A stretch of 64,000 bases of DNA from Escherichia coli (GTDB lineage: Bacteria > Pseudomonadota > Gammaproteobacteria > Enterobacterales > Enterobacteriaceae). Location: NCBI RefSeq assembly GCF_002854065.1, contig NZ_CP024147.1. The stretch is one strand, 5' to 3'. Positions 1 through 64,000 of this stretch are shown one piece after another. Positions within the stretch are counted from its first letter, which is position 1, and each line of letters begins with the position of its first letter. Made by a program: the position numbers and the translations under genes. The notes under the pieces are model-generated. The model saw only the letters and a list, made by a program, of their open reading frames with translations, had not been told where the DNA came from and made no database searches.

Positions 1-849
<849 letters not shown>

Positions 850-934
850 CCTTAAAGAAGCGTTCTTTGCAGTGCTCACACAGATTGTCTGATAGAAAGT
901 GAAAAGCAAGGCGTCTTGCGAAGCAGACTGATAC

Positions 935-1010
935 GTCCCCTTCGTCTAGAGGCCCAGGACACCGCCCTTTCACGGCGGTAACAGGGGTTCGAATCCCCTA
1001 GGGGACGCCA
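935..1010 (+). tRNA. gltV: tRNA-Glu (anticodon UUC) in the 16S-23S spacer
   Basis: GTCCCCTTCGTCTAGAGGCCCAGGACACCGCCCTTTCACGGCGGTAACAGGGGTTCGAATCCCCTAGGGGACGCCA, 76 nt cloverleaf with CCA end. Confidence 0.95.
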
Positions 1011-1203
1011 CTTGCTGGTTTGTGAGTGAAAGTCGCCGACCTTAATATCTCAAAACTCATCTTCGGGTGATGTTTGAGATATTTGCTCTTTAAAAATCTG
1101 GATCAAGCTGAAAATTGAAACACTGAACAACGAAAGTTGTTCGTGAGTCTCTCAAATTTTCGCAACACGATGATGAGTCGCAAGAAACATCTTCGGGTTG
1201 TGA

Positions 1204-4106
<2,903 letters not shown>

Positions 4107-4199
4107 ACAACGCCGAAGATGTTTTGGCGGATTGAGAGAAGATTTTCAGCCTGATACAGATTAAATCAGAACGCAGAAGCGGTCTGATAAAACAGAATT

Positions 4200-4319
4200 T
4201 GCCTGGCGGCCGTAGCGCGGTGGTCCCACCTGACCCCATGCCGAACTCAGAAGTGAAACGCCGTAGCGCCGATGGTAGTGTGGGGTCTCCCCATGCGAGA
4301 GTAGGGAACTGCCAGGCAT
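4200..4319 (+). rRNA. rrfE: 5S ribosomal RNA
   Basis: TGCCTGGCGGCCGTAGCGCGGTGGTCCCACCTGACCCCATGCCGAACTCAG...GGGAACTGCCAGGCAT, 120 nt. Confidence 0.95.
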
Positions 4320-4333
4320 CAAATAAAACGAAA

Positions 4334-4358
4334 GGCCATCCTGACGGATGGCCTTTTT
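4334..4358 (+). terminator. rrn operon rho-independent terminator (T1-like)
   Basis: GGCCATCC-TGAC-GGATGGCC hairpin followed by TTTTT just after the 5S gene. Confidence 0.75.
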
Positions 4359-4433
4359 GCGTTGGTGCAAAAAAATGCCGGATGCGACGCTGGCGCGTTT
4401 TATCCAGCTTACGCAGGCACGATAGGGGGCAGC

Positions 4434-4877
4434 TTATTCCCCCACATACGCCAGATTCAGCAACGGATACGGTTTCCCCAAATCGTCCACCTCAGAGCGT
4501 CCCGTAACCTTAAAACACACCTTCTTATAGAACCCAACCGCCTGCTCATTTTGCTCATTAACGTTGGTTGTCAGTTCCGGTGCCATCGAGAGCGCATGCT
4601 CCACCAGCATCCGACCCACGCCGCAGCCGCACACATCAGGATCGATAAACAGCGCATCCATATGCTGCCCACTTAACAACATAAACCCAACCGGCTGATC
4701 CCGTTCATTAACCGCGACCCACAACGGTGCTTCCGGCAGAAAGGAACGAACCAGCTCTTCCAGCTCGGCCCGATACTCTGCTGATAAAAAATCGTGGGTG
4801 GCATCGACAGATCGACACCAAATCGCAACGAGTTCCTCCCCTTCCTCATGCCGTGAGCGGCGAATACTAATAACCAT
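4434..4877 (-). CDS. yjaB: GNAT family N-acetyltransferase YjaB
   Basis: 147 aa ORF; protein recognised as YjaB; position after rrn operon and before metA. Confidence 0.9.
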   Translation of the reverse strand: MVISIRRSRHEEGEELVAIWCRSVDATHDFLSAEYRAELEELVRSFLPEAPLWVAVNERDQPVGFMLLSGQHMDALFIDPDVCGCGVGRMLVEHALSMAPELTTNVNEQNEQAVGFYKKVCFKVTGRSEVDDLGKPYPLLNLAYVGE

Positions 4878-4990
4878 TTTCTCTCCTTTTAGTCATTCTT
4901 ATATTCTAACGTAGTCTTTTCCTTGAAACTTTCTCACCTTCAACATGCAGGCTCGACATTGGCAAATTTTCTGGTTATCTTCAGCTATCT

Positions 4991-5014
4991 GGATGTCTAA
5001 ACGTATAAGCGTAT
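4991..5014 (+). promoter_or_regulatory. Probable MetJ operator (met boxes) in the metA promoter region
   Basis: GGATGTCTAAACGTATAAGCGTAT: tandem 8-bp units resembling the AGACGTCT met-box consensus, ~20 bp upstream of metA. Confidence 0.5.
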
Positions 5015-5033
5015 GTAGTGAGGTAATCAGGTT

Positions 5034-5963
5034 ATGCCGATTCGTGTGCCGGACGAGCTACCCGCCGTCAATTTCTTGCGTGAAGAAAACGTCTTTGTGA
5101 TGACAACTTCTCGTGCGTCTGGTCAGGAAATTCGTCCGCTAAAGGTGCTTATCCTTAACCTGATGCCGAAGAAGATCGAAACTGAAAATCAGTTTCTGCG
5201 CCTGCTTTCAAACTCACCTTTGCAGGTCGATATTCAGCTGTTGCGCATCGATGCCCGTGAATCGCGCAACACGCCCGCAGAGCATCTGAACAACTTCTAC
5301 TGTAACTTTGAAGATATTCAGGATCAGAACTTTGACGGTTTGATTGTAACTGGTGCGCCGCTGGGCCTGGTGGAGTTTAATGATGTCGCTTACTGGCCGC
5401 AGATCAAACAGGTGCTGGAGTGGTCGAAAGATCACGTCACCTCGACGCTGTTTGTCTGCTGGGCGGTACAGGCCGCGCTCAATATCCTCTACGGCATTCC
5501 TAAGCAAACTCGCACCGACAAACTCTCTGGCGTTTACGAGCATCATATTCTCCATCCTCATGCGCTTCTGACGCGTGGCTTTGATGATTCATTCCTGGCA
5601 CCACATTCGCGCTATGCTGACTTTCCGGCAGCGTTGATTCGTGATTATACCGATCTGGAAATTCTGGCAGAGACGGAAGAAGGGGATGCATATCTGTTTG
5701 CCAGCAAAGATAAGCGCATTGCCTTTGTGACGGGCCATCCCGAATATGATGCGCAAACGCTGGCGCAGGAATATTTCCGCGATGTGGAAGCCGGACTAAA
5801 ACCGGATGTACCGTATAACTATTTTCCGCACAACGATCCGCAAAACAAACCGCGAGCGAGCTGGCGTAGTCACGGTAATTTGCTATTTACCAACTGGCTC
5901 AACTATTACGTCTACCAGATCACGCCATACGATCTACGGCACATGAATCCAACGCTGGATTAA
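5034..5963 (+). CDS. metA: Homoserine O-succinyltransferase
   Basis: 309 aa, [23 protein letters not shown]...; recognised MetA. Confidence 0.95.
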
Positions 5964-6007
5964 TCTTCTGTGATAGTCGATCGTTAAGCGATTCAGCACC
6001 TTACCTC

Positions 6008-6031
6008 AGGCACCTTCGGGTGCCTTTTTTA
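6008..6031 (+). terminator. Rho-independent terminator after metA
   Basis: AGGCACC-TTCG-GGTGCCT hairpin followed by TTTTTT. Confidence 0.7.
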
Positions 6032-6231
6032 TTTCCGAAACACACCTCAGTAGGTGAATAAATTTTATTCATATTGTTATCAATAAGTTATCAAGTATTT
6101 TTAATTAAAATGGAAATTGTTTTTGATTTTGCATTTTAAATGAGTAGTCTTAGTTGTGCTGAACGAAAAGCGCACAACGATCCTTCGTTCACAGTGGGGA
6201 AGTTTTCGGATCCATGACGAGGAGCTGCACG

Positions 6232-7833
6232 ATGACTGAACAGGTAACAACAACCGATGAACTGGCTTTCACAAGGCCGTATGGCGAGCAGGAGAAGCAA
6301 ATTCTTACTGCCGAAGCGGTAGAATTTCTGACTGAGCTGGTGACGCATTTTACGCCACAACGCAATAAACTTCTGGCAGCGCGCATTCAGCAGCAGCAAG
6401 ATATTGATAACGGAACGTTGCCTGATTTTATTTCGGAAACAGCTTCCATTCGCGATACAGACTGGAAAATTCGTGGTATTCCCGCGGACTTACAAGATCG
6501 TCGAGTCGAGATAACTGGCCCGGTTGAGCGCAAGATGGTGATCAACGCACTGAACGCCAATGTGAAAGTCTTTATGGCCGATTTCGAAGATTCACTGGCA
6601 CCAGACTGGAACAAAGTGATCGACGGGCAAATTAACCTGCGCGATGCGGTTAACGGCACCATCAGTTACACGAATGAAGCAGGCAAAATTTACCAGCTCA
6701 AGCCCAATCCAGCGGTTTTGATTTGTCGGGTACGCGGTCTGCACTTGCCGGAAAAACATGTCACCTGGCGTGGTGAGGCAATCCCCGGTAGCCTGTTTGA
6801 TTTTGCGCTCTATTTCTTCCACAACTATCAGGCACTGTTGGCAAAGGGCAGCGGTCCCTATTTCTATCTGCCGAAAACCCAGTCCTGGCAGGAAGCGGCC
6901 TGGTGGAGAGAAGTCTTCAGCTATGCAGAAGATCGCTTTAATCTGCCGCGCGGCACCATCAAGGCGACGTTGCTGATTGAAACGCTGCCCGCCGTGTTCC
7001 AGATGGACGAAATCCTTCACGCACTGCGTGACCATATTGTTGGTCTGAACTGCGGTCGTTGGGATTACATCTTCAGCTATATCAAAACGTTGAAAAACTA
7101 TCCCGATCGCGTCCTGCCAGACAGACAGGCAGTGACGATGGATAAACCCTTCCTGAATGCTTACTCACGCCTGTTGATTAAAACCTGCCATAAACGTGGT
7201 GCTTTTGCGATGGGCGGCATGGCGGCGTTTATTCCGAGCAAAGATGAAGAGCGCAATAACCAGGTGCTCAACAAAGTAAAAGCGGATAAATCGCTGGAAG
7301 CCAATAACGGTCACGATGGCACATGGATCGCTCACCCAGGCCTTGCGGACACGGCAATGGCGGTATTCAACGACATTCTCGGCTCCCGTAAAAATCAGCT
7401 TGAAGTGATGCGCGAACAAGACGCGCCGATTACTGCCGATCAGCTGCTGGCACCTTGTGATGGTGAACGCACCGAAGAAGGTATGCGCGCCAACATTCGC
7501 GTGGCTGTGCAGTACATCGAAGCATGGATCTCCGGCAACGGCTGCGTGCCGATTTATGGCCTGATGGAAGATGCGGCGACGGCTGAAATTTCCCGTACCT
7601 CAATCTGGCAGTGGATCCATCATCAAAAAACGTTGAGCAATGGCAAACCGGTGACCAAAGCCTTGTTCCGCCAGATGCTGGGCGAAGAGATGAAAGTCAT
7701 TGCCAGCGAACTGGGCGAAGAACGTTTCTCCCAGGGGCGTTTTGACGATGCCGCACGCTTGATGGAACAGATCACCACTTCCGATGAGTTAATTGATTTC
7801 CTGACCCTGCCAGGCTACCGCCTGTTAGCGTAA
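6232..7833 (+). CDS. aceB: Malate synthase A
   Basis: ORF 6214..7833; known protein starts [13 protein letters not shown] at the internal ATG (6232); 533 aa. Confidence 0.95.
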
Positions 7834-7862
7834 ACCACCACATAACTATGGAGCATCTGCAC

Positions 7863-9167
7863 ATGAAAACCCGTACACAACAAATTGAAGAATTACAGAA
7901 AGAGTGGACTCAACCGCGTTGGGAAGGCATTACTCGCCCATACAGCGCGGAAGATGTGGTGAAATTACGCGGTTCAGTCAATCCTGAATGCACGCTGGCG
8001 CAACTGGGCGCGGCGAAAATGTGGCGTCTGCTGCATGGCGAGTCGAAAAAAGGCTACATCAACAGCCTCGGTGCACTGACTGGCGGTCAGGCGCTGCAAC
8101 AGGCGAAAGCGGGTATTGAAGCAGTCTATCTGTCGGGATGGCAGGTAGCGGCGGACGCTAACCTGGCGGCCAGCATGTATCCGGATCAGTCGCTCTACCC
8201 GGCGAACTCGGTGCCAGCGGTGGTGGAGCGGATCAACAACACCTTCCGTCGTGCCGATCAGATCCAATGGTCCGCGGGCATTGAGCCGGGCGATCCGCGC
8301 TATGTCGATTACTTCCTGCCGATCGTTGCCGACGCGGAAGCCGGTTTTGGCGGTGTCCTGAATGCCTTTGAACTGATGAAAGCGATGATTGAAGCCGGTG
8401 CAGCGGCAGTTCACTTCGAAGATCAGCTGGCGTCAGTGAAGAAATGCGGTCACATGGGCGGCAAAGTTTTGGTGCCAACTCAGGAAGCTATTCAGAAACT
8501 GGTCGCGGCGCGTCTGGCAGCTGACGTGACGGGCGTTCCAACCCTGCTGGTTGCACGTACCGATGCTGATGCGGCGGATCTGATTACCTCCGATTGTGAC
8601 CCGTATGACAGCGAATTTATTACCGGCGAGCGTACCAGTGAAGGCTTCTTCCGTACTCATGCGGGCATTGAGCAAGCGATCAGCCGTGGCCTGGCGTATG
8701 CGCCATATGCTGACCTGGTATGGTGTGAAACCTCCACGCCGGATCTGGAACTGGCGCGTCGCTTTGCACAAGCCATCCACGCGAAATATCCGGGCAAACT
8801 GCTGGCTTATAACTGCTCGCCGTCGTTCAACTGGCAGAAAAACCTCGACGACAACACTATTGCCAGCTTCCAGCAGCAGCTGTCGGATATGGGCTACAAG
8901 TTCCAGTTCATCACCCTGGCAGGTATTCACAGCATGTGGTTCAACATGTTTGACCTGGCAAACGCCTATGCCCAAGGCGAGGGTATGAAGCACTATGTTG
9001 AGAAAGTGCAGCAGCCGGAATTTGCCGCCGCGAAAGATGGCTATACCTTCGTATCTCACCAGCAGGAAGTGGGTACAGGTTACTTCGATAAAGTGACGAC
9101 TATTATTCAGGGCGGCACGTCGTCGGTTACCGCACTGACGGGGTCCACTGAAGAATCGCAGTTCTAA
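7863..9167 (+). CDS. aceA: Isocitrate lyase
   Basis: ORF 7848..9167; known start [15 protein letters not shown]; 434 aa; conserved KKCGH active-site motif present. Confidence 0.95.
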
Positions 9168-9190
9168 GCAACCTACAAACGTTGCTGACT

Positions 9191-9323
9191 GTAGGCCGGA
9201 TAAGGCATTTACGCCGCATCCGGCAATCGGTGCACGATGCCTGATGCGACGCTTGCGCGTCTTATCATGCCTACAACCGTTGCCGAACGTAGGCTGGATA
9301 AGGCGTTTACGCCGCATCCGGCA
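9191..9323. repeat. REP/BIME cluster in the aceA-aceK intergenic region
   Basis: Three REP units (GTAGGCCGGATAAGGCATTTACGCCGCATCCGGCA and inverted copies). Confidence 0.8.
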
Positions 9324-9350
9324 ATTCTCTGCTCCTGATGAGGGCGCTAA

Positions 9351-13242
<3,892 letters not shown>

Positions 13243-13558
13243 TTAAATATCTCATTGTTTATTGATGTCTTGAATTTTAACTATCAGAACAGTGAAAAAA
13301 TTTAATATGATAACAAGTAAAGAAATATCATAAATCGCTCAATCTCATAATGCAGCCGTAAAAGTTTCGGTGGAATGAGATCTTGCGATTTTGTTAATAA
13401 TTAAGTGGTTTGATGTTTAAAAATAATGCTGAGTTAATAAAAGTGTGTGAAGTGTATGACAATAAGTTATTTTGGCGTCAATGCGATTAACAGACACCCT
13501 TATTCTATTGCCACTCAGGTATGACGGGCAGAATATTGCCTCTGCCCGCCAGAAAAAG

Positions 13559-14383
13559 TCAGCGCATTCCACCGTACGCCAGCGTCACTTCCTTCGCCGC
13601 TTTAATCACCATCGCGCCAAACTCGGTCACGCGGTCATCGGTAATACGTGAAATCGGTCCGGAAATAGAAATTGCGGCAAACGGTTCACGGTGCTCATCG
13701 AAAATACACGCTGCAAGGCAACGTAGCCCCAGCGCATGTTCCTCATCGTCAAATGAATAACCCCGTTTGCGCGTTTGGGCGAGATCTTCTTTTAAATGCA
13801 CAGGCGACACCAGCGTTGCGTGGGTATAGGCATGTAACCCTTTGCGGTGCAGCAGCTTCGTCACCTGTTCTTCGCTCAGTTGGGCTAAAAAGGCTTTACC
13901 CGCACCGGAAGCGTGCATCGGCAATTTACCGCCGATAGGCGCGGACATTCGCATCAGGTGGGTACACTGTACCTGGTCGATAATAATCGCTTCGTGATCG
14001 CTTTGATCAAGCACCGCCATATTGACCGTTTCGCCAGACTCTTCCATTAGATTGCGCAGGATAGGGTGAACAATTGCTAACAAATTACGGCTCTGGAGAA
14101 AGCTGCTGCCGACCATAAAGGCATGTGCGCCGATTGCCCAGTGTCCCAGTTCGCCAACCTGACGCACGAAACCCTGCTGTTGCATCGTGGTTAGCAGGCG
14201 GTGGGTCGTGGAATTGGGTAACCCGGCTTGTTGCGCCAGCTCTGTGAGTGCCACACTGCCATTGGATTCGGCAATCCACTCCAGTAATTTCAGGCCACGC
14301 GTTAAAGACTGAACCTGTCCAGTCGCTGGTGCGGTGGCAACGGCGGGTTTTCTGCCGCGTTTCGCGGGAATGGGTGCGACCAT
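13559..14383 (-). CDS. iclR: Transcriptional repressor of the aceBAK operon (IclR family)
   Basis: ORF 13559..14422; known protein starts MVAPIPAKRGRKPAV at an internal ATG; 274 aa. Confidence 0.93.
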   Translation of the reverse strand: MVAPIPAKRGRKPAVATAPATGQVQSLTRGLKLLEWIAESNGSVALTELAQQAGLPNSTTHRLLTTMQQQGFVRQVGELGHWAIGAHAFMVGSSFLQSRNLLAIVHPILRNLMEESGETVNMAVLDQSDHEAIIIDQVQCTHLMRMSAPIGGKLPMHASGAGKAFLAQLSEEQVTKLLHRKGLHAYTHATLVSPVHLKEDLAQTRKRGYSFDDEEHALGLRCLAACIFDEHREPFAAISISGPISRITDDRVTEFGAMVIKAAKEVTLAYGGMR

Positions 14384-14582
14384 GACAGTCTCCTTTTTCT
14401 GTATCGTGGAAATCATTTTCATTTTTATTGTTAGCTAATGCAATAGTTGCTGAACTGATCCGATGAGTTAATGTTGAACAAATCTCATGTTGCGTGGTGG
14501 TCGCTTTTACCACAGATGCGTTTATGCCAGTATGGTTTGTTGAATTTTTATTAAATCTGGGTTGAGCGTGTCGGGAGCAAGT

Positions 14583-18266
<3,684 letters not shown>

Positions 18267-18298
18267 TTCACAAATCTGTCACTTTTCCTTACAACAAA

Positions 18299-18331
18299 CA
18301 GGGCGCTCAATGAGTGCCCTGTCTCTTTATT
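18299..18331 (+). terminator. Rho-independent terminator after metH
   Basis: AGGGCGCTCAATGAGTGCCCT hairpin followed by a T-rich run. Confidence 0.65.
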
Positions 18332-18485
18332 AATATGAAACACTTATACTGGAAACAGGCTGGAATAATCTTAGCCGGAAAAACGAATGTCAAAAGGCAC
18401 AGTAAAGATGCCAGTCAGCGTGTTTCCGGTCCTTTGGTCATTCAATTGCTTCAGGAACATATAACGATAAGGAGAACCTGAACTC

Positions 18486-20117
18486 GTGTTAACGCTGCTT
18501 CACCTGCTTTCTGCCGTCGCCCTGCTGGTCTGGGGGACTCATATTGTTCGAACCGGCGTAATGCGCGTCTTCGGCGCGCGTTTGCGTACTGTCCTTAGCC
18601 GGAGCGTCGAAAAAAAGCCGCTCGCCTTTTGCGCGGGGATCGGCGTTACCGCACTGGTGCAGAGCAGTAATGCCACCACCATGCTGGTGACCTCGTTTGT
18701 CGCTCAGGATCTGGTAGCCCTCGCACCGGCTCTGGTGATTGTGCTGGGTGCAGATGTCGGGACGGCGCTAATGGCGCGTATTCTCACCTTCGACTTATCC
18801 TGGCTGTCACCGTTACTTATTTTTATCGGCGTGATTTTTTTCCTCGGACGCAAACAGTCACGCGCCGGGCAACTGGGCCGCGTCGGTATTGGTCTTGGGC
18901 TGATTTTGCTGGCGCTGGAGTTGATTGTGCAGGCCGTAACGCCGATCACCCAGGCAAACGGCGTTCAGGTAATCTTTGCCTCGCTGACCGGCGATATTCT
19001 GCTGGATGCGCTGATTGGCGCGATGTTCGCCATTATCAGCTACTCCAGCCTTGCTGCTGTACTGCTGACTGCGACTCTGACCGCCGCAGGCATTATCTCC
19101 TTCCCCGTGGCGCTCTGTCTGGTGATTGGTGCTAACCTCGGTTCCGGCCTGCTGGCGATGCTCAACAACAGTGCCGCCAATGCCGCAGCCCGCCGTGTCG
19201 CGCTGGGTAGTTTGCTGTTTAAGCTGGTGGGTAGCCTGATTATCCTGCCGTTTGTCCATTTGCTGGCAGAGACAATGGGGAAGTTGTCATTGCCAAAAGC
19301 GGAACTGGTGATCTATTTCCACGTCTTCTACAACCTTGTACGTTGCCTGGTCATGCTGCCATTTGTTGACCCGATGGCACGGTTTTGCAAAACGATTATT
19401 CGCGATGAACCGGAACTGGATACCCAGCTACGGCCCAAACATCTGGATGTCAGCGCGCTGGATACGCCCACGCTTGCTCTGGCGAACGCCGCGCGCGAAA
19501 CCCTGCGCATTGGCGACGCCATGGAACAGATGATGGAAGGGCTGAATAAAGTGATGCACGGCGAGCCACGGCAGGAGAAAGAGCTGCGTAAGCTGGCAGA
19601 TGATATCAACGTTCTCTATACCGCCATTAAGCTGTATCTGGCGCGGATGCCAAAAGAAGAGCTGGCGGAGGAAGAGTCGCGCCGCTGGGCGGAGATCATC
19701 GAAATGTCGCTCAACCTTGAACAGGCCTCCGATATCGTCGAGCGCATGGGGAGCGAAATTGCCGATAAATCGCTGGCAGCACGGCGGGCATTTTCGCTTG
19801 ATGGCTTGAAGGAACTGGATGCGCTCTATGAGCAATTGCTCAGTAATTTAAAACTGGCAATGTCGGTTTTCTTCTCTGGTGATGTTACCAGCGCCCGTCG
19901 TTTGCGCCGCAGCAAGCATCGCTTTCGCATTCTTAATCGCCGCTATTCCCACGCCCACGTCGATCGCCTGCATCAGCAAAACGTGCAGAGCATTGAAACC
20001 AGTTCGCTACATTTAGGCTTACTGGGAGATATGCAGCGTCTGAACTCGCTGTTTTGTTCGGTGGCTTACAGTGTGCTGGAACAGCCGGATGAAGATGAAG
20101 GACGGGACGAGTATTAA
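18486..20117 (+). CDS. yjbB: Na+/phosphate symporter family inner-membrane protein YjbB
   Basis: 543 aa, GTG start, multiple TM segments plus C-terminal PhoU-like region. Confidence 0.9.
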   Translation: MLTLLHLLSAVALLVWGTHIVRTGVMRVFGARLRTVLSRSVEKKPLAFCAGIGVTALVQSSNATTMLVTSFVAQDLVALAPALVIVLGADVGTALMARILTFDLSWLSPLLIFIGVIFFLGRKQSRAGQLGRVGIGLGLILLALELIVQAVTPITQANGVQVIFASLTGDILLDALIGAMFAIISYSSLAAVLLTATLTAAGIISFPVALCLVIGANLGSGLLAMLNNSAANAAARRVALGSLLFKLVGSLIILPFVHLLAETMGKLSLPKAELVIYFHVFYNLVRCLVMLPFVDPMARFCKTIIRDEPELDTQLRPKHLDVSALDTPTLALANAARETLRIGDAMEQMMEGLNKVMHGEPRQEKELRKLADDINVLYTAIKLYLARMPKEELAEEESRRWAEIIEMSLNLEQASDIVERMGSEIADKSLAARRAFSLDGLKELDALYEQLLSNLKLAMSVFFSGDVTSARRLRRSKHRFRILNRRYSHAHVDRLHQQNVQSIETSSLHLGLLGDMQRLNSLFCSVAYSVLEQPDEDEGRDEY

Positions 20118-20120
20118 TAC

Positions 20121-20203
20121 CGTGACCCTGTAGGCCTGATAAGACGCGTAAAGCGTCGCATCAGGCACTATGAACAAGATGCCGGATCATGCATCCGGCA
20201 ATT
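20121..20203. repeat. REP elements between yjbB and pepE
   Basis: CCTGTAGGCCTGATAAGACGCGTAAAGCGTCGCATCAGGCA ... GCCGGATCATGCATCCGGCA. Confidence 0.7.
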
Positions 20204-20206
20204 CAC

Positions 20207-20896
20207 TTAAAAACGGTGACCCGCTTCCAGCGGAACCGCTTCTTCACCGGCCTTAAACACATAGGTGGTGTTCGGGCCACCCAGCGTTGCGTGACCTTTA
20301 CTCACTGTGATCCAGTTACCTTCCGGTAGACCAATAATCGTCAGTTCTGGCGCGACGACCAGCAGTTCGCGAATACGCTGTTCACGGGTTTCACCTTTAT
20401 GGCCTTCCGGCAGCGCGTTGGTGAAGTGCGGGTTGATTTGCAACGGGAACAGATTCAGCGCATCGAAACCTTGCGGATCGACAATCGGCATATCGTTGGT
20501 GGTACGAATGGTTGGGCAAGCAAGGTTAGCGCCTGCGCTCCAGCCAATATACAGTGCGCCACGTTTAACCACGTCAGTAATTGGTGCCAGCAGCCCGCGC
20601 TCGCGGCACTGTTTCAGCAACTGGAAAGTATTACCGCCGCCGACAATCACGATCTCAGCATTTTCAATCGCGGCAACGGGATCGACAACGCTATGAATAC
20701 CGGTGACAGAAACACCCAGCGGAGCGAGAACCGCAGCCGTTTTCTCTGTGTAATCATCCCAGGTCTGCGTTACGCCAGCGAAAGGGATAAACACCGCTGA
20801 GCGGCGACCCTGCAACTGTTCAGCAATTAGCGGCAGTGCATGTTCCAGCCAGGCTTTACCCGGCAGCGTCGAGTTACTCAATAAAAGCAGTTCCAT
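20207..20896 (-). CDS. pepE: Alpha-aspartyl dipeptidase (peptidase E)
   Basis: 229 aa, [28 protein letters not shown]... Confidence 0.93.
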
Positions 20897-21277
20897 TACT
20901 TCTCCGGTTAGTAAGAAATCACGGAAGGAATGCTACCACTGCGAATTTAACCACTTACTGACATGGCTCACGATGTCACGTATTGCACAGGCGCTGAGAC
21001 TGATGACAAACACAGCATTGCCTGATGCGCTACGCTTACCTGGCCTACCAGATAACTGCAATATATTGAATTTTCAAAATTATGTAGGCCGAATAAGGCT
21101 TTATTCCGCATCCGGCATAAACAATGTGTACTTTGCCACCAATTTGAGCGCCCCTTAAGGCGCTGATGTTTTTTTATCCTTCTCGTGCACATTGGGCCGC
21201 TTCAGCAATCAGCCGCACATCAGGTCGCGAAGTTGCCGCGGCGACCAGCCAGCGACATGCAGAGTTAAGTAGCGCGA

Positions 21278-22519
21278 TTAATCATGGGAAATTGCCTCTG
21301 CATGAGTGAGCAGATATTGCTCCGCCTCACCGGACCAGATCCCCTGATGACGCGCCAGAATCGCCGCCAGTGCTTGATCCTGAATCTGCGTGAGTGACGT
21401 CAGCGGCAGGTATTTCCCGGTATACACCAGCTTTTTGCCGCCGCCGACGGCAGGCAATTCAAGCGTGGTTTCGCCCGCGGCATTCAGCCCAAGAATATGT
21501 GTTACCACTTTTGCGGCCTGCACTTTTTTCTCTTCGATCAGTTTGACCGCCGCGCGCATGTCGTCGGTATTGCCGCCTGACGTGCCCACGTAGTGGGTAA
21601 ATGCATAATGCACATCGTAGAAATTAATTGGCGCGCTGAAATGTTTATCCTGCGGTCCGGCGAAGAAATTCAGGCAACCATCTGTCGCCAGCAAGGAAGA
21701 GGCGAGAGTCACCAGTCCTTCATTAGGCACAAAGACGAAAATATCATCGAAGCCGTGACCGCCACTCAGCGCCATTAGCGTATCAAATGCTGCATCGGTG
21801 GCATTGAGATAATGAATCAGTGTTTGCGATTCTGATGGATAGTGCTTGCGCGCATAACTCAATTTATCGTTGTCGGTATCGGTAATGACGAGCAGCGACG
21901 GGTTAACGGGTCCATGCAGCGCATAATCAATCGCCAACAGTCCCATTGGTCCGGTGCCGCCGAGGATCAGCGTGCGCCCTTGCGGGCGAATCCCCATCGT
22001 GTGGTTATAACTACCTTCCTGAAGATGATAGTTGGCGTTGAACGCGCCAATCACGCAGGAAAGCGGTTCAACCAGCGAGCCTTCAAAATAGGTTTCGCCG
22101 TCGTATGCCAGCAGGCAATCTTGTTCCATGACCTCGTTGGGAATAACCACATGCGTGGCTTCGCCGCCTACCCACGGGAAGGAGTAGCCGGGGCAGTCCG
22201 GGCGGTCGGGGAGTTGCAGGTTGGCCTGAATCACATAACGCTGACCCGGCTGGAATTTGTGCTGCCACTTTTTACCCACGGCCAGAATATCGCCGCAAAA
22301 CTCGTGGCCGATGATGATTGGGTTGGTCGCCACATCGTCGGGTACTTTTTTATGGTTTTCACCCAGGTTGGCCTCTTTCCAGGAAGAGAGGCACAGGCTG
22401 TCAGTGACCACCGTCGCGAGGATTTCTTCCTCCTGCATTTCAGGAAGGTCAAAGGTTTCCAGGCGTAAATCACGTTTACCATAAAGACGCAGAGCTGTTG
22501 TTTTCATAAACCACCTCAT
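21278..22519 (-). CDS. sorE: Zn-dependent dehydrogenase, probable L-sorbose-1-phosphate reductase
   Basis: 413 aa (true start may be MKTTALRL, 4 codons in); MDR-family dehydrogenase fold; last gene of a sor-type operon. Confidence 0.8.
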   Translation of the reverse strand: MRWFMKTTALRLYGKRDLRLETFDLPEMQEEEILATVVTDSLCLSSWKEANLGENHKKVPDDVATNPIIIGHEFCGDILAVGKKWQHKFQPGQRYVIQANLQLPDRPDCPGYSFPWVGGEATHVVIPNEVMEQDCLLAYDGETYFEGSLVEPLSCVIGAFNANYHLQEGSYNHTMGIRPQGRTLILGGTGPMGLLAIDYALHGPVNPSLLVITDTDNDKLSYARKHYPSESQTLIHYLNATDAAFDTLMALSGGHGFDDIFVFVPNEGLVTLASSLLATDGCLNFFAGPQDKHFSAPINFYDVHYAFTHYVGTSGGNTDDMRAAVKLIEEKKVQAAKVVTHILGLNAAGETTLELPAVGGGKKLVYTGKYLPLTSLTQIQDQALAAILARHQGIWSGEAEQYLLTHAEAISHD

Positions 22520-22558
22520 GTTGAGCGATGGCCCCGGCAGTCGTGCCGGGGCGAAGAA

Positions 22559-23413
22559 TCAGGACAGGAAGCCCAGCGCATTGCCGATAATTCCTAAGCC
22601 AAACAGGGCGAAAATCAGCCATACCGGGTTAATTTTTTTGTTGAGCAGACGAACCATTAGTAGCGTCAGACCGAGCGCCAGCAAACCAGGGCAAAGTTGG
22701 TCGAGAATGTTCTGCACGGTCATGGTGACGGTGGAGCCATCGGCGGCATGCGTTTGTGAAACCACCAACGGTACGTTGATTGACGTCCATTTGGTGACCA
22801 GCACGCCCATCACAAACAGTCCGAGAATCGACGCGCCTTCGGTGAGTTTTTGCAGCACATTCCCGCCCATATCGCTGACGATATTCACCCCTTTGCGAAA
22901 GCCGAGCTGTAGGCCATACCACTTCATCGCCAGACGCACCGCGTTGAAAATAAAGAAGAACAGCAGCGGGCCGAGAATGTTGCCCGAAAGTGCCAGAGAT
23001 GCGCCGAGCGCGGCGGTAATCGGGCGCAGCGTTCCCCAGACCAGTGGGTCGCCAACCCCTGCCAATGGTCCCATCAGACCGACTTTGATGCCGTTAATGG
23101 TACCGTCATCAATTTCCGCGCCGTTGGCCCGCGCCTCTTCCATGGCGGCAGTGACGCCGATGACCGGGCCACATACGGCTGGCGTGGTATTGAAGAACAC
23201 CAGGTGTCGCCTGAGCGCCGCAACCTGATCCTCTTTTAATGGGTAAAGTCGCTTGATGGCGGGGATCATGTCGTAGCAAAAACCCAGCCCGTGAATACGT
23301 TCAAAGTTAAAGGACGCCTGTTGCAGGTTGGAGCGCAGAAACATGCTCACCAGATCGCTGCGTGTAATTTTTCTCTGTTCCATGATGGCTCCGTTAATCG
23401 TCAAGTTGGTCAA
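22559..23413 (-). CDS. sorM: PTS mannose/sorbose-family EIID component
   Basis: 284 aa from a TTG start, or from internal MEQRKITRSDLVSMFLRS; ManZ-like N-terminus. Confidence 0.85.
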   Translation of the reverse strand: MTNLTINGAIMEQRKITRSDLVSMFLRSNLQQASFNFERIHGLGFCYDMIPAIKRLYPLKEDQVAALRRHLVFFNTTPAVCGPVIGVTAAMEEARANGAEIDDGTINGIKVGLMGPLAGVGDPLVWGTLRPITAALGASLALSGNILGPLLFFFIFNAVRLAMKWYGLQLGFRKGVNIVSDMGGNVLQKLTEGASILGLFVMGVLVTKWTSINVPLVVSQTHAADGSTVTMTVQNILDQLCPGLLALGLTLLMVRLLNKKINPVWLIFALFGLGIIGNALGFLS

Positions 23414-24191
23414 GGGCGGTGGAGGCGGTGGCCTGGAGTTGAGGTTCAGCTTTACGCCACTGTGGATTTAGCTGGATGTAGACCAGGGCCATGATCACGC
23501 CGACGCCACCGAACGCCAGCAGACTGAGATCGAGGTAGCCACCTGCGAGGAAACCGAGGAAAAAGAAAGGCATCAAATATTTCACGCCCATCATACGTAG
23601 CACCATGGCGTAACCGACCACCACGATAAAACCGCCAGCAATCTGTAGTCCTCGGGTCACAAATTCGGGAATGGCGTTTAACATATTGCTGACCATATCG
23701 GCGCTGACGAACAGCGAGACAATCAGTGCCGGAATAGCAACGCGCAGCGCCTGCACGCCAAGCGCGGAGACATGCAGAATATCGAAAGTGCGAAACCGCG
23801 CCTCTTCCGCTGCTTTATCCGCCGCGTGCTGGAACACTACGGTGATGGTACGGGCAAACACCGTCAGCACCTGGCCTGCCGCAGCCACAGGCAACGCGAT
23901 GGCGATTCCGGTGGCGATGCTTTGCTGACCAACGATAACCAGAATGGCGGAGATTATGCTGGCGAGTGCAGAGTCCGGAGATTGCGCCGCGCCGACGTTC
24001 ATCCAGCCGAGAGCTATCAATTCCAGCGTACCACCGAGTATTATTCCGGTTTTTAAATCACCGAGAATTAAACCAATCACCGTACAGGCAATTAACGGGC
24101 GATGAGTCTGAAATTCATCCAGCACGCTGCCCATTCCGGCAATACAGGAAAAAAGAAATATAGCAATAATTTGTAGGGTACTTATTTCCAT
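23394..24191 (-). CDS. sorA: PTS mannose/sorbose-family EIIC component
   Basis: 265 aa polytopic membrane protein, ManY-like; overlaps sorM start. Confidence 0.85.
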   Translation of the reverse strand: MEISTLQIIAIFLFSCIAGMGSVLDEFQTHRPLIACTVIGLILGDLKTGIILGGTLELIALGWMNVGAAQSPDSALASIISAILVIVGQQSIATGIAIALPVAAAGQVLTVFARTITVVFQHAADKAAEEARFRTFDILHVSALGVQALRVAIPALIVSLFVSADMVSNMLNAIPEFVTRGLQIAGGFIVVVGYAMVLRMMGVKYLMPFFFLGFLAGGYLDLSLLAFGGVGVIMALVYIQLNPQWRKAEPQLQATASTALDQLDD

Positions 24192-24256
24192 GATTTGTCA
24201 CCTTTTAAGTGTCGTCATCCCTGCCTGTTAAAGCATATGTACACAGGCGCTATTAT

Positions 24257-24751
24257 TTAATTTGCGATTAACTGTTCGTTTATTTTGTCGATAATATTGA
24301 TTGAGGGATCTGACGCTACGACGCGTAAATCCAATATGACGCCAAGATTATTTAACTCATGAAATGCGTTAATATCATCATCATCTAATGAAACCGCTTT
24401 GGTTAACTGTTTTTTACCGGGCCGCCAGGCCATGCCGCCAATATTCAGGGTGCCTATTTTTACCCCCTGGCGAACCATCGCTAAGGCATCCTGTGGGCGA
24501 GTGAAAAGATAAAAAACGGTTTCGTCCTGATATTGCGGGTTGTGATAAACCGCGATGGCTTTTTCAATATTGACCACGTTAACCTTCATTCCCGGTGGCG
24601 CAGCCTGACGCAATAATGTCCGGCGAACTTCATCGTTATAAACTTCGTCATTGCAGATAATAATGCGCTGGGCGTTAGCCACTTTCGACCAGACGGTAGT
24701 GACCTGACCGTGGATCAGGCGGTCATCAATGCGGGCGAGCGTAATGTTCAT
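24257..24751 (-). CDS. sorB: PTS mannose/sorbose-family EIIB component
   Basis: 164 aa, MNITLARIDDRLIHGQV (EIIB-Man signature); ATGA overlap with sorF. Confidence 0.87.
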   Translation of the reverse strand: MNITLARIDDRLIHGQVTTVWSKVANAQRIIICNDEVYNDEVRRTLLRQAAPPGMKVNVVNIEKAIAVYHNPQYQDETVFYLFTRPQDALAMVRQGVKIGTLNIGGMAWRPGKKQLTKAVSLDDDDINAFHELNNLGVILDLRVVASDPSINIIDKINEQLIAN

Positions 24752-25158
24752 CAGAAATCCTCCTCTGTCGTTGCCAGTTGTTTCCAGACAACGCAGGATT
24801 GCTTTGCGATTTGCGTCAGGTGTTCACACAGTTCATCAACATTCATGCTGTCCTGGTTATCAACCAGTTCGAGGGCCAGCGGCAGAGAAAGGCCGCTGAT
24901 TACCCGCAGACGAGGATTGCGCATCGCAAGCATCGCTGCCGCATTCCACGGGCTGCCGCACTGTAAATCCACGGTAATCAGCCACTCATCTTGATTGTGA
25001 ATGCTTACTAACTTTTCCAGCTTTGCTACGATGTCTCCGGCGTTCTCGCCGGGCACAAATTCAACGGCTTCAACATTGGTGTTGCCGTAAACCATCTGAA
25101 CCGATTCCAGCATGGCGCAAGCTAATTTGCCGTGGGCACAAAAAATGGCGTTGACCAT
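24751..25158 (-). CDS. sorF: PTS mannose/sorbose-family EIIA component
   Basis: 135 aa, MVNAIFCAHGKLA... EIIA-Man-like. Confidence 0.85.
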   Translation of the reverse strand: MVNAIFCAHGKLACAMLESVQMVYGNTNVEAVEFVPGENAGDIVAKLEKLVSIHNQDEWLITVDLQCGSPWNAAAMLAMRNPRLRVISGLSLPLALELVDNQDSMNVDELCEHLTQIAKQSCVVWKQLATTEEDF

Positions 25159-25167
25159 AAAGCCTCC

Positions 25168-25974
25168 TTATCCGCGCGTTTTGCCGCCCGCAATGTTAGT
25201 GGTTACTCCGGTGATGTAGCTGGCGCGTTCAGACAACAGATAACAAACAAAATCAGCGACTTCTGCTAATCTTCCGGCGCGCCCAATAGGAATGGCGTTT
25301 TTGGTATAGCCTTCACGCAGCTGCTCGACGGTGATATTGCGCGTCCACGCCAGCGCCTCTTCATATTCCGGCGTGCGTAGCCCGGTTTTTTCCAGAATCC
25401 CCGGCGCGATACCGACCACACGGATACCGTGTTTACCCAGCTCTTTCGACCAGGAGCGCGTGAAGCTATTGAGCGCGGCTTTGGTAGCGGCGTAACAGCT
25501 TTGTCCTTCTGAGCCTTCCAGTCCACTTTCTGAGGAAACATTCACAATCACGCCATCATGTTGTTTGACCATCTGTCGCGCCACCGCCTGCGACATCAGA
25601 AAAACGCCTTTCTGGTTGATATTGACCATTTTTTCGAATACAGCTTCGTTGAGTTCATACTTCCCGGCAGGCGCTTTCTCATCGACCAGCAGACGCGGGA
25701 AATTGACCCCGGCGTTATTGACCAGACCGTCGATGCGACCAAAACGCTGGATAATTTCCGCTACCGTATGATTTACCTCTTTGGCGCTGGAAATATCGGT
25801 CGGCCAAAACTGATAGCCTTTATGACCTTCATATTGTCCATCGCCACCGTGAATATCGACCATCTGTACATTCGCGCCTTGTGCTAATAATTCCTCTACA
25901 ATAGCCAGACCAATACCGGATGCGCCGCCGGTGACGATAATGATTTTATCCTGCAAATTTAACCACGTTTGCAT
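25168..25974 (-). CDS. sorD: Short-chain dehydrogenase/reductase, probable D-glucitol-6-phosphate dehydrogenase
   Basis: 268 aa; TGGASGIG NAD-binding motif and YxxxK catalytic motif. Confidence 0.85.
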   Translation of the reverse strand: MQTWLNLQDKIIIVTGGASGIGLAIVEELLAQGANVQMVDIHGGDGQYEGHKGYQFWPTDISSAKEVNHTVAEIIQRFGRIDGLVNNAGVNFPRLLVDEKAPAGKYELNEAVFEKMVNINQKGVFLMSQAVARQMVKQHDGVIVNVSSESGLEGSEGQSCYAATKAALNSFTRSWSKELGKHGIRVVGIAPGILEKTGLRTPEYEEALAWTRNITVEQLREGYTKNAIPIGRAGRLAEVADFVCYLLSERASYITGVTTNIAGGKTRG

Positions 25975-26043
25975 AACAGACTCCTGATTTTAGATAATAG
26001 GGACCCGCCGTAATTTTTATTACGATAATCATCGGGAAGATTT

Positions 26044-26991
26044 TTATTTCAGTAATAGTTCAGCTGTGCTGCTATTCGTTACCAGACAATTAATATATTT
26101 TCCACGCAGTGCACCAATAATTCCGCTGTATTTTTCTTCACTCATGGCAATGCCAATTGAATATCGTGCCTGCTTTAATTTATTCATTTCGATAGAGAGT
26201 GTTTTTTCGCTCATATTCGTTTCAACCATTGCGCCGTGAATATCAAAAAAGCGCGAGCAAATATCGCCAGCAACCTGGCGGGCATTCAGGTCGTCACTCT
26301 CTTCACCACCATAAAACGCATGCCAGTTAGCGCCGTCGCGAATGGCCGGTGAGCCAATTCCCACCAGGGCGACATCCAGATTATCCCAGTAGGCAGAGAT
26401 GGTTTTAAAGTGCTGAGACTGCATGATCCCATTACGAATTAAGGGGTTATCCAGCAGAGCCGGAAAATCCGCGAGATGCGATTCCCCTTTCAGCTTCGCA
26501 GCCGCGCTGTAGGTTAATGTGTTTACGTGATAGCGGCTTTCGAGTTTACCGGACGGTCCGCCAATAATTGGTACGCAGATTAACTGCCGCGATTGCCCCG
26601 CCTGCGGCAAGTTTTCAACCAGTGCGCTCACCGCGCGACCCCAGGAAAAACCGACAATATCGCCAGGCTCCAGCAAGCGATCCAGCAGTTGCGCGCCGTG
26701 TAACCCCATCATCGCCAGTTGAGTCTCTTCATCCTCATCATTTCCCGACACCACCACAACGTCTTTCAGGCCAAACTTTTGCTTCAGTTGCTGCTCCAGC
26801 CAGAGATTTTCGTTGTAGTCATAGTTGATGGCGATGGTGACAATTCCCTGATCGCGGCCTCGTTTAAGCAAGCGGCTGATGGTGGTGCGGTAAATACCCA
26901 GTTCGCGCGCGATTTGCGCCTGCGTCATATCCTGTTCGTAATAGAGTTGGGCAATCTTCACAATCAAACGGATATCGTCACTGTTTTCCAT
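26044..26991 (-). CDS. sorC: SorC-family transcriptional regulator of the sorbose operon
   Basis: ORF 26044..27075; likely start MENSDDIRLIVKIAQ with AGGAGG RBS upstream; N-terminal HTH, C-terminal sugar-phosphate binding domain. Confidence 0.85.
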   Translation of the reverse strand: MENSDDIRLIVKIAQLYYEQDMTQAQIARELGIYRTTISRLLKRGRDQGIVTIAINYDYNENLWLEQQLKQKFGLKDVVVVSGNDEDEETQLAMMGLHGAQLLDRLLEPGDIVGFSWGRAVSALVENLPQAGQSRQLICVPIIGGPSGKLESRYHVNTLTYSAAAKLKGESHLADFPALLDNPLIRNGIMQSQHFKTISAYWDNLDVALVGIGSPAIRDGANWHAFYGGEESDDLNARQVAGDICSRFFDIHGAMVETNMSEKTLSIEMNKLKQARYSIGIAMSEEKYSGIIGALRGKYINCLVTNSSTAELLLK

Positions 26992-27338
26992 TGCCGCCTC
27001 CTGGTTCTGCACATTTGTGCAAATACGCTTTCTCACCGCTTGATCTGATATAACCCCATCATGATGGCCTTTCAAAGCGATTTTTCACTCTTTGCATGGG
27101 GAGAAATAGCGCTTTCTCTTGCACATTTGTTTCTCTGCGCAGTAGTCATCAGCACAGGTGTGCAGCGATTCGTAATATGTTGATTATCCTTATTTTGACA
27201 GGCAAATTTGCATTGTACTTCCGGAGACACTTTTGTGATAAAAGGCGTGGCAGATCACATTTAATTTCGACGTTGCCGCATAACCCTGTTTTTCCCCGCT
27301 AAGAGGTACGGTATATTCCGCGTTTTACAGGAGAATTT

Positions 27339-28211
27339 ATGCTGCCCGACTCATCAGTCCGTTTAAATAAATACATCAGCGAAAGCGGAATTTGCTCACG
27401 CCGCGAAGCGGATCGCTATATCGAGCAAGGCAATGTGTTCCTTAATGGCAAGCGAGCCACCATTGGCGATCAGGTGAAACCCGGCGACGTTGTGAAAGTA
27501 AACGGTCAGTTGATTGAACCTCGGGAAGCCGAAGATTTGGTACTTATCGCCCTGAACAAGCCCGTCGGTATTGTCAGCACCACCGAAGATGGCGAGCGCG
27601 ATAACATTGTCGATTTTGTTAACCACAGCAAACGCGTGTTCCCGATTGGCCGCCTGGATAAAGACTCCCAGGGGCTGATTTTCCTCACCAATCACGGCGA
27701 TCTGGTGAATAAGATCCTCCGTGCGGGTAACGATCATGAGAAAGAGTATCTGGTGACGGTCGATAAACCGATTACCGATGAATTTATTCGTGGTATGGGG
27801 GCGGGGGTGCCGATCCTCGGGACGGTGACTAAAAAGTGCAAAGTCAAAAAAGAAGCGCCGTTTGTCTTCCGCATTACCCTGGTGCAGGGGCTGAACCGTC
27901 AGATCCGGCGCATGTGCGAGCATTTCGGCTATGAAGTGAAAAAGCTGGAACGTACGCGCATTATGAACGTCAGCTTAAGCGGCATTCCGCTGGGAGAATG
28001 GCGCGATTTAACCGACGACGAGCTTATCGATCTCTTTAAGCTCATTGAAAATTCCTCTTCCGAGGCGAAGCCCAAAGCGAAGGCCAAACCGAAAACAGCG
28101 GGCATCAAACGTCCAGTCGTTAAGATGGAAAAAACGGCGGAAAAAGGCGGTCGCCCGGCGTCCAACGGTAAGCGTTTTACCTCGCCGGGGCGTAAAAAGA
28201 AGGGGCGCTAA
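27339..28211 (+). CDS. rluF: 23S rRNA pseudouridine synthase RluF
   Basis: 290 aa; S4 domain plus RsuA-type catalytic domain; basic Lys/Ala-rich C-terminal tail. Confidence 0.93.
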
Positions 28212-28484
28212 TCAGCGCCTGCCGCGCGTCGACGTATTTGCTGACCAGCTAAATGACGCTTCAGGATCCGGTTTATAAGCCTGCTTTTTCTTCAATTGGC
28301 GGGCTTTTTTTGCTTCAGCCTCACGCTCAACCATTAATTTATCGATGTAATCTTTCTTAATGCTGTTGGTTTCGGAGTTGGTCAGTACGCGACCATGCGC
28401 AATCCGCGCCCGATCCAGCAGTGTTTTAAGTTCACGCTGCTCGCGTTCAGTCATCTCTTTTTGGGTAATACGGGGGAGTGCCAT
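28212..28484 (-). CDS. yjbD: Small conserved protein YjbD
   Basis: 90 aa, MALPRITQKEMTEREQRELKTLLDRARIAHG... Confidence 0.85.
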   Translation of the reverse strand: MALPRITQKEMTEREQRELKTLLDRARIAHGRVLTNSETNSIKKDYIDKLMVEREAEAKKARQLKKKQAYKPDPEASFSWSANTSTRGRR

Positions 28485-28582
28485 GATGGTGCCCTCAGTG
28501 AGCCAGAGAGTTCAGTGTACGGGAATTCGTTTGCGAGCAGAACTGATAATATTCCTTTGTTCTCTTCGGTAATGACTCCAAC

Positions 28583-29086
28583 TTATTGATAGTGTTTTAT
28601 GTTCAGATAATGCCCGATGACTTTGTCATGCAGCTCCACCGATTTTGAGAACGACAGCGACTTCCGTCCCAGCCGTGCCAGGTGCTGCCTCAGATTCAGG
28701 TTATGCCGCTCAATTCGCTGCGTATATCGCTTGCTGATTACGTGCAGCTTTCCCTTCAGGCGGGATTCATACAGCGGCCAGCCATCCGTCATCCATATCA
28801 CCACGTCAAAGGGTGACAGCAGGCTCATAAGACGCCCCAGCGTCGCCATAGTGCGTTCACCGAATACGTGCGCAACAACCGTCTTCCGGAGCCTGTCATA
28901 CGCGTAAAACAGCCAGCGCTGGCGCGATTTAGCCCCGACGTATCCCCACTGTTCGTCCATTTCCGCGCAGACGATGACGTCACTGCCCGGCTGTATGCGC
29001 GAGGTTACCGACTGCGGCCTGAGTTTTTTAAATGGCGGAAAATCGTGTTGAGGCCAACGCCCATAATGCGGGCGGTTGCCCGGCAT
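28583..29086 (-). CDS. insB: IS1 InsB (transposase C-terminal part, expressed as InsAB' by -1 frameshift)
   Basis: 167 aa ORF matching IS1 InsB. Confidence 0.9.
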
Positions 29087-29280
29087 CCAACGCCATTCAT
29101 GGCCATATCAATGATTTTCTGGTGCGTACCGGGTTGAGAAGCGGTGTAAGTGAACTGCAGTTGCCATGTTTTACGGCAGTGAGAGCAGAGATAGCGCTGA
29201 TGTCCGGCAGTGCTTTTGCCGTTACGCACCACCCCGTCAGTAGCTGAACAGGAGGGACAGCTGATAGAAACAGAAGCCAC
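29005..29280 (-). CDS. insA: IS1 InsA (transposition repressor / transposase N-terminus)
   Basis: 91 aa, [40 protein letters not shown]... Confidence 0.9.
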
Positions 29281-29330
29281 TGGAGCACCTCAAAAACACC
29301 ATCATACACTAAATCAGTAAGTTGGCAGCA

Positions 29331-30029
29331 TCACCCGTTGGTGCTTTCCCAGCTTAATGCCGCTGAGGTGGTTTTTATCATGACTTCTGTTCGGTAGCCT
29401 GCATCTTTGAGTTTTTTTAATGTTTGTAGCGGCGTAGCGGCATTACGAAATGTTCCTTCGACAACAATATTGAGTTTATTGGCTATGGCCCTCTCTATTG
29501 CACGTTCGACCGTTTCGCCGGAAAATTTTGCCGTATGGGTAACAAAATCGTCGCCATAAGTTTGATATATATAATTAAAATCAGGGTGTAGAAATCTGAA
29601 ATCATCACCATTAATAATCATTATATTATTCTTTGTTTCCCTTTTTGCTAATTCGATTAGGGCGGATTTTCCGGCTCCTGGTTGTCCACCTAAAACAAAA
29701 CCAATGGGACTCTGCTGGGATGTGACGTCATGGTTTGTCAGACGCTGCCAAATAGAATCAAAAGACGCTTTATTTTCTGAATGCGCAGTATTATTAAATT
29801 CACGCTGATACTTTTTTCTGACCTGCTGGAGGCGTAACTTTTCCTGTGTAAAATCAACAAGTTCTGCTTGAGTGGAATAAAGATTGTCGCGATAGCTGAC
29901 TAATTGTGATAGCTCATCGTCTGAGTCCTGAACTTGTGAGGAAAAACAACTGTCGACGATATTTGATAAAAACGCGATGCACTGACTGGCGCCGTTTAAA
30001 AGTGCATCCTTTTCCATTAAAGTAGCCAT
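29331..30029 (-). CDS. Zeta-toxin-like P-loop kinase domain protein, reading frame runs into the IS1 end (probably C-terminally truncated)
   Basis: ORF 29331..30035 with likely ATG at 30029 preceded by AGGAG; Walker A GGQPGAGKS, then INGDDFR and VEGTFR motifs; AT-rich; stop codon lies inside IS1 terminal repeat. Confidence 0.55.
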   Translation of the reverse strand: MATLMEKDALLNGASQCIAFLSNIVDSCFSSQVQDSDDELSQLVSYRDNLYSTQAELVDFTQEKLRLQQVRKKYQREFNNTAHSENKASFDSIWQRLTNHDVTSQQSPIGFVLGGQPGAGKSALIELAKRETKNNIMIINGDDFRFLHPDFNYIYQTYGDDFVTHTAKFSGETVERAIERAIANKLNIVVEGTFRNAATPLQTLKKLKDAGYRTEVMIKTTSAALSWESTNG

Positions 30030-30173
30030 TAACACTCCTGTTAAATGATATTTTTCGGTGATTGTAATACTGTTCTACAGGAGTGATTTTGCTTTTCAGA
30101 TATTATTTAATCTATGTTTTCAGTGAGGATGGCGTATAACAATTGGTGAGCGTTATACGCCAGTAGGGAAATA

Positions 30174-31523
30174 TTACTCAAACAAATTAAAATGCAGCTT
30201 CTGCACCACCTGCTCGGCATCTTCGCCGGGTACCAGGAAGCACAGGTTATGGCTGGATGCGCCGTAACAAATCATGCGAATGTTGAACGGTTCCAGTACG
30301 CCGAATACCTCTTTGCCAACGCCGCAGGCTTTTGACAGGTCATTGCCAATCAACGCGACCAGCGCCAGACCTTCTTCCACCTCCACCCGGCACAGTGCGG
30401 AAAGCTCCATCAGCAGAGATTGCGTCAGCAACGTATCGCCAGTGGAGGTTGAACCGGTGGTATCAAGGGTTAATGCCACGCTCACTTCTGACGTGGTGAT
30501 TAAGTCTACCGAAATATTATGCCGCGCGAGGATGCCGAAAACTTCCGCGAGGAAACCGCGAGAATGCAGCATATTCAGGCTGTGCAAAGTGAGCAGAGTC
30601 TGATTGCGACGAAGCGCCAGCGCGCGGAACAGCGGCGGATTTTCAGTTTTATTGCACACCAGCGTACCACCTGCGCGTGGGTCTTTGCTGGAGCCGACAA
30701 AGACCGGGATATCGCTGCGTACTGCGGGTAGCAACGTTGCCGGATGCAGTACTTTTGCACCAAAAGTTGCCATCTCTGCCGCTTCGGCAAACGCGATTTC
30801 ATCAATGCGTTTTGCTGCGGAAACTACGCGTGGATCGGTGGTGTAGATGCCCGGGACGTCGGTCCAGATATCAACACGAGATGCGTGTAAAGCCTCCGCC
30901 AGCAAGGCTGCCGTATAATCGCTGCCTCCACGGCCAAGCGTCGTTGTACGACCTTTATTTTCGCTACCGATAAATCCCTGGGTGATCACTAAGCCTTCAT
31001 TGAGACGTGGGAGCAGCTGCAGCGCGGCCAGTTCCGCCAGCGCGGCTATATCTGGCTCTGCACGACCAAATCGGTCGTTGGTACGCATCACTTTACGTAC
31101 ATCAAACCACTGTGCCTGAACATCGCGTTCGCGCAGGATCTCAACAAACAGCAGGGTCGACATCAGCTCGCCGTGGCTGACCAGCTCATCTGTCAGCGCC
31201 GGAGACGTTGCCAGCGCCGCCGCTTCTGCCAGAACAGTAATGTTCTCCAGCAGACGTTCAATCTCTTCACGGATAACGTTCGGGTAACGCAGACGTTCCA
31301 GAATGGCAAACTGGATGTTGCGAATAGCGTCGAGTTTTTCGAATCGCTCGCCAGGTTCCAGTCCTTCAGCTAAAGCGACCAGCAGATTAGTGATACCAGC
31401 AGAAGCCGAGAGGACAACTAAACGCACGTTGGCATCAGAAAGCACAATATCAGCGCTGCGGTTCATGGCGTCAAAATCAGCTACGCTGGTACCGCCAAAT
31501 TTGGAGACAACAATTTCAGACAT
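30174..31523 (-). CDS. lysC: Lysine-sensitive aspartokinase III
   Basis: 449 aa, MSEIVVSKFGGTSVADFDAMNRSADIVL... Confidence 0.95.
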   Translation of the reverse strand: MSEIVVSKFGGTSVADFDAMNRSADIVLSDANVRLVVLSASAGITNLLVALAEGLEPGERFEKLDAIRNIQFAILERLRYPNVIREEIERLLENITVLAEAAALATSPALTDELVSHGELMSTLLFVEILRERDVQAQWFDVRKVMRTNDRFGRAEPDIAALAELAALQLLPRLNEGLVITQGFIGSENKGRTTTLGRGGSDYTAALLAEALHASRVDIWTDVPGIYTTDPRVVSAAKRIDEIAFAEAAEMATFGAKVLHPATLLPAVRSDIPVFVGSSKDPRAGGTLVCNKTENPPLFRALALRRNQTLLTLHSLNMLHSRGFLAEVFGILARHNISVDLITTSEVSVALTLDTTGSTSTGDTLLTQSLLMELSALCRVEVEEGLALVALIGNDLSKACGVGKEVFGVLEPFNIRMICYGASSHNLCFLVPGEDAEQVVQKLHFNLFE

Positions 31524-31830
31524 AACTACCTCGTGTCAGGGGATCCATTTTCAGCCTTGGCACAAGGGAAGAGCGGAAGACGGGTGGGCGCAGAGCGATA
31601 CTTCGCTACTATTTTCACCCAGAAGTGCTCCACCACTTGCGAAACGCCCGACTGCGAACGCTTCTGGTGACAACCCAGGGGATTCAGCCCCTGTAGCCGA
31701 TGATGAACGTGGCCAGCCGTTCAATCACCTCGGCGATGCACCCCCTCAGGTGTTATCACAGGACTGGCTCCTCCAACACCGTTACTTGGGCAACGCGCCT
31801 CTTCTGGCCTGCGCTAGCGCAGGTAGTACA
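31524..31830 (-). promoter_or_regulatory. lysC 5' leader containing the lysine riboswitch (L box)
   Basis: Long untranslated leader upstream of lysC; reverse complement contains GAAGAGGCGCGTTGCCCAAGTAACGGTGTTGGAGGAGCCAGTCCTGTGATAACACCTGAGGGGGTGCATCGCCGAGGTGATTGAACGGCTGG characteristic of the lysC leader. Confidence 0.75.
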
Positions 31831-32047
31831 TTTATAAATAAAGGGTGAGCGGGGCGGTTGTCAACGACGGGGTCATGCGGATTTTTCATCCACTCCTGGC
31901 GGTCAGTAGTTCAGCTAATAAATGCTTCACTGCGCTAAGGGTTTACACTCAACATTACGCTAACGGCACTAAAACCATCACATTTTTCTGTGACTGGCGC
32001 TACAATCTTCCAAAGTCACAATTCTCAAAATCAGAAGAGTATTGCTA

Positions 32048-33697
32048 ATGAAAAACATCAATCCAACGCAGACCGCTGCCTGGCAGGCACTACAGAAACA
32101 CTTCGATGAAATGAAAGACGTTACGATCGCCGATCTTTTTGCTAAAGATGGCGATCGTTTTTCTAAGTTCTCCGCAACCTTCGACGATCAGATGCTGGTG
32201 GATTACTCCAAAAACCGCATCACTGAAGAGACGCTGGCGAAATTACAAGATCTGGCGAAAGAGTGCGATCTGGCGGGCGCGATTAAGTCGATGTTCTCTG
32301 GCGAGAAGATCAACCGCACTGAAAACCGCGCCGTGCTGCACGTAGCGCTGCGTAATCGTAGCAATACCCCGATTCTGGTTGATGGCAAAGATGTTATGCC
32401 AGAAGTCAACGCGGTGCTGGAGAAGATGAAAACCTTCTCGGAAGCGATTATCTCCGGTGAGTGGAAGGGTTATACCGGCAAAGCAATCACCGACGTGGTG
32501 AACATCGGGATCGGCGGTTCTGACCTCGGCCCATACATGGTGACCGAAGCACTGCGTCCGTACAAAAATCACCTGAACATGCACTTTGTTTCTAACGTCG
32601 ATGGGACTCACATCGCTGAAGTGCTGAAAAAAGTAAACCCGGAAACCACGCTGTTCCTGGTAGCATCTAAAACCTTCACCACTCAGGAAACCATGACCAA
32701 CGCCCATAGCGCGCGTGACTGGTTCCTGAAAGCGGCAGGTGATGAAAAACACGTTGCGAAACACTTTGCGGCGCTCTCCACCAATGCCAAAGCCGTTGGC
32801 GAGTTTGGTATTGATACTGCCAACATGTTCGAGTTCTGGGACTGGGTCGGCGGTCGTTACTCTTTGTGGTCAGCGATTGGCCTGTCGATTGTTCTCTCCA
32901 TCGGCTTTGATAACTTCGTTGAACTGCTTTCTGGCGCACACGCGATGGACAAGCATTTCTCCACCACGCCTGCCGAGAAAAACCTGCCTGTACTGCTGGC
33001 GCTGATTGGCATCTGGTACAACAATTTCTTTGGTGCGGAAACTGAAGCGATTCTGCCGTATGACCAGTATATGCACCGTTTCGCGGCGTACTTCCAGCAG
33101 GGCAATATGGAGTCCAACGGTAAGTATGTTGACCGTAACGGTAACGTTGTGGATTACCAGACTGGCCCGATTATCTGGGGTGAACCAGGCACTAACGGTC
33201 AGCACGCGTTCTACCAGCTGATCCACCAGGGAACCAAAATGGTACCGTGCGATTTCATCGCCCCAGCTATCACCCATAACCCGCTCTCTGATCACCACCA
33301 GAAACTGCTGTCTAACTTCTTCGCCCAGACCGAAGCGCTGGCGTTTGGTAAATCCCGCGAAGTGGTTGAGCAGGAATATCGCGATCAGGGTAAAGATCCG
33401 GCAACGCTTGACTACGTGGTGCCGTTCAAAGTGTTCGAAGGTAACCGCCCGACCAACTCCATCCTGCTGCGTGAAATCACTCCGTTCAGCCTGGGTGCGT
33501 TGATTGCGCTGTATGAGCACAAAATCTTTACTCAGGGCGTGATCCTGAACATCTTCACCTTCGACCAGTGGGGCGTGGAACTGGGTAAACAGCTGGCGAA
33601 CCGTATTCTGCCAGAGCTGAAAGATGATAAAGAAATCAGCAGCCACGATAGCTCGACCAATGGTCTGATTAACCGCTATAAAGCGTGGCGCGGTTAA
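32048..33697 (+). CDS. pgi: Glucose-6-phosphate isomerase
   Basis: ORF 32042..33697; known start [19 protein letters not shown]; 549 aa. Confidence 0.95.
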
Positions 33698-33708
33698 TCA
33701 TCGTTCAT

Positions 33709-33803
<95 letters not shown>

Positions 33804-34209
33804 GTCGATGCCGATATGTACATCGTATTCGGCAATTAATGCATAGCACGATTAATTAAATAACCTTAAAAACAATGCCGACTATAAGTCGGCATTGTTT
33901 TATCAGATAAATCCCCTTGTCTGTGATTTAACGGAAATCATACCGTGAGGTTAATCCTAAAATAGATTTTTAATCGTGATTGATTTCGGAAAATACTCAG
34001 ATTAATTACTTTTACTTTTATTTTAACACTATGATTTTTAATGTTATTTATATATAAGTTGTAGCTTATATTTGATATTCATTCCAATTATCCTAAAACC
34101 CCATCTCTAATTCCCCGCGCCGTAATTCGCATGCTTTAGTTGTGTATACTCGATCCCGCCCGAAATGTTTTTGGGTAAATCTCCATTCATTCAATGAAGG
34201 GAAATTGTT

Positions 34210-34452
34210 ATGAAAAAAGTTCTGTATGGCATTTTTGCCATATCTGCGCTTGCGGCGACTTCTGCGTGGGCTGCACCTGTACAGGTGGGCGAAGCGGCAG
34301 GGTCGGCAGCAACGTCGGTTTCGGCGGGTAGTTCCTCCGCGACCAGCGTCAGCACCGTAAGCTCGGCGGTGGGTGTCGCGCTCGCGGCAACCGGTGGCGG
34401 TGATGGTTCTAATACCGGGACCACAACAACCACGACCACCAGTACCCAGTAA
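34210..34452 (+). CDS. yjbE: Small secreted Ser/Thr/Ala/Gly-rich protein YjbE
   Basis: 80 aa; signal peptide [21 protein letters not shown] then low-complexity S/A/G/T-rich tail ending [10 protein letters not shown]. Confidence 0.85.
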
Positions 34453-34565
34453 TAAAGTATGTATCCCCAAAATAATTCGAGTCATCGCATCTGTGGCTTG
34501 AAGTATGAAGGGATTTACCATAACCACACTCCGGTGTGGTTATTCTGCCCCTCTGGAGAAGAGTC

Positions 34566-35204
34566 GTGAAGCGACCTGCACTCATTCTTATCTGCCTGCT
34601 ATTACAGGCCTGTTCAGCCACGACTAAAGAGCTGGGCAATTCACTGTGGGACAGTCTGTTCGGTACGCCAGGTGTACAGCTGACGGACGATGATATTCAA
34701 AATATGCCCTACGCCAGCCAGTACATGCAGCTTAATGGCGGGCCGCAGTTGTTTGTGGTGCTGGCCTTCGCTGAAGACGGACAACAAAAATGGGTCACTC
34801 AGGATCAGGCCACTCTCGTCACACAACATGGTCGTCTGGTGAAGACTCTGCTTGGCGGCGACAACCTGATTGAAGTGAATAACCTTGCCGCCGACCCGCT
34901 GATTAAACCCGCACAAATTGTTGATGGTGCAACATGGACGCGCACGATGGGCTGGACCGAGTACCAGCAGGTACGCTACGCCACCGCACGCTCAGTCTTC
35001 AAATGGGATAGCACCGGTACCGTTAAGGTCGGCAGCGATGAAACCGCGGTTCGCGTGCTGGACGAAGAAGTCTCCACCGACCAGGCGCGCTGGCATAACC
35101 GCTATTGGATCGACAGCGAAGGGCAAATTCGCCAGTCGGAACAGTATCTCGGCGCGGATTATTTCCCGGTGAAAACCACCCTCATCAAGGCGGCAAAACA
35201 ATGA
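34566..35204 (+). CDS. yjbF: Lipoprotein YjbF
   Basis: ORF 34536..35204; likely GTG start giving VKRPALILICLLLQACSATT (lipobox LQAC); 212 aa. Confidence 0.82.
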   Translation: MKRPALILICLLLQACSATTKELGNSLWDSLFGTPGVQLTDDDIQNMPYASQYMQLNGGPQLFVVLAFAEDGQQKWVTQDQATLVTQHGRLVKTLLGGDNLIEVNNLAADPLIKPAQIVDGATWTRTMGWTEYQQVRYATARSVFKWDSTGTVKVGSDETAVRVLDEEVSTDQARWHNRYWIDSEGQIRQSEQYLGADYFPVKTTLIKAAKQ

Positions 35205-35938
35205 TCAAACAAACTTTTGTCGCGTTGCTTTTGAGTGTGGGAGCGTCATCGGTCTTCGCGGCAGGAACCGTCAAGGTGTTCAGCAATGGCAGCAGTGAGG
35301 CCAAAACACTAACAGGCGCAGAGCATTTAATCGATCTGGTAGGCCAACCGCGGCTGGCAAACAGCTGGTGGCCCGGTGCGGTGATCAGCGAAGAGCTGGC
35401 AACGGCGGCAGCATTGCGTCAGCAGCAGGCGTTGCTGACACGGCTGGCAGAACTGGCCGCAGACTCCAGCGCTGACGATGCCGCTGCGATTAACGCCTTA
35501 CGCCAGCAAATTCAGGCGTTGAAAGTGACGGGCAGGCAAAAAATCAATCTTGATCCCGATATCGTCCGCGTTGCTGAACGCGCTAACCCGCCGTTGCAGG
35601 GCAACTACACGCTGTGGGTCGGACCACCACCGTCCACGGTCACGTTGTTCGGGCTTATCAGCCGTCCTGGCTATCAGCCATTCACTCCCGGTCGCGACGT
35701 GGCGAGCTATCTCTCCGGGCAAAGTCTGCTTAGCGGTGCGGATCGTAGCTACGCGTGGGTGGTTTACCCGGACGGACGCACACAAAAAGCGCCGGTGGCT
35801 TACTGGAACAAGCGTCACGTAGAGCCGATGCCCGGCAGCATTATTTATGTTGGCCTCGCGGACTCCATCTGGAGTGAGATGCCTGATGCCCTTAACGCCG
35901 ACATTCTTCAGACTCTGACGCAGCGGATACCTCAATAA
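35201..35938 (+). CDS. yjbG: Periplasmic protein YjbG
   Basis: ORF 35105..35938; start [20 protein letters not shown] (signal peptide); ATGA overlap with yjbF. Confidence 0.85.
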
Positions 35939-38034
35939 TGAAAAAAAGACATCTGCTTAGCTTACTGGCGCTGGGCATTAGCACAGCTTGCTACGGCGAA
36001 ACATATCCTGCGCCCATTGGTCCGTCGCAGTCGGATTTCGGTGGCGTAGGATTATTACAAACGCCCACCGCGCGTATGGCACGGGAAGGGGAGTTGAGTC
36101 TGAACTATCGCGATAACGATCAGTACCGTTATTACTCAGCTTCAGTGCAACTCTTCCCGTGGCTGGAAACAACGCTGCGCTACACCGACGTGCGCACCCG
36201 GCAGTACAGCAGCGTCGAAGCGTTCTCTGGCGATCAAACGTATAAAGATAAAGCCTTCGATCTCAAACTGCGTTTGTGGGAAGAGAGTTATTGGCTGCCG
36301 CAAGTGGCGGTTGGTGCGCGGGATATCGGCGGTACGGGGCTGTTTGATGCGGAATATCTTGTTGCCAGCAAAGCCTGGGGACCGTTCGATTTTACGCTCG
36401 GCCTGGGCTGGGGATATCTGGGCACCAGCGGTAATGTGAAAAATCCGCTCTGTTCAGCCAGTGATAAATATTGCTATCGCGATAACAGCTACAAACAGGC
36501 GGGATCTATCGACGGTAGCCAGATGTTCCACGGTCCTGCCTCACTGTTTGGCGGCGTGGAATACCAGACGCCCTGGCAACCGCTGCGCCTGAAACTGGAG
36601 TATGAAGGCAATAATTATCAGCAGGATTTTGCCGGTAAGCTGGAGCAAAAAAGTAAGTTTAACGTCGGGGCGATTTATCGCGTTACCGATTGGGCCGACG
36701 TTAACCTTAGCTATGAACGTGGCAACACCTTTATGTTTGGCGTCACGCTGCGCACCAACTTTAACGATCTGCGCCCGTCTTACAACGATAACGCCCGCCC
36801 GCAATATCAACCGCAGCCGCAGGATGCCATTTTGCAGCATTCGGTGGTGGCGAATCAGTTAACGCTGTTGAAATACAATGCCGGACTTGCCGATCCGCAG
36901 ATCCAGGCGAAAGGCGATACGCTGTATGTTACCGGCGAGCAGGTGAAATATCGTGATTCGCGCGAAGGGATCATCCGTGCTAATCGGATCGTGATGAACG
37001 ATCTGCCGGATGGGATCAAGACGATCCGCGTTACGGAAAATCGCCTTAACATGCCACAGGTGACGACGGAAACGGATGTCGCCAGCCTGAAGAATCATCT
37101 CGCCGGAGAGCCGTTGGGCCACGAAACGACGCTGGCGCAAAAACGCGTCGAGCCAGTGGTTCCGCAGTCCACCGAGCAGGGCTGGTATATCGACAAATCG
37201 CGCTTTGATTTCCATATCGATCCGGTGCTGAACCAGTCGGTCGGTGGCCCGGAAAACTTTTACATGTATCAGCTGGGCGTGATGGGAACGGCAGATTTGT
37301 GGCTGACGGACCATCTGCTCACCACCGGCAGCCTGTTTGCAAATCTTGCCAACAACTACGACAAGTTTAACTACACCAATCCGCCGCAGGACTCGCACTT
37401 ACCGCGCGTTCGTACCCATGTGCGCGAGTATGTGCAGAACGATGTCTATGTGAATAACCTGCAAGCCAACTACTTCCAGCATCTGGGCAACGGCTTCTAC
37501 GGTCAGGTCTACGGAGGTTATCTCGAAACCATGTTTGGCGGTGCGGGGGCAGAAGTGTTGTATCGCCCGCTGGACAGCAACTGGGCGTTTGGTCTGGATG
37601 CCAACTACGTTAAACAGCGCGACTGGCGTAGTGCAAAGGATATGATGAAATTCACCGACTACAGCGTGAAAACCGGACATCTGACCGCCTACTGGACGCC
37701 ATCTTTCGCTCAGGATGTGTTAGTTAAAGCCAGCGTCGGGCAGTATCTGGCAGGGGATAAAGGCGGCACGCTGGAGATCGCTAAACGCTTTGACAGCGGC
37801 GTGGTGGTGGGCGGCTATGCCACGATCACCAACGTTTCGAAAGAGGAGTACGGCGAAGGGGACTTCACCAAGGGCGTGTATGTCTCGGTACCGTTGGATC
37901 TCTTCTCGTCTGGCCCGACACGCAGCCGTGCGGCGATTGGCTGGACGCCGCTGACGCGTGACGGTGGTCAGCAACTTGGGCGTAAGTTCCAGTTGTATGA
38001 CATGACCAGCGACCGTAGCGTCAATTTCCGCTAA
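35938..38034 (+). CDS. yjbH: Outer-membrane lipoprotein YjbH
   Basis: 698 aa, signal/lipobox [10 protein letters not shown]; start overlaps yjbG stop (TAATG). Confidence 0.9.
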
Positions 38035-38080
38035 GTCATGGGAAAGGTGCCAGTTTTCGCAATCACTGGCACCCTCATTC

Positions 38081-38359
38081 TTAATGGCCTGTTGAGCCAT
38101 CAGGAACGCAGTTCACCCCCGGTTTGCGATCTGGTGTGTAAAGGCGAAAACATTCTGTCTTCCTGTCCGTCGATATCGGTTGCAGGTCTGGTTGCCTGAG
38201 CGACTGGGCCATCATTGGGCTGGAGACATTGCTTTGCGGTAGGTCGGCTTTATCAGCAGTACCGAGCGGACCAGCATAAGCAGGAAGAACAGAGACTGAT
38301 AACATCAAAGCAGCAAAATAAGGCTTCATTTTTACCACCTTTATCAGGTTATGTTTCAT
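38081..38359 (-). CDS. yjbT: Small secreted protein YjbT
   Basis: 92 aa with N-terminal signal peptide (MKPYFAALMLSVSVLPAYA). Confidence 0.7.
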   Translation of the reverse strand: MKHNLIKVVKMKPYFAALMLSVSVLPAYAGPLGTADKADLPQSNVSSPMMAQSLRQPDLQPISTDRKTECFRLYTPDRKPGVNCVPDGSTGH

Positions 38360-38628
38360 TTGTTCCAGAGGAACATTGTCGATTTTTCGCGCATTGCTGG
38401 TGGCTGGGAATCACCTGAATGGGTGATTTTTGAATTACCGGCTTTGGTGCGGTTTGTCTTGCCGGATGCGCCGCCAGGCGCGGCTTATCCGGCCTACGGG
38501 TAGGTATATCCGGCTTTGGTGGAGGCGCGCTCCAAATCCAGGTTGAACAAAAAATACACAAAAAATATAGATCTCCGTCACATTTTTGCGTTATACAGGA
38601 AGCTCGCCACTGTGAAGGAGGTACTGCT

Positions 38629-39039
38629 ATGACGTCACTCTCTCGTCCGCGCGTGGAGTTTATCTCCACCATTTTGCAGACCGTACTCAATCTTGGCCTG
38701 CTGTGCCTCGGCCTGATTTTGGTTGTCTTCCTCGGCAAAGAAACGGTGCATCTGGCTGATGTGCTGTTCGCGCCAGAACAAACCAGCAAATATGAGCTGG
38801 TAGAAGGACTGGTGGTTTACTTTCTCTATTTCGAATTTATCGCGCTGATTGTGAAGTACTTTCAGTCCGGTTTTCACTTCCCGCTACGTTACTTTGTCTA
38901 TATTGGGATCACCGCCATTGTGCGCTTGATCATCGTCGATCATAAATCGCCACTGGATGTGTTGATCTACTCGGCTGCGATCCTGTTACTGGTGATCACC
39001 CTGTGGCTGTGTAATTCGAAACGGCTGAAGCGGGAGTAA
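38629..39039 (+). CDS. psiE: Phosphate-starvation-inducible inner-membrane protein PsiE
   Basis: 136 aa, four predicted TM helices. Confidence 0.9.
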
Positions 39040-39043
39040 AAAG

Positions 39044-39076
39044 ACAGCACGCCGAACTGGCGCGGCGTGCTGGACA
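39044..39076 (-). terminator. Hairpin between psiE and xylE, probable xylE terminator
   Basis: CAGCACGCCG-N-CGGCGTGCTG stem; T-tract on the minus strand. Confidence 0.6.
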
Positions 39077-39082
39077 GGAAGA

Positions 39083-40558
39083 TTACAGCGTAGCAGTTTG
39101 TTGTGTTTTCTTCGTTTCCGGTTCCCAGAGGGCTTCCAGCTCCTCAAGGGTTTTACCTTTGGTTTCCGGGACAAATTTCCACATAAATAGTGCTGCCAGA
39201 ACGCCCATACACCCGTAAATCCAGTAGGAGAAACCGTTGTGGAAATGGGCCACCAGCCAGGAGTTTTTGTCCATCATCGGGAAGGTCCAGGAGACGAAGT
39301 AGTTCGCCAGCCACTGGGCCGCCACCGCGATTGCCAGCGCTTTACCACGAATGGCATTCGGGAAGATTTCCGACAGCAGAACCCAGCATACCGGACCCCA
39401 GGACATGGCAAAGGCGGCAACATAGAACAGCATCGACAGTAGCGCCACAATACCCGGTGCCTGAGTGTAAAACGCGGTACCGAGGCTAAACATACCGATT
39501 GCCATTCCGAGCGCGCCGATAATTTGCAGTGGCTTACGACCAAATTTATCCACCGTCATAATTGCCAGAACGGTGAAGGTGAGGTTGATAACTCCGACAA
39601 TAATGGTCTGCAAAAGCGCGATATCCGTGCTGGCCCCCAGCGTTTTGAACACTTCCGGCGCGTAGTACAGCACCACATTGATGCCGACAAATTGCTGGAA
39701 GATGGAGAGCATAACGCCGATGACAATCACGCCCACGCCAAACATCAGCAGACGACCACCGGTTTTGCGGCCATGATCCAGAGAGTGTTTAATTTCCTGT
39801 ACTGCCTGAGTTGCAAGCGTGTTGCCCATAATTTTGCGCAGGATACCTTCCGCCTGTTCTTGCTTGCCGCGTGACATCAGCCAGCGAGGACTTTCTGGCA
39901 CGGTATACAGCAGCATTAAGAACAGCAGTGCAGGGATACATTCCGAGGCAAACATATAACGCCAGCCGTCAGTATTCAGCCAGCTGGCATCACCGGAACG
40001 GGCAATAAAATAGTTTACGCAGTAAACTAAAAGTTGCCCGAAAATAATCGCAAACTGGTTAAAAGAGACCAGTTTCCCGCGAATATGAGCTGGAGCCAGT
40101 TCCGCAATATACATTGGCGAGAGCATTGAGGCTAAACCAACGCCAATACCGCCAATAATGCGATAAATAACAAATTCCGGGACATAACCTGCCAGATAAA
40201 CAGGCACTGTGTTGTCCGGGTTTATAGAGGTAAAACCAAGTTCTGGCCAGGCAGAACCTACACCAGAAATAAAAAACAGGACAGCAGCAATCTTAAGTGA
40301 ATCACGACGACCGAAGCGGTTACTGCAATAACCACCGAGGGCACCGCCGATGATGCAACCAATCAGAGCGCTGGCCACGCAAAACCCTAACAGGGAGTTG
40401 GCAGCGGATTCACTTAAGTTTTGTGGAGCAACAAAGACGGTATTGAGTGACTCAACAGTACCGGAAATAACGGCGGTGTCGTAGCCAAATAATAAACCAC
40501 CTAATGTAGCGACTAAGGTAATCGAAAATATATAACTGGAATTATACTGGGTATTCAT
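39083..40558 (-). CDS. xylE: D-xylose:H+ symporter (MFS sugar porter)
   Basis: 491 aa, MNTQYNSSYIFSITLVATLGGLLFGYDTAVISG... Confidence 0.95.
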   Translation of the reverse strand: MNTQYNSSYIFSITLVATLGGLLFGYDTAVISGTVESLNTVFVAPQNLSESAANSLLGFCVASALIGCIIGGALGGYCSNRFGRRDSLKIAAVLFFISGVGSAWPELGFTSINPDNTVPVYLAGYVPEFVIYRIIGGIGVGLASMLSPMYIAELAPAHIRGKLVSFNQFAIIFGQLLVYCVNYFIARSGDASWLNTDGWRYMFASECIPALLFLMLLYTVPESPRWLMSRGKQEQAEGILRKIMGNTLATQAVQEIKHSLDHGRKTGGRLLMFGVGVIVIGVMLSIFQQFVGINVVLYYAPEVFKTLGASTDIALLQTIIVGVINLTFTVLAIMTVDKFGRKPLQIIGALGMAIGMFSLGTAFYTQAPGIVALLSMLFYVAAFAMSWGPVCWVLLSEIFPNAIRGKALAIAVAAQWLANYFVSWTFPMMDKNSWLVAHFHNGFSYWIYGCMGVLAALFMWKFVPETKGKTLEELEALWEPETKKTQQTATL

Positions 40559-40833
40559 TCAGACCTGCCTTAGACCATTCTGATCTTTTATCAGTGCATT
40601 GATGTTGGAATTGTCAGGCAGTTAAGGCAATTATCATTTTTTACAATGCGTTTACGTAATGTCTTTTCTGTGATCTTAATTGTGATAATTATCCAAAATT
40701 GATAAAAACAATACTATTGCCGTGACTCAGAGCACGAAAGAGAATTATCGTAAGTGGGAAAACAAATAACGTAAAAATAATAAGCTCTATGATGGAAATA
40801 TTAACCGGCGAACGATTCAGATTGCAGACGAAA

Positions 40834-40859
40834 GAAAAAAAGGCGCTCCGTGGAGCGCC
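40834..40859 (-). terminator. Rho-independent terminator after malG
   Basis: GGCGCTCC-GTGGAGCGCC hairpin with A7 on plus strand (T-tract on minus). Confidence 0.7.
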
Positions 40860-40929
40860 GAATAACAGTCACAAGTTGGGATAACGTAAGTTGAGGGTGC
40901 AGCGGCATAACATTGGCAGAACAACATCT

Positions 40930-41820
40930 TTAACCTTTCACACCACCTGCCGTCAGGCCGTTGACCAGCCAGCGTTGAGCCAGCAAGAAGACGATGGTGA
41001 TCGGTAATGCAGACATCACGGCAGCGGCGGCAAAGTCACCCCACAGGTAGTTTTGCGGGTTGAGGTATTGCTGCATCCCCACGGCCAGGGTGTAGCTGTT
41101 TACGTCACGCAGTAACAGCGATGCGACCGGAACTTCAGTAATGGCAGCGATAAACGACAGGATGAACACCACCGCCAGAATCGGTACTGACAGCGGCAAC
41201 AGGACAAGGCGGAAGGCCTGCCACGGTGTCGCACCATCCAGCGCCGCCGCTTCTTCCAGCGAACTGTCGATGGTTTCGAAATAGCCTTTGATGGTCCAGA
41301 CATGCAGCGCAATCCCACCCAGATACGCGAAAATTACGCCGCCGTGAGTATTCAGGCCAATGAATGGAATGTACTCACCCAGACGATCAAACAACGCATA
41401 CAACGCGACCAGTGAAAGTACTGCCGGGAACATCTGGAAAATCAGCATTCCTTTCAGCAGCGTCGCTTTGCCTGGAAAGCGCATACGGGCGAAAGCGTAG
41501 GCGCAGGTGGTAGAGAGCGCCACAATGCCAATCGCGGAAATCCCGGCGACCTTTACCGAGTTCCACAGCCACAGCAGTACCGGGAATGGCGGTGGCGTAA
41601 TGCGACCATCAGCCTGTTCAACGCTAAAACCTAACGCCAGTTTCCAGTGATCCCAGGAGATTTGCTCCGGGATCAGGCTACCGGTCGCGAAGTTTCCCTG
41701 ACGCAGCGAGATAGCGACGACCATCAGCAGCGGGAACATAATCGCCGCGATAAAAAGTAGCAGTAGCAGGTGAGTAATAAACAAACGTGCTTTTTGCGAT
41801 TTCGGTTGGACCATTGCCAT
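40930..41820 (-). CDS. malG: Maltose ABC transporter permease MalG
   Basis: 296 aa. Confidence 0.95.
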
Positions 41821-41834
41821 TTTTGTTATCTCCC

Positions 41835-43379
41835 TTAATCAAACTTCATTCGCGTGGCTTTCAGGTTCACTATCGCCAGCGCACCCACCAGCAGGAAGAT
41901 CAGCGTGGCAATTGCTGCTGCCAGACCGAAGTCCTGACCCCCGCCGCCTTCAAAAGCGATGCGGTAGGTGTAGTTAACAAGCAGGTCGGTATAACCGGCT
42001 GGCGTGGTCGTGCCAAGACGATCCGGGCCGCCGTTGGTTAACAGTTGAATCAGCACGAAGTTGTTAAAGTTAAAGGCGAAGCTGGCGATCATCAGCGGCG
42101 TCAGCGGTTTAATCAGCAGCGGCAGCGTAATCTTAAAGAAGTTCTGGAACGGACCTGCACCATCCATTGCTGAGGCTTCATACAAATCGTCCGGAATCGC
42201 TTTCAGCAAGCCCATGCAGAGGATCATCATGTACGGATAGCCCAGCCAGGTATTGACGATAATCAACATCGTTCGGGCGGTGGTCGGATCGCTGAACCAG
42301 GCGGGCTTCACGCCAAACAGCGCGCTCAACATCATGTTGATCTCACCGAAGCTCTGGTTAAACAACCCTTTGAAAATCAAGATTGAAATGAACGATGGCA
42401 CCGCGTAGGGCAGAATCAGCAGGACGCGATAGACCGCTTTGCCGCGCAACGCTTCCCACTGCACCAGACACGCCAGAACCATGCCGACTGCCACCGTTAA
42501 AAAGACAGTGATCAGCGAGAACACCACGGTCCAGACGAAAATGGCGAGGAACGGTTTCTGAATGCCTTCGTCGGTGAAGACGCGAGTAAAGTTTTTCCAG
42601 CCGGTGGTCACGGTGTAACCGGGGCTTAGCTTTTCATCACCCCAGTTGCCGTCGGCGGTAATGGACTGGTAAAAGCCAATTTGGTTATTCGGACGATATT
42701 TCACGCCGCTCTGATTATTCGTCAACGTGCCGTCACCGTCGAGTGTGTAGAGCGGCTGCGTGCCAGAAAACTGGCGCAGGGAGCTCATCATCACTTTGTT
42801 GCCATCCGGCAGAATGGCGGTAATGTCACTCAGCGCCTGACGATTCTGGGTAATCACGCGTAGATTTACGCGTTCGCCTTCGGGCTGGGCGGTCGTTTCT
42901 TTCAGTTGCAGTTTTTGCTCTCCGCCAAATTTAAAAGCGTCGGAGAGGTAATTTTTGCCGGTTTCGCCGTCGCTGAGCGCCAGTTGCCACTCATCGCCCG
43001 CCGGGTAAAGACCAAAGTTATAGGTTTTGCCTGCTTGCCAGGAGCGATCTAACAACACTTCCTGTGCACGTTCAAAAGTCAGCTGGTTAGTGCTGCTGTA
43101 GTTGGTGAAGGCAATGGCGATGGTGCAGACCAGAGGGAAGAGGACGAATAATCCCATTCCAGCCATTCCCGGGTAAACATAGCGCCAGGCGTAGGCTTTA
43201 CGATTGGCGAAAATATACAGCCCCGCTGAACTCAATATCAGCGTGGTAATGGCGAACAGGTATTCCCCTTGTGCGTACATTAAAACAACAAGGTAACCCA
43301 CCAGCAGGCCGAGCAGACCTAACACTGACCATTTCAGCGCGTCGCTTTGCCACCAATGTTTCTTTTTAATGACATCCAT
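41835..43379 (-). CDS. malF: Maltose ABC transporter permease MalF
   Basis: ORF 41835..43394; known start [17 protein letters not shown]; 514 aa. Confidence 0.95.
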
Positions 43380-43410
43380 GGGGTTCTTCCTCATTCCAGG
43401 ACGGATAAGG

Positions 43411-43524
43411 CTTTCACGCCTTATCCGACAACAACTGCCTGATGCGACGCTGACGCGTCTTATCAGGCCTACATACGTTTCGGTTTTGTAGGTCGGACAA
43501 GGCGTTCACGCCGCATCCGGCATT
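43411..43524. repeat. REP/BIME cluster in the malE-malF intergenic region
   Basis: GGATAAGGC...GCCTGATGCGACGCTGACGCGTCTTATCAGGCCTACA...GCCGCATCCGGCA; classic malE-malF REP location. Confidence 0.8.
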
Positions 43525-43532
43525 TCACAGCA

Positions 43533-45087
<1,555 letters not shown>

Positions 45088-46203
45088 ATGGCGAGCGTAC
45101 AGCTGCAAAATGTAACGAAAGCCTGGGGCGAGGTCGTGGTATCGAAAGATATCAATCTCGATATCCATGAAGGTGAATTCGTGGTGTTTGTCGGACCGTC
45201 TGGCTGCGGTAAATCGACTTTACTGCGCATGATTGCCGGGCTTGAGACGATCACCAGCGGCGACTTGTTCATCGGTGAGAAACGGATGAATGACACTCCG
45301 CCAGCAGAACGCGGCGTTGGTATGGTGTTTCAGTCTTACGCGCTCTATCCCCACCTGTCAGTAGCAGAAAACATGTCATTTGGCCTGAAACTGGCTGGCG
45401 CAAAAAAAGAGGTGATTAACCAACGCGTCAACCAGGTGGCGGAAGTGCTGCAACTGGCGCATTTGCTGGATCGCAAACCGAAAGCGCTCTCCGGTGGTCA
45501 GCGTCAGCGCGTGGCGATTGGCCGTACGCTGGTGGCCGAGCCAAGCGTATTTTTGCTCGATGAACCGCTCTCCAACCTCGATGCTGCACTGCGTGTGCAA
45601 ATGCGTATCGAAATCTCCCGTCTGCATAAACGCCTGGGCCGCACAATGATTTACGTCACCCACGATCAGGTCGAAGCGATGACGCTGGCCGACAAAATCG
45701 TGGTACTGGACGCCGGTCGCGTGGCGCAGGTTGGGAAACCGCTTGAGCTGTACCACTATCCGGCAGACCGTTTTGTCGCCGGATTTATCGGTTCGCCAAA
45801 GATGAACTTCCTGCCGGTAAAAGTGACCGCTACCGCAATCGATCAAGTGCAGGTGGAGCTGCCGATGCCAAATCGTCAGCAAGTCTGGCTGCCAGTTGAA
45901 AGCCGTGATGTCCAGGTTGGAGCCAATATGTCGCTGGGTATTCGCCCGGAACATCTACTGCCGAGTGATATCGCTGACGTCATCCTTGAGGGTGAAGTTC
46001 AGGTCGTCGAGCAACTCGGCAACGAAACCCAAATCCATATCCAGATCCCTTCCATTCGTCAAAACCTGGTGTACCGCCAGAACGACGTGGTGTTGGTAGA
46101 AGAAGGTGCCACATTCGCTATCGGCCTGCCGCCAGAGCGTTGCCATCTGTTCCGTGAGGATGGCACTGCATGTCGTCGACTGCATAAGGAGCCGGGCGTT
46201 TAA
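45088..46203 (+). CDS. malK: Maltose ABC transporter ATP-binding protein MalK
   Basis: ORF 44998..46203; known start [13 protein letters not shown]; Walker [10 protein letters not shown] and ABC signature LSGGQRQR. Confidence 0.95.
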
Positions 46204-46244
46204 GCACCCCACAAAACACACAAAGCCTGTCACAGGTGATGTGA

Positions 46245-47615
<1,371 letters not shown>

Positions 47616-47623
47616 TAGCAAAA

Positions 47624-47657
47624 CCTGGGCCGGATAAGGTGCTTGCGCCGCATCCGG
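47624..47657. repeat. REP element after lamB
   Basis: GGGCCGGATAAGGTGCTTGCGCCGCATCCGGCAT. Confidence 0.6.
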
Positions 47658-47765
47658 CATAAAACAGGTTGTCATTATCTGAAAGGGGCGAAAGCCCCTC
47701 TGATTATCGGGTTTAGCGCGCTATTGCCTGGCTACCGCTGAGCTCCAGATTTTGAGGTGAAAACA

Positions 47766-64000: not shown

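Follow-up and report, generated by a model that had tools for sequence, protein, structure and literature searches.

The window (the whole stretch of Escherichia coli DNA analysed here, 64,000 nucleotides in length) was found to carry no yjaA gene between its rrnE operon and yjaB, an arrangement which is a real, already known and routine E. coli polymorphism. Typing of E. coli phylogroups has made routine use of the absence of yjaA since 2000, and the finding comes as no surprise to specialists. The results as a whole are read, with a probability of roughly 0.9, as follows: the window carries the common yjaA-less allele of this junction, its source strain would belong to phylogroup E, yjaA would be an ancestral occupant of the locus that has been lost repeatedly, and the alleles appear to have been swapped by recombination.

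The window corresponds to the rrnE-yjaB-metA-aceBAK-arpA region of E. coli (97.8-99.1% identity to K-12 MG1655 from position 4,208,840 onward), and the gene order after yjaB is metA, aceB, aceA, aceK and arpA. The nearest complete genome, CUWW06, was 100.0% identical over 19.5 kb and 99.95-99.98% identical over approximately 47 kb, with IS1-associated rearrangements as the sole differences; not being the same as the window, it served only as a close proxy. The features of the rrnE-yjaB junction are the following:

1..849, 3' part of the 16S rRNA gene (rrnE operon)
935..1007, tRNA-Glu gene (rrnE operon)
1204..4106, 23S rRNA gene (rrnE operon)
4202..4317, plus strand, rrfE, the 5S rRNA gene and last gene of rrnE (Rfam RF00001, 92.8 bits; identical PGAP coordinates in CUWW06)
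4325..4438, haplotype-specific segment of 114 bp, in place of a 520-bp yjaA-bearing segment of K-12 (megablast and MAFFT against K-12)
4334..4358, plus strand, predicted rrn T2-type intrinsic terminator (stem GGCCATCC / GGATGGCC, loop TGAC, then TTTTT at 4354..4358)
4377..4412, plus strand, single REP element, GCCGGATGCGACGCTGGCGCGTTTTATCCAGCTTAC (REP core pattern; preceded by an A-run)
4434..4877, minus strand, yjaB, encoding a GNAT-family acetyltransferase of 147 amino acids (ORF list; Pfam Acetyltransf_10/7/1; yjaB in the CUWW06 annotation)

The rrfE gene of the window was 99% identical to that of K-12. With the last base of the 5S gene at 4317 and the stop codon of yjaB at 4434, the interval between them (4318..4433) measures 116 bp, in agreement with an earlier estimate of ~115 bp. 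Differences from K-12 rrnE within the 16S, 23S and 5S genes formed short patches (309..345, 1744..1755, 2925..2937 and 4211), a pattern typically seen with micro-heterogeneity of rrn operons or with gene conversion between operons.

In the K-12 annotation (NC_000913), yjaA (b4011, 127 amino acids) is flanked by rrfE (b4010) and yjaB (b4012), in the order which the original prediction had given. That prediction also suggested that yjaA is missing between the 5S gene and yjaB of the window, and named a BLAST search with the K-12 gene as a check and a copy elsewhere nearby as grounds for rejection. The suggested absence was borne out: blastn, tblastn and primer searches gave no yjaA match between the 5S gene and yjaB, the BLAST search with K-12 yjaA returned nothing above chance in 64 kb, and no copy was located elsewhere across the window. 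Only chance-level matches to the 64-kb window were obtained with the K-12 rrfE-yjaB segment (blastn, word size 7) and with the K-12 YjaA protein (tblastn), and neither the 2000 nor the 2013 version of the yjaA primer pair had a site in the window even when 3 mismatches were allowed. The yjaA.1b/yjaA.2b primers (211 bp) match K-12 perfectly and have no target in the window, giving a yjaA-negative genotype within it.

K-12 YjaA scored 177 bits (cutoff 125) against the YjaA family stress response protein model NF041448, no member of which is encoded in the window; the family has no Pfam domain. The phenotypes of K-12 yjaA mutants concern sensitivity to peroxide, cadmium and acid, as well as biofilm; the mentions of YjaA function found in the literature were of the list type only. 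Loss of yjaA would remove a small stress-response protein from the cell, and may or may not have a phenotypic consequence.

Three ORFs touch the 116-bp interval and none of them resembles YjaA. The ORF at 4362..4676 (plus strand, 104 amino acids, TTG start) had been described as the only one present and as antisense to yjaB; it is antisense, but two others, at 4199..4507 (plus strand) and 4161..4370 (minus strand), reach into the interval as well, both of them overlapping the 5S gene. As a candidate gene, 4362..4676 was rejected as a shadow ORF, having no Pfam match and lying antisense inside yjaB.

Homology to K-12 ends at window position 4324, which lies 7 nt beyond the 5S gene, and restarts at 4439, within the final sense codon of yjaB (breakpoints 5165 and 5686 in the extracted K-12 locus). 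Between these points, the 520-bp segment of K-12 contains a different terminator hairpin, yjaA and the 3' flank of yjaA. The C-terminus of YjaB reads ...YVGE* in the window and ...YVGA* in K-12, and the last residue is V in a B2-type strain. Since the whole segment between the flanks differs, including the hairpin and the last yjaB codon, the two arrangements represent alternative segments rather than the outcome of a clean excision. Nothing recognisable as a remnant of either yjaA or the rrnE terminator of K-12 was found in the 114-bp segment or across the window (blastn with word size 7, tblastn), and the direction of the event is therefore not readable from the window sequence itself. Divergence from K-12 near the junction was also considered as a possible mark of an old linked haplotype (16 differences over ~440 bp in yjaB, where the mean is 4.5 per 200 bp); this gave no clear signal, because comparable peaks were present elsewhere, in the bins starting at 6439 and 9039.

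The hairpin GGCCATCC-TGAC-GGATGGCC at 4334..4353 starts 17 nt past the 5S gene and has a GC-rich stem of 8 bp (11 bp with A-U extensions) closed by a 4-nt loop. Its predicted folding energy was -21 kcal/mol (z = -4.6), and none of 200 shuffled sequences folded as well. A GC-rich hairpin followed by a U-run at the 3' end of a transcription unit has the form of a Rho-independent terminator, and the element is predicted to terminate rrnE transcription. A terminator scan of the minus strand gave a match at 4356..4331; given that the hairpin is palindromic and has a T-rich tail on the opposite strand, the terminator is probably bidirectional (4334-4358), serving both rrnE and the convergent yjaB.

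In comparison with the T1-T2 region downstream of K-12 rrfA, the window hairpin (GGCCATCCTGACGGATGGCC followed by the T-run) corresponds to the distal hairpin, which we take to be the classical rrnB T2 terminator and which likewise precedes a REP element. The hairpin and REP of the window were together ~90% identical to this paralogous T2 and REP segment. The rrnB and rrnA operons end in tandem T1-T2 terminators, whereas the window has one hairpin only, and the rrnE operon of another yjaA-less E. coli, FDAARGOS_1250, has the full tandem of T1, a partial 5S repeat and T2. The sequence just upstream of the window hairpin, CAAATAAAACGAAAGGCC, resembles a hybrid of T1 flank and T2 stem. In one alignment, the single-hairpin form of the window fits an origin by deletion between the duplicated repeats of the 5S 3' end (AACTGCCAGGCATCAAATAAA).

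The element at 4377..4412 resembles REP/BIME elements in being a 36-nt imperfect palindrome with a GCCGGATGCG...CTTATCC core, situated between convergent transcription units, where REP elements typically lie. Its core of the GCCGGATGCG...TTATCCGGCCTAC type, its imperfect palindrome of ~35 nt, its extragenic position and its repetition identify it as a REP; the core pattern was found at 3 sites in the window (4381, 9243 and 43441), with 0 expected. Unlike BIME clusters, it is a single copy, and it carries 3 substitutions relative to the copy downstream of rrfA. The original prediction of an rrn terminator with a REP-like fragment thus stands with regard to both elements but not with regard to the word fragment, the REP being complete, if with these substitutions. 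Elsewhere in the window, an Rfam match to naRNA4 (a nucleoid-associated RNA, REP325-type) lies at 9194..9271 between aceA and aceK and contains the REP site at 9243, and a further REP copy lies at 43441..43464; both are ordinary BIME/REP elements.

Ribosomal RNA operons are classic break points of assembly, and many draft outgroup contigs end at this very junction, so that the missing yjaA could in principle reflect a mis-assembly or collapse at the operon boundary, or a yjaA gene placed elsewhere in the source genome. This explanation is considered highly improbable, as other, independent complete genomes share the junction (at 100% identity in strain 100416 and 99.98% in CUWW06), which has coverage of at least 80% in 531 genomes, O157:H7 strains among them. 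The interval itself is a coherent terminator and REP which is homologous across strains. Furthermore, yjaA is essentially single-copy and bound to its locus: of 5426 complete E. coli genomes, 2594 carry it, at 2601 places in all, and second-site copies are thus very rare. Absence, at ~52%, is accordingly the slight-majority state among these genomes.

Alleles without yjaA that are homologous to one another (T2 hairpin, A-run, REP and a GE* end of YjaB) were recognised in the window, in strains 100416, ECOR29, GPEC1042 and FDAARGOS_1250, and in Escherichia sp. E1V33; in ECOR29 and GPEC1042 the stem or loop sequences of the hairpin differ. Strain 100416, which with CUWW06 is nearest to the window among complete genomes, was 99.9% identical. 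Only six complete genomes were at least 99% identical to the window, and O157:H7 was 98.7% identical across the locus. Phylogroup E also contains O157:H7.

The phylogroup of the source strain was assessed by in-silico Clermont typing, for which the primer sequences were checked against a published table (PMC4322292, Table 1); yjaA is a Clermont PCR marker, as stated in the original prediction. The polymorphism at the rrnE-yjaB junction is the one scored by this marker in the triplex PCR of 2000 and the quadruplex PCR of 2013, with nothing different in kind. Two arpA amplicons are predicted in the window:

10677..11076, plus strand, aceK-arpA quadruplex amplicon of 400 bp (AceK.f/ArpA1.r)
12557..12857, plus strand, phylogroup-E-specific arpA amplicon of 301 bp (ArpAgpE.f/r)

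Of the first primer pair, AceK.f is mismatched at 2 positions within the 5' half and ArpA1.r at 1 internal position, with no mismatch at the 3' ends, and the window is thus scored as arpA positive. The ArpAgpE.f and ArpAgpE.r primers both match the window perfectly and are each mismatched to K-12 at the 3'-terminal base, giving a positive score for the group E allele of arpA. The typing proposed in the original prediction could be read in the window itself for arpA (positive), yjaA (negative) and the group E arpA allele, and for chuA in the near-identical CUWW06 only: chuA lies outside the window and is annotated in the proxy, where an amplicon of 288 bp is predicted from primers with 0 and 1 mismatches. 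The TspE4.C2 locus lies outside both the window and the three CUWW06 stretches that were compared. Published group E profiles are + + - -, + + - + and + + + - (PMC4322292), and with yjaA absent either state of TspE4.C2 is compatible with group E (PMC4322292). The combination of arpA presence, yjaA absence, the group E arpA allele and, by proxy from CUWW06, chuA presence matches a published group E profile with a positive group E arpA PCR, and these markers indicate that the source strain is in phylogroup E. The yjaA-negative lineage suggested by the original prediction is thereby supported for the 64-kb window and made more specific. The practical value of this result is modest, in that it places the source strain in a fairly rare yjaA-negative phylogroup E lineage. 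In the closest genomes, PGAP names arpA (11056..13242, minus strand; full-length in CUWW06) as "espL4, type III secretion system effector", a discrepancy in naming which could confuse annotation-based typing.

Outside E. coli, the yjaA-less junction of 5S gene, T2 hairpin, REP and yjaB was found in two non-coli Escherichia (L004 and L028), with 92-93% identity to the window interval, and this layout also occurs in Pseudocitrobacter, most Citrobacter, Klebsiella and Salmonella arizonae/diarizonae. The layout without yjaA was the commonest among the outgroup genera sampled. A simple count would therefore favour ancestral absence with repeated gain, as would the sharing of the window-type junction with the two non-coli Escherichia. 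On that explanation, which is judged unlikely, yjaA would have been ancestrally absent from Escherichia, the window would preserve the original junction, and a cassette of yjaA and its terminator would have been gained horizontally by some E. coli lineages (A, B2 and C) through homologous recombination in the rrn and yjaB flanks. The hairpin of the K-12/B2 yjaA allele can be cited in its support, being unlike the T2 type of every other sampled taxon except Pectobacterium.

The gene was nevertheless present in the same rrn-metA slot in Escherichia whittamii, Phytobacter, Kosakonia, Salmonella enterica subsp. salamae, Pectobacterium and Citrobacter youngae, and the identity of YjaA to the K-12 protein drops with phylogenetic distance, to 63-66%, about 50% and, in Pseudomonas, about 40%. 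Occupation of one slot from Pectobacterium to S. salamae, with divergence that scales with distance, fits vertical descent with loss better than repeated gain. Ahead of yjaA, a T2-type hairpin is found in Kosakonia, Phytobacter, S. salamae and C. youngae, and a different hairpin in Pectobacterium, where yjaA directly follows the 5S gene and yjaB is absent. In Pectobacterium (L048 and L049) and C. youngae (L050), metA-aceBA was observed to follow yjaA directly, yjaB being missing from between them; occupancy of the rrn-metA slot by yjaB is thus variable as well.

Within E. coli, two identity classes of yjaA were seen among complete genomes, and the A-type and B2-type alleles differ by ~1.6-2%, a distance that suggests long residence in the species and argues against the gain explanation. 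E. coli HH45 (NZ_CP116411.1; L055, 1432..1830) carries a T2 hairpin, a 5'-truncated and frameshifted remnant of a B2-type yjaA, and the GE* end of yjaB that characterises strains lacking yjaA. Its yjaA match of 89.7% (at megablast sensitivity) was the sole divergent and partial one among complete E. coli genomes; some of its 1-2-bp indels may be assembly errors. The HH45 locus shows a yjaA gene in decay at its original site, downstream of a T2 hairpin, which again points away from gain and towards loss.

E. whittamii Sa2BVA5 (L003, 3800..5035) was 98.6-100% identical to K-12 over the 3' end of the 5S gene, yjaA, yjaB and the yjaB-metA spacer, and 96.8% identical over the 62-bp yjaA-yjaB spacer, whereas metA, aceB and aceA were 92-93% identical. 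Judged by these identities, the tract and its yjaA cassette are evidently an import from E. coli by inter-species recombination. Import of the cassette through recombination in its flanks, as the gain explanation assumes, is thereby proved to be possible, and this passage between species offers one mechanistic reason why yjaA typing sometimes conflicts with whole-genome phylogeny.

The preferred reading, that yjaA was ancestral and has been lost repeatedly, can be set out as a sequence of steps. The gene would be an ancient resident of the rrn-metA slot across the Enterobacterales which has been lost many times, and its status as such appears as a by-product of the present analysis. The yjaA-less allele would be the loss allele, in which the T2 hairpin of the ancestor would have been retained and a REP added. 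In the window, a predicted intrinsic terminator of T2 type closes the rrnE operon, and a single REP separates it from the 3' end of the convergent yjaB. Both alleles segregate in Escherichia and appear to be exchanged by homologous recombination anchored on the 5S and 23S genes on one side and on yjaB and metA on the other.

A doubtful alternative is that both alleles are older than the split of the Escherichia species and persist as a trans-species polymorphism, possibly under balancing selection on a stress-response gene, with recombination anchored on rrn shuffling them repeatedly between species. Hints of this are the 92-93% identity of the yjaA-less allele in non-coli Escherichia, the E. 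whittamii import and the hybrid allele of HH45. If it were true, yjaA, a standard "phylogenetic" marker, would be in part a marker of recombination.

Two further features were observed further along the window. A 6.3-kb block between pepE and rluF (20978..27303) is absent from K-12 and contains a sorbose-type PTS operon, with genes for a sorE-like reductase, EIID, EIIC, EIIB, EIIA, an SDR dehydrogenase and a SorC/DeoR-type regulator; the sorbose IIB gene is intact in the window and interrupted by IS1 in CUWW06. Between yjbD and lysC, a complete IS1 (28568..29336), 100% identical to the IS1B copy of CUWW06, adjoins a truncated zeta-toxin/PezT-like ORF (29331..30035). At this position CUWW06 has an extra 2.4 kb by the IS1, with genes for a slipin and for a member of the DNA-polymerase-beta superfamily; the difference suggests that the window strain has undergone a deletion next to its IS1.

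Follow-up and report, generated by a model that had tools for sequence, protein, structure and literature searches.

The palindromes in the analyzed stretch are very probably ordinary members of the Escherichia coli REP family (types Y, Z1 and Z2), combined into BIME-1 and BIME-2 elements, and, where gene content differs from that of K-12, the REP belongs to one allele. The element flagged for study, a group of three REPs between aceA and aceK, is known, ordinary biology, and the reading of these repeats as recombination hot spots is not supported. REP/BIME elements have been on record since the 1980s and 1990s, as have their siting at 3' ends and inside operons and their strain-to-strain variation in copy number. 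The analysis matters little beyond annotation; it clears up, as unsupported, a tempting causal story in which REPs mark the boundaries of islands.

REP elements in the window

The window, by which is meant the whole stretch of 64,000 nucleotides that was analyzed, is a part of the E. coli chromosome running from rrnE through dnaB, in a yjaA-negative, sorbose-positive strain near CUWW06. The gene order was read from the annotations of the nearest genome, CUWW06, and of K-12 MG1655, and each coding gene whose coordinates were transferred was confirmed in the window as an intact ORF. The order is as follows.

First part: rrsE-gltV-rrlE-rrfE, yjaB, metA, aceBAK, arpA, iclR, metH, yjbB, pepE, sorEMABFDC, rluF, yjbD
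Middle part: IS1, zeta-toxin gene fragment, lysC, pgi, yjbE-H, yjbT, psiE, xylE, malGFE
Last part: malK-lamB-malM, yjbI, ubiCA, plsB, dgkA, lexA, dinF, yjbJ, zur, dusA

That the window is a copy of CUWW06 was ruled out, as it is without the IS1 in sorB and has an additional 2.4-kb deletion adjacent to IS1. The region 8000-11000, which contains aceA-aceK, is matched in 5425 of 5426 complete E. coli genomes, with a 100% match in two of them. Other features of the window are an arpA homologue (11056-13242, - strand), which is annotated as the T3SS effector EspL4 in the nearest genome and overlaps the 3' end of aceK by 32 bp, and yjbI (48916-50496, + strand), which is an intact SopA-family gene here and a pseudogene in K-12. 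Rfam matches were also obtained for StyR-44 in the rrn spacer (1088-1196, + strand), for the lysine riboswitch upstream of lysC (31615-31811, - strand) and for STnc430 just downstream of the pgi BIME (33864-34013, - strand).

A half-site scan of the whole window (GCCKGATGCG, followed after 4-15 nt by CTTATCMGGCCTAC, with at most five mismatches) found 15 REPs in nine clusters. In the list below, a REP is on the + strand when GCCKGATGCG...CCTAC reads 5' to 3' on that strand.

4377-4412, + strand: single, degenerate Z2-like REP, 59 bp past rrfE and 21 bp past the yjaB stop codon, between convergent 3' ends
9191-9224, - strand: Y REP, aceA-aceK spacer
9239-9274, + strand: Z2 REP, aceA-aceK spacer
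9289-9322, - strand: Y REP, aceA-aceK spacer
20130-20166, - strand: single Z2 REP between convergent yjbB and pepE, 12 nt past the yjbB stop codon
21020-21116: BIME-1 type, Z1 at 21020-21048 (+ strand) and Y at 21084-21116 (- strand), in the gap that separates the pepE start from the end of the sor operon
33724-33801: BIME, Y at 33724-33757 (- strand) and Z2 at 33765-33801 (+ strand), 26 nt past the pgi stop codon
38461-38497, + strand: single, atypical REP between divergent yjbT and psiE
43437-43521: malE-malF BIME, Z2 at 43437-43472 (+ strand) and Y at 43488-43521 (- strand), 11 nt past the malE stop codon, inside the operon
47625-47658, - strand: single Y REP in lamB-malM, 9 nt past the lamB stop codon, inside the operon
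52145-52243: BIME-1 type, Z1 at 52145-52173 (+ strand) and Y at 52210-52243 (- strand), between convergent ubiA and plsB; conserved in K-12

All 15 matches agree with the REP consensus, being imperfect palindromes of 29-37 bp of the form GCC(G/T)GATGCG...CTTATC(C/A)GGCCTAC with terminal CTAC/GTAG, and three copies have a variant of the terminal tetranucleotide (TTAC at 4377, CCAG at 47625 and CTTC at 52210). The number expected by chance is small, since 50 Markov-1 shuffles gave six matches when summed (about 0.12 per shuffle). When the 14-mer CTTATCMGGCCTAC was searched with at most two mismatches, 14 matches were found, compared with a shuffle mean of 0.40, and none of 100 shuffles reached 14. 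The sequences are also dispersed in high copy: a 361-bp query covering aceA-aceK matches a median of 28 places per E. coli genome and another REP-containing query a median of 16, compared with a median of one for a REP-free control query. The Rfam model of naRNA4 (RF02564) is matched above its threshold of 59.5 bits by three Y-Z2 pairs, at 9194-9271 in the aceA-aceK spacer (81.8 bits), at 33727-33798 in the pgi BIME (81.3 bits) and at 43399-43469, which overlaps the malE-malF BIME (67.4 bits). Curated REP features are absent from the feature tables returned for K-12 NC_000913.3.

The repeats have a characteristic position. All 15 lie outside the ORF-verified genes, and a gene 3' end precedes eight of the nine clusters, the exception being 38461-38497, for which the position between divergent genes is an unusual context and the K-12 copy is identical. 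Seven REPs, representing seven of the nine clusters, start 9-26 nt past a stop codon. Seven of the nine clusters, the pgi BIME among them, have an orthologous counterpart in K-12, which is without those at 4377-4412 and 21020-21116; the REP at 20130-20166 is conserved both in K-12 and in Escherichia outgroups. The earlier note had named a series of sites with REP palindromes and had described them as operon junctions. A REP is confirmed by the scan at every named site (15 found against about 0.1 expected), and two short Z1 REPs, at 21020-21048 and 52145-52173, had been overlooked; with these added, the sor and ubiA-plsB clusters become BIME-1 elements. The description as operon junctions is correct as far as 3' ends and intergenic spacers are concerned, but three clusters are inside operons (aceBAK, malEFG and malK-lamB-malM) and one lies between the divergent genes yjbT and psiE.

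The BIME-1 element has been defined by the succession of Z1, a long linker with an IHF site, and Y, and BIME-2 by Y and Z2 REPs that alternate, with short linkers (PMC3333891). Judged by sequence, the clusters at 21020-21116 and 52145-52243 are both of the BIME-1 type, as each has a Z1 and a Y REP separated by a linker of about 35 bp with a putative IHF site. The linker of the former (21049-21083) is AT-rich, has a length of 35 bp and contains the IHF-like site ATTCAATATATTG on the - strand, and the 36-bp linker of the latter, also AT-rich, contains the IHF-like site ATTCAATAAATTG. Both linkers have ATTCAATAWATTG, which differs by one mismatch from the IHF consensus WATCAANNNNTTR.

The aceA-aceK spacer and the role of the repeats

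The element at 9191-9322 has the composition Y-Z2-Y with two 14-bp linkers and fills the 183-bp spacer between aceA and aceK, inside the operon. It is of the BIME-2 type, having alternating Y and Z2 REPs, short linkers and a tandem number that is variable. The RNA of the spacer is predicted to fold with a free energy of -80.5 kcal/mol, compared with -59.2 +/- 4.1 kcal/mol for shuffles (z = -5.19), and this predicted fold is the stable single-strand stem-loop that is characteristic of REPs; neither an intrinsic terminator nor a sigma-70 promoter consensus was found in the spacer. The layout with three REPs is identical in K-12, and a structure like that of the window is present in 1494 of 5426 genomes. 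The alleles that were sampled differ purely in the number of REPs, which is 0, 2, 3, 4 or 5, and those with 2, 4 or 5 REPs are built from a 98-bp Y+Z unit (L010, L011 and L007/L008). In E. coli CUVET18-565 (L009 589-636), the spacer is only 48 bp long and has no REPs, and an unrelated hairpin, CGCCCCTTTCCGTAAGGCGAGGGGCG, is seen there. A full-text literature search for the REPs of aceA-aceK gave nothing relevant; the TRS paper treats, at aceA-aceK, only the AceK-int sRNA.

Published work suggests how such repeats could act. Once transcribed, REPs in 3' UTRs or in spacers inside operons would fold into stable hairpins rich in GC. These hairpins may block 3'-to-5' exonucleases, by which the upstream message would be stabilized, and they may partly terminate transcription, in part by a Rho-dependent mechanism, by which the expression of the downstream gene would be lowered. 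The level of AceK is far below that of AceA. A stabilized upstream and a reduced downstream message at aceA-aceK would fit with the need for far less AceK than AceA, and the range from 0 to 5 REPs could tune the AceK:AceA ratio between lineages. The regulatory role of each site in this strain is one that we infer from other loci and from the literature. For REP325, a 2026 preprint describes both a partly Rho-dependent terminator and an mRNA stabilizer, and the same study finds that tandem gene pairs with a REP have expression biased to the upstream gene and that REP positions vary by strain (bioRxiv 10.64898/2026.03.23.713779).

On another proposal, such repeats would chiefly be organizers of the chromosome at the DNA level, by binding of gyrase and IHF, by forming barriers to supercoiling and by HU-naRNA4 condensation of the nucleoid, with a secondary role for the RNA. 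The one-mismatch IHF-like site in both BIME-1 linkers and the match of three BIMEs to the naRNA4 model are in agreement with this proposal, as is the binding of IHF, gyrase and Pol I to BIMEs cited in PMC3333891, where BIME-1 linkers in particular are described as binding IHF. The position of seven REPs at 9-26 nt past stop codons fits with a function in the transcript, however, and 0 to 5 REPs are tolerated at aceA-aceK. In addition, REP325/naRNA4 gave no measurable nucleoid compaction and contacts between REPs were not seen in Hi-C; the nucleoid-condensing role first proposed for naRNA4 is disputed (bioRxiv 10.64898/2026.03.23.713779). A chiefly DNA-level function is, on this evidence, unlikely.

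When the repeats of the window are taken as ordinary REP family members, their variation may be understood as well. REPs would be non-autonomous elements that are handled by a single-copy enzyme, TnpA_REP (RAYT), and neighboring REP copies would recombine, so that their number changes; with both processes, the presence and the copy number of REPs would be among the most variable of intergenic features. The copy number of BIMEs is known to vary between strains (PMC3333891). In the present comparison it has changed repeatedly, not only at aceA-aceK (0 to 5 REPs) but also at lamB-malM, where K-12 has a BIME of three REPs and the single REP of the window reads as a hybrid of the first and the third of these. 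Clearly, REPs recombine with their neighbors and alter their own number.

Gene-content differences from K-12

The structure of the window was compared by BLAST with 56 kb of K-12, and five differences were found.

Difference A, window 4325-4438: 114 bp with an rrnB-T2-like terminator and a REP; K-12 has 521 bp with another terminator and yjaA
Difference B, window about 20986-27303: sor operon; K-12 has 95 unrelated bp
Difference C: rluF and yjbD are directly adjacent in the window; in K-12 a further 122-bp palindromic element, which is not a REP, lies between them
Difference D, window 28568-30173: IS1 and a zeta-toxin gene fragment; K-12 has a short spacer
Difference E, lamB-malM: one REP in the window; three REPs in K-12

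The earlier note had pointed out that the REPs at the sor junction and near the rrn terminator coincide with differences in gene content, and this is indeed observed, as the right breakpoint of difference A is 26 bp and the left breakpoint of difference B is 34 bp from a REP. It had called this consistent with REPs being recombination hot spots, and proposed a comparison of island boundaries in alignments with the REP positions as the means to refute this. In the alignment with K-12, most boundaries are away from REPs: only two of seven breakpoints are within 50 bp, the left breakpoint of A is at 52 bp and the other four are at 3.5-6.2 kb. Because a REP is no more than 50 bp away for about 17% of the intergenic bases, two or more out of seven such breakpoints are expected with P = 0.33, which is not beyond the intergenic expectation. 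When counted per intergenic gap, REPs are present in three of five variable gaps and in six of 39 invariant gaps (Fisher P = 0.05), a borderline association in which one of the three REP-bearing variable gaps is a pure change of REP copy number. The co-location of REPs and variable points is real but weak. At the pepE and yjaA loci, there is no REP that is common to the alternative alleles or that flanks the variable segment; each of the two REPs lies inside allele-specific DNA and is missing from the K-12 allele, so that it could not have provided homology common to the two present-day alleles. The right end of sor is REP-free, and so are both ends of the yjbD-lysC island.

At rrnE (window 4318-4438), yjaA, a marker in Clermont phylotyping, is absent, and an rrnB-T2-like terminator (hairpin at 4331-4356) followed by the REP at 4377-4412 is found directly after the 5S gene instead. 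This terminator and REP share about 89% identity with the flank of rrnA (rrfA-mobB), the homology running from the 5S gene and ending exactly at the end of the REP. As the homology takes in the REP, the rrnE REP is part of a paralogous rrn 3'-flank unit, which is also found after rrnA. The allele with this unit is present in 2822 of 5426 genomes, and the rest match only from window position 4439 on, that is, they have yjaA. For recombination at rrnE, the obvious substrate is the 5-kb rrn repeat, and on a reading that is quite unlikely the pattern would fit with a gene conversion that runs from the rrn repeat and is resolved at the REP. The yjaA-minus state used in phylotyping is accordingly one that carries an rrnA-like terminator and REP unit.

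Three alleles are found at pepE, which together account for 5414 of the 5426 genomes.

K-12-type, without sor: 2557 genomes
Window-type: 2680 genomes
L006-type: 177 genomes, in which the shikimate-5-dehydrogenase-like gene, situated between sorE and pepE, is intact and the junction is free of REPs

The junction between pepE and sor in the L006-type allele is the same as that of the window, yet without a REP. In the alignment of these two alleles, a segment of about 155-170 bp with the BIME-1 in the window replaces 16 bp of the L006-type. K-12 is common with the L006-type allele through TTCTGG and is divergent thereafter, such that the K-12 junction is about 6-10 bp from the insertion point of the BIME-1. 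Downstream of sorE (21157-21277), the window has a remnant of the shikimate-5-dehydrogenase-like gene, of which both ends are left and about 700 bp have been deleted internally, and this deletion begins 111 bp from the BIME-1. The insertion point of the BIME-1, the junction of the sor loss in K-12 and one end of the deletion in the dehydrogenase gene are all within about 170 bp. In E. coli ET729 (L005 2704-4204), an independent deletion has fused a truncated pepE to a truncated sorE, and the BIME-1 and the pepE promoter region are gone.

The distribution of the sor genes indicates which of these alleles is the older one. The intact dehydrogenase-like gene is present not only in the 177 E. coli genomes but also in other genera, and sorCDFBAME together with this gene lies between rluF and pepE in Klebsiella michiganensis, Raoultella terrigena, an Enterobacter and Pseudocitrobacter. 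The same rluF-sorCDFBAME-pepE placement is seen in E. whittamii, E. albertii and Escherichia clade species, and in these a BIME-1 is present between the dehydrogenase gene and pepE. In E. albertii (L015 3602-4177), four tandem 147-bp units of the BIME-1 type (Y, IHF-like linker and Z1) are located between the dehydrogenase gene and pepE; in the literature, BIME-1 is described as occurring in single copy. As sor is found at this site in several genera, the locus is old, and a loss in K-12 is the most likely explanation. From these gene arrangements, K-12 is probably the derived state, the "sor island" being an ancestral locus, and the BIME-1 lies downstream of an old sor operon that K-12 probably lost. 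The source of the 95 bp unique to the pepE-rluF spacer of K-12 was searched for in the sor region, where nothing beyond 11-mers was found. The sor-minus species (Escherichia sp. E1V33, S. enterica arizonae, C. koseri and Intestinirhabdus) have mutually different contents between pepE and rluF and no REP, from which it follows that this gap is variable with or without REPs.

Neither end of the third island, between yjbD and lysC, has a REP, and in the window an IS1 terminus forms the left end. The IS1 (28568-29336) abuts the yjbD flank without a target duplication and is followed by a truncated zeta-toxin-family gene (29337-30029). Beside it, 2.4 kb of CUWW06 are missing, with genes for a slipin-family protein and a DNA-polymerase-beta-superfamily protein, an arrangement that indicates, at the level of sequence, a classic IS1-adjacent deletion. 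A 21-bp "direct repeat" flanking the slipin/polymerase-beta cassette of CUWW06 was rejected as an artefact of BLAST overlap at the IS1 end. At a further site, rluF and yjbD abut at window positions 28211/28212, and K-12 (L003 23237-23358) has a GC-rich palindromic element of 122 bp whose inverted ends are AACGCCTCAGA...TCTCAGGCGTT. This element, which does not belong to the REPs, is possibly a BoxC-like miniature element.

The presence of a REP does not by itself make a gap unstable. The malE-malF gap, which has a BIME, keeps its structure in 5411 of 5426 genomes, compared with 5421 of 5426 for the REP-free metA-aceB gap; a REP-bearing gap can thus match a REP-free gap in stability. The alleles that differ in gene content are few (2557, 2680 and 177 genomes at pepE, and 2822 genomes versus the rest at yjaB), with one extra deletion, that of ET729, spanning a BIME. 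Two or three fixed alleles cover nearly all of the 5426 genomes at each locus, which would point to a few old events rather than to recurrent breakage.

It is conceivable that REPs or BIMEs promoted rearrangements nearby, through TnpA_REP cleavage at a distance or through ectopic recombination anchored at a REP, giving the deletions at pepE and a conversion at rrnE. Three points, namely the proximity of about 10 bp at the pepE junction, the start of the deletion at 111 bp and the end of the rrnA/rrnE homology, allow some local instability of this kind, which is nevertheless quite unlikely as the cause. The stronger version, in which REPs are hot spots and homologous or TnpA_REP recombination made the differences in the sor and yjaA regions, can call on the same three points, as well as on the closeness to breakpoints (26 and 34 bp) of the two sites that K-12 lacks, the internally deleted gene beside the BIME, the ET729 deletion across the BIME, the REP-to-REP recombination visible at lamB-malM and the in vitro finding that TnpA_REP can cut at a distance from BIMEs and can recombine them (PMC3333891). 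It is very unlikely to hold, as five of seven breakpoints are more than 50 bp from any REP, the K-12 allele is REP-free at both loci, the sor/pepE junction is without a REP in 177 genomes, the sor locus at this site predates Escherichia, each locus has two or three fixed alleles in 5426 genomes, the third island is bounded by IS1 and the BIME of malE-malF does not make that gap less stable than a REP-free one. A view of the palindromes as GC-rich hairpins that arose by chance, or as ordinary terminators, can practically be dismissed. The REPs at 4377-4412 and 21084-21116 are degenerate, with 3-4 mismatches in the strict scan, but the counts (15 versus about 0.1, and 14 versus 0.4), the dozens of places matched per genome by REP queries (median 28 for the 361-bp query) and the Rfam matches above threshold are all far from what chance would give. 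For ordinary REP family members, the weak co-location would be accounted for by the scarcity of dispensable DNA just past gene 3' ends, to which REPs as well as indel breakpoints are restricted.

Comparison with known systems

The repeats of the window are like the known REP/BIME elements of E. coli (Stern 1984; Gilson, Bachellier and Hofnung; Ton-Hoang et al. 2012, PMC3333891) in their consensus, their terminal GTAG/CTAC and their extragenic site, and they also agree with the description in PMC3333891 in their alternating orientation, the lengths of their linkers, the IHF-like site of BIME-1 and the strain-variable number of BIME-2. Nothing essential is different; the copies at 4377-4412 and 21020-21116 are degenerate, and 38461-38497 has an uncommon, divergent context.

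Among individual systems, the malE-malF REP is present in the window as the exact element (43437-43521), and the aceA-aceK BIME resembles it in its intercistronic position and its Y/Z2 composition. The malE-malF REP is reportedly, from Newbury et al. 1987, the model of upstream mRNA stabilization. The two sites differ in that malE-malF is fixed in 5411 of 5426 genomes, whereas the number of REPs at aceA-aceK is three in the window and ranges from 0 to 5 among strains. The REP325/naRNA4 system (RF02564, yjdM-yjdN operon) is similar in that the three Y-Z2 pairs of the window that match it are likewise intercistronic or 3'-UTR BIMEs; the Rfam family has its origin in one locus, REP325, and in effect recognizes generic BIME-2 pairs. 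In the REPIN/RAYT (TnpA_REP) system, the proposed mobilizable unit is matched by the inverted REP pairs of the window, and the polymorphism in presence, absence and copy number fits with a slowly mobile element. Unlike that system, the window has no tnpA_REP gene within it, and any mobilization here would be a reading from the polymorphism.

What the first reader, a model, noticed from the sequence alone, without database searches (positions are those of the whole stretch)
21278..27075. Complete L-sorbose-type PTS operon (sorCDFBAME) inserted between pepE and rluF
Seven co-directional genes encode a SorC regulator, an SDR dehydrogenase, mannose-family EIIA/EIIB/EIIC/EIID and a Zn-dependent dehydrogenase, in the sorCDFBAME order described for Klebsiella and some E. 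coli. K-12 has pepE directly next to rluF. The genes are tightly packed, with sorF/sorB and sorA/sorM overlaps that suggest translational coupling. The pepE-proximal junction (20897-21277) contains REP-like sequence, a possible recombination scar.
Basis: partly seen in the sequence, partly recalled or inferred. Interest (0 to 1): 0.35.

Follow-up and report, generated by a model that had tools for sequence, protein, structure and literature searches.

The report
Known E. coli L-sorbose utilisation operon
This is the well-known seven-gene operon that lets about half of E. coli strains take up and burn the sugar L-sorbose; it is intact here and ordinary, and comparison with other genera indicates that K-12 lost it rather than this strain gaining it.

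Summary
The finding is real and is correctly named. Window 21278-26991 (minus strand) holds seven intact genes, sorC-sorD-sorF-sorB-sorA-sorM-sorE, between pepE and rluF. K-12 has pepE next to rluF.

The operon is already known. It is colinear with the E. coli CFT073 operon, whose clone lets DH5alpha grow on L-sorbose, and its proteins are 93-99% identical to CFT073's. SorC and SorB are 87% and 86% identical to the solved Klebsiella proteins. Of 5426 complete E. coli genomes, 2868 carry it, always at this chromosomal site.

- sorC most likely starts at 26991, not 27075.
- The sorA/sorM overlap comes from taking the longest ORF. The real gap is 10 nt. Only sorF/sorB overlap, by 1 nt.
- "Inserted" has the direction wrong. 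The operon sits at the same rluF/pepE site in Citrobacter, Klebsiella, Raoultella, Pseudocitrobacter and other Escherichia species. It has normal GC content and no mobility genes. The sor-negative allele is one nearly invariant 80-bp filler, which points to a deletion.
- The REP element is an old BIME, not a recombination scar.
- Window 21174-21285 is the remnant of an eighth gene, an sdhL-type shikimate-dehydrogenase-like gene. It is intact in 177 E. coli genomes and in most other genera.

Interest is low.

The parts
26044..26991 (-). sorC: SorC-family transcriptional regulator of the operon (315 aa)
   Evidence: Pfam Sugar-bind domain plus an N-terminal HTH. 87.0% identical over all 315 residues to K. 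pneumoniae SorC, PDB 2W48. AGGAGG lies 7 nt upstream of the ATG at 26991. RefSeq calls the same 948-nt gene on 100%-identical DNA.
25168..25974 (-). sorD: SDR-type D-glucitol(sorbitol)-6-phosphate dehydrogenase (268 aa)
   Evidence: NCBIfam NF004817, sorbitol-6-phosphate dehydrogenase, 500 bits against a cutoff of 304. Pfam adh_short. 98.1% identical to CFT073 c4986.
24751..25158 (-). sorF: EIIA of the mannose/sorbose PTS family (135 aa)
   Evidence: TIGR00824 EIIA-man, 147.6 bits against a cutoff of 98. The conserved N-terminal His-Gly is at His9. The gene starts 9 nt after the sorD stop.
24257..24751 (-). sorB: EIIB-Sor (164 aa)
   Evidence: Best solved relative is K. pneumoniae IIB-Sor, 1NRZ: 305 bits and 86.2% identity, against 171 bits for IIB-Man. 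The RIDDRLIHGQV phosphorylation loop has His14. Its ATG overlaps the sorF TGA by 1 nt.
23394..24191 (-). sorA: EIIC-Sor membrane subunit (265 aa)
   Evidence: TIGR00822 EII-Sor, 425 bits against a cutoff of 340. Pfam PF03609.
22559..23383 (-). sorM: EIID-Sor membrane subunit (274 aa)
   Evidence: TIGR00828, 472 bits against a cutoff of 293. The ATG at 23383 has GGAG upstream and lies 10 nt after the sorA stop. The TTG at 23413 has no ribosome-binding site. RefSeq nt.
21278..22507 (-). sorE: L-sorbose-1-phosphate reductase, MDR (zinc-type alcohol dehydrogenase) superfamily (409 aa)
   Evidence: Weak Pfam ADH_N and ADH_zinc_N matches. Cys39, His68-Glu69 (GHE), EPLSC and GGTGPMG motifs are present, with no four-Cys structural zinc site. 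RefSeq names it sorE on identical DNA. 98.5% identical to CFT073 c4981.
21174..21285 (-). Remnant (pseudogene) of an eighth operon gene, an sdhL-type shikimate 5-dehydrogenase-like gene. It keeps the first ~57 nt and last ~55 nt around a ~700-bp internal deletion, and has a premature TAA at codon 7.
   Evidence: Alignment to the intact genes of E. coli CUVET16-465 and E. whittamii gives 89-92% identity over the 5' part and 87-89% over the 3' part. The intact gene is NF009202, 464 bits. Its ATG overlaps the sorE stop by 8 nt (ATGATTAA).
21147..21164 (.). GC-rich hairpin (AGCGCC-CCTTAA-GGCGCT) just downstream of the sdhL remnant, probably marking the operon's 3' end
   Evidence: Terminator-like hit, scored on the plus strand only. 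The hairpin is conserved in E. whittamii downstream of intact sdhL. There is no U-tract in the operon's sense, so a terminator role is inferred, not shown.
21019..21117 (.). BIME: two REP elements in inverted orientation (21019-21048 and 21084-21117) around a 35-bp linker
   Evidence: Inverted repeats I1 and I2. One arm matches the REP consensus with 2 mismatches, against 0 expected by chance. It is colinear with E. whittamii and Escherichia sp. at the same place.
26992..27303 (-). sor regulatory region, present only in sor-positive genomes. Inferred sigma-70 promoter: -35 TTGAAA at 27070-27075, 17-nt spacer, -10 TATATC at 27047-27052. Operator-like palindromes TGCACA-N2-TGTGCA at 27008-27021 and 27151-27164, and a half-site at 27119-27129.
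   Evidence: Alignment of 16 taxa shows an invariant GGTTATATCAGAT core and a TGCACAAATGTGCA palindrome invariant in all 16. The only two palindrome matches in the 64-kb window, with 0 and 1 mismatch, both lie here. About 0.14 matches with one mismatch or fewer are expected by chance. Function is inferred, not tested.
20987..20990 (.). Left (pepE-side) limit of DNA absent from sor-negative genomes
   Evidence: Alignments of the window against sor-negative STEC1590 and K-12.
27303..27304 (.). Right (rluF-side) limit. Only the last 35 nt before the rluF ATG are shared with sor-negative genomes.

Best explanation
This is the chromosomal L-sorbose catabolic operon of E. coli, sorCDFBAME, intact and at its usual site near metH at about 91 min.

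Pathway, taken from the Klebsiella and E. coli literature rather than re-tested here:
- A four-protein mannose-family PTS permease takes up L-sorbose and phosphorylates it to L-sorbose-1-phosphate. The four proteins are SorF (EIIA), SorB (EIIB), SorA (EIIC) and SorM (EIID).
- SorE reduces L-sorbose-1-phosphate to D-glucitol-6-phosphate.
- SorD oxidises that to D-fructose-6-phosphate, which enters glycolysis.
- SorC, the first gene, controls the operon.

Regulation, inferred from sequence conservation: transcription starts at a conserved promoter about 50 nt upstream of sorC. SorC acts through TGCACA-N2-TGTGCA palindromes, one between the promoter and the sorC ribosome-binding site and one or two upstream.

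Evolution: the operon is ancestral at the rluF/pepE site in Enterobacteriaceae. It originally carried an eighth gene, an sdhL-like dehydrogenase translationally coupled to sorE. Most E. coli, including this strain, keep only a deletion remnant of that gene. K-12-like strains, mostly phylogroups A and B1, lost the whole operon in what looks like a single deletion event.
For: Gene content and starts:
- Gene content, order and family assignments.
- Ribosome-binding-site-backed starts and intact reading frames.

Identity to characterised proteins and operons:
- SorC is 87% identical to Klebsiella SorC (2W48) and SorB is 86% identical to Klebsiella IIB-Sor (1NRZ). SorB scores far above IIB-Man, IIB-Lev and Aga IIB.
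- The window aligns gap-free over 9321 bp at 96.9% with CFT073. All seven proteins have the same length and are 93.3-99.4% identical.
- The cloned CFT073 operon c4981-c4987 lets DH5alpha grow on L-sorbose (PMC2831201).
- Knock-outs in ST131 and a knock-in in ST10, together with induction by L-sorbose, confirm function in E. coli (PMC12817954).
- RefSeq annotates 100%-identical DNA as sorE and the other sor genes.

Distribution:
- 2868 of 5426 complete genomes carry it, single copy, never on a plasmid.

Ancestral position:
- Most of the 35 Enterobacterales loci recovered, including those from other Escherichia species, Pseudocitrobacter, Citrobacter, Klebsiella, Raoultella, Enterobacter and Cedecea, show rluF-sorCDFBAME-(sdhL)-pepE-yjbB.
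- Sor protein identities parallel those of the flanks.
- 29 of the 35 carry sdhL.

Derived sor-negative state:
- The 80-bp filler is single copy in 2557 genomes and 99% identical or more in 2545. Filler-bearing and sor-positive genomes add up to 5425 of 5426.

sdhL remnant.

Promoter and operator conservation.
Against:
- Some lineages, such as Shigella, keep sor DNA but are Sor-negative (PMC2831201). The nearest relative, CUWW06, has IS1 inside sorB. Loss of function is therefore common in this operon.
- The origin of the 80-bp filler in sor-negative strains is unexplained. It matches nothing in any sor locus examined, so a simple deletion does not account for it.
- The promoter and operators are predictions. 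The generic promoter scan did not report this promoter and found no more sites than chance would give.
- The hairpin downstream of the remnant has no U-tract in the operon's sense.
Confidence: 0.93

Rival explanations
1. The operon is a horizontally acquired genomic island that was inserted between pepE and rluF in the ancestor of sor-positive strains, and the REP sequence is the junction scar.
For: There is a presence/absence polymorphism within E. coli. K-12 and 2557 other genomes have pepE next to rluF. The sor-negative spacer contains 80 bp that cannot be derived from the island, so the empty site is not a trivial deletion product.
Against: - The operon occupies the same site in many other genera, and its divergence is commensurate with the flanking genes.
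- GC content equals the background.
- There are no integrase, transposase, tRNA or border repeats.
- The BIME is colinear with other Escherichia species and lies about 30 nt inside the boundary, not at it.
- The sor-negative filler is nearly invariant, while sor-positive haplotypes differ by 1-3%. The empty allele is therefore the younger one.
- Published surveys find sor in more than 86% of every phylogroup except A and B1 (PMC12817954).
Confidence: 0.05
2. The genes encode a mannose-family PTS and dehydrogenases for a different substrate, such as fructose, mannose or another ketose. On this view 'sorbose' is a mislabel carried over from annotation.
For: The NCBIfam and Pfam models for the four PTS subunits are generic 'mannose/fructose/sorbose' models and cannot tell substrates apart. 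An ST131 sorAM deletion still grew on sorbose through other transporters (PMC12817954), which shows overlap between these systems.
Against: - The proteins are 93-99% identical to the CFT073 operon, which on its own confers L-sorbose growth on DH5alpha.
- A sorE deletion abolishes the sorbose growth benefit, and the seven genes are the most strongly sorbose-induced genes.
- SorB and SorC are nearest to the characterised Klebsiella sor proteins.
Confidence: 0.01
3. The operon is structurally intact but phenotypically silent in this strain. Possible causes are a regulatory defect, the reported temperature sensitivity of SorD, or polar effects.
For: Sor-negative phenotypes occur despite retained sor DNA in Shigella. 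The CFT073 clone grew slowly with a long lag in DH5alpha (PMC2831201). A knock-in strain grew only after 48 h.
Against: All seven ORFs are full length, with conserved phosphorylation and cofactor motifs. The conserved promoter and operator blocks are intact in the window. No IS element or frameshift lies inside the operon, unlike in CUWW06.
Confidence: 0.08

Closest known systems
E. coli CFT073 sor operon c4981-c4987 (functionally verified; PMC2831201)
   Same: Same seven genes, same order, same chromosomal site and same gene lengths. The alignment is gap-free at 96.9% nucleotide identity and includes the sdhL remnant and the BIME. Proteins are 93.3-99.4% identical. The published cloning primers match window 21241-21270 and 27309-27337.
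   Different: Only allelic substitutions. SorF is the most variable, with 9 of 135 residues different. The 2025 survey also found that sorF splits into several clusters.
Klebsiella pneumoniae sorCDFBAME operon (Sprenger & Lengeler 1984; Wehmeier & Lengeler; structures 2W48 SorC and 1NRZ IIB-Sor)
   Same: Gene order and pathway. SorC is 87.0% and SorB 86.2% identical to the Klebsiella proteins. The chromosomal position between rluF and pepE is shared with the Klebsiella species examined: grimontii, michiganensis, oxytoca, spallanzanii and indica.
   Different: The Klebsiella species examined keep an intact eighth gene (sdhL-like) after sorE. The window keeps only a remnant of about 110 nt. K. 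pneumoniae itself was not among the loci recovered.
E. coli ManXYZ, B. subtilis LevDEFG and E. coli Aga PTS (other mannose-family EII systems)
   Same: Same four-domain architecture (IIA, IIB, IIC, IID) and the same Pfam and TIGRFAM families.
   Different: They are much more distant. SorB scores 171, 142 and 76 bits against IIB-Man, IIB-Lev and Aga IIB, compared with 305 bits against IIB-Sor. IIA and IIB are separate polypeptides here, whereas ManX is a fused IIAB. Only this locus is linked to SorE, SorD and SorC.
E. coli ST648-type sor locus with intact sdhL (PMC12817954; e.g. CUVET16-465)
   Same: Same seven sor genes at the same site.
   Different: It carries the intact 270-aa sdhL-like gene, which is co-induced by L-sorbose according to the paper, and it lacks the BIME. 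The window has the ~700-bp deletion and keeps the BIME. The paper calls sdhL an ST-specific insertion. The cross-genus comparison here indicates it is the ancestral state.

Membership tests
Enterobacterial L-sorbose operon sorCDFBAME | Seven co-directional genes in the order regulator, SDR dehydrogenase, EIIA, EIIB, EIIC, EIID, MDR reductase | tested here: met
   RefSeq annotation of identical DNA.
Enterobacterial L-sorbose operon sorCDFBAME | Proteins orthologous to the characterised Klebsiella Sor proteins rather than to Man, Lev or Aga paralogues | tested here: met
   SorB scores 305 bits against 1NRZ and 171, 142 and 76 bits against Man, Lev and Aga. SorC scores 612 bits against 2W48 over its full length. 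Identities are 86-87%. Only SorB and SorC could be compared directly with Klebsiella sequences. The other five rest on CFT073 identity and the paper's table.
Enterobacterial L-sorbose operon sorCDFBAME | Chromosomal position near metH/iclR (about 91 min), between pepE and rluF | tested here: met
   The window context is aceBAK-arpA-iclR-metH-yjbB-pepE-[sor]-rluF-yjbD-lysC-pgi. The same site is used in 2865 complete genomes.
Enterobacterial L-sorbose operon sorCDFBAME | Confers uptake of and growth on L-sorbose, inducible by L-sorbose | not testable with these tools
   Shown for near-identical operons in PMC2831201 (CFT073 clone in DH5alpha) and PMC12817954 (ST131 and ST648 induction, knock-outs, knock-in). 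The window's genes are intact.
Enterobacterial L-sorbose operon sorCDFBAME | Phosphoryl-relay histidines in EIIA and EIIB, and cofactor motifs in SorE and SorD | tested here: met
   SorF has His9-Gly. SorB has His14 in RIDDRLIHGQV. SorE has Cys39, GHE 67-69, EPLSC and GGTGPMG. SorD matches adh_short over its full length. The roles of these residues come from family knowledge, not from an assay.
Horizontally acquired genomic island | Atypical base composition relative to the flanks | tested here: not met
   GC content is 51.2% for the island and 50.6% for the window.
Horizontally acquired genomic island | Integrase or transposase, a tRNA target, or direct repeats at the borders | tested here: not met
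   No such ORFs lie in 20897-27338. There are no border repeats and no RNA family hit. The nearest IS1, at 28568-29335, lies beyond rluF and yjbD and is unrelated.
Horizontally acquired genomic island | Absent from the orthologous site in related species | tested here: not met
   It is present at the rluF/pepE-yjbB site in other Escherichia species, Pseudocitrobacter, Citrobacter, Klebsiella, Raoultella, Enterobacter and Cedecea.
REP/BIME extragenic repeat | Imperfect palindromes of about 30-35 bp matching the REP consensus, paired in inverted orientation, extragenic and multi-copy in the genome | tested here: met
SdhL-type shikimate dehydrogenase-like gene (NF009202) as eighth sor gene | An intact ORF of about 270 aa matching NF009202, starting at ATGATTAA across the sorE stop | tested here: not met
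   The window keeps only ~57 nt of the 5' end and ~55 nt of the 3' end, with a stop at codon 7. The intact gene scores 464 bits in CUVET16-465. The window therefore carries a pseudogene remnant, not a member of this family.

The most novel reading that the evidence does not exclude
The enterobacterial sor operon is ancestrally an eight-gene unit. Its last gene, an SdhL-type shikimate-dehydrogenase-like enzyme translationally coupled to sorE, has an unknown role in or beside L-sorbose catabolism.
- Most E. coli lost this gene through one ~700-bp deletion.
- K-12-like strains lost the whole operon in one event that left an unexplained 80-bp filler and gave rluF a different upstream region.
- The recent literature reads sdhL as an ST648-specific insertion, which would then be the wrong way round.
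- SorC would act through the conserved TGCACA-N2-TGTGCA palindromes predicted here.
Probability: 0.75. Interest if true: 0.2.

Novelty: already known. Interest (0 to 1): 0.08.

Why it matters
The operon is textbook-level accessory metabolism. It was mapped in the 1980s and 1990s, cloned and verified from CFT073 in 2010, and surveyed in more than 44,000 genomes with knock-outs in 2025. Finding it here adds nothing new about function.

It does have practical value. It is a phylogroup-correlated marker, rare in phylogroups A and B1, and it predicts a Sor-positive phenotype for this strain.

The small additions from this check may help whoever follows up the 2025 paper's open remark about the flanking regions:
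- The operon was lost from K-12-like strains, not gained by the others.
- An eighth gene (sdhL-like) is ancestral and has decayed in most E. coli.
- A candidate promoter and candidate SorC operators are proposed.

Tried and rejected
- An exact-sequence look-up of Klebsiella SorC (the 2W48 sequence) in the contig collection found nothing. I used the genome-contig scan with SorE instead.
- I looked for an origin of the 80-bp sor-negative filler inside the sor locus of the window and 36 enterobacterial loci. There was no match, apart from a weak 35-nt similarity upstream of rluF in one Citrobacter. Its origin remains unexplained.
- The generic promoter and terminator scan gave no more sites than the shuffled controls. 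Its only upstream promoter-like hit, at 27241-27212, has a -10 hexamer that is not conserved in other genera, so I rejected it in favour of the conserved TATATC block.
- An Rfam search of 20100-28600 returned no hit, so no riboswitch or sRNA is involved.
- I considered the plus-strand terminator-like hairpin at 21147-21164 as the end of an unannotated plus-strand gene. I rejected this because the hairpin is the conserved sequence downstream of sdhL in E. whittamii, and its T-run is partly the sdhL stop-codon region.
- A literature search for a defined SorC operator found nothing in the held library.
- My first guess at the CFT073 coordinates missed the locus. The second guess hit it.

Full report
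**Observation**

ORF listing of 18.5-30 kb shows seven co-directional minus-strand ORFs between pepE (20207-20896, minus) and rluF (27339-28211, plus). NCBIfam and Pfam assign them, in transcriptional order, as follows:
- a SorC/DeoR-type regulator with a Sugar-bind domain and an HTH;
- an SDR 'sorbitol-6-phosphate dehydrogenase' (NF004817, 500 bits against a cutoff of 304);
- mannose-family EIIA, EIIB, EIIC and EIID, each above its curated cutoff;
- an MDR-type dehydrogenase with weak ADH_N and ADH_zinc_N matches.

All seven reading frames are uninterrupted. The core observation is therefore correct.

**Start codons and overlaps**

Using ribosome-binding sites and the RefSeq calls on 100%-identical DNA (strain CUWW06), the likely genes are:

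| Gene | Coordinates | Length |
|---|---|---|
| sorC | 26044-26991 | 315 aa |
| sorD | 25168-25974 | 268 aa |
| sorF | 24751-25158 | 135 aa |
| sorB | 24257-24751 | 164 aa |
| sorA | 23394-24191 | 265 aa |
| sorM | 22559-23383 | 274 aa |
| sorE | 21278-22507 | 409 aa |

The ATG at 26991 has AGGAGG upstream and gives exactly the length of Klebsiella SorC.
- sorF and sorB overlap by 1 nt (ATGA).
- sorD/sorF and sorA/sorM are 9 and 10 nt apart.
- The claimed sorA/sorM overlap exists only with a TTG that has no ribosome-binding site.
- Tight packing, and hence possible translational coupling, still holds.

**Identity**

- SorB's best solved relative is K. pneumoniae IIB-Sor (1NRZ, 305 bits, 86.2% identity). 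This is well above E. coli IIB-Man (171 bits), B. subtilis IIB-Lev (142 bits) and Aga IIB (76 bits).
- SorC aligns end to end with K. pneumoniae SorC (2W48, 612 bits, 87.0% identity).
- The window aligns without a single gap over 9321 bp at 96.9% with E. coli CFT073. All seven proteins have the same length and are 93.3-99.4% identical.
[quoted passage not shown] The paper explicitly calls it SorCDFBAME (PMC2831201). Its cloning primers match window 21241-21270 and 27309-27337.
- A 2025 study found induction by L-sorbose, made sorAM and sorE knock-outs and an ST10 knock-in, and surveyed more than 44,000 genomes. It found sor in more than 86% of every phylogroup except A (9.6%) and B1 (12.1%) (PMC12817954).
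The operon is sor.

**Mechanism**

The pathway below is established for Klebsiella and E. coli and is inferred for this strain:
- EII-Sor (SorF, SorB, SorA, SorM) imports L-sorbose and phosphorylates it to L-sorbose-1-P.
- SorE reduces that to D-glucitol-6-P.
- SorD oxidises that to D-fructose-6-P.
- SorC regulates the operon.

The sequence shows the expected motifs:
- SorF has His9-Gly.
- SorB has His14 in RIDDRLIHGQV.
- SorE has Cys39, GHE 67-69, EPLSC and GGTGPMG, and no four-Cys structural zinc site.

'Zn-dependent' is therefore plausible for a catalytic zinc only. This is an inference.

**Distribution and boundaries**

- Of 5426 complete E. coli genomes, 2868 carry the sor-specific segment. 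It is single copy, always chromosomal, and 2865 hold it in full.
- K-12 MG1655 has pepE and rluF 211 bp apart.
- Alignment with sor-negative genomes puts the limits at about 20987-20990 and at 27303/27304.
- The sor-negative spacer is not an empty site. It holds 80 bp with no counterpart in any sor locus examined.
- That filler is single copy in 2557 genomes and 99% identical or more in 2545 of them. Filler-bearing and sor-positive genomes are mutually exclusive and add up to 5425 of 5426.

**Insertion or deletion?**

One genome-contig scan with SorE returned 35 Enterobacterales loci. Mapping the window's proteins onto them shows rluF-sorCDFBAME-...-pepE-yjbB at the same site in:
- E. whittamii, E. 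albertii and Escherichia sp.;
- Pseudocitrobacter and several Citrobacter;
- Klebsiella grimontii, michiganensis, oxytoca, spallanzanii and indica;
- Raoultella, Enterobacter spp. and Cedecea.

Further points from the comparison:
- Sor protein identities track those of the flanks. In Citrobacter, SorE is 90-92%, RluF 91-93% and YjbB 94% identical. In Klebsiella, SorE is 85-86%, RluF 93-95% and YjbB 90% identical.
- Island GC content is 51.2% against 50.6% for the window.
- There are no mobility genes, no tRNA, no border repeats and no Rfam hit.

Together with the near-invariance of the filler allele, this indicates an ancestral operon and a single, relatively recent loss that now dominates phylogroups A and B1. 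'Inserted between pepE and rluF' describes the difference from K-12 but has the history backwards.

**The pepE-proximal region**

The REP call is right.
- Positions 21019-21048 and 21084-21117 are two inverted REPs around a 35-bp linker, that is, a BIME.

It is not a junction scar.
- It lies about 30 nt inside the boundary.
- The whole stretch 21227-20890 is colinear at 87-89% identity with E. whittamii, an outlying E. coli and Escherichia sp. MOD1-EC7003.

The real scar is different.
- 177 E. coli genomes carry a 270-aa gene whose ATG overlaps the sorE stop (ATGATTAA). So do 29 of the 35 enterobacterial loci.
- That gene matches NF009202, 'shikimate 5-dehydrogenase' of the SdhL type, at 464 bits.
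- The window retains its first ~57 nt, with a TAA at codon 7, and its last ~55 nt around a ~700-bp deletion (21174-21285).
- CFT073 shares this junction exactly: its alignment with the window is gap-free. About 2690 genomes appear to share it, since the sampled sor-positive genomes without sdhL matched the segment in a single piece.
- The 2025 paper noted sdhL next to sor in ST648, co-induced by sorbose, and treated it as an ST-specific insertion. The cross-genus data here suggest it is the ancestral eighth gene.
- The gene is dispensable for growth on sorbose, because the CFT073 clone lacks it.

**Regulatory region (inference)**

I aligned the 260 nt upstream of sorC from 16 taxa. Three features stand out.
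- There is a conserved GGGTTATATCAGATCA block at 27041-27056 on the minus strand, whose GGTTATATCAGAT core is invariant. In the window, its TATATC (27047-27052) lies 17 nt from TTGAAA (27070-27075), which makes a plausible sigma-70 promoter.
- The palindrome TGCACAAATGTGCA (27008-27021) is invariant in all 16 taxa. It lies between that promoter and the sorC ribosome-binding site.
- A second palindrome lies at 27151-27164, with a half-site at 27119-27129.

These two palindromes are the only matches to TGCACA-N2-TGTGCA with two mismatches or fewer in the 64-kb window. About 0.14 matches with one mismatch or fewer are expected by chance. They are good candidates for SorC operators, but nothing here tests binding, and I found no published operator in the held library.

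One consequence follows. Only 35 nt upstream of rluF are shared between sor-positive and sor-negative strains, so the rluF promoter region differs between the two alleles.

**Verdict**

This is a correctly identified, intact and entirely known operon. Its novelty class is 'already known' and its interest is low. The check adds coordinate corrections, removal of one spurious overlap, a reversed polarity for the presence/absence polymorphism, recognition of the sdhL remnant, and a candidate promoter and operator set.

Noticed in passing
window 28568-29335 (IS1) and 29331-30035 (minus-strand ORF): A 768-bp IS1 sits between yjbD and lysC with no 9-bp target duplication (flanks gttctcttc and cgttggtgc). 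It abuts a zeta-toxin-family ORF that matches only profile positions 10-140 of 199, so that ORF is truncated. The nearest relative, CUWW06, has slipin and DNA-polymerase-beta-superfamily (nucleotidyltransferase) genes between yjbD and this IS1, and they are missing here. This looks like an IS1-mediated adjacent deletion. K-12 has only 252 bp between yjbD and lysC, so this is a second variable spot next to the sor locus.
   Followed up: partly
L001 7158-8429 (E. coli CUWW06, the 100%-identical relative): In CUWW06 an IS1 interrupts sorB, which RefSeq annotates as two pseudogene fragments. The window's sorB is intact. The operon is being inactivated independently in close relatives.
   Followed up: no
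L002 2395-2474 (sor-negative E. coli; K-12 equivalent in L004 around 6240-6320): The 80-bp sequence that replaces the 6.3-kb sor segment in sor-negative strains has no detectable source in any sor locus examined. It is nearly invariant across 2557 genomes. Its origin is unexplained.
   Followed up: partly
window 27304-27338 compared with L002 2475-2509: Only the last 35 nt before the rluF start codon are shared between sor-positive and sor-negative genomes. rluF must therefore be transcribed from different upstream sequences in the two allele classes.
   Followed up: no
window 27227-27236 and neighbouring blocks, about 240 nt upstream of sorC: Further blocks in the rluF-sorC spacer are conserved across genera: ACAAAAGTGT, TGCAAyTTTG and GAATCA on the minus strand. 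Their role is unknown. They could belong to the divergent rluF promoter or to sor activation.
   Followed up: no
L035 and L037 (Enterococcus crotali, E. ureilyticus); L038-L049 (Gilliamella): Enterococcus carries the same sorC-D-F-B-A-M-E order, with SorE, SorA and SorM 64-73% identical to the E. coli proteins. Gilliamella (a bee-gut genus) has sorFBAME with sorC downstream and no adjacent sorD. The cassette is much more widely distributed than Enterobacteriaceae.
   Followed up: no
H70, E. coli HS-01 (NZ_CP172817.1, 4104076-4108230): One genome matches only 8% of the sor segment, at 93.7% identity in five pieces. Its annotation reads 'sugar-binding domain-containing protein' and 'PTS sorbose transporter subunit IIA'. 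It is a divergent or decayed sor locus.
   Followed up: no

What the first reader, a model, noticed from the sequence alone, without database searches (positions are those of the whole stretch)
28568..30173. IS1 plus AT-rich cargo inserted between yjbD and lysC, with no obvious target-site duplication
In the K-12 gene order I know, yjbD is followed directly by lysC. Here about 1.6 kb lies between them: a complete IS1 and an AT-rich gene that differs visibly in base composition from the flanking core genes. I could not find the 8-9 bp direct repeat that simple IS1 insertion normally makes (left flank ...GTTCTCTTC, right flank CGTTGGTGC...). That pattern fits an IS1-mediated deletion or rearrangement of a formerly larger island rather than a simple insertion.
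Basis: partly seen in the sequence, partly recalled or inferred. Interest (0 to 1): 0.6.

Follow-up and report, generated by a model that had tools for sequence, protein, structure and literature searches.

The report
IS1-truncated EzeT toxin island remnant
An intact IS1 insertion sequence sits where 2.6 kb of a common three-gene E. coli island (membrane slipin, nucleotidyltransferase, EzeT toxin-antitoxin) has been deleted, leaving a dead 5' stump of the toxin gene; this is a textbook IS-associated deletion, so the finding is real but ordinary.

Summary
A complete 768-bp IS1 lies at 28568-29335. It is followed by an AT-rich (GC 0.41) gene fragment and a spacer up to lysC, and there is no target-site duplication (…GTTCTCTTC|IS1|CGTTGGTGC…).

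The AT-rich gene is not IS1 cargo. It is the first 231 of 309 codons of ezeT, the single-chain zeta toxin-antitoxin known to sit beside lysC.

The near-identical strain 100416 carries the intact island: yjbD, slipin, RlaP-type nucleotidyltransferase, ezeT, lysC. The slipin-nucleotidyltransferase-ezeT 3' segment occurs in about 1,624 of 5,426 complete E. coli genomes. Relative to 100416, the window lacks exactly 2,637 bp, and IS1 sits at the gap.

A second clone-mate, CUWW06, has the identical IS1 at the identical ezeT junction but has lost only 217 bp on the other side. One IS end is therefore fixed and the other variable, which is the signature of IS1-associated adjacent deletion.

Recombination between two IS1 copies cannot be excluded as the route. 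The stump lacks the equivalents of two arginines needed for zeta toxicity, so it is predicted to be inactive. Novelty is low.

The parts
28212..28484 (-). yjbD (DUF3811), intact core gene
   Evidence: ORF of 90 aa. Annotated as yjbD in identical sequence of 100416, XJ34 and CUWW06.
28485..28567 (.). 83 bp of core spacer upstream of yjbD, retained. It ends at the left deletion and IS1 junction (…GTTCTCTTC).
   Evidence: Its first 74 bp align to the K-12 spacer (73 of 74 identical), with weaker similarity after that. It corresponds to L011:2281-2363.
28568..29335 (-). Complete IS1 (IS1B type), 768 bp. IRR is at 28568-28590 and IRL at 29313-29335. insA is 29005-29280(-), insB' is 28583-29086(-), and the A6C frameshift motif is at 29023-29032(-).
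   Evidence: It is 768/768 identical to the IS1 of CUWW06, P276M and ET201. PGAP annotates the CUWW06, P276M and ET201 copies as an IS1B family transposase with programmed frameshift.
29336..30029 (-). 5' remnant of ezeT (zeta toxin family): codons 1-231 of 309 plus 1 nt. It reads through into IS1 to a stop at 29331, giving a 232-aa product.
   Evidence: 229/231 aa identical to the full-length rare allele. 88% identical to EzeT WP_000212693.1. Pfam Zeta_toxin spans residues 102-282 of the full protein. The Walker A motif GGQPGAGKS is retained. R233 and R245, the equivalents of zeta R158 and R171, are lost.
30030..30173 (.). 144-bp ezeT-lysC spacer. It lies upstream of ezeT and downstream of lysC, and is the intact right end of the island.
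   Evidence: Identical to CUWW06. It is the same 144-bp gap between the zeta and lysC CDSs as in the intact loci. It shows no real similarity to the K-12 spacer.
30174..31523 (-). lysC (aspartokinase III), intact core gene
   Evidence: ORF of 449 aa. Annotated as lysC in all compared loci.

Best explanation
The locus is a decayed copy of a resident accessory island, not an insertion of IS1 with cargo. The ancestor of this lineage carried the 3.4-kb island yjbD-[slipin (Band_7), RlaP-type nucleotidyltransferase, ezeT]-lysC, as its clone-mate 100416 still does.

Inferred step 1: an IS1 inserted into ezeT at codon 231, with its IRL end abutting CGTTGGTGC.

Shown as outcome, mechanism inferred: DNA next to the other (IRR) end of that IS1 was then deleted while the IS1 and its IRL junction stayed in place. 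This is the classical adjacent deletion by intramolecular IS1 transposition into a nearby target. It removes the original target-site duplication.

In CUWW06 the loss is 217 bp (the ezeT 3' end). In the window it is 2,637 bp: the ezeT 3' end, the nucleotidyltransferase gene, the slipin gene and about 60 bp of core spacer. The deletion ends in an AT-rich stretch upstream of yjbD that IS1 has targeted repeatedly in other strains. The window form arose either from a CUWW06-like intermediate or independently from the simple-insertion ancestor.

Consequences: the slipin and nucleotidyltransferase genes are gone. EzeT is reduced to residues 1-231. That stump keeps the cis-antitoxin domain (1-82), the Walker A lysine (K121), D142 and E191, but lacks the equivalents of zeta R158 and R171. 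It is therefore predicted to be catalytically dead and non-toxic. yjbD and lysC coding sequences are untouched.
For: - Intact reference: 100416 is identical in both flanks and holds slipin-NTase-ezeT. The window lacks L011:2364-5000, and both flanks are collinear on the same strand.
- Nested deletions: CUWW06 shares the IS1 (768/768), the right junction and identical flanks. Its left junction is at L011:4783, also without a TSD. Its retained island part is 2420/2420 identical to 100416.
- The island is resident. The ezeT 5' part is in 1,433 of 5,426 complete genomes, always chromosomal and in one copy. At least 80% of the deleted segment is in 1,624 genomes.
- The gene is EzeT: WP_000212693.1 is named as EzeT and reported next to lysC, and that protein is annotated in TUM12355 at this locus.
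- The remnant is predicted dead. Alignment to zeta 1GVN puts R158 and R171 at EzeT 233 and 245. R158A and R171A abolish toxicity and ATPase activity (PMC6356619).
- Target preference: independent simple IS1 insertions with 8-9 bp TSDs lie within about 90 bp of the left junction in G3/10, SX12, P276M and T16R.
- General precedent: missing TSDs come from adjacent deletions or IS-by-IS recombination, and adjacent deletions often start small and later extend (PMC11708052). That IS1 promotes adjacent deletions with retention of the IS is established knowledge (Reif and Saedler 1975), cited from memory.
Against: - The postulated simple-insertion ancestor (IS1 flanked by CGTTGGTGC on both sides) was not found in 5,426 complete genomes or in the metagenome scan.
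- The final structure is exactly what recombination between two directly repeated IS1 copies would also give. The IS1 chimera test was uninformative because the IS1 copies of the window, CUWW06, P276M and ET201 are all identical.
- Loss of toxin activity is inferred from alignment, not measured.
- The order of events (CUWW06-like first, or parallel) cannot be resolved.
Confidence: 0.75

Rival explanations
1. RecA-dependent homologous recombination between two directly oriented IS1 copies. One copy was in ezeT. The second inserted independently in the AT-rich spacer upstream of yjbD. Recombination deleted the interval and left one hybrid IS1 carrying one flank of each.
For: The spacer next to yjbD is a demonstrated recurrent IS1 target, with at least four distinct simple insertions in other strains. 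All of those are in the same orientation as the window's IS1, although the search favoured that orientation. IS-by-IS recombination is a recognised cause of missing TSDs. The end product is indistinguishable from the observed one.
Against: No genome with the two-IS1 intermediate, or with an IS1 at the exact GTTCTCTTC junction, was found. CUWW06 would need yet another IS1 inserted only 217 bp away in direct orientation, followed by a second recombination. Two such coincidences in one clone are less parsimonious than nested adjacent deletions from one IS end.
Confidence: 0.2
2. IS1 arrived together with the AT-rich gene as mobile cargo (a composite or IS-mobilised unit) inserted between yjbD and lysC. 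This is the reading suggested by the finding's title.
For: The AT-rich gene is adjacent to IS1, and both are absent from K-12.
Against: There is only one IS1 in the 64-kb window. The same gene sits at the same chromosomal site in 1,433 complete genomes, nearly all without IS1 and never on plasmids. The gene is cut by the IS1 at codon 231. The IS1-free clone-mate 100416 has the full gene.
Confidence: 0.01
3. A simple IS1 insertion whose 9-bp target duplication has decayed by point mutation.
For: None beyond the absence of a repeat.
Against: The flanks match positions 2,637 bp apart in an otherwise identical genome. Flank identity to clone-mates is 100%, so there has been no time for mutational decay.
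Confidence: 0.01

Closest known systems
IS1-promoted adjacent deletions (Reif and Saedler 1975, gal region; intramolecular replicative transposition)
   Same: An intact IS1 is retained. One IS-flank junction is constant among relatives. Deletions of different length start exactly at the other IS end. There is no target-site duplication. The distal endpoint lies in AT-rich DNA that IS1 favours.
   Different: It is seen here only as natural end products in genome sequences. Transposase dependence was not shown, and the undeleted insertion ancestor was not found.
EzeT of E. coli (WP_000212693.1; Rocker and Meinhart 2015), a single-polypeptide zeta-type UNAG kinase with a cis-acting N-terminal antitoxin domain
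   Same: Same chromosomal position next to lysC and the same architecture. Identity is 88% over residues 1-231. The Zeta_toxin Pfam domain, the Walker A motif, and the D67 and E116 equivalents are all present.
   Different: It is a divergent allele: about 89% nucleotide identity to the common one, with only 47 of 1,433 carrier genomes at 95% identity or more. Here it is truncated after residue 231, losing 78 residues that include the R158 and R171 equivalents.
[quoted passage not shown]
   Same: An IS is inserted first. An adjacent deletion without TSD follows, often small at first and later extended. This matches the 217-bp (CUWW06) and 2,637-bp (window) series.
   Different: The IS family is different (IS3 family versus IS1). 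Those events come from a laboratory time series with observed intermediates, whereas here there are natural isolates without the intermediate.

Membership tests
IS1 family insertion sequence | Length of about 768 bp with roughly 23-bp imperfect terminal inverted repeats (GGTGATGCTGCCAACTTACTGAT / GGTAATGACTCCAACTTATTGAT) | tested here: met
   768 bp, with both ends matching exactly.
IS1 family insertion sequence | insA and insB' reading frames joined by a -1 frameshift at an A6C motif | tested here: met
   ORFs of 91 aa and 167 aa on the minus strand. TTTAAAAAAC is at IS1 position 304. The identical sequence is annotated by PGAP as an IS1B family transposase with programmed frameshift.
IS1 family insertion sequence | 8-9 bp target-site duplication flanking a simple insertion | tested here: not met
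   GTTCTCTTC versus CGTTGGTGC. This is explained by the 2,637-bp deletion at the IRR end. It says the copy is not a simple insertion, not that it is not IS1.
IS-associated adjacent deletion | The missing DNA is contiguous in an intact relative, and the gap coincides exactly with the IS ends | tested here: met
   L011:2364-5000 is absent, and the flanks are 100% identical.
IS-associated adjacent deletion | One IS junction is fixed while the other varies among relatives (nested deletions) | tested here: met
   CUWW06 and the window share the IRL|CGTTGGTGC junction. Their IRR junctions are at L011:4783 and L011:2363 respectively.
IS-associated adjacent deletion | Depends on transposase (intramolecular transposition), not on homologous recombination between two IS copies | not testable with these tools
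   The end products are identical, and the IS1 chimera test was uninformative.
Zeta toxin / EzeT family | Zeta_toxin (PF06414) P-loop kinase domain with Walker A | tested here: met
   Full-length allele: PF06414, E = 6e-41, residues 102-282. PezT and zeta are the best PDB matches. The window copy keeps only residues 102-231 of the domain.
Zeta toxin / EzeT family | Complete set of catalytic residues (zeta K46, D67, E116, R158, R171) | tested here: not met
   K121, D142 and E191 are present. R233 and R245 lie beyond the truncation at residue 231. The window copy is a pseudogene of the family.
Zeta toxin / EzeT family | N-terminal cis-antitoxin domain (EzeT 1-82) fused to the kinase, with no separate epsilon or PezA gene | tested here: inconclusive
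   Residues 1-82 are present and homologous to EzeT, and no upstream antitoxin ORF lies between ezeT and lysC. Antitoxin activity was not testable. The literature basis is PMC4803016.
Composite transposon / IS-borne cargo | Cargo bracketed by two IS copies, or found with the IS at different genomic sites | tested here: not met
   There is a single IS1 in the window. The gene is always at the yjbD-lysC site and never on plasmids.

The most novel reading that the evidence does not exclude
The truncation may not be neutral debris. Two independent IS1 events cut ezeT within 4 bp of each other: the window lineage in the rare allele, and ET201 in the common allele with IS1 in the opposite orientation. 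Both keep residues 1 to about 231, meaning the trans-acting antitoxin domain plus a catalytically disabled P-loop core. This could reflect selection for a retained 'orphan antitoxin' or dominant-negative fragment that neutralises incoming zeta or EzeT toxins (anti-addiction), rather than a mere IS1 target hot spot.
Probability: 0.06. Interest if true: 0.45.

Novelty: already known. Interest (0 to 1): 0.15.

Why it matters
It matters little beyond annotation. It shows that the yjbD-lysC site holds a common three-gene accessory island that includes the characterised EzeT toxin-antitoxin. It also shows that IS1 erodes this island stepwise within a single clone, through intact, 217-bp-deleted and 2,637-bp-deleted forms. 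This gives a clean natural example of nested IS-adjacent deletions.

For genome annotation, the AT-rich ORF should be called an ezeT pseudogene rather than a toxin gene. The strain should be scored as lacking the slipin and nucleotidyltransferase genes. The shared IS1|ezeT junction is a convenient lineage marker, since the exact 232-aa product occurs in 126 blocks of public assemblies.

Tried and rejected
- Chimera test. I compared the window's IS1 with CUWW06's, looking for a mosaic that would betray IS1-by-IS1 recombination. Both are 768/768 identical, and also identical to the IS1 of P276M and ET201, so the test has no power.
- Search for the simple-insertion ancestor. I searched for the window's exact left junction and right junction in 5,426 complete genomes. 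The left junction was found nowhere and the right junction only in CUWW06. A metagenome scan for the predicted ancestral junction TACCGTTCGTTGGTG-N0-6-GGTAATGACTCC gave 0 hits.
- Search for other window-type loci. A metagenome scan with the exact left junction gave 0 hits.
- Classifying draft assemblies that carry the 232-aa remnant. All retrieved contigs break inside IS1, so their left junction is unknown. A look-up of the nucleotidyltransferase protein returned only long contigs with intact islands.
- Defence-system models (PADLOC) for the lost genes. There was no hit for the slipin or the nucleotidyltransferase, and only a marginal hit for zeta. NCBIfam gave only sub-threshold HflK/C similarity for the slipin and sub-threshold PezT similarity for zeta.
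- Promoter and terminator scan to judge effects on yjbD. There were fewer sites than in shuffles, and only IS1's own IRL promoter-like site, so it was uninformative.
- Rejected readings: composite transposon with cargo, and decayed TSD. See the rival explanations.

Full report
**What is in the sequence**

Between yjbD (28212-28484, minus strand) and lysC (30174-31523, minus strand) lie 1,689 bp, whereas K-12 MG1655 has a 252-bp spacer.

- A complete IS1 occupies 28568-29335 and is exactly 768 bp. Its IRR end (GGTAATGACTCC…) faces yjbD and its IRL end (…GGCAGCATCACC) faces lysC. insA and insB' are on the minus strand and the TTTAAAAAAC frameshift motif is intact.
- It is the only IS1 end in the 64-kb window.
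- The flanks are …GTTCTCTTC|IS1|CGTTGGTGC…, with no direct repeat.
- The stretch 29336-30173 has GC 0.395, against 0.50-0.54 for yjbD, rluF and lysC.

**What the AT-rich gene is**

The ORF reading leftwards from 30029 is a zeta-toxin family protein.

- The full-length allele in related strains has 309 aa, with Pfam Zeta_toxin (PF06414, E = 6e-41) over residues 102-282. PezT (2P5T) and zeta (1GVN/3Q8X) are its only PDB relatives.
- A review identifies EzeT of E. coli as WP_000212693.1 and notes that it lies next to lysine-sensitive aspartokinase 3 (PMC10532202). That accession is the protein annotated at this very site in strain TUM12355.
- The window's fragment is 88% identical to EzeT over 231 residues. 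It is 229/231 identical to a rarer allele, WP_021578196.1.
- EzeT is a single polypeptide. Residues 1-82 form an antitoxin domain that also works in trans. The remainder is a UDP-GlcNAc kinase that is toxic when the N-terminus is removed, at temperatures below 30 °C (PMC4803016; PMC4826407).

**The gene is resident, not cargo**

- The 838 bp to the right of the IS1 are found once, always on the chromosome, in 1,433 of 5,426 complete E. coli genomes. Of these, 47 match at 95% identity or more and 1,384 at about 89%.
- Intact loci (Z1322HEC0005, 100416, O145:H28 RM12581) read: yjbD, about 0.5 kb, slipin/Band_7 (375 aa), RlaP-type nucleotidyltransferase (PF10127, 263 aa), then a convergent ezeT, 144 bp, lysC.
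- At least 80% of the slipin-nucleotidyltransferase-ezeT 3' segment occurs in 1,624 of 5,426 genomes.
- Homology with the K-12 spacer extends only about 130-140 bp from yjbD. The island proper is therefore about 3.4 kb.
- Only ezeT is AT-rich (GC 0.41). The slipin gene is 0.50 and the nucleotidyltransferase gene 0.53.

**What happened here**

The closest complete genomes over 24.8 kb to the right of the locus are CUWW06 and 100416, both at 100.0% identity.

- 100416 has the intact island. It matches the window with 0 mismatches over 2,363 bp on the left and 2 mismatches over 5,965 bp on the right.
- The window's left flank ends at L011:2363 and its right flank starts at L011:5001, on the same strand. 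Exactly 2,637 bp are missing, with IS1 in their place.
- The missing DNA comprises the last 78 codons of ezeT, the nucleotidyltransferase gene, the slipin gene, the island's left end, and about 60 bp of core spacer.
- CUWW06 carries a 768/768 identical IS1 in the same orientation, with the identical IRL|CGTTGGTGC junction and identical flanks. Its IRR end abuts L011:4783, so only 217 bp are missing. It too has no target duplication.

So three members of one clone form a series: intact, a 217-bp loss, and a 2,637-bp loss. One IS1 junction is constant and the other variable. CUWW06-type cannot derive from window-type, because it retains DNA the window has lost. The window form is therefore the most derived.

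**Mechanism**

This is the classical picture of IS-promoted adjacent deletion.

- An IS1 inserts; here the site is codon 231 of ezeT (inferred).
- The element then attacks a nearby target in the same molecule.
- The DNA between one IS end and the target is lost. The IS and its other junction are retained, and the original target duplication disappears.

That IS1 does this is established knowledge (Reif and Saedler 1975), cited from memory. A recent analysis of the Lenski lines makes the same points for IS150. [quoted passage not shown]

The left endpoint lies in an AT-rich stretch that IS1 demonstrably favours. Other strains carry independent simple insertions, each with a clean duplication, within about 90 bp of it:

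- G3/10, 1368KP and ET650: CATTTTGCC
- SX12: TCTCTTTC
- P276M: GAGATGCAG
- T16R, YY76-1 and ET915: CAATTATT

**Rival mechanism**

The same end product would arise from homologous recombination between the ezeT IS1 and a second, directly oriented IS1 inserted upstream of yjbD.

I could not exclude this rival. The IS1 copies are identical, so no mosaic can be seen. Neither the two-copy intermediate nor the simple-insertion ancestor was found in complete genomes or in two metagenome scans.

It is less parsimonious, because CUWW06 would need a further IS1 only 217 bp away plus a second recombination. I put adjacent deletion at about 0.75 and recombination at about 0.2. The broader statement, that this is an IS1-associated deletion of a larger resident island, is close to certain.

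**Consequences**

- The remnant encodes residues 1-231 plus one IS1-derived residue, 232 aa in all.
- Alignment to zeta puts K46, D67 and E116 at EzeT K121, D142 and E191, all of which are retained. R158 and R171 fall at R233 and R245, just beyond the break.
- Zeta R158A and R171A are non-toxic and lack ATPase activity (PMC6356619). The remnant is therefore predicted to be a dead toxin that still carries the antitoxin domain. This is inference, not measurement.
- The lysC and yjbD coding sequences and the ezeT-lysC spacer are intact. IS1 now lies 83 bp upstream of the yjbD start codon. A consensus promoter scan gave nothing useful on whether yjbD expression is affected.

**Distribution**

- The window's exact left junction occurs in none of the 5,426 complete genomes.
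- The right junction occurs only in CUWW06.
- The exact 232-aa read-through product is recorded in 126 blocks of public assemblies: NCBI drafts, JGI and ENA metagenomes. All the contigs read break inside IS1. The IS1|ezeT junction is thus a widespread lineage marker, but the frequency of the large deletion is unknown.

**Comparison with what is known, and verdict**

IS1, EzeT and IS-adjacent deletions are all well described. PGAP already annotates the CUWW06 copy as an incomplete zeta toxin family protein next to an IS1B transposase.

One correction is needed: the AT-rich gene is a resident, IS1-truncated ezeT rather than IS1 cargo. Novelty: already known. Interest is low, at about 0.15.

The only mildly surprising point concerns ET201. 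An independent IS1, in the opposite orientation and in the other ezeT allele, truncates the gene 4 bp away and has also removed the nucleotidyltransferase gene. This is most simply an IS1 target hot spot. A selective explanation, retention of an orphan antitoxin fragment, is not excluded but is unlikely, at about 0.06.

Noticed in passing
window 28485-28567 and the equivalent K-12 spacer; loci L006, L007, L009, L018, L019, L020: The short AT-rich yjbD-lysC spacer is a recurrent IS1 target. At least 11 strains and 8 different junction types occur among 5,426 complete genomes. They include four distinct simple insertions with 8-9 bp duplications (CATTTTGCC, TCTCTTTC, GAGATGCAG, CAATTATT) within about 90 bp.
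   Followed up: partly
L008 (ET201) 2933-3700, versus window 29335/29336: An independent IS1, in the opposite orientation and in the common ezeT allele, truncates ezeT only 4 bp from the window's junction. It also lacks a TSD and the nucleotidyltransferase gene. This is either an IS1 hot spot in ezeT or convergent loss.
   Followed up: partly
L020 (ET650) 2850-3616, versus L006 (G3/10) 4350-5117: A 767-bp IS1 variant (end GGTAGTGACTCC) sits at exactly the same target duplication (CATTTTGCC) as the IS1A-type copy of G3/10. This means either two insertions at one site or gene conversion of the IS.
   Followed up: no
L019 (GN25) 2830-3597: An IS1 next to yjbD is joined on its other side to phage tail tube and sheath genes instead of lysC, with no TSD. 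This indicates a large IS1-associated rearrangement at the same site.
   Followed up: no
L001 (XJ34) 3302-3892; L004 (O145:H28 RM12581) 4765-5693; L025 and L026 4825-5706: The island also decays without IS1. XJ34 lacks the slipin 3' end and the whole nucleotidyltransferase gene. RM12581 has a frameshifted ezeT. Two other genomes have a 293-aa ezeT call.
   Followed up: no
hits H160-H164 (e.g. O157:H7 EC10, ECONIH1): About 200 genomes have slipin plus nucleotidyltransferase but a 'hypothetical protein' in place of ezeT (1,635 genomes match the deleted segment, against 1,433 matching ezeT). This is a third variant of the island with a different third gene.
   Followed up: no
L021 and L026, 1-2121: In some genomes two unannotated genes (528 aa and 279 aa, no Pfam hit) lie to the left of the slipin gene where yjbD is expected. 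This suggests a larger or rearranged form of the island.
   Followed up: no
window 28211/28212: The rluF stop and the yjbD stop abut directly in the window, as they do in 100416, XJ34 and CUWW06. K-12, G3/10 and Z1322HEC0005 have a 132-bp spacer between these convergent genes. This is probably a small repeat-element indel.
   Followed up: no
window 26044-27075 (minus strand): A SorC-type sugar-binding transcriptional regulator lies to the left of rluF, with an SDR oxidoreductase beyond it in related genomes. K-12 has pepE there. This is a second accessory block flanking the same core genes.
   Followed up: no

What the first reader, a model, noticed from the sequence alone, without database searches (positions are those of the whole stretch)
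29331..30029. Orphan zeta-toxin-like P-loop kinase with an N-terminal extension, apparently cut by IS1
The protein has a Walker A motif GGQPGAGKS about 115 residues in, then INGDDFR and VEGTFR. This arrangement matches zeta/PezT-type UNAG kinases (Pfam Zeta_toxin) as I remember them; it is a family assignment from motifs, not a measured hit. Its reading frame runs 5 nt into the IS1 terminal repeat, where the stop codon sits, so the C-terminal part of the kinase domain is probably missing. There is no small upstream ORF that could be an epsilon-type antitoxin; only ~140 bp of intergenic DNA separates it from lysC. The ~110-aa N-terminal region is not a classic short zeta toxin. A good AGGAG RBS precedes the ATG. 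This could be a remnant of a toxin-antitoxin or defence-type module.
Basis: partly seen in the sequence, partly recalled or inferred. Interest (0 to 1): 0.65.

Follow-up and report, generated by a model that had tools for sequence, protein, structure and literature searches.

The report
IS1-truncated ezeT toxin-antitoxin pseudogene
This is the broken remnant of ezeT, an already characterised E. coli gene whose single protein carries a cell-wall-poisoning kinase and its own antidote; an IS1 insertion with a 2.6-kb deletion removed its tail, so it is an ordinary pseudogene.

Summary
A minus-strand ORF (30029 to 29331) encodes 232 aa with Walker A GGQPGAGKS (114-122), INGDDFR (139-145) and VEGTFR (190-195). 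It matches Pfam Zeta_toxin (2.8e-32) and NCBIfam PezT (4e-28). Its TGA lies 5 nt inside the IS1 terminal repeat.

It is not a new orphan kinase. It is an allele of ezeT: same site beside lysC, 88% aa identity to EzeT WP_000212693.1. EzeT is the published single-chain toxin-antitoxin in which residues 1-82 act as a cis antitoxin and the rest is a UDP-GlcNAc kinase. That accounts for the N-terminal extension and the lack of an epsilon gene.

Intact alleles are 308-309 aa and occur in about 1431 of 5426 complete E. coli genomes. Here IS1 (28568-29335) follows codon 231, and 2,638 bp are missing: the last 78 codons, an RlaP nucleotidyltransferase gene and a slipin gene. There is no target-site duplication. 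The near-identical strain CUWW06 has the same IS1 and the same right junction but lost only 217 bp, which points to nested IS1-adjacent deletions.

The truncation removes invariant R233 and R245 (zeta R158 and R171), so the product is most likely inactive. Already known; low interest.

The parts
29331..30029 (-). Truncated ezeT ORF. It has 231 native codons, then one hybrid Gly codon (GGG, 2 nt from IS1), then a TGA inside the IS1 terminal repeat. It is a pseudogene remnant of a 309-codon gene.
   Evidence: Residues 1-231 are identical to the 309-aa XJ34 allele and 88% identical to EzeT WP_000212693.1. Pfam Zeta_toxin 2.8e-32.
29784..30029 (-). Codons 1-82: the N-terminal cis-acting antitoxin domain of EzeT, intact here. 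The model of the full-length allele predicts three helices (4-27, 32-51, 60-78).
   Evidence: The boundary comes from the literature (EzeT(1-82) and EzeT deltaN83; PMC4803016). The AF2 model is. Free-standing 82-aa ORFs upstream of related kinases are 53% identical.
29337..29783 (-). Codons 83-231: the linker plus the N-terminal two thirds of the zeta-type UDP-GlcNAc kinase domain. It keeps K121, D142, E191 and G192-T193-F194-R195. It lacks R233, R245, D253, N262 and the last two helices and two strands.
29664..29690 (-). Walker A / P-loop GGQPGAGKS (codons 114-122; K121 corresponds to zeta K46).
   Evidence: Sequence translated. Alignment to 1gvn and 2p5t. Invariant in 66 homologues.
29595..29615 (-). 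INGDDFR (codons 139-145). D142 corresponds to zeta D67 / PezT D66, the residue that deprotonates the substrate.
   Evidence: The role of D67 is taken from PMC6362051.
29445..29462 (-). VEGTFR (codons 190-195). It contains E191 (zeta E116) and the GTxR UDP-GlcNAc-binding motif.
   Evidence: The motif's role is taken from PMC6362051.
30030..30173 (-). The lysC-ezeT intergenic region (144 bp) holding the ezeT ribosome-binding site AGGAG at 30039-30035. It is intact and identical to strains that carry a whole gene.
   Evidence: 100% identity over 29336-30173 to XJ34 and CUWW06.
28568..29335 (-). Complete IS1 (768 bp, IS1B type) with insA 29280-29005 and insB' 29086-28583. The insA-proximal inverted repeat abuts ezeT codon 232. 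There is no 9-bp target-site duplication.
   Evidence: It is 768/768 identical to the IS1 at the same junction in CUWW06, which is annotated as IS1B.
28567..28568 (.). Left deletion junction. DNA 83 bp beyond the yjbD coding sequence is joined directly to IS1. Relative to intact loci, 2,638 bp are missing (L003 3363-6000): 445 bp of intergenic DNA, the slipin gene, the RlaP nucleotidyltransferase gene, the 32-bp RlaP-ezeT spacer and the last 236 bp of ezeT.

Best explanation
The feature is an IS1-truncated pseudogene of ezeT, the chromosomal single-chain zeta-type toxin-antitoxin of E. coli.

How the intact protein works (308-309 aa): residues 1-82 form a helical antitoxin domain that blocks, in cis, the C-terminal kinase. 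When the kinase is freed it phosphorylates UDP-N-acetylglucosamine with ATP. The product UNAG-3P blocks MurA, peptidoglycan synthesis fails and the cell lyses. For EzeT this toxicity was seen only below 30 C. These steps are shown in the literature for EzeT, PezT and zeta, not here.

What happened in this strain: IS1 sits after codon 231. The DNA on its other side was deleted up to a point 83 bp from yjbD. The deletion most likely arose by IS1-mediated adjacent deletion, because a sister strain has the same IS1 and junction but a shorter deletion. It removed the last 78 codons plus the neighbouring RlaP and slipin genes.

Consequence (inferred): promoter, RBS, antitoxin domain, P-loop, catalytic Asp and GTxR motif remain. 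The product lacks the two invariant arginines (R233 and R245, equivalent to zeta R158 and R171) and about a third of the kinase fold. It should therefore be non-toxic, catalytically dead and probably unstable.
For: - Family: Pfam Zeta_toxin 2.8e-32 and PezT HMM 4.3e-28. The AF2 model of the intact allele (pLDDT 90.5) superposes on zeta 1gvn_B at 1.7 A over 222 columns and on PezT 2p5t.
- Identity as ezeT: WP_000212693.1, named as EzeT in PMC10532202, is annotated at the same position between lysC and the RlaP gene in O111:H8. It is 88% identical over all 231 residues. The same review notes EzeT lies beside lysine-sensitive aspartokinase 3.
- EzeT mechanism: PMC4803016 and PMC4826407.
- Truncation: residues 1-231 equal the 309-aa XJ34 protein. 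1433 complete genomes hold the 5' part and 1431 hold the 3' part. Homologues are 297-310 aa.
- Deletion map.
- Nested deletions: the window is 99.98% colinear with CUWW06, with an identical IS1 and an identical right junction. CUWW06 lacks only 217 bp and keeps slipin and RlaP.
- Lost residues: R233, R245, D253 and N262 are invariant in 66 homologues. R233 and R245 align to zeta R158 and R171, which are assigned to catalysis/antitoxin binding and nucleotide binding (PMC6362051).
- Removing only 11 C-terminal residues already attenuates PezT (PMC3062530).
- PGAP flags the CUWW06 copy as an incomplete pseudogene.
Against: - Nothing contradicts the identification.
- Loss of activity is inferred from alignment and a model, not measured.
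- The ORF keeps its RBS and upstream region and carries no further mutations (100% identical to intact alleles over 838 bp). A truncated protein could therefore still be made and its antitoxin domain could still fold.
- Adjacent deletion versus recombination between two IS1 copies cannot be distinguished from the sequence.
- The primary EzeT paper (Rocker & Meinhart 2015) is not in the library. Its results are taken from three reviews.
Confidence: 0.93

Rival explanations
1. The ORF is a complete, naturally short zeta-like kinase whose end merely coincides with IS1.
For: The exact 232-aa product is in public databases as a called protein, named 'KAP family P-loop domain protein', and is indexed in 126 blocks of assemblies.
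Against: - Its last sense codon and its stop codon are built from IS1 bases.
- Residues 1-231 are identical to a 309-aa protein.
- 1431 of 1433 complete genomes continue for 78 more codons.
- All contigs that carry the 232-aa form have IS1 insA immediately downstream.
- The cut falls inside predicted helix 223-239.
Confidence: 0.01
2. The truncated gene is still useful. The fragment EzeT(1-231) is expressed, and its intact N-terminal antitoxin domain neutralises incoming EzeT or zeta-type kinases in trans, acting as an anti-addiction or immunity role.
For: - The RBS and upstream DNA are intact and show no decay.
- EzeT(1-82) neutralises EzeT deltaN83 in trans (PMC4803016).
- The IS1::ezeT allele persists in many isolates.
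Against: - No evidence of expression or stability.
- Persistence is explained by clonal descent: the IS1 is identical and the flanks are 100% identical to CUWW06.
- ezeT is also inactivated by frameshifts and an in-frame deletion elsewhere, the pattern expected of neutral decay.
- No close plasmid-borne EzeT homologue that would need neutralising was found in PLSDB.
Confidence: 0.04
3. ezeT is one arm of a three-gene conflict or defence island (slipin/SPFH + RlaP nucleotidyltransferase + EzeT). The finding is then the stump of that larger system rather than of a self-contained toxin-antitoxin.
For: - The three genes always lie together between yjbD and lysC in E. coli and E. fergusonii.
- The yjbD-lysC gap is a variable spot that also receives a GT4-conflict glycosyltransferase and phage genes.
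- K-12 lacks all three genes.
Against: - ezeT is convergent with slipin-RlaP and is not in one operon with them.
- EzeT alone is a functional auto-inhibited toxin in the literature.
- The 61%-identical Pseudocitrobacter orthologue has unrelated neighbours.
- XJ34 lost slipin and RlaP but keeps ezeT, while CUWW06 lost ezeT but keeps slipin and RlaP.
- There are no PADLOC hits for slipin or RlaP, and only a weak one (E about 1e-3, PDC-M04B) for EzeT.
Confidence: 0.05
4. The 2.6-kb loss arose by homologous recombination between two directly oriented IS1 copies, one in ezeT and one near yjbD. It was not an IS1-promoted adjacent deletion.
For: - A single IS1 without a target duplication is the expected product of either route.
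- The yjbD-lysC gap is hit by IS1 repeatedly: G3/10, T16R and ET650.
Against: - CUWW06 has the same right junction with a different, shorter left deletion. Under this model that would need a second independent IS1 insertion at yet another site.
- No genome with two IS1 copies flanking the island was seen.
Confidence: 0.25

Closest known systems
EzeT of Escherichia coli (Rocker & Meinhart 2015; WP_000212693.1)
   Same: Same chromosomal site downstream of lysC. 88% amino-acid identity over residues 1-231. Same architecture: an N-terminal cis antitoxin of about 82 aa fused to a zeta-type UDP-GlcNAc kinase, with no separate antitoxin gene.
   Different: It is a different allele group: about 89% nt identity; 42 complete genomes carry the window's allele type at 99% identity or more, against 1384 in the 80-90% band that includes the published type. 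It is truncated after residue 231 by IS1, so it lacks the last 78 residues including R233 and R245. It is a pseudogene, not a working module.
PezAT of Streptococcus pneumoniae and epsilon/zeta of pSM19035 (PDB 2p5t, 1gvn, 3q8x)
   Same: Same kinase fold and motifs: Walker A, the catalytic Asp, GTxR and, in the intact allele, the two arginines. The antitoxin is a small helical bundle.
   Different: In those systems toxin and antitoxin are separate proteins from a bicistronic or tricistronic operon. Here they are one chain. There is no Pfam Epsilon_antitox or HTH match in the N-terminal domain.
Two-gene EzeT-like modules (metagenomic enterobacterial contigs L017 and L020; Neisseria wadsworthii L015)
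   Same: An 82-aa ORF is 53% identical to EzeT 1-80, and the downstream kinase is 68% identical to EzeT 87-304. The Neisseria 81-aa ORF shares the MxTLMxKDAL start.
   Different: Antitoxin and kinase are separate, overlapping genes. That is the presumed pre-fusion state.
IS1-promoted adjacent deletions (classical IS1 behaviour; from my own knowledge, e.g. Reif & Saedler 1975)
   Same: One IS1 end keeps a fixed junction. The DNA at the other end is deleted to variable extents and no target duplication remains. The window shows 2,638 bp lost against 217 bp in CUWW06.
   Different: The mechanism is not demonstrated here. Recombination between two IS1 copies would give the same product.

Membership tests
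Zeta toxin / PezT UDP-GlcNAc kinase family (Pfam PF06414) | Significant match to the family profile | tested here: met
   Pfam Zeta_toxin i-E 2.8e-32, covering model positions 10-140 of 199 only. NCBIfam PezT 4.3e-28, covering positions 8-154 of 251. That score (98 bits) is below the equivalog cut-off of 470, so it is family-level membership and not PezT itself.
Zeta toxin / PezT UDP-GlcNAc kinase family (Pfam PF06414) | Walker A GxxGxGK[ST], the catalytic Asp (zeta D67) and the GTxR substrate motif | tested here: met
   G114-S122 with K121, D142, and G192-T193-F194-R195, all aligned to 1gvn and 2p5t. All except D142 (at least 90% conserved) are invariant in 66 homologues.
Zeta toxin / PezT UDP-GlcNAc kinase family (Pfam PF06414) | The conserved arginines equivalent to zeta R158 and R171, and a complete kinase fold | tested here: not met
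   R233 and R245 exist in the intact 309-aa allele, but the window's product ends at residue 231 plus one Gly. The cut falls inside helix 223-239 and removes H249-268, two strands and H295-304.
Zeta toxin / PezT UDP-GlcNAc kinase family (Pfam PF06414) | Phosphorylation of UDP-GlcNAc and toxicity on expression | not testable with these tools
   Reported for EzeT deltaN83, PezT and zeta in the literature. Predicted to be lost in this fragment.
EzeT single-chain toxin-antitoxin | Orthology to the characterised EzeT protein: same locus and high identity | tested here: met
   WP_000212693.1 is annotated between lysC and the RlaP gene. It is 88% identical over 231 aa with E 5e-157. PMC10532202 names that accession as EzeT and places it beside lysC.
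EzeT single-chain toxin-antitoxin | An N-terminal antitoxin domain of about 82 residues fused to the kinase, with no separate antitoxin gene | tested here: met
   Residues 1-82 are present and unmutated. They are predicted as three helices and are homologous to free-standing 82-aa ORFs upstream of related kinases. No upstream small ORF is present. Antitoxin activity itself was not tested here.
EzeT single-chain toxin-antitoxin | Full-length gene of 308-309 codons | tested here: not met
   Only 231 native codons remain. It is therefore filed as a pseudogene remnant of ezeT, not as a functional member.
IS1 | A 768-bp element with terminal inverted repeats and insA/insB' frames | tested here: met
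   28568-29335. The inverted repeat is an exact match. insA (91 aa) and insB' (167 aa) ORFs are present. It is identical to the annotated IS1B of CUWW06. The 9-bp target duplication is absent, consistent with a deletion event.
Known anti-phage defence systems (PADLOC-DB) | Match to a defence-system protein model | tested here: not met
   Only weak hits were found: PDC-M04B at E 5e-4 to 1e-3 over 50 residues of the P-loop region. Slipin and RlaP gave none.

The most novel reading that the evidence does not exclude
The slipin (SPFH) - RlaP nucleotidyltransferase - EzeT trio between yjbD and lysC could be one functional conflict or defence island. In that reading EzeT would be the suicide effector, and the IS1 event here disabled the whole unit. 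A weaker variant is that the surviving EzeT(1-231) fragment acts as a stand-alone antitoxin against incoming zeta-type toxins.
Probability: 0.05. Interest if true: 0.45.

Novelty: already known. Interest (0 to 1): 0.1.

Why it matters
It matters little beyond correct annotation. The ORF should be labelled 'ezeT pseudogene, truncated by IS1' rather than read as a novel orphan kinase. One public record of the identical 232-aa product calls it a 'KAP family P-loop domain protein'.

It is a tidy natural example of two things. One is IS1 generating nested deletions in a variable chromosomal spot. The other is the repeated decay of a chromosomal toxin-antitoxin gene by IS1 insertions, frameshifts and an in-frame deletion in different lineages. 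That pattern fits weak or conditional selection on ezeT.

The two-gene relatives found in passing give direct sequence support to the published idea that EzeT arose by fusion of an antitoxin gene and a toxin gene.

Tried and rejected
- PADLOC scans of the fragment, the full-length EzeT, slipin and RlaP gave no meaningful defence-system hit.
- The NCBIfam hits other than PezT (DS41_1 antiphage protein, Sll1717 ATPase and various kinases) are P-loop-only matches far below their cut-offs. I disregarded them.
- The primary EzeT paper (PMID 25943309) is not in the library, so I used reviews instead.
- A homologue search with the slipin protein was saturated by E. coli and E. fergusonii sequences at 98% identity or more. 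It gave no distant contexts, so linkage of slipin-RlaP with zeta kinases outside Escherichia remains untested.
- A tblastn search of PLSDB plasmids found no close EzeT on true plasmids. The two E. coli hits are Mb-sized records, evidently chromosomes.
- A search for the window's left junction found no complete genome with the same 2,638-bp deletion. The 9 near-full matches are unrelated IS1 insertions in the K-12-type empty site.
- The RlaP preprint does not mention slipin, SPFH or zeta toxins.
- The promoter and terminator consensus scan around the gene was no better than shuffles.
- I did not run a structure prediction of the truncated product, because it would not show whether the fragment is stable.

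Full report
**1. What is in the sequence**

The region lies in an E. coli chromosome segment. The gene order is rluF (27339-28211, +), yjbD (28212-28484, -), a 768-bp IS1 (28568-29335), the ORF in question (30029-29331, -), lysC (31523-30174, -) and pgi (32042-33697, +).

The ORF starts at ATG 30029, five nucleotides after AGGAG. It encodes 232 residues. I verified three motifs codon by codon:
- GGQPGAGKS at residues 114-122
- INGDDFR at residues 139-145
- VEGTFR at residues 190-195

The IS1 terminal repeat GGTGATGCTGCCAACTTACTGAT ends at 29335. lysC and the ORF are separated by 144 bp, and there is no small ORF upstream.

**2. Family assignment, now measured**

- Pfam gives Zeta_toxin at 2.8e-32. 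The match stops at model position 140 of 199, which is the signature of a truncated domain.
- NCBIfam gives PezT at 4.3e-28, covering positions 8-154 of 251.
- The intact allele matches PezT (2p5t, 2.6e-32) and zeta (1gvn, 1.1e-27) by sequence.
- An AlphaFold2 model of the intact allele (pLDDT 90.5, pTM 0.89) superposes on zeta 1gvn_B at 1.7 A over 222 columns and on PezT.

**3. It is ezeT**

- A megablast of 29336-30173 finds one copy in each of 1433 of 5426 complete E. coli genomes. The copy is always chromosomal and is annotated 'zeta toxin family protein'.
- In intact loci the gap between yjbD and lysC holds three genes. A slipin/SPFH gene (375 aa, Band_7) and an RlaP-family nucleotidyltransferase gene (263 aa, PF10127 at 1.4e-96) lie on one strand. 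A 308-309-aa zeta gene is convergent to them.
- In O111:H8 the zeta protein is WP_000212693.1. The 2023 PezAT review gives this accession for 'the dual TA EzeT' and notes that it lies next to lysine-sensitive aspartokinase 3 (PMC10532202).
- The window's 231 native residues are 88% identical to it without gaps.

According to reviews of Rocker & Meinhart 2015 (PMC4803016; PMC4826407), EzeT is a single-chain toxin-antitoxin:
- EzeT deltaN83 is toxic, permeabilises cells and accumulates UNAG-3P, but only below 30 C.
- Full-length EzeT is harmless.
- EzeT(1-82) neutralises the toxin domain in trans.

My model shows three N-terminal helices (4-27, 32-51, 60-78) ahead of the kinase. The domain also exists as a free-standing gene elsewhere:
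- An 82-aa ORF 53% identical to EzeT 1-80 overlaps by 11 nt the start of a kinase 68% identical to EzeT 87-304. This pair occurs in two different contexts.
- Neisseria wadsworthii has an 81-aa ORF starting MCTLMQKDAL immediately upstream of its zeta kinase.

**4. The truncation and the deletion**

- Residues 1-231 are identical to the 309-aa protein of strain XJ34, after which the window reads Gly-stop.
- Colinearity with intact loci stops at 28567 and resumes at 29336. The missing stretch is 2,638 bp (L003 3363-6000). It comprises 445 bp of intergenic DNA, the slipin gene, the RlaP gene, the short RlaP-ezeT spacer and the last 236 bp of ezeT.
- The flanks carry no 9-bp duplication.
- The window is 99.98% colinear with strain CUWW06. 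That strain has the same IS1 (768/768) and the same IS1-ezeT junction, and 3,665 bp of identical flank. It lost only 217 bp and keeps slipin and RlaP.

A fixed junction at one IS1 end with variable loss at the other is the classical picture of IS1-promoted adjacent deletion (my own knowledge). Recombination between two IS1 copies cannot be excluded.

Further context:
- Among complete genomes, only CUWW06 and ET201 lack the ezeT 3' end (1433 versus 1431).
- ET201 is an independent event. Its IS1 is in the opposite orientation, its junction is 5 bp away, and it has its own 2.6-kb deletion.
- The exact 232-aa product is already in public databases and is indexed in 126 assembly blocks, always followed by IS1 insA. 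The insertion therefore marks a lineage.

**5. Functional consequence (inferred)**

The fragment keeps K121, D142, E191 and GTFR. It loses R233, R245, D253 and N262, which are invariant in an alignment of 66 homologues.

R233 and R245 align with zeta R158 and R171. These residues are assigned to catalysis/antitoxin binding and to nucleotide binding (PMC6362051).

The cut falls inside helix 223-239 and removes two further helices and two strands. Deleting just 11 C-terminal residues already attenuates PezT (PMC3062530).

I therefore rate the product as non-toxic and catalytically dead, and the locus as a pseudogene. PGAP annotates the CUWW06 copy the same way. The fragment shows no further decay, so the event is recent.

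**6. Rivals**

- *Natural short form.* This is refuted (section 4).
- *Surviving trans-antitoxin or anti-addiction role.* This is possible in principle but unsupported. ezeT also decays by a frameshift in O145 strains, and by another frameshift and a 19-aa in-frame deletion in other isolates. That pattern looks neutral.
- *A three-gene slipin-RlaP-EzeT unit.* This is weakly supported by co-location in E. coli and E. fergusonii. It is contradicted by several points: the convergent orientation, unrelated neighbours of the 61%-identical Pseudocitrobacter orthologue, reciprocal losses in XJ34 and CUWW06, and the lack of PADLOC hits.

**7. Verdict**

The object is the already characterised ezeT gene, inactivated by an ordinary IS1 event. 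Novelty: already known. Interest: low.

Noticed in passing
L017 5763-6699; L020 3763-4804; L015 5753-6891: Two-gene relatives of EzeT. An 82-aa ORF 53% identical to EzeT 1-80 overlaps by 11 nt a kinase 68% identical to EzeT 87-304. One copy is chromosomal beside cysJIH/queD. Another lies in a plasmid leading-region-like context (ParB_N, PsiA, DUF905). Neisseria wadsworthii has a related 81-aa ORF upstream of its zeta kinase. This gives direct sequence support to the fusion origin of EzeT.
   Followed up: partly
window 28485-30173 (the yjbD-lysC gap); L008, L010, L011, L022-L024: The yjbD-lysC gap is a variable hot spot. It is empty in K-12 (about 122 bp of unrelated DNA). It holds the slipin-RlaP-ezeT island in about a quarter of E. 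coli genomes and in E. fergusonii. One E. fergusonii carries an extra GT4-conflict glycosyltransferase with a yjbD duplication. In another contig, P2-like tail genes replace the ezeT side. Strains G3/10 and T16R have simple IS1 insertions with target duplications.
   Followed up: partly
L007 4256-5022 (E. coli ET201), compared with window 29335/29336: A second, independent IS1 insertion in ezeT lies only 5 bp from the window's junction. It is in the opposite orientation, in the other allele group, and has its own deletion of about 2.6 kb. This suggests a local IS1 target hot spot around codons 231-233.
   Followed up: partly
L001 4175-4765 (E. coli XJ34); L002 5765-6693 (O145 RM9872); P0004, P0007: Other decay routes of the island. 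XJ34 has a 1,357-bp IS-free deletion that removes the slipin 3' end and RlaP while ezeT stays intact. O145 strains have a frameshifted ezeT. Public protein sets contain a frameshifted 230-aa form and a form with a 19-aa in-frame deletion between two GDDF repeats.
   Followed up: partly
window 24379-24387: This 9-bp site in the sorbose PTS IIB gene is uninterrupted in the window. In the otherwise 99.98% identical strain CUWW06 it carries another IS1B copy, so IS1 has been active recently in this lineage.
   Followed up: no
protein P0257 (the window's 232-aa product): The identical truncated protein is deposited as 'KAP family P-loop domain protein' (EZJ81348.1, KEO25289.1). That name is misleading for an IS1-truncated ezeT.
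   Followed up: no

Follow-up and report, generated by a model that had tools for sequence, protein, structure and literature searches.

The window is a 64,000-nucleotide stretch of an E. coli chromosome in which rluF, yjbD, an IS1 element, a truncated zeta-toxin gene, lysC, the lysine riboswitch and pgi follow one another in that order. The lysC gene (30174..31523, minus strand) encodes lysine-sensitive aspartokinase 3 and ends with a TAA stop codon at 30176-30174. It is separated by a 144-nt spacer from a gene on the same strand (29336..30029, start codon ATG at 30029) that carries the Pfam Zeta_toxin domain (PF06414) and is annotated as a zeta toxin family protein. EzeT, a single-chain epsilon/zeta toxin-antitoxin, is described in reviews as adjoining lysine-sensitive aspartokinase 3 in phylogroup B1 strains, within a 3.4-kb islet. 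Given that the context in the window fits this published description, we identify the zeta-family gene, on the strength of that context, as ezeT. The intact islet lies between lysC and yjbD and consists of ezeT, an RlaP-type nucleotidyltransferase gene and a slipin gene. No gene for a DNA-binding protein is among this gene content, and no transposase, integrase or recombinase gene was found in the islet. In the window, a 768-bp IS1 (28568..29335, minus strand) cuts ezeT at about codon 231 of 309 and adjoins the region upstream of yjbD, and the RlaP-type nucleotidyltransferase and slipin genes are absent. That IS1 directly abuts the region upstream of yjbD indicates that these two genes have been deleted. 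Strain CUWW06, which matches positions 29200-30400 at 100% and has the same IS1-ezeT junction, retains both of them beyond IS1.

Results

A stable stem-loop without a U-tract follows the lysC stop codon

A sequence-only reading of this DNA had described a perfect 10-bp inverted repeat at 30131-30161, GGCGTATAAC-(11 nt)-GTTATACGCC, placed it 13-43 nt past the lysC stop in the short spacer before the zeta-like gene, and doubted that it is an intrinsic terminator because neither strand shows a convincing T-run after it. The geometry was borne out, with the first G of the repeat lying 13 nt past the stop on the minus strand. The full exact inverted repeat is, moreover, one base longer on each side, giving 11 bp (TGGCGTATAAC / GTTATACGCCA, 30130-30140 / 30152-30162). 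In RNA of the lysC sense, the resulting stem-loop (30130..30162, minus strand) has its 5' arm at 30162-30151 and its 3' arm at 30141-30130, and the stem starts 12 nt past the stop codon. It is formed, in order, by a U-A pair, 10 Watson-Crick pairs and a closing G-U pair, for a total of 12 bp including 5 G-C pairs, and it encloses a 9-nt loop (CUCACCAAU) in which position 30144 is A in this window and G in the majority allele. The U-A and G-U pairs at the two ends exist in the lysC sense only, and the stem has 12 pairs there against 11 on the other strand.

The lysC-sense fold of the stem-loop reached -15.7 kcal/mol (z = -7.35 versus dinucleotide shuffles), and the stem-loop was still the dominant local structure when folded in a 181-nt context. 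When the window was shuffled 100 times with its dinucleotide content preserved, the gapped palindrome pattern never appeared. A search for perfect inverted repeats with arms of 10 bp or more and a loop of 3-20 nt gave 28 overlapping hits in the window (about 14 loci) against a mean of 1.2 per shuffle, and this roughly 20-fold excess places the palindrome in a non-random class within the window. The Rfam 15 covariance models gave no match on either strand of 29900-30300 at E-values up to 10. Small plus-strand ORFs crossing the palindrome are 6-13 codons in length and possess no ribosome-binding sites.

With a U-tract being defined as about 5 or more U in the 8 nucleotides immediately 3' of the stem, none was present on either strand. 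The tail following the stem in the lysC sense, UCCUCACU, contains 3 U in 8 without a U run, and the tail following the repeat on the opposite strand, GUAGGGAA, contains 1 U in 8. The sequence upstream of the stem, UAUUUCCCUAC, has no A-tract, and a terminator scan made no call at the palindrome, which falls short of the scan's thresholds. The absence of a U-tract indicates that the stem-loop is not a canonical intrinsic terminator, and the doubt expressed earlier on this point was well placed. In a separate observation, the same scan called a 7-pair hairpin with a U-rich tail (GGTGCAGAAGCTGCATT TTAATTTGTT) within the last lysC codons (30191-30207, minus strand), ending 15 nt before the stop; the total of the calls across the region, this one included, was not above that of shuffles. 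LysC residue 445, which is encoded in the same interval, is Phe here and in most islet-bearing alleles, and Ser in K-12 and in Escherichia sp. MOD1-EC7003.

The hairpin is the first feature of the ezeT islet

Similarity to K-12-type genomes stops exactly at the lysC stop codon, the TAA being the last shared position. The hairpin therefore represents the first feature of the ezeT islet and lies outside the conserved lysC flank. This place in a horizontally exchanged islet had been missed by the sequence-only reading. In K-12-type genomes, the corresponding segment has a 13-bp hairpin of -20.1 kcal/mol followed by U-rich UUGAUUUUCUUG at the same place after the lysC stop, and the two hairpins share no sequence. 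Their equal position after the stop shows that both haplotypes keep a hairpin there, with the U-rich tail being found only in the K-12 type. With regard to the idea of a deletion remnant, BLAST comparison of the K-12 segment with the islet gave a single 13-nt collinear match (E = 0.02). Mention of lysC 3' ends in a K-12 Term-seq supplement (PMC7815308) is confined to ends in the 5' UTR and internal ones.

The hairpin is present in 1433 of 5426 complete E. coli genomes, always in one copy and always at the lysC locus. The search for further copies that the sequence-only reading had proposed thus found the palindrome to be unique in each of these genomes and yielded no others. The remaining 3993 genomes do not contain it, except for one partial hybrid, and a K-12-type segment detectable by megablast takes its place in 3772 genomes. 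Among the 1433 genomes, a 37-nt element hardly varies: 1367 of them have the major allele, with G at loop position 30144, 63 have the allele of the window, with A at that position, and 3 have other alleles. Strains E24377A, O111:H- 11128 and O103:H2 all belong to the major-allele group. Selection need not be the cause, since a recently shared ancestor of the islet could also account for such uniformity within E. coli. In strain WGI31CT, a stem change from G-C to G-U leaves the pair intact in lysC-sense RNA (-15.2 kcal/mol) and would become an A-C mismatch in the antisense RNA, and strain 7_33_46A has one change just outside the stem. A metagenome scan with the conserved 19-mer 3' of the hairpin recovered 23 stretches, and because 22 of them are the E. 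coli major allele and one is unrelated, no diversity was added.

Islet-type sequence after lysC was counted in 1434 genomes, and about 220 genomes have neither the islet nor the K-12 type; these may carry a third, more divergent haplotype 3' of lysC. The sole hybrid among the 5426 genomes is found in the O157:H7 strain TR01 (L005 2975-3029, equivalent to window 30148-30176). Here the 26 nt after the lysC stop, comprising the islet 5' arm and 4 loop nucleotides, are joined to the K-12-type 3' arm and its U-rich tail. TR01 has no islet, the point of joining falls within the loops of both hairpins, and the fold of the hybrid is poor (-11 kcal/mol, z = -1.5). Recombination may have produced this sequence, or it may be an artefact of assembly.

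Pairing is kept in relatives, and the islet has probably been exchanged between lineages

In E. fergusonii the islet is the same and the hairpin identical. The islet is also present in Escherichia sp. MOD1-EC7003, with a spacer 13% diverged from that of E. coli. Two of the 24 stem positions have changed in MOD1-EC7003, both of them in one pair that went from A-U to G-C, and outside the stem 3 of 9 loop positions and 4 of 11 positions in the flank between the stop and the stem have changed. By our own arithmetic, the chance that two random substitutions in 24 stem positions fall on partners and recreate a Watson-Crick pair is about 1 in 69. Across 8 distinct sequences from E. coli, E. fergusonii and MOD1-EC7003, all 12 pairs are kept (100% of cells), with one pair being changed on both sides and one on a single side. 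A covariation shuffle control on these 8 sequences was not significant (61/500). The covariation thus amounts to a compensatory pair in a single lineage plus a G-U change in a single strain, and as evidence it is supportive but thin.

More distant ezeT relatives were uninformative as sources of covariation. The Pseudocitrobacter ezeT, which is 62% identical, is not adjacent to lysC, and no such palindrome was found upstream of it. A Pseudocitrobacter metagenome-assembled genome (L009 2480-2590) has a large imperfect palindrome upstream of its 62%-identical ezeT, where the preceding gene is not lysC, and this palindrome is presumably akin to an ERIC/IRU repeat. Relatives of the EzeT kinase domain with 68-70% identity (L024, L025 and L026, from Logan/ENA contigs) form two-gene epsilon/zeta-like modules on plasmid-like or other contigs. 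In these modules, an 82-aa ORF overlaps the start of a zeta gene of 232-267 aa, and one of them adjoins ParB and PsiA genes, which is a plasmid-like context. An origin of EzeT from fusion of a bicistronic epsilon/zeta operon has been published as an idea, and the two-gene modules are consistent with it.

The history of the islet was followed by comparing E. fergusonii (L052-L056), MOD1-EC7003 (L008) and E. coli (L006/L022). Nucleotide identity between E. coli and E. fergusonii was 84.6% in lysC, 97.2% in the spacer and 93.3% in ezeT, and the rise in identity sets in roughly 250 nt ahead of the lysC stop. The respective values for E. coli against MOD1-EC7003 were 96.0%, 86.8% and 86.7%. Because the islet and lysC identities disagree in this way, they suggest horizontal islet exchange, and the sequences point to movement of the islet between lineages through flanking homologous recombination. 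At the islet edge next to lysC, AATATTTCCCT (L052 3855-3865, equivalent to window 30165-30175) includes the final two bases of the lysC stop, and about 15 nt inside the other edge E. fergusonii has AGGGAAATTTT (L052 7266-7276), an inverted 10/11 match to it. This match may be a vestigial terminal inverted repeat or due to chance, the latter being possible because it is 1 of 33 inverted pairs in 3.6 kb.

The spacer holds a probable weak ezeT promoter and a predicted second hairpin over the ezeT ribosome-binding site

From the hairpin to the ezeT start codon there are 99 nt of untranslated sequence. The 78 nt directly after the stem (30052..30129, minus strand) make up a candidate Rho-loading region that is untranslated, A-rich, C-rich and G-poor (C16, G8), and by its C/G ratio of 2.0 it ranks among the highest 2.6% of the 78-nt windows taken from both strands. 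Nowhere is the spacer better conserved than in the first 50 nt of this region, where MOD1-EC7003 has 2 changes. The G poverty is partly a result of A/T richness, and an A/T-rich spacer with C at only about 20% would make a weak rut candidate. Rho would also have little room to load within 99 nt, unless read-through RNA leaves ezeT untranslated.

The predicted ezeT -10 hexamer (30061..30066, minus strand) is TACAAT in this window. The majority E. coli allele and E. fergusonii have TATAAT instead, as does MOD1-EC7003, whose -10 region is TGTTATAAT with an extended TG. No -35 element was found before this -10. The combination of a conserved -10 and no -35 agrees with the published ezeT promoter, which has a conventional -10 and lacks a -35 (PMC4803016, citing Rocker and Meinhart 2015). 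TACAAT, which differs at 30064 and is common to the window and strain XJ34, is a probable down-mutation of an already weak promoter.

The -10 hexamer lies in the loop of a second hairpin (30033..30085, minus strand), a 9-bp perfect inverted repeat (CACTCCTGT...ACAGGAGTG) in which CACUCCUGU (30085-30077) pairs with ACAGGAGUG (30041-30033), the ezeT ribosome-binding site. Its fold has -14.7 kcal/mol (z = -4.65) in E. coli, and -10.6 kcal/mol in MOD1-EC7003, where there is one C-A mismatch and the inner helix is re-registered. RNA starting from the ezeT promoter misses the 5' arm and has no significant structure over the ribosome-binding site. As modelled, the second hairpin is formable only in transcripts from upstream of the ezeT promoter, i.e. 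in lysC read-through RNA, where it would bury the ribosome-binding site.

Discussion

Rho-dependent transcripts of E. coli have been found to possess precise 3' ends just past stable stem-loops, with no U-rich tails and no upstream A-tracts (PMC6061677). The same class has mild C-over-G enrichment downstream, and its stem-loops shield the RNA from PNPase and RNase II (PMC6061677, Dar and Sorek 2018). The lysC hairpin is similar in being stable, in coming after a gene, in having neither a U-rich tail nor an A-tract and in being followed by more C than G; it thus displays the sequence-level features of the class, with a C-over-G signal that is modest. It differs from the class in its short downstream stretch, as the 99 nt at lysC run into a gene start. 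By analogy, the closest known kind of the lysC hairpin is a protective stem-loop at a Rho-dependent 3' end. A canonical intrinsic terminator, such as that of K-12 lysC, has a hairpin of similar size, energy and distance from the stop, whereas the islet hairpin is without the U-tract that defines that class. REP/BIME elements that stabilise mRNA 3' ends are likewise extragenic palindromes located after a stop, without a U-tract and with a likely exonuclease-barrier role. The lysC hairpin, however, is single-copy in each genome and belongs to no repeated family, and its occurrence at exactly one place per genome in 1433 genomes rules out REP/BIME membership.

Operators of type II toxin-antitoxin systems, exemplified by the omega and PezA sites in epsilon/zeta systems, also place a dyad symmetry upstream of a zeta-family toxin gene. 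By contrast, the islet has no repressor gene, the site is far upstream of the -10, and the observed variation favours RNA pairing. Several further candidates were rejected by eye. Integron attC core sites have one mismatch per core, in an element that is far too short. A PdhR-like half-site, AATTGGT, is present in the loop of the minority allele only and has no second half. The LysR-type T-N11-A motif has the wrong spacing, and omega-repressor heptads (WATCACW) near the promoter are not accompanied by an omega gene.

Taken together, we consider it highly probable that the palindrome functions at the 3' end of lysC as a hairpin in the RNA. It most likely acts as RNA and not as a DNA site, and nothing marks it as a site for protein binding. 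An RNA role is favoured by the compensatory change and by G-U pairing that exists in the lysC sense only, and a 3'-end hairpin fits because the position is that of the K-12 lysC terminator hairpin and the downstream sequence is C-rich and G-poor. Two alternatives had been offered by the sequence-only reading. The factor-dependent terminator, or 3'-end hairpin, fits these three observations, while the protein-binding palindrome is left without support beyond its symmetry. The fuller proposal, that this is the hairpin of a factor-dependent lysC mRNA 3' end and an insulator, to which the transcript would be trimmed and by which it would be protected, and which would replace the usual lysC terminator, we judge to be evenly poised between right and wrong.

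According to this proposal, transcription of lysC on the minus strand would produce the stable 12-bp stem-loop 12 nt past the stop, and RNA polymerase would pass the hairpin and enter the 99-nt C-rich, G-poor untranslated spacer. Rho, or another factor, could then load on the spacer with its excess of C over G, aided by ezeT being untranslated in read-through RNA, and transcription would stop in the spacer or early in ezeT. 3'-to-5' exonucleases would subsequently cut the RNA back to the hairpin, which would both set and stabilise the 3' end of lysC mRNA. The hairpin and the anti-Shine-Dalgarno hairpin could together insulate the toxin gene from the strongly regulated lysC promoter. What the sequences show directly is the structure, its conservation with one compensatory change, its place in the islet, its single copy, the missing U-tract and the C>G composition. 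The mRNA 3' end, the involvement of Rho, the trimming by exonucleases and the insulation of ezeT are what we infer for this locus.

An alternative, which we regard as unlikely, is that lysC and ezeT are largely co-transcribed and that the hairpin is a leaky intercistronic stabiliser, neither terminating transcription nor marking a Rho-dependent end. The hairpin would then block 3' exonucleases after RNase E cleavage in the AU-rich spacer, such that the lysC segment outlives the ezeT segment. The missing U-tract, the AU-rich and single-stranded character of the spacer, the fact that ezeT immediately follows lysC, across the same spacer, in each of the three Escherichia lineages compared, and the reported weakness of the ezeT promoter, with its -10 and no -35, would all suit such an arrangement. 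Protective structures that shape operon stoichiometry are also known in E. coli (PMC5927463). However, with the second hairpin formed, read-through RNA would not be translated into EzeT, which goes against a productive operon, and the C>G bias suits Rho loading.

Hairpins without a U-tract terminate poorly with E. coli RNA polymerase. That the stem-loop is nevertheless a weak but genuine intrinsic terminator, releasing a useful fraction of polymerases despite its poor U-tract, perhaps together with NusA/NusG, seems quite improbable to us. A strong stem directly after the stop, in the same place as the K-12 terminator hairpin, is what one would expect from it, but the composition of the UCCUCACU tail, the lack of an upstream A-tract and the silence of the terminator scan all argue the other way.

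We consider it very improbable that the palindrome is a DNA operator bound by a dimeric transcription factor that controls ezeT at its promoter or acts on lysC from the downstream side, for instance an upstream activator that makes up for the missing -35. The perfect 11-bp dyad has arm centres 21-22 bp apart, which is two helical turns and puts them on about the same helix face. It is positioned upstream of a promoter without a -35, the region between palindrome and -10 is well conserved, and the MOD1-EC7003 change is symmetric in both half-sites. These properties are countered by the palindrome occurring at one place per genome in all 1433 genomes that carry it, and its half-site was not enriched within the window (5 hits with at most 1 mismatch versus 3.5 expected). 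Furthermore, none of the three islet genes (ezeT and those for the RlaP nucleotidyltransferase and slipin) encodes a DNA-binding protein, and the centre of the palindrome is about 92 bp upstream of the predicted ezeT transcription start, where an operator would not usually be positioned. In WGI31CT, the DNA symmetry is lost while the RNA pairing is retained, and the 62%-identical Pseudocitrobacter ezeT does without such a palindrome upstream.

Finally, we give hardly any credence to the hairpin being a relic, without a present role in expression, of how the 3.4-kb islet was inserted directly behind the lysC stop, whether as a piece of the insertion machinery or as a scar, such as a subterminal hairpin left by a decayed transposable element. 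In favour of this, the hairpin begins 12 nt inside the islet edge, the islet history is incongruent with lysC and indicates horizontal exchange, the 11-nt AATATTTCCCT at the left edge has its 10/11 inverted match near the right edge in E. fergusonii, and the junction of the O157:H7 hybrid lies within the loop. Against it, the islet has no transposase or integrase, the palindrome has no second copy at the other islet end, and the compensatory change implies ongoing selection on pairing. The inverted match between the edges is, moreover, both short and imperfect; in E. coli it is weaker, and the region holds 33 such pairs in all.

In a further reading, the hairpin would be deliberately leaky: with a U-tract terminator exchanged for a hairpin that has none, lysC read-through under lysine riboswitch control would carry ezeT RNA, whose translation would be gated by the anti-Shine-Dalgarno hairpin. 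We think this reading highly doubtful; if true, it would tie a UDP-GlcNAc kinase toxin that blocks peptidoglycan synthesis to the diaminopimelate/lysine precursor pathway. Taken alone, one more 3'-UTR hairpin is of little weight. The locus does represent a natural experiment, in which about a quarter of sequenced E. coli end lysC with a U-tract-less hairpin and most others with a U-rich-tailed one. The swap point is the stop codon itself, and in the islet group a toxin gene lies 144 nt downstream. It may therefore serve as a system for asking how an inserted islet gives an upstream housekeeping gene its 3' end and insulates its own toxin gene.

What the first reader, a model, noticed from the sequence alone, without database searches (positions are those of the whole stretch)
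31524..31830. Long lysC leader carrying a lysine riboswitch
About 300 nt of non-coding leader precedes lysC on the minus strand, and its sequence is recognisable as the L-box riboswitch that controls lysC in response to lysine.
Basis: partly seen in the sequence, partly recalled or inferred. Interest (0 to 1): 0.2.

Follow-up and report, generated by a model that had tools for sequence, protein, structure and literature searches.

The report
The known E. coli lysC lysine riboswitch

Summary
Confirmed, and already known. The minus strand of window 31615..31811 gives a full-length match to Rfam RF00168 (Lysine riboswitch): 99.5 bits against a gathering score of 30, E about 3e-25. It lies inside the 306-nt 5' UTR (31829..31524) of lysC (CDS 31523..30174).

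The whole transcribed leader is identical to E. coli K-12 MG1655, the strain in which this riboswitch was characterised. It is present in 5425 of 5426 complete E. coli genomes, and RefSeq already annotates it as 'riboswitch'.

In 30 orthologous enterobacterial leaders, aptamer helices P2-P4 and the P2/P3 loop-loop contact show compensatory base changes. P1, P5 and the expression platform are almost invariant.

Published work on the identical sequence shows that bound lysine stabilises P1. This frees a C-rich segment for RNase E and Rho, hides the Shine-Dalgarno sequence and shuts lysC off.

One side observation is more interesting. 31 of 77 related species, including Escherichia whittamii, most Citrobacter and the Enterobacter cloacae group, lack the aptamer block altogether. 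They keep the same promoter and the same Shine-Dalgarno hairpin.

The parts
31875..31889 (-). Conserved box ATGAAAAATCCGCAT (T-N11-A, -60..-46). Candidate binding site for a LysR-type regulator such as ArgP. This is inference only.
   Evidence: Nearly invariant in both riboswitch-bearing and riboswitch-less lysC promoters. Promoter-level lysine control of lysC is cited in PMC10946432. The ArgP assignment rests on background knowledge and was not tested.
31859..31864 (-). -35 hexamer TTGACA of the lysC promoter
   Evidence: Read from the sequence. Invariant in the 7-species alignment and in nearly all short-leader species. The consensus scan did not flag this promoter because the -10 is non-canonical.
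31835..31841 (-). -10 region (TTATTTA, inside the conserved TTTATTTATAA)
   Evidence: Lies 17-18 nt from the -35 and ends 6-7 nt before the inferred TSS. Invariant across species. Exact hexamer not determined.
31829..31829 (-). Transcription start (+1, G), inferred
   Evidence: Derived from the published numbering in which G309 is the G of the AUG (PMC10946432). Checked against the sequence.
31808..31823 (-). 5'-terminal GC hairpin (+7..+22, CCUGCGC-UAGC-GCGCAGG)
   Evidence: Predicted in the unconstrained fold. Role unknown.
31615..31811 (-). Lysine riboswitch aptamer (+19..+215), five-way junction P1-P5
   Evidence: RF00168, 99.5 bits, full model. 47 of 51 model pairs are canonical. Compensatory changes at 21 pairs in 30 orthologues.
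31801..31806 (-). P1 5' strand CAGAAG (+24..+29)
   Evidence: Mapping of the Rfam structure. Invariant in 30 orthologues.
31620..31625 (-). P1 3' strand CUUCUG (+205..+210), the switching strand
   Evidence: Overlaps the 5' arm of the anti-sequestering helix.
31733..31796 (-). P2/P2b arm (+34..+97). Its loop GCCAGU (+62..+67) kisses the P3 loop.
   Evidence: 12 pairs with changes on both sides. Kissing loop tested.
31699..31729 (-). P3 hairpin (+101..+131). Loop GCUGGC (+113..+118).
   Evidence: (8 of 11 pairs covary).
31672..31698 (-). P4 hairpin (+132..+158)
   Evidence: 99.7% of cells paired.
31630..31670 (-). P5 (+160..+200), with an 18-nt insertion in its loop relative to the Rfam consensus
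   Evidence: The P5 loop is the site of larger insertions in other genera.
31616..31640 (-). 5' arm of the anti-sequestering ('anti-P1') helix (+190..+214). Overlaps the P5 and P1 3' strands.
   Evidence: Ligand-free folds. 17 canonical pairs. 95.8% paired in orthologues against 46-70% when slid, but no compensatory changes.
31562..31586 (-). 3' arm of the anti-sequestering helix (+244..+268)
31560..31599 (-). C-rich, G-poor segment (+231..+270; 50% C, 17% G). Published rut site and RNase E target region.
   Evidence: Composition. Published rut site at about +240 (PMC10946432).
31577..31580 (-). RNase E 'Site1' UCUU (+250..+253)
   Evidence: Positions from PMC10946432. The sequence here is identical to MG1655.
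31561..31567 (-). 5' arm of the SD-sequestering hairpin, CCUUGUG (+263..+269)
   Evidence: 97% paired in orthologues but invariant. Retained in riboswitch-less leaders.
31529..31535 (-). 3' arm of the SD-sequestering hairpin, CACGAGG (+295..+301). Contains the Shine-Dalgarno GAGG at 31529..31532.
31521..31523 (-). lysC start codon AUG (+307..+309). G309 is the published RNAP pause and Rho/NusG termination point.
   Evidence: PMC10946432.
30174..31523 (-). lysC CDS, lysine-sensitive aspartokinase III (449 aa)
   Evidence: Pfam AA_kinase 4e-46 plus ACT domains. RefSeq annotation.

Best explanation
The interval is the 5' UTR of the E. coli lysC mRNA and carries the known lysine riboswitch. Shown here: a complete five-helix lysine aptamer at +19..+215, followed by a 91-nt expression platform containing a C-rich stretch, a Shine-Dalgarno (SD) hairpin and the start codon. 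Mechanism, taken from experiments on the identical MG1655 sequence and mapped onto this sequence: without lysine, the 3' strands of P5 and P1 (+190..+214) pair with +244..+268. This 'anti-P1' or anti-sequestering helix buries the C-rich segment and ties up CCUUGUG (+263..+269), so the SD is free and lysC is translated. When lysine binds, P1 to P5 lock and +244..+268 is released. CCUUGUG then pairs with CACGAGG (+295..+301) and hides the SD. The exposed C-rich segment is cut by RNase E (Site1, +250..+253) and serves as a rut site for Rho, which terminates at the G309 pause and further into the ORF. The result is threefold repression of aspartokinase III synthesis by its pathway end product, on top of lysine control at the promoter.
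For: The aptamer is a full-length RF00168 hit: 99.5 bits against gathering 30, E 3e-25. 47 of 51 model pairs are canonical, giving P1 to P5. The transcribed leader is 100% identical to K-12 MG1655. The only intergenic difference is G for A at 31868, upstream of the -35. The leader is present in 5425 of 5426 complete E. coli genomes, 5413 of them at 99% identity or more, and RefSeq annotates it as a riboswitch. In 30 orthologues of 73-93% identity, 92.3% of aptamer and hairpin cells pair, against 40-48% when partners are slid. 21 pairs and 118 cells show changes on both sides, and 0 of 500 shuffles reach these values. The P2-P3 kissing loop is 78.9% paired against 11-42% slid, with 3 of 6 pairs compensatory. 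The published numbering fits exactly: AUG at +307..309, 50% C and 17% G at +231..270, UCUU at +250..253. Folding shows that +263..269 pairs with +190..197 when the aptamer is unconstrained and shifts toward +295..301 when P5 is enforced. The leader is 95% identical between E. coli and E. albertii, while third-codon positions of the adjacent lysC are only 62% identical. That contrast indicates strong selection on the RNA. The experimental mechanism comes from PMC10946432. An independent class-wide covariation model is reported to match the E. coli lysC aptamer-platform overlap (PMC13273304).
Against: Nothing contradicts the assignment, but there are limits. Thermodynamic modelling gives only a small difference in SD accessibility between the modelled OFF and ON states (P unpaired 0.33 against 0.40). 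Single MFE structures were unstable. Both platform helices, P1 and P5 are nearly invariant, so covariation can neither prove nor disprove them. The TSS is inferred from published numbering, and the consensus promoter scan did not flag the lysC promoter. Lysine binding itself cannot be tested with these tools. The primary paper (Caron et al. 2012) was not available and is cited only through the 2024 paper.
Confidence: 0.97

Rival explanations
1. A Bacillus-type L-box: lysine binding induces an intrinsic (Rho-independent) terminator in the leader, so control is purely by transcription attenuation.
For: This is the classical mechanism for lysC in Bacillus subtilis (background knowledge; referred to in PMC13273304). 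The aptamer class is the same.
Against: No terminator-like hairpin followed by a U-run exists on the minus strand between the aptamer and the AUG. The only minus-strand candidate, at 32078..32064, lies upstream of the promoter. The platform instead contains an SD-pairing hairpin and a C-rich rut-like stretch. Published in vitro transcription gives full-length product unless Rho and NusG are added.
Confidence: 0.01
2. A decayed or inactive aptamer remnant: the sequence resembles a lysine riboswitch but no longer regulates in this strain, and lysine control is exerted only at the promoter (for example by ArgP).
For: Promoter-level lysine control of lysC exists (cited). 31 related species manage without the aptamer. 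There is one SNP near the promoter.
Against: The transcribed leader is identical to the experimentally active MG1655 leader. All model positions are matched at 99.5 bits. The leader is far more conserved than neighbouring synonymous sites and is fixed in E. coli.
Confidence: 0.01
3. The leader encodes a small regulatory peptide or an antisense product. Mechanical ORFs exist at 31724..31551 (-), 57 aa with a TTG start, and at 31303..31848 (+), 181 aa.
For: These ORFs appear in the six-frame list.
Against: Orthologous leaders differ by many indels that are not multiples of three: 1-2 nt gaps and insertions of 20-160 nt within these frames. Conservation follows RNA helices with compensatory changes rather than codon positions. 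RefSeq annotates no CDS there.
Confidence: 0.01

Closest known systems
E. coli K-12 lysC lysine riboswitch (Rfam RF00168; 'dual-acting' riboswitch of Caron et al. 2012; Rho control described by Ghosh et al. 2024, PMC10946432)
   Same: Identical nucleotide sequence from the TSS to the start codon and beyond. Same gene, same neighbour (pgi) and same promoter. All published landmarks map exactly: G309/AUG, the C-rich rut at about +240, and Site1 at +250..253.
   Different: One base upstream of the -35 differs (window 31868, G instead of A). The genomic context downstream of lysC also differs: a zeta-toxin gene fragment plus IS1 instead of yjbD directly. Neither difference touches the riboswitch.
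Bacillus subtilis lysC L-box (the transcriptional lysine riboswitch)
   Same: Same aptamer class: a five-helix junction with a P2-P3 loop-loop contact. Same ligand, and the same regulated enzyme type (aspartokinase).
   Different: The expression platform differs. The B. subtilis element uses an intrinsic terminator and anti-terminator. The E. coli element has no terminator and uses SD sequestration, RNase E and Rho. Its anti-sequestering helix also invades further into the aptamer, reaching the P5 3' strand.
Other E. coli riboswitches that combine translational control with Rho termination (thiC, thiM, ribB, btuB)
   Same: Translational OFF switches in long 5' UTRs, with Rho-dependent termination early in the ORF (PMC10946432).
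   Different: Different ligands and aptamer folds. For thiM and btuB, mRNA decay is described as a consequence of translational block. For lysC, the RNase E site is directly unmasked by the switch.

Membership tests
Lysine riboswitch (L-box, Rfam RF00168) | Full-length match to the family covariance model above the curated gathering score | tested here: met
   99.5 bits against 30, E 3.1e-25 (64-kb search) and 3.3e-27 (701-nt search), model 1-182 of 182, not truncated.
Lysine riboswitch (L-box, Rfam RF00168) | Five helices (P1 to P5) around a central junction | tested here: met
   All six model helix segments map: P1, P2, P2b, P3, P4 and P5. 47 of 51 pairs are canonical.
Lysine riboswitch (L-box, Rfam RF00168) | Helices maintained by compensatory substitutions in orthologues | tested here: met
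   P2, P2b, P3 and P4 contribute 21 pairs with changes on both sides, 0 of 500 shuffles reach this, and slid controls pair at 40-48%. P1 and P5 are invariant, so they are neither supported nor contradicted.
Lysine riboswitch (L-box, Rfam RF00168) | Tertiary loop-loop (kissing) contact between the P2 and P3 terminal loops | tested here: met
   GCCAGU (+62..67) pairs with GCUGGC (+113..118). 78.9% paired against 11-42% when slid. G:C to A:U swaps in 9 sequences and A:U to G:C in 1. The two outermost of the six pairs are weak.
Lysine riboswitch (L-box, Rfam RF00168) | Conserved junction/core nucleotides (AGAGGNGC at J1/2, GCCGA, CUGUCA, GGAG before the P1 3' strand) | tested here: met
   All match the model consensus in the cmscan alignment. 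They are invariant or nearly invariant in 30 orthologues.
Lysine riboswitch (L-box, Rfam RF00168) | Located in the 5' UTR, on the same strand, of a lysine biosynthesis or transport gene | tested here: met
   The aptamer ends 91 nt before the AUG of lysC, which encodes aspartokinase III (AA_kinase plus ACT domains). RefSeq annotation agrees.
Lysine riboswitch (L-box, Rfam RF00168) | Direct and specific binding of L-lysine by the RNA | not testable with these tools
   Rests on published work with the identical MG1655 sequence, cited in PMC10946432. The primary papers were not available.
E. coli-type translational / RNase E / Rho expression platform | Mutually exclusive anti-sequestering and SD-sequestering helices | tested here: inconclusive
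   Both helices can form with canonical pairs and compete for +263..269 in ensemble folding. The predicted change in SD accessibility is small, and both helices are sequence-invariant across orthologues. Experimental support exists in the literature.
E. coli-type translational / RNase E / Rho expression platform | C-rich, G-poor rut segment overlapping the RNase E site, and no intrinsic terminator | tested here: met
   50% C and 17% G at +231..270. UCUU at +250..253, identical to the published Site1. No terminator-like site in the leader.

The most novel reading that the evidence does not exclude
The element in the window is not novel. The most novel reading my evidence leaves open concerns its evolution. 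The aptamer plus anti-sequestering block (E. coli +23 to about +250) may behave as a discrete module that has been lost, or gained, at the same junctions in many Enterobacteriaceae, even within the genus Escherichia. What stays behind is an older core made of the lysC promoter (with a conserved T-N11-A box) and the SD-sequestering hairpin. Riboswitch-less species would then run lysC from a constitutively SD-masked mRNA, with lysine control exerted only at the promoter.
Probability: 0.3. Interest if true: 0.45.

Novelty: already known. Interest (0 to 1): 0.1.

Why it matters
For the window itself it matters only as correct annotation. lysC here is under the textbook lysine riboswitch, and nothing about this copy is unusual. 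The element is of general interest as the model for a riboswitch that couples one ligand-binding event to three outputs: translation, RNase E decay and Rho termination. It is also a target of antibacterial lysine analogues such as AEC. The side observation that close relatives dispense with the aptamer while keeping the promoter and the SD hairpin could, if followed up, offer a natural experiment on what the riboswitch adds to promoter-level control.

Tried and rejected
1. Unconstrained MFE folding of +1..+335 did not reproduce the aptamer. This is expected for a fold stabilised by ligand and tertiary contacts, so I imposed the Rfam structure instead.
2. Constrained single MFE structures of the platform changed with small changes of boundaries. 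I replaced them with ensemble accessibilities, which reproduce the topology of the published switch but only a weak effect size. I do not present folding as proof of mechanism.
3. The sigma-70 consensus scan did not flag the lysC promoter. The promoter assignment rests on the invariant TTGACA and TTTATTTATAA, plus the published +1.
4. A first alignment of all 77 orthologous upstream regions was uninterpretable (963 columns). BLAST showed that 31 of them simply lack the riboswitch, so I analysed the two groups separately.
5. My first hand-indexed anti-sequestering pairs were off by one and gave non-canonical pairs. I corrected them before use.
6. I tested whether the short leader of E. whittamii is a recombinant, Citrobacter-derived segment. 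A sliding-window comparison looked like a breakpoint. But lysC is about 84-85% identical among all three Escherichia species, and the pgi fragment is simply more constrained. The breakpoint is therefore not evidence of transfer, and the question stays open.
7. I looked for covariation in the two platform helices and found none, because the sequences are invariant.
8. Caron et al. 2012, Rodionov et al. 2003 and Marbaniang & Gowrishankar 2011 are not held. They are cited only through papers I could read, or marked as background knowledge.
9. Literature searches for riboswitch-less enterobacterial lysC found nothing in the held library. That is absence of evidence, not evidence of novelty.

Full report
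OBSERVATION. On the minus strand, the lysC ORF runs from 31523 to 30174 (449 aa). Its product has the amino-acid kinase domain and ACT domains expected of aspartokinase III. The divergently transcribed pgi gene starts at 32048, so 524 nt separate the two genes. A scan of the whole 64-kb window against Rfam 15 at gathering thresholds finds one riboswitch: RF00168 (Lysine) at 31811..31615, minus strand. It scores 99.5 bits against a gathering score of 30, with E = 3.1e-25 and model positions 1-182 of 182. A more permissive scan of 31400..32100 finds the same single hit at E = 3.3e-27 and nothing else.

IDENTITY. The 661 nt around the leader are found in 5425 of 5426 complete E. coli genomes, 5413 of them at 99% identity or more. 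RefSeq labels the same bases 'riboswitch' between lysC and pgi. Aligned with K-12 MG1655, the 548 nt from the pgi start to lysC codon 8 differ at one position: window 31868, G instead of A, four bases upstream of the -35 hexamer. The transcribed leader is identical. Experiments done in MG1655 therefore apply to this sequence without extrapolation.

COORDINATES. Ghosh et al. 2024 (PMC10946432) number from the transcription start and state that G309 coincides with the AUG start codon. That places +1 at window 31829 (position n = 31830 - n), and the 5' UTR is 306 nt. The numbering checks out: A307-U308-G309 is the start codon, GAGG at +298..301 is the Shine-Dalgarno (SD) sequence, and the 30-nt windows from +231 to +270 are 50% C and 17% G. 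This matches the published C-rich rut region 'around position 240'. The published RNase E Site1, positions 250-253, is UCUU at window 31580..31577. Upstream lie an invariant TTGACA (31864..31859) and TTTATTTATAA covering the -10 region. The generic promoter scan did not flag them, because the -10 is non-canonical.

ANATOMY OF THE APTAMER. I projected the Rfam consensus structure onto the sequence, which gives:
- P1: +24-29 with +205-210
- P2: +34-42 with +89-97
- P2b: +49-56 with +75-82
- P3: +101-112 with +121-131
- P4: +132-142 with +149-158
- P5: +160-166 with +194-200
47 of the 51 model pairs are canonical. The P5 loop carries an 18-nt insertion relative to the consensus.

COMPARATIVE TEST. 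I retrieved 80 lysC loci from different species through the LysC protein (84-99% amino-acid identity), so the choice was blind to the leader. 46 of the 77 loci with enough upstream sequence have the aptamer. I aligned 30 non-redundant leaders of 73-93% identity (A3). On this alignment the Rfam helices plus the SD hairpin are 92.3% paired, against 40-48% when the 3' partners are slid by 1-3 columns. 21 pairs and 118 cells show changes on both sides, and 0 of 500 column shuffles reach the observed values. The compensatory changes sit in P2, P2b, P3 and P4. P1 and P5 never vary. The P2-loop/P3-loop kissing contact is a pseudoknot that the covariance model cannot score. It is 78.9% paired against 11-42% when slid, with G:C to A:U swaps in nine sequences and one A:U to G:C swap. 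A further sign of selection on the RNA: the E. coli and E. albertii leaders are 95% identical from +22 onward, while third-codon positions of the adjacent lysC are only 62% identical.

MECHANISM. There is no terminator-like hairpin with a U-run on the minus strand anywhere in the leader, so the Bacillus-type attenuation mechanism does not apply. Folding shows a three-way competition around CCUUGUG (+263..269):
- With no constraint, or with P1 and P5 released, CCUUGUG pairs with +190..197 as part of a long helix, +190..214 with +244..268. That helix also buries the C-rich segment.
- When P5 is held closed, CCUUGUG shifts to CACGAGG (+295..301), which contains the SD.
This is the topology of the published model. 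In the ON state an anti-P1, anti-sequestering stem keeps the SD free and hides the RNase E and rut region. In the OFF state lysine locks P1, the SD is sequestered, RNase E cuts the exposed sites, and Rho (with NusG) terminates at the G309 pause and further into the ORF (PMC10946432). A 2026 class-wide covariation study reports that its aptamer-platform overlap covers more of the aptamer than the B. subtilis lysC model does, and that it matches the E. coli lysC variant (PMC13273304). That agrees with the helix reaching into the P5 3' strand.

I mark these steps as follows:
- Shown here: the aptamer, its covariation, the landmarks and the possibility of both alternative helices.
- Taken from the literature on the identical sequence: lysine binding and the effects on translation, RNase E and Rho.
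- Weak in my own analysis: the magnitude of the switch (SD unpaired probability 0.33 against 0.40 in the two modelled states), and covariation in the platform, which is absent because both helices are almost invariant (96-97% paired).

COMPARISON AND NOVELTY. This is the E. coli lysC lysine riboswitch itself, neither a relative nor a variant. It belongs to RF00168 by every testable criterion (see the membership table). It differs from the Bacillus L-box only in the already-described expression platform. Novelty: already known.

SIDE OBSERVATION. 31 of the 77 orthologous loci have no lysine-riboswitch hit within 900 nt upstream of lysC at the gathering threshold, while all 9 positive controls scored 74-100 bits. 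They include Escherichia whittamii, Escherichia sp. E1V33, Citrobacter amalonaticus, youngae, werkmanii, braakii and gillenii, the Enterobacter cloacae group, Lelliottia, Trabulsiella, Pluralibacter, Atlantibacter and others.

Alignment shows that these species keep the same promoter, including a nearly invariant box TGAAAAATCCGCAT (T-N11-A; E. coli -60..-46), TTGACA and TTTATTTATAA. They also keep the 3' end of the leader, C(Y)UUGUGCCA(W)GG ... CCCUGACACGAGGU.GUUAUG. The block corresponding to E. coli +23 to about +250 is missing, which leaves a 5' UTR of about 77 nt. The RNAalifold consensus of 30 such leaders is exactly the SD hairpin. The SD is predicted to be paired in every one of them, with unpaired probability 0.00-0.25.

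I could not tell whether this pattern reflects one deletion spread by recombination, repeated loss, or gain. An apparent recombination breakpoint in E. whittamii disappeared once I saw that lysC is about 84-85% identical among all three Escherichia species. I found no description of this in the held literature, but the key early comparative paper (Rodionov et al. 2003) was not available, so I make no claim of novelty.

The P5 loop and the 5' edge of the aptamer are also insertion hot spots. There is an 87-nt insertion before P1 in E. albertii, about 40 extra nt in the P5 of Klebsiella, and an ERIC-like element of about 130 nt inside P5 in Buttiauxella and Cedecea.

Noticed in passing
Loci L005, L006, L008, L010, L012-L019, L021, L022, L035, L045, L046, L048, L049, L052, L063, L069-L071, L073, L074, L076, L077, L079, L081, L082 (upstream of lysC, about 720-900): 31 of 77 enterobacterial lysC orthologues have no lysine riboswitch. 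They include Escherichia whittamii, Escherichia sp. E1V33, most Citrobacter and the Enterobacter cloacae group. There is no RF00168 hit at the gathering threshold, while 9 of 9 positive controls hit. Relative to E. coli, the block +23 to about +250 is missing at the same junctions, leaving a leader of about 77 nt. I found nothing on this in the held literature.
   Followed up: partly
Same short-leader loci, about 850-900; corresponds to window 31561..31567 and 31529..31535: The riboswitch-less leaders keep the SD-sequestering hairpin CYUUGUG:CACGAGG but have no anti-sequestering partner. It is the only RNAalifold consensus helix. The SD is predicted to be paired in all 30 sequences, with P(unpaired) 0.00-0.25. 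This implies either constitutive damping of translation or an unknown way of opening the hairpin.
   Followed up: partly
window 31875..31889 (-), -60..-46 of the lysC promoter: The box ATGAAAAATCCGCAT (T-N11-A, the LysR-type motif shape) is nearly invariant in both the long-leader and short-leader species. It is a candidate ArgP site for the published promoter-level lysine control. That assignment is inference from background knowledge, and the relevant paper was not available.
   Followed up: no
window 28583..30035: Directly downstream of lysC, this strain has a truncated zeta-toxin family ORF where K-12 and O157 have yjbD (29331..30035, minus strand; Pfam PF06414, 1.7e-32, covering only profile positions 10-140 of 199). 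It abuts an IS1 element (insA/insB-like ORFs, 28583..29280). The arrangement is covered at 80% or more in only 1 of 5426 complete E. coli genomes, strain CUWW06.
   Followed up: partly
L007 (E. albertii) about 530-616; L066 and other Klebsiella/Raoultella loci; L051 and L072 about 640-760: There are insertion hot spots at the edges of the aptamer. E. albertii has an 87-nt insertion between the 5' hairpin and P1. Klebsiella and Raoultella have about 40 extra nt in P5 and about 90 extra nt in the platform. Buttiauxella and Cedecea have an ERIC-like repeat inside the P5 loop (17-19 of 22 matches to both ERIC primer sites), which puts the P5 strands about 160 nt apart against 38 nt in E. coli. ERIC-like copies also replace the upstream promoter region in L012, L018, L019 and L071.
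   Followed up: partly
window 31868: This is the single difference from K-12 MG1655 in the whole pgi-lysC intergenic region: G instead of A (minus strand), 4 nt upstream of the -35 hexamer. It is shared with O157:H7, O145, O111 and O26 strains, which match the window 100%.
   Followed up: no
lysC CDS, window 30174..31523, compared with L005-L007: lysC is unusually divergent at synonymous sites within the genus Escherichia: 84-85% nucleotide identity and about 60% at third codon positions, against 95-96% protein identity. The adjacent pgi 5' fragment is 96-97% identical and the riboswitch leader is 95% identical.
   Followed up: partly
window 1..4317; 9194..9271; 33727..33798; 43399..43469; 33864..34013: Other Rfam hits in the window: the end of an rRNA operon (partial 16S, a tRNA, StyR-44, 23S, 5S); three naRNA4/CssrE-type repeats, one just after pgi; and STnc430 between pgi and the yjbE-like ORF.
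   Followed up: no
E. coli genome search: One of 5426 complete E. coli genomes has no match to the lysC leader, one genome has two copies, and one copy lies on a plasmid. I did not examine these.
   Followed up: no

Follow-up and report, generated by a model that had tools for sequence, protein, structure and literature searches.

A conserved hairpin directly after yjbE in the Escherichia coli exopolysaccharide operon yjbEFGH

The locus at positions 34210-38034 of a 64,000-nucleotide stretch of Escherichia coli DNA (NZ_CP024147.1; the whole stretch is called the window, and coordinates count from its first letter) raises the question of what is done by a small hairpin after yjbE, the operon's one under-described feature. 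The locus is the Rcs-regulated exopolysaccharide operon yjbEFGH, already known and a paralogue of gfcABCD, for which Rcs-dependent induction and an exopolysaccharide role have been reported (PMC3599342, PMC5105897, PMC5461412, PMC8117528). A preliminary description made from the sequence had given it this name, and the assignment was upheld: the four products were matched in order by the Pfam families YjbE, YjbF, GfcC_N plus GfcC_C, and YjbH, all far above the cut-off, and RefSeq uses the names yjbEFGH in the record of an identical strain and in K-12. The gene coordinates given here are ORF calls that agree with the RefSeq annotation of the identical strain.

Genes of the operon and the region before them

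All four genes lie on the plus strand. The first, yjbE (34210-34452; PF11106, E = 5e-33), encodes an 80-aa pre-protein with a 21-aa Sec-type signal peptide (nt 34210-34272, beginning MKK and ending AWA before AP) and a mature part of 59 aa, of which 76% is S+A+G+T and which carries a run of seven threonines (T7; aa 71-77, nt 34420-34440) near the C-terminus. This composition confirms the earlier picture of a signal peptide followed by an S/A/G/T-rich tail with poly-Thr. The same source had proposed comparing the length of the poly-Thr run across strains, with an invariant yjbE as the refuting outcome, and by that criterion length variation is refuted: the YjbE protein accession is the same in the studied strain and K-12, and yjbE is 243 nt long in each of 24 E. 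coli genomes sampled evenly. Of the 75 Enterobacteriaceae species in which yjbE could be read, 71 have the T7 run unchanged, while four Kluyvera-type loci have TTTTTSTTT instead, and the run is kept in three of four Erwiniaceae loci. The YjbE sequence, T7 run included, is strongly conserved and not variable, and the poly-Thr run as a variable or phase-variable tract is a false lead, now removed.

The second gene, yjbF (34566-35204; PF11102, E = 6e-63), has a GTG start and a lipobox, LLQAC, and encodes an outer-membrane lipoprotein homologous to GfcB/YmcC (PDB 2IN5, YmcC, E = 4.5e-42). Its ribosome-binding site and start codon (34555-34568, plus strand; GGAG at 34555-34558 and GTG at 34566-34568) were read directly in the sequence, and GAGTCGTGAAGCGA at this site is kept in all loci compared. 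The product of yjbG (35201-35938; PF20616, 4e-50, and PF06251, 2e-41) is a periplasmic GfcC-family protein (PDB 3P42, E = 2.4e-54). That of yjbH (35938-38034; PF06082, E = 1.4e-270) is a GfcD-family outer-membrane protein for which a search of the PDB returned no solved homologue and for which, as for GfcD, a double beta-barrel has been predicted (PMC9603273, PMC11494523).

The preliminary description had also noted that these genes overlap, as can be read directly at the yjbF/yjbG junction CAATGATCA (ATGA, a 4-nt overlap at 35201-35204) and the yjbG/yjbH junction AATAATGAAA (TAATG, a 1-nt overlap at 35938). The ATGA is kept in 63 of 73 species loci and TAATG or TGATG in 58 of 73, a cross-genus conservation that fits the suggested translational coupling. 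Given these conserved overlaps, yjbF, yjbG and yjbH are probably translated in a coupled, fixed ratio, and their products, if they behave like GfcB, GfcC and GfcD, would make up a single export complex in the outer membrane. The overlaps, and coupling as their likely role, are not new, having been published for gfcB-C and gfcC-D (1-4 bp) and for homologous operons (PMC8592465).

The long AT-rich intergenic region described before yjbE was confirmed in its low GC content (0.25-0.35 over 33800-34200 versus ~0.53 in the flanks), but it is not empty, since it holds the likely pgi terminator, a homologue of STnc430 and the highly conserved probable promoter and 5' UTR of yjbE. A REP-type repeat after pgi (33727-33798, plus strand), made of imperfect inverted repeats, matches the Rfam family naRNA4/CssrE with 81.3 bits against a gathering score of 59.5. 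A perfect 15-bp palindromic hairpin, AAAACAATGCCGACT/AGTCGGCATTGTTTT (33869-33901, unstranded, arms 100% complementary), is the 3' hairpin in the STnc430 model alignment and is likely a bidirectional terminator for pgi on the plus strand and for the STnc430 homologue on the minus strand. This homologue of an enterobacterial candidate sRNA (33864-34013, minus strand, divergent from yjbE) matches RF02053 over its full length, 1-162, at 67.5 bits (gathering score 47). Just upstream of it on the minus strand (34047 to 34020) is a sigma70-like site, ATAACA-16-TAAAAT with TG, and syntenic matches of 52-164 bits place the family at the same position in six other genera.

Nearer to yjbE, conserved columns of a seven-genus alignment define a block AATTATCCTAAAAC (34086-34099, plus strand), the TCCTA half of which may correspond to the right half of an RcsAB box. 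A second block, GTTGTGTATACTCGA (34139-34153, plus strand), is invariant in the seven genera and, judged by its -10-like TATACT (34145-34150), is the probable core promoter of yjbE. A consensus scan missed this promoter because its -35 is poor, as would be expected of an activator-dependent promoter. In the 5' UTR, an inverted repeat (34178-34206, plus strand) forms a hairpin that covers the yjbE Shine-Dalgarno sequence GAAGGGA (34196-34202) and appears in both the minimum-energy and the consensus structures; its sequence is nearly invariant and its energy unexceptional (z = -1.0).

An invariant hairpin in the yjbE-yjbF spacer

The hairpin between yjbE and yjbF (34520-34543, plus strand) consists of two arms, ATAACCACAC (34520-34529) and GTGTGGTTAT (34534-34543), which are 100% complementary and form a perfect stem of 10 bp, four of them G-C, around the 4-nt loop UCCG (TCCG in the DNA). 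It folds with -14.8 kcal/mol (z = -5.5, with none of 200 shuffles folding equally well), and its pair probability is 0.97-1.0 in a 160-nt context in seven lineages. The hairpin that had been placed at ~34524-34541 is thus real, but those coordinates were about one base off and missed the three outer pairs.

Conservation was assessed in 79 Enterobacteriaceae loci that were gathered via YjbF peptides and hence independently of the hairpin. The 9-bp core of the stem, searched for as a regular expression, is identical in 79 of 79 species loci, with zero change in its 18 columns among 60 unique Enterobacteriaceae sequences and 27 invariant alignment columns in the hairpin region. Beside it, pairwise diversity reaches 0.45 at the third codon positions of yjbE, 0.39 in the spacer upstream and 0.20 in the spacer downstream. 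The hairpin is single-copy per genome and identical in 5411 of 5420 E. coli genomes. Beyond the Enterobacteriaceae, the full 10-bp stem is identical in the Erwiniaceae Pantoea, Erwinia, Paramixta and Winslowiella, in L090 and in Rahnella, even though identity of YjbF to the E. coli protein falls to 46% in L090 and 38% in Rahnella. The motif was found in the context of a yjbE-yjbF spacer in all 120 metagenome matches, 117 of which have a YjbF match at most 400 nt downstream, the remaining three lying near a contig end or being too short to score. Purifying selection on the hairpin is extreme.

In the Enterobacteriaceae and the metagenome copies the loop is UUCG, UCCG, UGCG or UACG, and since only its second position varies, every one of these hairpins carries a sense-strand C(UNCG)G tetraloop; tetraloops of the C(UUCG)G/UNCG kind reportedly make unusually stable RNA hairpins, as Tuerk and colleagues are said to have described in 1988. 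Every Enterobacteriaceae loop shares with that class the sequence U-N-C-G closed by a C-G pair, whereas Erwiniaceae and Rahnella place other loops (AGCC, GGUU, GUUC, AUCC) on the same stem, so the tetraloop is a lineage-specific refinement and not a defining feature. Across Erwiniaceae, L090 and Rahnella the loops are AGCC, GGUU, GUUC, UGCG and AUCC, and 4-7 U follow the stem. Within Enterobacteriaceae, Erwiniaceae and Rahnella there is no stem variation at all, neither wobble nor compensatory change. More distant operons of the yjbE/gfcA type have other hairpins at the same place, most of them followed by a U-run: in L214 the outer UAACC/GGUUA is retained, with five other Watson-Crick pairs in place of the inner four, followed by UAUUUUUG; L216, a gfc-like paralogue, keeps the outer six pairs (AUAACC..GGUUAU), followed by U6; L212 has an unrelated canonical terminator; and both L215 and the K-12 gfcA-gfcB spacer have hairpins at this position.

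The hairpin is also the ancestral core of the spacer, which was ~63 nt long ancestrally and is 113 nt long in E. coli. Alignment with Citrobacter L036 identified an Escherichia-specific insert between the yjbE stop and the hairpin (34453-34519, plus strand), the two ends of which match those of a ~130-nt element that sits at this position in L036. The insert has its own imperfect palindrome, forming a second predicted hairpin, and its short E. coli form occurs in only one place per genome at E <= 0.01; it may be a short-form ERIC/IRU repeat. The distance from stop to hairpin has grown from ~20 nt to 67 nt in E. coli with the hairpin unchanged, and it is likewise intact where repeats were inserted upstream (E. 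coli, and full-length in L036) or downstream (several Citrobacter and Enterobacter). Since the inserts shift the spacing without touching the hairpin, its role is autonomous of the distance to either gene. In the laboratory, IS1 insertions in the same spacer activate an Rcs-dependent colanic acid response (PMC8117528), and one natural isolate also carries an IS1 insertion there.

A U-rich tract, UUAUUCUG (34540-34547, plus strand), overlaps and follows the 3' arm. The E. coli tract is eroded relative to UUAUUUUG in most Enterobacteriaceae and UUAUUUUUU in the Erwiniaceae; its tail is UCUGCCCC (TCTGCCCC) directly after the full stem, or UUAUUCUG when counted from the last G-C pair. The consensus scan, which required at least 5 T in the 8 positions directly after the stem, did not call the hairpin in the E. 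coli window or in S. arizonae and called those of Pantoea and L090 terminator-like (10 pairs plus T5-T7), with T5 in Pantoea and T6 after the full stem in L090. As the E. coli tract falls short of what the orthologues reach, we class the E. coli copy as a terminator-type element that is probably leaky, and do not count it as a proven terminator.

Published expression data bear on this point. One RNA-seq study contains a step after yjbE, with 6.65-fold for yjbE versus 2.30 for yjbF and 2.09 for yjbG (PMC9792984). In two other data sets the induction of yjbE and yjbF is about equal (log2 5.74 versus 5.67, PMC3599342) or is counted here as equal (15.4-fold versus 24.3-fold, PMC5105897), which indicates substantial read-through, induction ratios being silent on absolute levels. 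The 3'-end supplement of PMC7815308 has no entry for yjbE.

Possible roles of the hairpin

Given its observed structure, extreme conservation, U-run, independence from spacing and analogues in distant operons, we favour, with a probability of roughly 0.55, the reading of the hairpin as a leaky terminator within the operon that also stabilises the 3' end and gives yjbE higher expression than yjbFGH. Some polymerases would stop at the hairpin and U-tract after yjbE, leaving a short yjbE transcript whose 3' end the hairpin would shield, while the remaining polymerases would read through into yjbFGH. The net effect would be more yjbE than yjbFGH message and an excess of the small protein over the putative export machine. 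The eroded U-tract makes termination probably partial in E. coli. That the hairpin terminates transcription or protects 3' ends in vivo, and in this way sets the yjbE:yjbFGH ratio, is what we infer from these observations. A plain terminator needs no frozen stem, yet wobble and compensatory changes are absent, so a stem frozen across three families, beyond what such a terminator requires, points to an additional constraint.

A hairpin preserved to the letter in three families just behind yjbE would mean that the yjbE:yjbFGH expression ratio is under strong selection, which fits YjbE being a substrate or structural component required in surplus, and not an accessory protein. The 24 nt at 34520-34543 offer a precise experimental handle to uncouple yjbE from yjbFGH.

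It is possible, though unlikely, that the hairpin is an RNA stability or processing element only, with the full yjbEFGH transcript cleaved downstream and 3'-to-5' exonucleases blocked at the stem, without any termination. The REP hairpin of malE-malF is an exonuclease barrier of this kind, letting the upstream segment outlive the rest. A very stable stem capped in the Enterobacteriaceae by C(UNCG)G, the poor U-tract of E. coli and equal yjbE/yjbF induction ratios in two data sets all agree with such an element, and the outcome, more yjbE than yjbFGH, would be the same. A pure exonuclease barrier needs no U-run, however, and most lineages examined have one directly after the hairpin, strongest in the Erwiniaceae; the distant analogue L212, moreover, is a canonical terminator.

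Doubtful, and compatible with a terminator, is the proposal that a trans-acting factor recognises the sequence of the frozen 20-nt stem and acts on read-through or processing, so that the yjbE:yjbFGH ratio is regulated. Candidates would be an RNA-binding protein or a small RNA, or else a dimeric regulator that binds the DNA at ATAACCACAC-N4-GTGTGGTTAT. The 18 core stem positions stay free of substitution while loop and flanks change, even where YjbF identity is down to 38-46%; invariant half-sites flanking a variable 4-bp centre are typical of operators; and in Rahnella the hairpin is accompanied by a JUMPstart/ops antitermination signal upstream. The E. coli leader lacks the ops motif, however, our search yielded no candidate factor, and an Rfam scan found no family at the hairpin site. 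L214 keeps the palindrome by compensatory inner-stem changes followed by a U-run, in better agreement with a hairpin in RNA than with an operator, and the Enterobacteriaceae loop is constrained asymmetrically, being UNCG on the sense strand. Should the stem nevertheless be the docking site of a dedicated RNA-binding protein or small RNA that gates passage from yjbE to yjbFGH, which we also hold doubtful, the ratio of Thr-rich protein to double-barrel export machine would act as a regulated switch that Enterobacteriaceae, Erwiniaceae and Rahnella have conserved. One half of GfcD/YjbH, the FapF-like one, has been proposed as perhaps secreting amyloidogenic polypeptides (PMC9603273), and we infer from this suggestion that YjbE would be a candidate substrate.

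The preliminary description had suggested that the hairpin could be an attenuator, and purifying selection, the U-run and the Erwiniaceae match to the terminator consensus lend weight to that idea, while the consensus is not reached in E. coli and an attenuator of the leader-peptide type is disfavoured. In a thrL-type mechanism, formation of the terminator would depend on ribosomes slowing at the seven Thr codons near the end of yjbE. Like the thr, trp and his leaders, yjbE has a run of codons for a single amino acid upstream of a hairpin and U residues, its seven consecutive Thr codons standing 30 nt before the stop; in all tested lineages the 3' arm can pair with this run (-9 to -11 kcal/mol), and ~63-nt spacers put the ancestral hairpin ~20 nt after the stop. 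In the folding ensemble, however, the local hairpin wins (probability 0.85-1.0) over the weaker and distal Thr-run duplex, and folding revealed no competing antiterminator structure of the kind found in those leaders. A ribosome on the Thr run or stop codon would, judged from its footprint size, not reach the hairpin, and the spacing is not conserved, with 67 nt inserted between stop and hairpin in E. coli and inserts elsewhere shifting the distance to the yjbF start, the hairpin remaining untouched. Synonymous changes among the Thr codons show that pairing at the RNA level is not preserved, and the would-be leader YjbE, a conserved protein that is exported, is no disposable peptide. We regard this mechanism as very improbable. 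The idea of a chance palindrome or functionless repeat relic, suggested by the repeat-element remnant beside the hairpin in E. coli, is refuted by the conservation data, as the hairpin is single-copy, older than the inserts, invariant against a neighbouring neutral-site diversity of 0.39-0.45 and limited to the yjbE-yjbF context in 120 of 120 metagenome matches.

Comparison with known operons and terminators

The closest parallel to the locus as a whole is gfcABCD, which has its four genes in the same order (first one for a small protein rich in Thr that bears a signal peptide, then those for a lipoprotein of the YjbF/GfcB type, a member of the GfcC family and a double barrel of the GfcD/YjbH type), the same short overlaps at the B-C and C-D junctions as at yjbF-G and yjbG-H, and a hairpin between its genes A and B as well. 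It differs in that yjbEFGH has no wza-wzb-wzc-type genes downstream, YjbE and GfcA cannot be aligned by BLASTP (E = 65) and have only their architecture and a C-terminal motif in common, and the K-12 gfcA-gfcB hairpin is unrelated in sequence to that of yjbE-yjbF.

Intra-operon terminators and 3' stabilising hairpins set unequal expression in other operons, for example after the major-subunit gene of fimbrial operons and, as a REP hairpin, at malE-malF. The yjbE-yjbF hairpin differs from these in being known here from sequence and in its weak E. coli U-tract, and from ordinary terminators, whose stems are not frozen, in a stem sequence fixed across three families. It resembles the intra-operon elements in being a stable hairpin with a U-run after a small, probably abundant first product and before the genes for the machinery, and in that read-through is documented, since all four genes of yjbEFGH are co-induced and the locus has been shown to be an operon.

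Gene content of the locus and its first product

The locus lies downstream of pgi, which ends at 33697, and comprises yjbE (34210-34452, + strand), yjbF (34566-35204, +, with a GTG start and the lipobox LLQAC), yjbG (35201-35938, +) and yjbH (35938-38034, +), followed 3′ of yjbH on the opposite strand by a yjbT-like gene for a small periplasmic protein (38081-38359, −) and then by psiE and xylE, as read from the ORF listing and the RefSeq annotation of an identical record. A weak REP/naRNA4-like match was present at 38402-38494, between the yjbT-like gene and psiE. The locus had been correctly named yjbEFGH in the preliminary description, as each of the four products scores well beyond the cut-off of its Pfam family (YjbE 5e-33, YjbF 6e-63, YjbH 1.4e-270, and YjbG with GfcC_N and GfcC_C). 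Solved structures of paralogues were found for YjbF (2IN5, YmcC/GfcB) and for YjbG (3P42, a GfcC-family match by Pfam, which we take to be the structure of GfcC), and the structure search returned no solved homologue of YjbH or YjbE. The 4.7-kb stretch at 33700-38400 is 100% identical to strain CUWW06 and ~97.5% identical to K-12 derivatives; the strain is an E. coli other than K-12 and belongs to an uncommon lineage at this locus. Identity of at least 99% over 33700-38400 was seen in just 9 of 5470 matching records, the best being CUWW06, a Thai wastewater isolate. Three ORFs that overlap the hairpin or yjbE, at 34505-34627 (+), 34093-34527 (−) and 34191-34439 (−), were taken as by-products of a lineage-specific insert, within which the first of them starts, and of G+C-rich low-complexity coding sequence. 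The motif GGCGGTAG (at most one mismatch) occurs in 84 copies in the whole window compared to 40 ± 6.6 in shuffles, and Gly-codon pairs are a possible cause of this excess.

The Rcs phosphorelay, as well as envelope or osmotic stress, induces the yjbEFGH genes, which have been linked to an uncharacterised exopolysaccharide and are paralogues of gfcABCD in the group 4 capsule operon (PMC3599342, PMC5105897, PMC5461412, PMC8117528, PMC11494523). In the paralogous system, the GfcD barrel is bound by GfcB and GfcC, and a double barrel is predicted for both GfcD and YjbH, its N-terminal half resembling FapF and its C-terminal half PgaA (PMC9603273). The yjbF/yjbG and yjbG/yjbH junctions of the window, CAATGATCA and AATAATGAAA, contain the overlaps ATGA and TAATG, which were read directly. 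Among 73 loci from species-level genomes, the first junction is ATGA in 63, with other overlaps in 9, and the second is TAATG or TGATG in 58. Overlaps of 1-4 bp at gfcB-C and gfcC-D, "also seen in homologous operons", have been described and translational coupling proposed (PMC8592465); the overlaps and the coupling read from them in the preliminary description are thus real, kept across species and correct, and, being already published, bring no novelty.

YjbE consists of a 21-residue signal peptide and a 59-residue mature part that is 76% S+A+G+T, with seven Thr at residues 71-77, in agreement with its earlier reading as a signal peptide followed by an S/A/G/T-rich tail with a poly-Thr run. 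The suggestion that the length of this run varies across strains was refuted, yjbE being invariant: the gene matched at ≥95% identity in 5420 E. coli genomes, the match was exactly 243 nt in 24 of 24 evenly spaced samples of these, and this strain and K-12 share the same YjbE protein accession despite a 2.5% difference in the surrounding DNA. A +9 bp insertion in yjbE has been reported from one laboratory evolution line (PMC8540638), and variation of this type is not shown by natural populations, as represented by the E. coli genomes sampled. In 71 of the 75 Enterobacteriaceae species whose yjbE could be read, the C-terminus (18 letters plus [QR]) is nearly unchanged, and TTTTTSTTT occurs in just four Kluyvera-type loci; in Erwiniaceae, three of four loci have T7 and the fourth T5. 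The Thr codons differ synonymously in the alignment of Enterobacteriaceae loci, indicating that the constraint acts on the protein. Ten distant YjbE/GfcA-type proteins, when aligned, shared a common architecture of signal peptide, T/A/G-rich segment, G/A/V-rich hydrophobic segment, acidic or Gly-Ser patch, Thr run and a short tail whose last residue is Q or R. BLASTP of YjbE against GfcA gave no significant match, and the proposed relationship of the two rests on this architecture and the C-terminal motif.

The AT-rich region upstream of yjbE

The AT-rich region noted before yjbE was borne out, with a GC content of 25-35% over 33800-34200 compared to about 53% around it, and it is not an empty spacer. 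An Rfam match to a REP-type repeat is present at 33727-33798, and a perfect 15-bp palindrome at 33869-33901, likely the pgi terminator, is shared with a full-length match to the candidate sRNA family STnc430 (33864-34013, −; 67.5 bits, gathering score 47). The STnc430 match is divergent from yjbE, has a sigma70-like site just upstream (34047->34020), and is syntenic in six other genera (C. koseri, S. arizonae, E. cloacae, E. whittamii, Kluyvera and Buttiauxella); the site carries no annotation in the RefSeq records of CUWW06 and K-12 MG1655. The 75 nt before the yjbE ATG (34139-34209 in the window) are almost invariant across seven genera and hold GTTGTGTATACTCGA, in which TATACT resembles a −10 element; a hairpin in the 5′ UTR (34178-34206), of unexceptional fold energy (z = −1.0), covers the Shine-Dalgarno sequence GAAGGGA. 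The conserved block and the 5′ UTR hairpin suggest post-transcriptional control of yjbE.

A conserved hairpin between yjbE and yjbF

The hairpin in the yjbE-yjbF spacer (34520-34543, +) has a perfect 10-bp stem, formed by ATAACCACAC (34520-34529) and GTGTGGTTAT (34534-34543), and a UCCG loop, with a fold energy of −14.8 kcal/mol that was equalled by 0 of 200 shuffles. Eighty species-level loci were gathered via YjbF peptide patterns, a route independent of the hairpin, and a regular expression for TAACCACAC-NNNN-GTGTGGTTA matched in all 79 that had upstream sequence. Alignment of 60 unique sequences gave an unbroken block of 27 columns in which loop position 2 alone varied, and pairwise diversity was 0.000 over the 18 columns of the 9-bp core stem, compared to 0.454 for third codon positions of yjbE and 0.386 and 0.200 for the spacer upstream and downstream of the hairpin, respectively. 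Of 5420 E. coli genomes, 5411 share the same 32 nt at and around the hairpin. Metagenomic data searched for the exact stem gave 120 loci, each with a yjbE-yjbF spacer context; in 117 a YjbF match lay at most 400 nt downstream, and the remaining three could not be scored, being too close to the end of the contig or too short. A repeated element was rejected, given the single copy per genome across the 5420 genomes and the one context of the metagenome matches.

The ancestral spacer is ~63 nt long and runs from the stop codon through roughly 20 nt, the hairpin, a U-rich tract and GGAG to the GTG start. Escherichia carries an extra ~50 nt from the yjbE stop to the hairpin (insert at 34453-34519), which accounts for a second predicted hairpin of the E. 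coli spacer and whose ends match those of a ~130-nt element that occupies this position in a Citrobacter species (L036, a homologous locus, 2814-3000); the insert is probably a short-form ERIC/IRU repeat. In several Citrobacter and Enterobacter loci (L004, L005, L006, L009, L013, L022, L030, L031, L038, L039 and L040), ~55 nt of G+C-rich sequence containing an inverted repeat (GGCCGGG...CCCGGC) has been inserted downstream of the hairpin, before the yjbF ribosome-binding site. This is the second repeat to have entered the 63-nt spacer, independently of the first. The hairpin is intact despite inserts on either side, and its role is therefore independent of the distance from either gene. IS1 insertions in the yjbE-yjbF spacer have been found in sedimentation-resistant laboratory mutants (PMC8117528). 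In E. coli EC190486, from a human rectal swab, IS1A lies exactly at the yjbF start (L218, about 1049-1816), where the 9-bp target GAGTCGTGA is duplicated, and yjbF has lost its ribosome-binding site through the insertion.

Loci outside Enterobacteriaceae were found by protein searches and named from cluster members; two divergent hairpins were misaligned by MAFFT, and pairs were compared by hand. The identical 10-bp stem is present in Pantoea, Erwinia, Paramixta and Winslowiella (L204, L206, L207 and L208, with loops AGCC, GGUU, GUUC and AGCC, respectively), followed by 4-5 further U, in the Erwiniaceae-like locus L090 (YjbF 46% identical to that of E. coli; loop UGCG, then U6), and in Rahnella, Yersiniaceae (L210; YjbF 38% identical; loop AUCC, then U3), where the genomic neighbourhood differs and the operon adjoins GerE-family and EAL-domain genes rather than pgi. 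A locus adjoining wzc (L214) keeps the outer UAACC/GGUUA, followed by UAUUUUUG, but has 5 different Watson-Crick pairs (GUUGC/GCAAC) in place of the inner 4, and a gfc-like paralogue (L216) has AUAACC...GGUUAU followed by U6. Locus L212 has an unrelated canonical terminator, AAAAGCAACCC-UCA-GGGUUGCUUUUUUU, of which the U-run is part; different hairpins with a U-rich tail are present at a locus adjoining wza (L215) and in the K-12 gfcA-gfcB spacer, and a different hairpin with no U-run in Serratia sp. DD3 (L209). With short flanks included, the fold energies of all these hairpins lie between −11 and −19 kcal/mol. In Nissabacter sp. SGAir0207 (L213), yjbFGH is pgi-linked with no called yjbE (710-1500), and the conserved hairpin is absent from the ~790 nt before yjbF, which may reflect a loss of yjbE.

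A probable terminator-type element inside the operon

A stable hairpin followed by U residues immediately after a small first gene recurs across the yjbE/gfcA family, even with unrelated hairpin sequence, and, judged by sequence, this is most likely the signature of an intrinsic terminator inside the operon. A consensus scan for a stable stem with a T-rich tail (at least 5 T in 8) called the Pantoea and L090 versions terminator-like and did not call those of E. coli and S. arizonae, with tails TCTGCC and TTTGCC. A d'Aubenton-Carafa-type terminator score turns negative when A-U pairs absorb the U-tract, and was discarded after the obvious pgi terminator and the canonical one of L212 also came out negative.

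The four genes were reported as an operon by Ferrières et al. 2007, as cited in PMC8117528, and yjbG is polycistronic with yjbF (PMC8117528). Induction reached log2 values of 5.74, 5.67, 4.29 and 5.23 for the four genes in order (PMC3599342), with similar folds across the genes in a further study (PMC5105897) and a step after the first gene in one data set (yjbE 6.65-fold, yjbF 2.30, yjbG 2.09; PMC9792984). Since all four genes are co-induced, read-through must occur, and the element would thus be leaky. Such an element would yield a short, 3′-protected yjbE RNA besides the full-length message, and the expected outcome would be YjbE in excess over YjbFGH. This excess fits a role of YjbE as a substrate or structural component, with the coupled F-G-H products as fixed-ratio machinery. 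The U-tract is eroded in Enterobacteriaceae, most of all in E. coli, which suggests that termination would be weaker there than in Erwiniaceae, and the hairpin may then serve mainly as a 3′ stabiliser after processing. In the published 3′-end map of PMC7815308, yjbE is not among the entries.

A terminator requires a stem, not a particular stem sequence. All 18 core stem bases are the same across three Enterobacterales families, without wobble intermediates. The loop is free to vary in Erwiniaceae; in Enterobacteriaceae only its second base varies, and the sense strand always reads C(UNCG)G. The frozen stem and the sense-strand UNCG loop argue for selection on the RNA and for an additional, sequence-specific constraint on the stem, for which the candidates are a protein that binds it, a partner that pairs with it or a site acting at the DNA level.

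The hairpin had been proposed to act as an attenuator, and of this the hairpin itself stood, as a real, frozen, 10-bp, terminator-type structure, and ribosome-sensing attenuation did not. A thrL-like element sensing the Thr codons was rejected because the hairpin dominates the ensemble, forming with a probability of 0.85-1.0 in context, because the sole alternative partner of its 3′ arm, the Thr-codon run, pairs more weakly (−9 to −11 kcal/mol) and from farther away, and because neither the Thr codons at the RNA level nor the stop-to-hairpin distance is conserved. Control by RfaH/ops in E. coli was rejected, as the leader (33830-34209) contains no ops match and the closest site with one mismatch falls within yjbE. 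The Rahnella locus has a JUMPstart with ops GGCGGTAGC at 2060-2097, upstream of the yjbE-like gene, so RfaH-type antitermination may override the hairpin in that lineage; of the 12 loci searched, Rahnella included, JUMPstart was not found in E. coli or the ten others. Pairing with STnc430, whose E. coli sequence UAACCUCAC is by eye 8/9 complementary to the 3′ arm, was treated as chance because the match is not conserved in the Rfam consensus, which reads UAAGCUCAA at that site. A DnaA box was too weak a candidate, ATAACCACA matching the consensus TTATNCACA at 7 of 9 positions.

The Rfam search gave no family at the hairpin at E ≤ 1, the sole match in the vicinity being a weak isrH fragment within the Escherichia insert (E = 0.013), and the K-12 RefSeq record has no annotation in the yjbE-yjbF spacer. 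Among the papers searched, none has both "yjbE" and a relevant mention of a terminator, and for the stem sequence only coincidental 10-mers were found, one of them in a phage Mu late-promoter paper. The hairpin is the sole feature of the locus that goes beyond the literature found, and it is classified as an intra-operon terminator-type hairpin, an element of a known kind.
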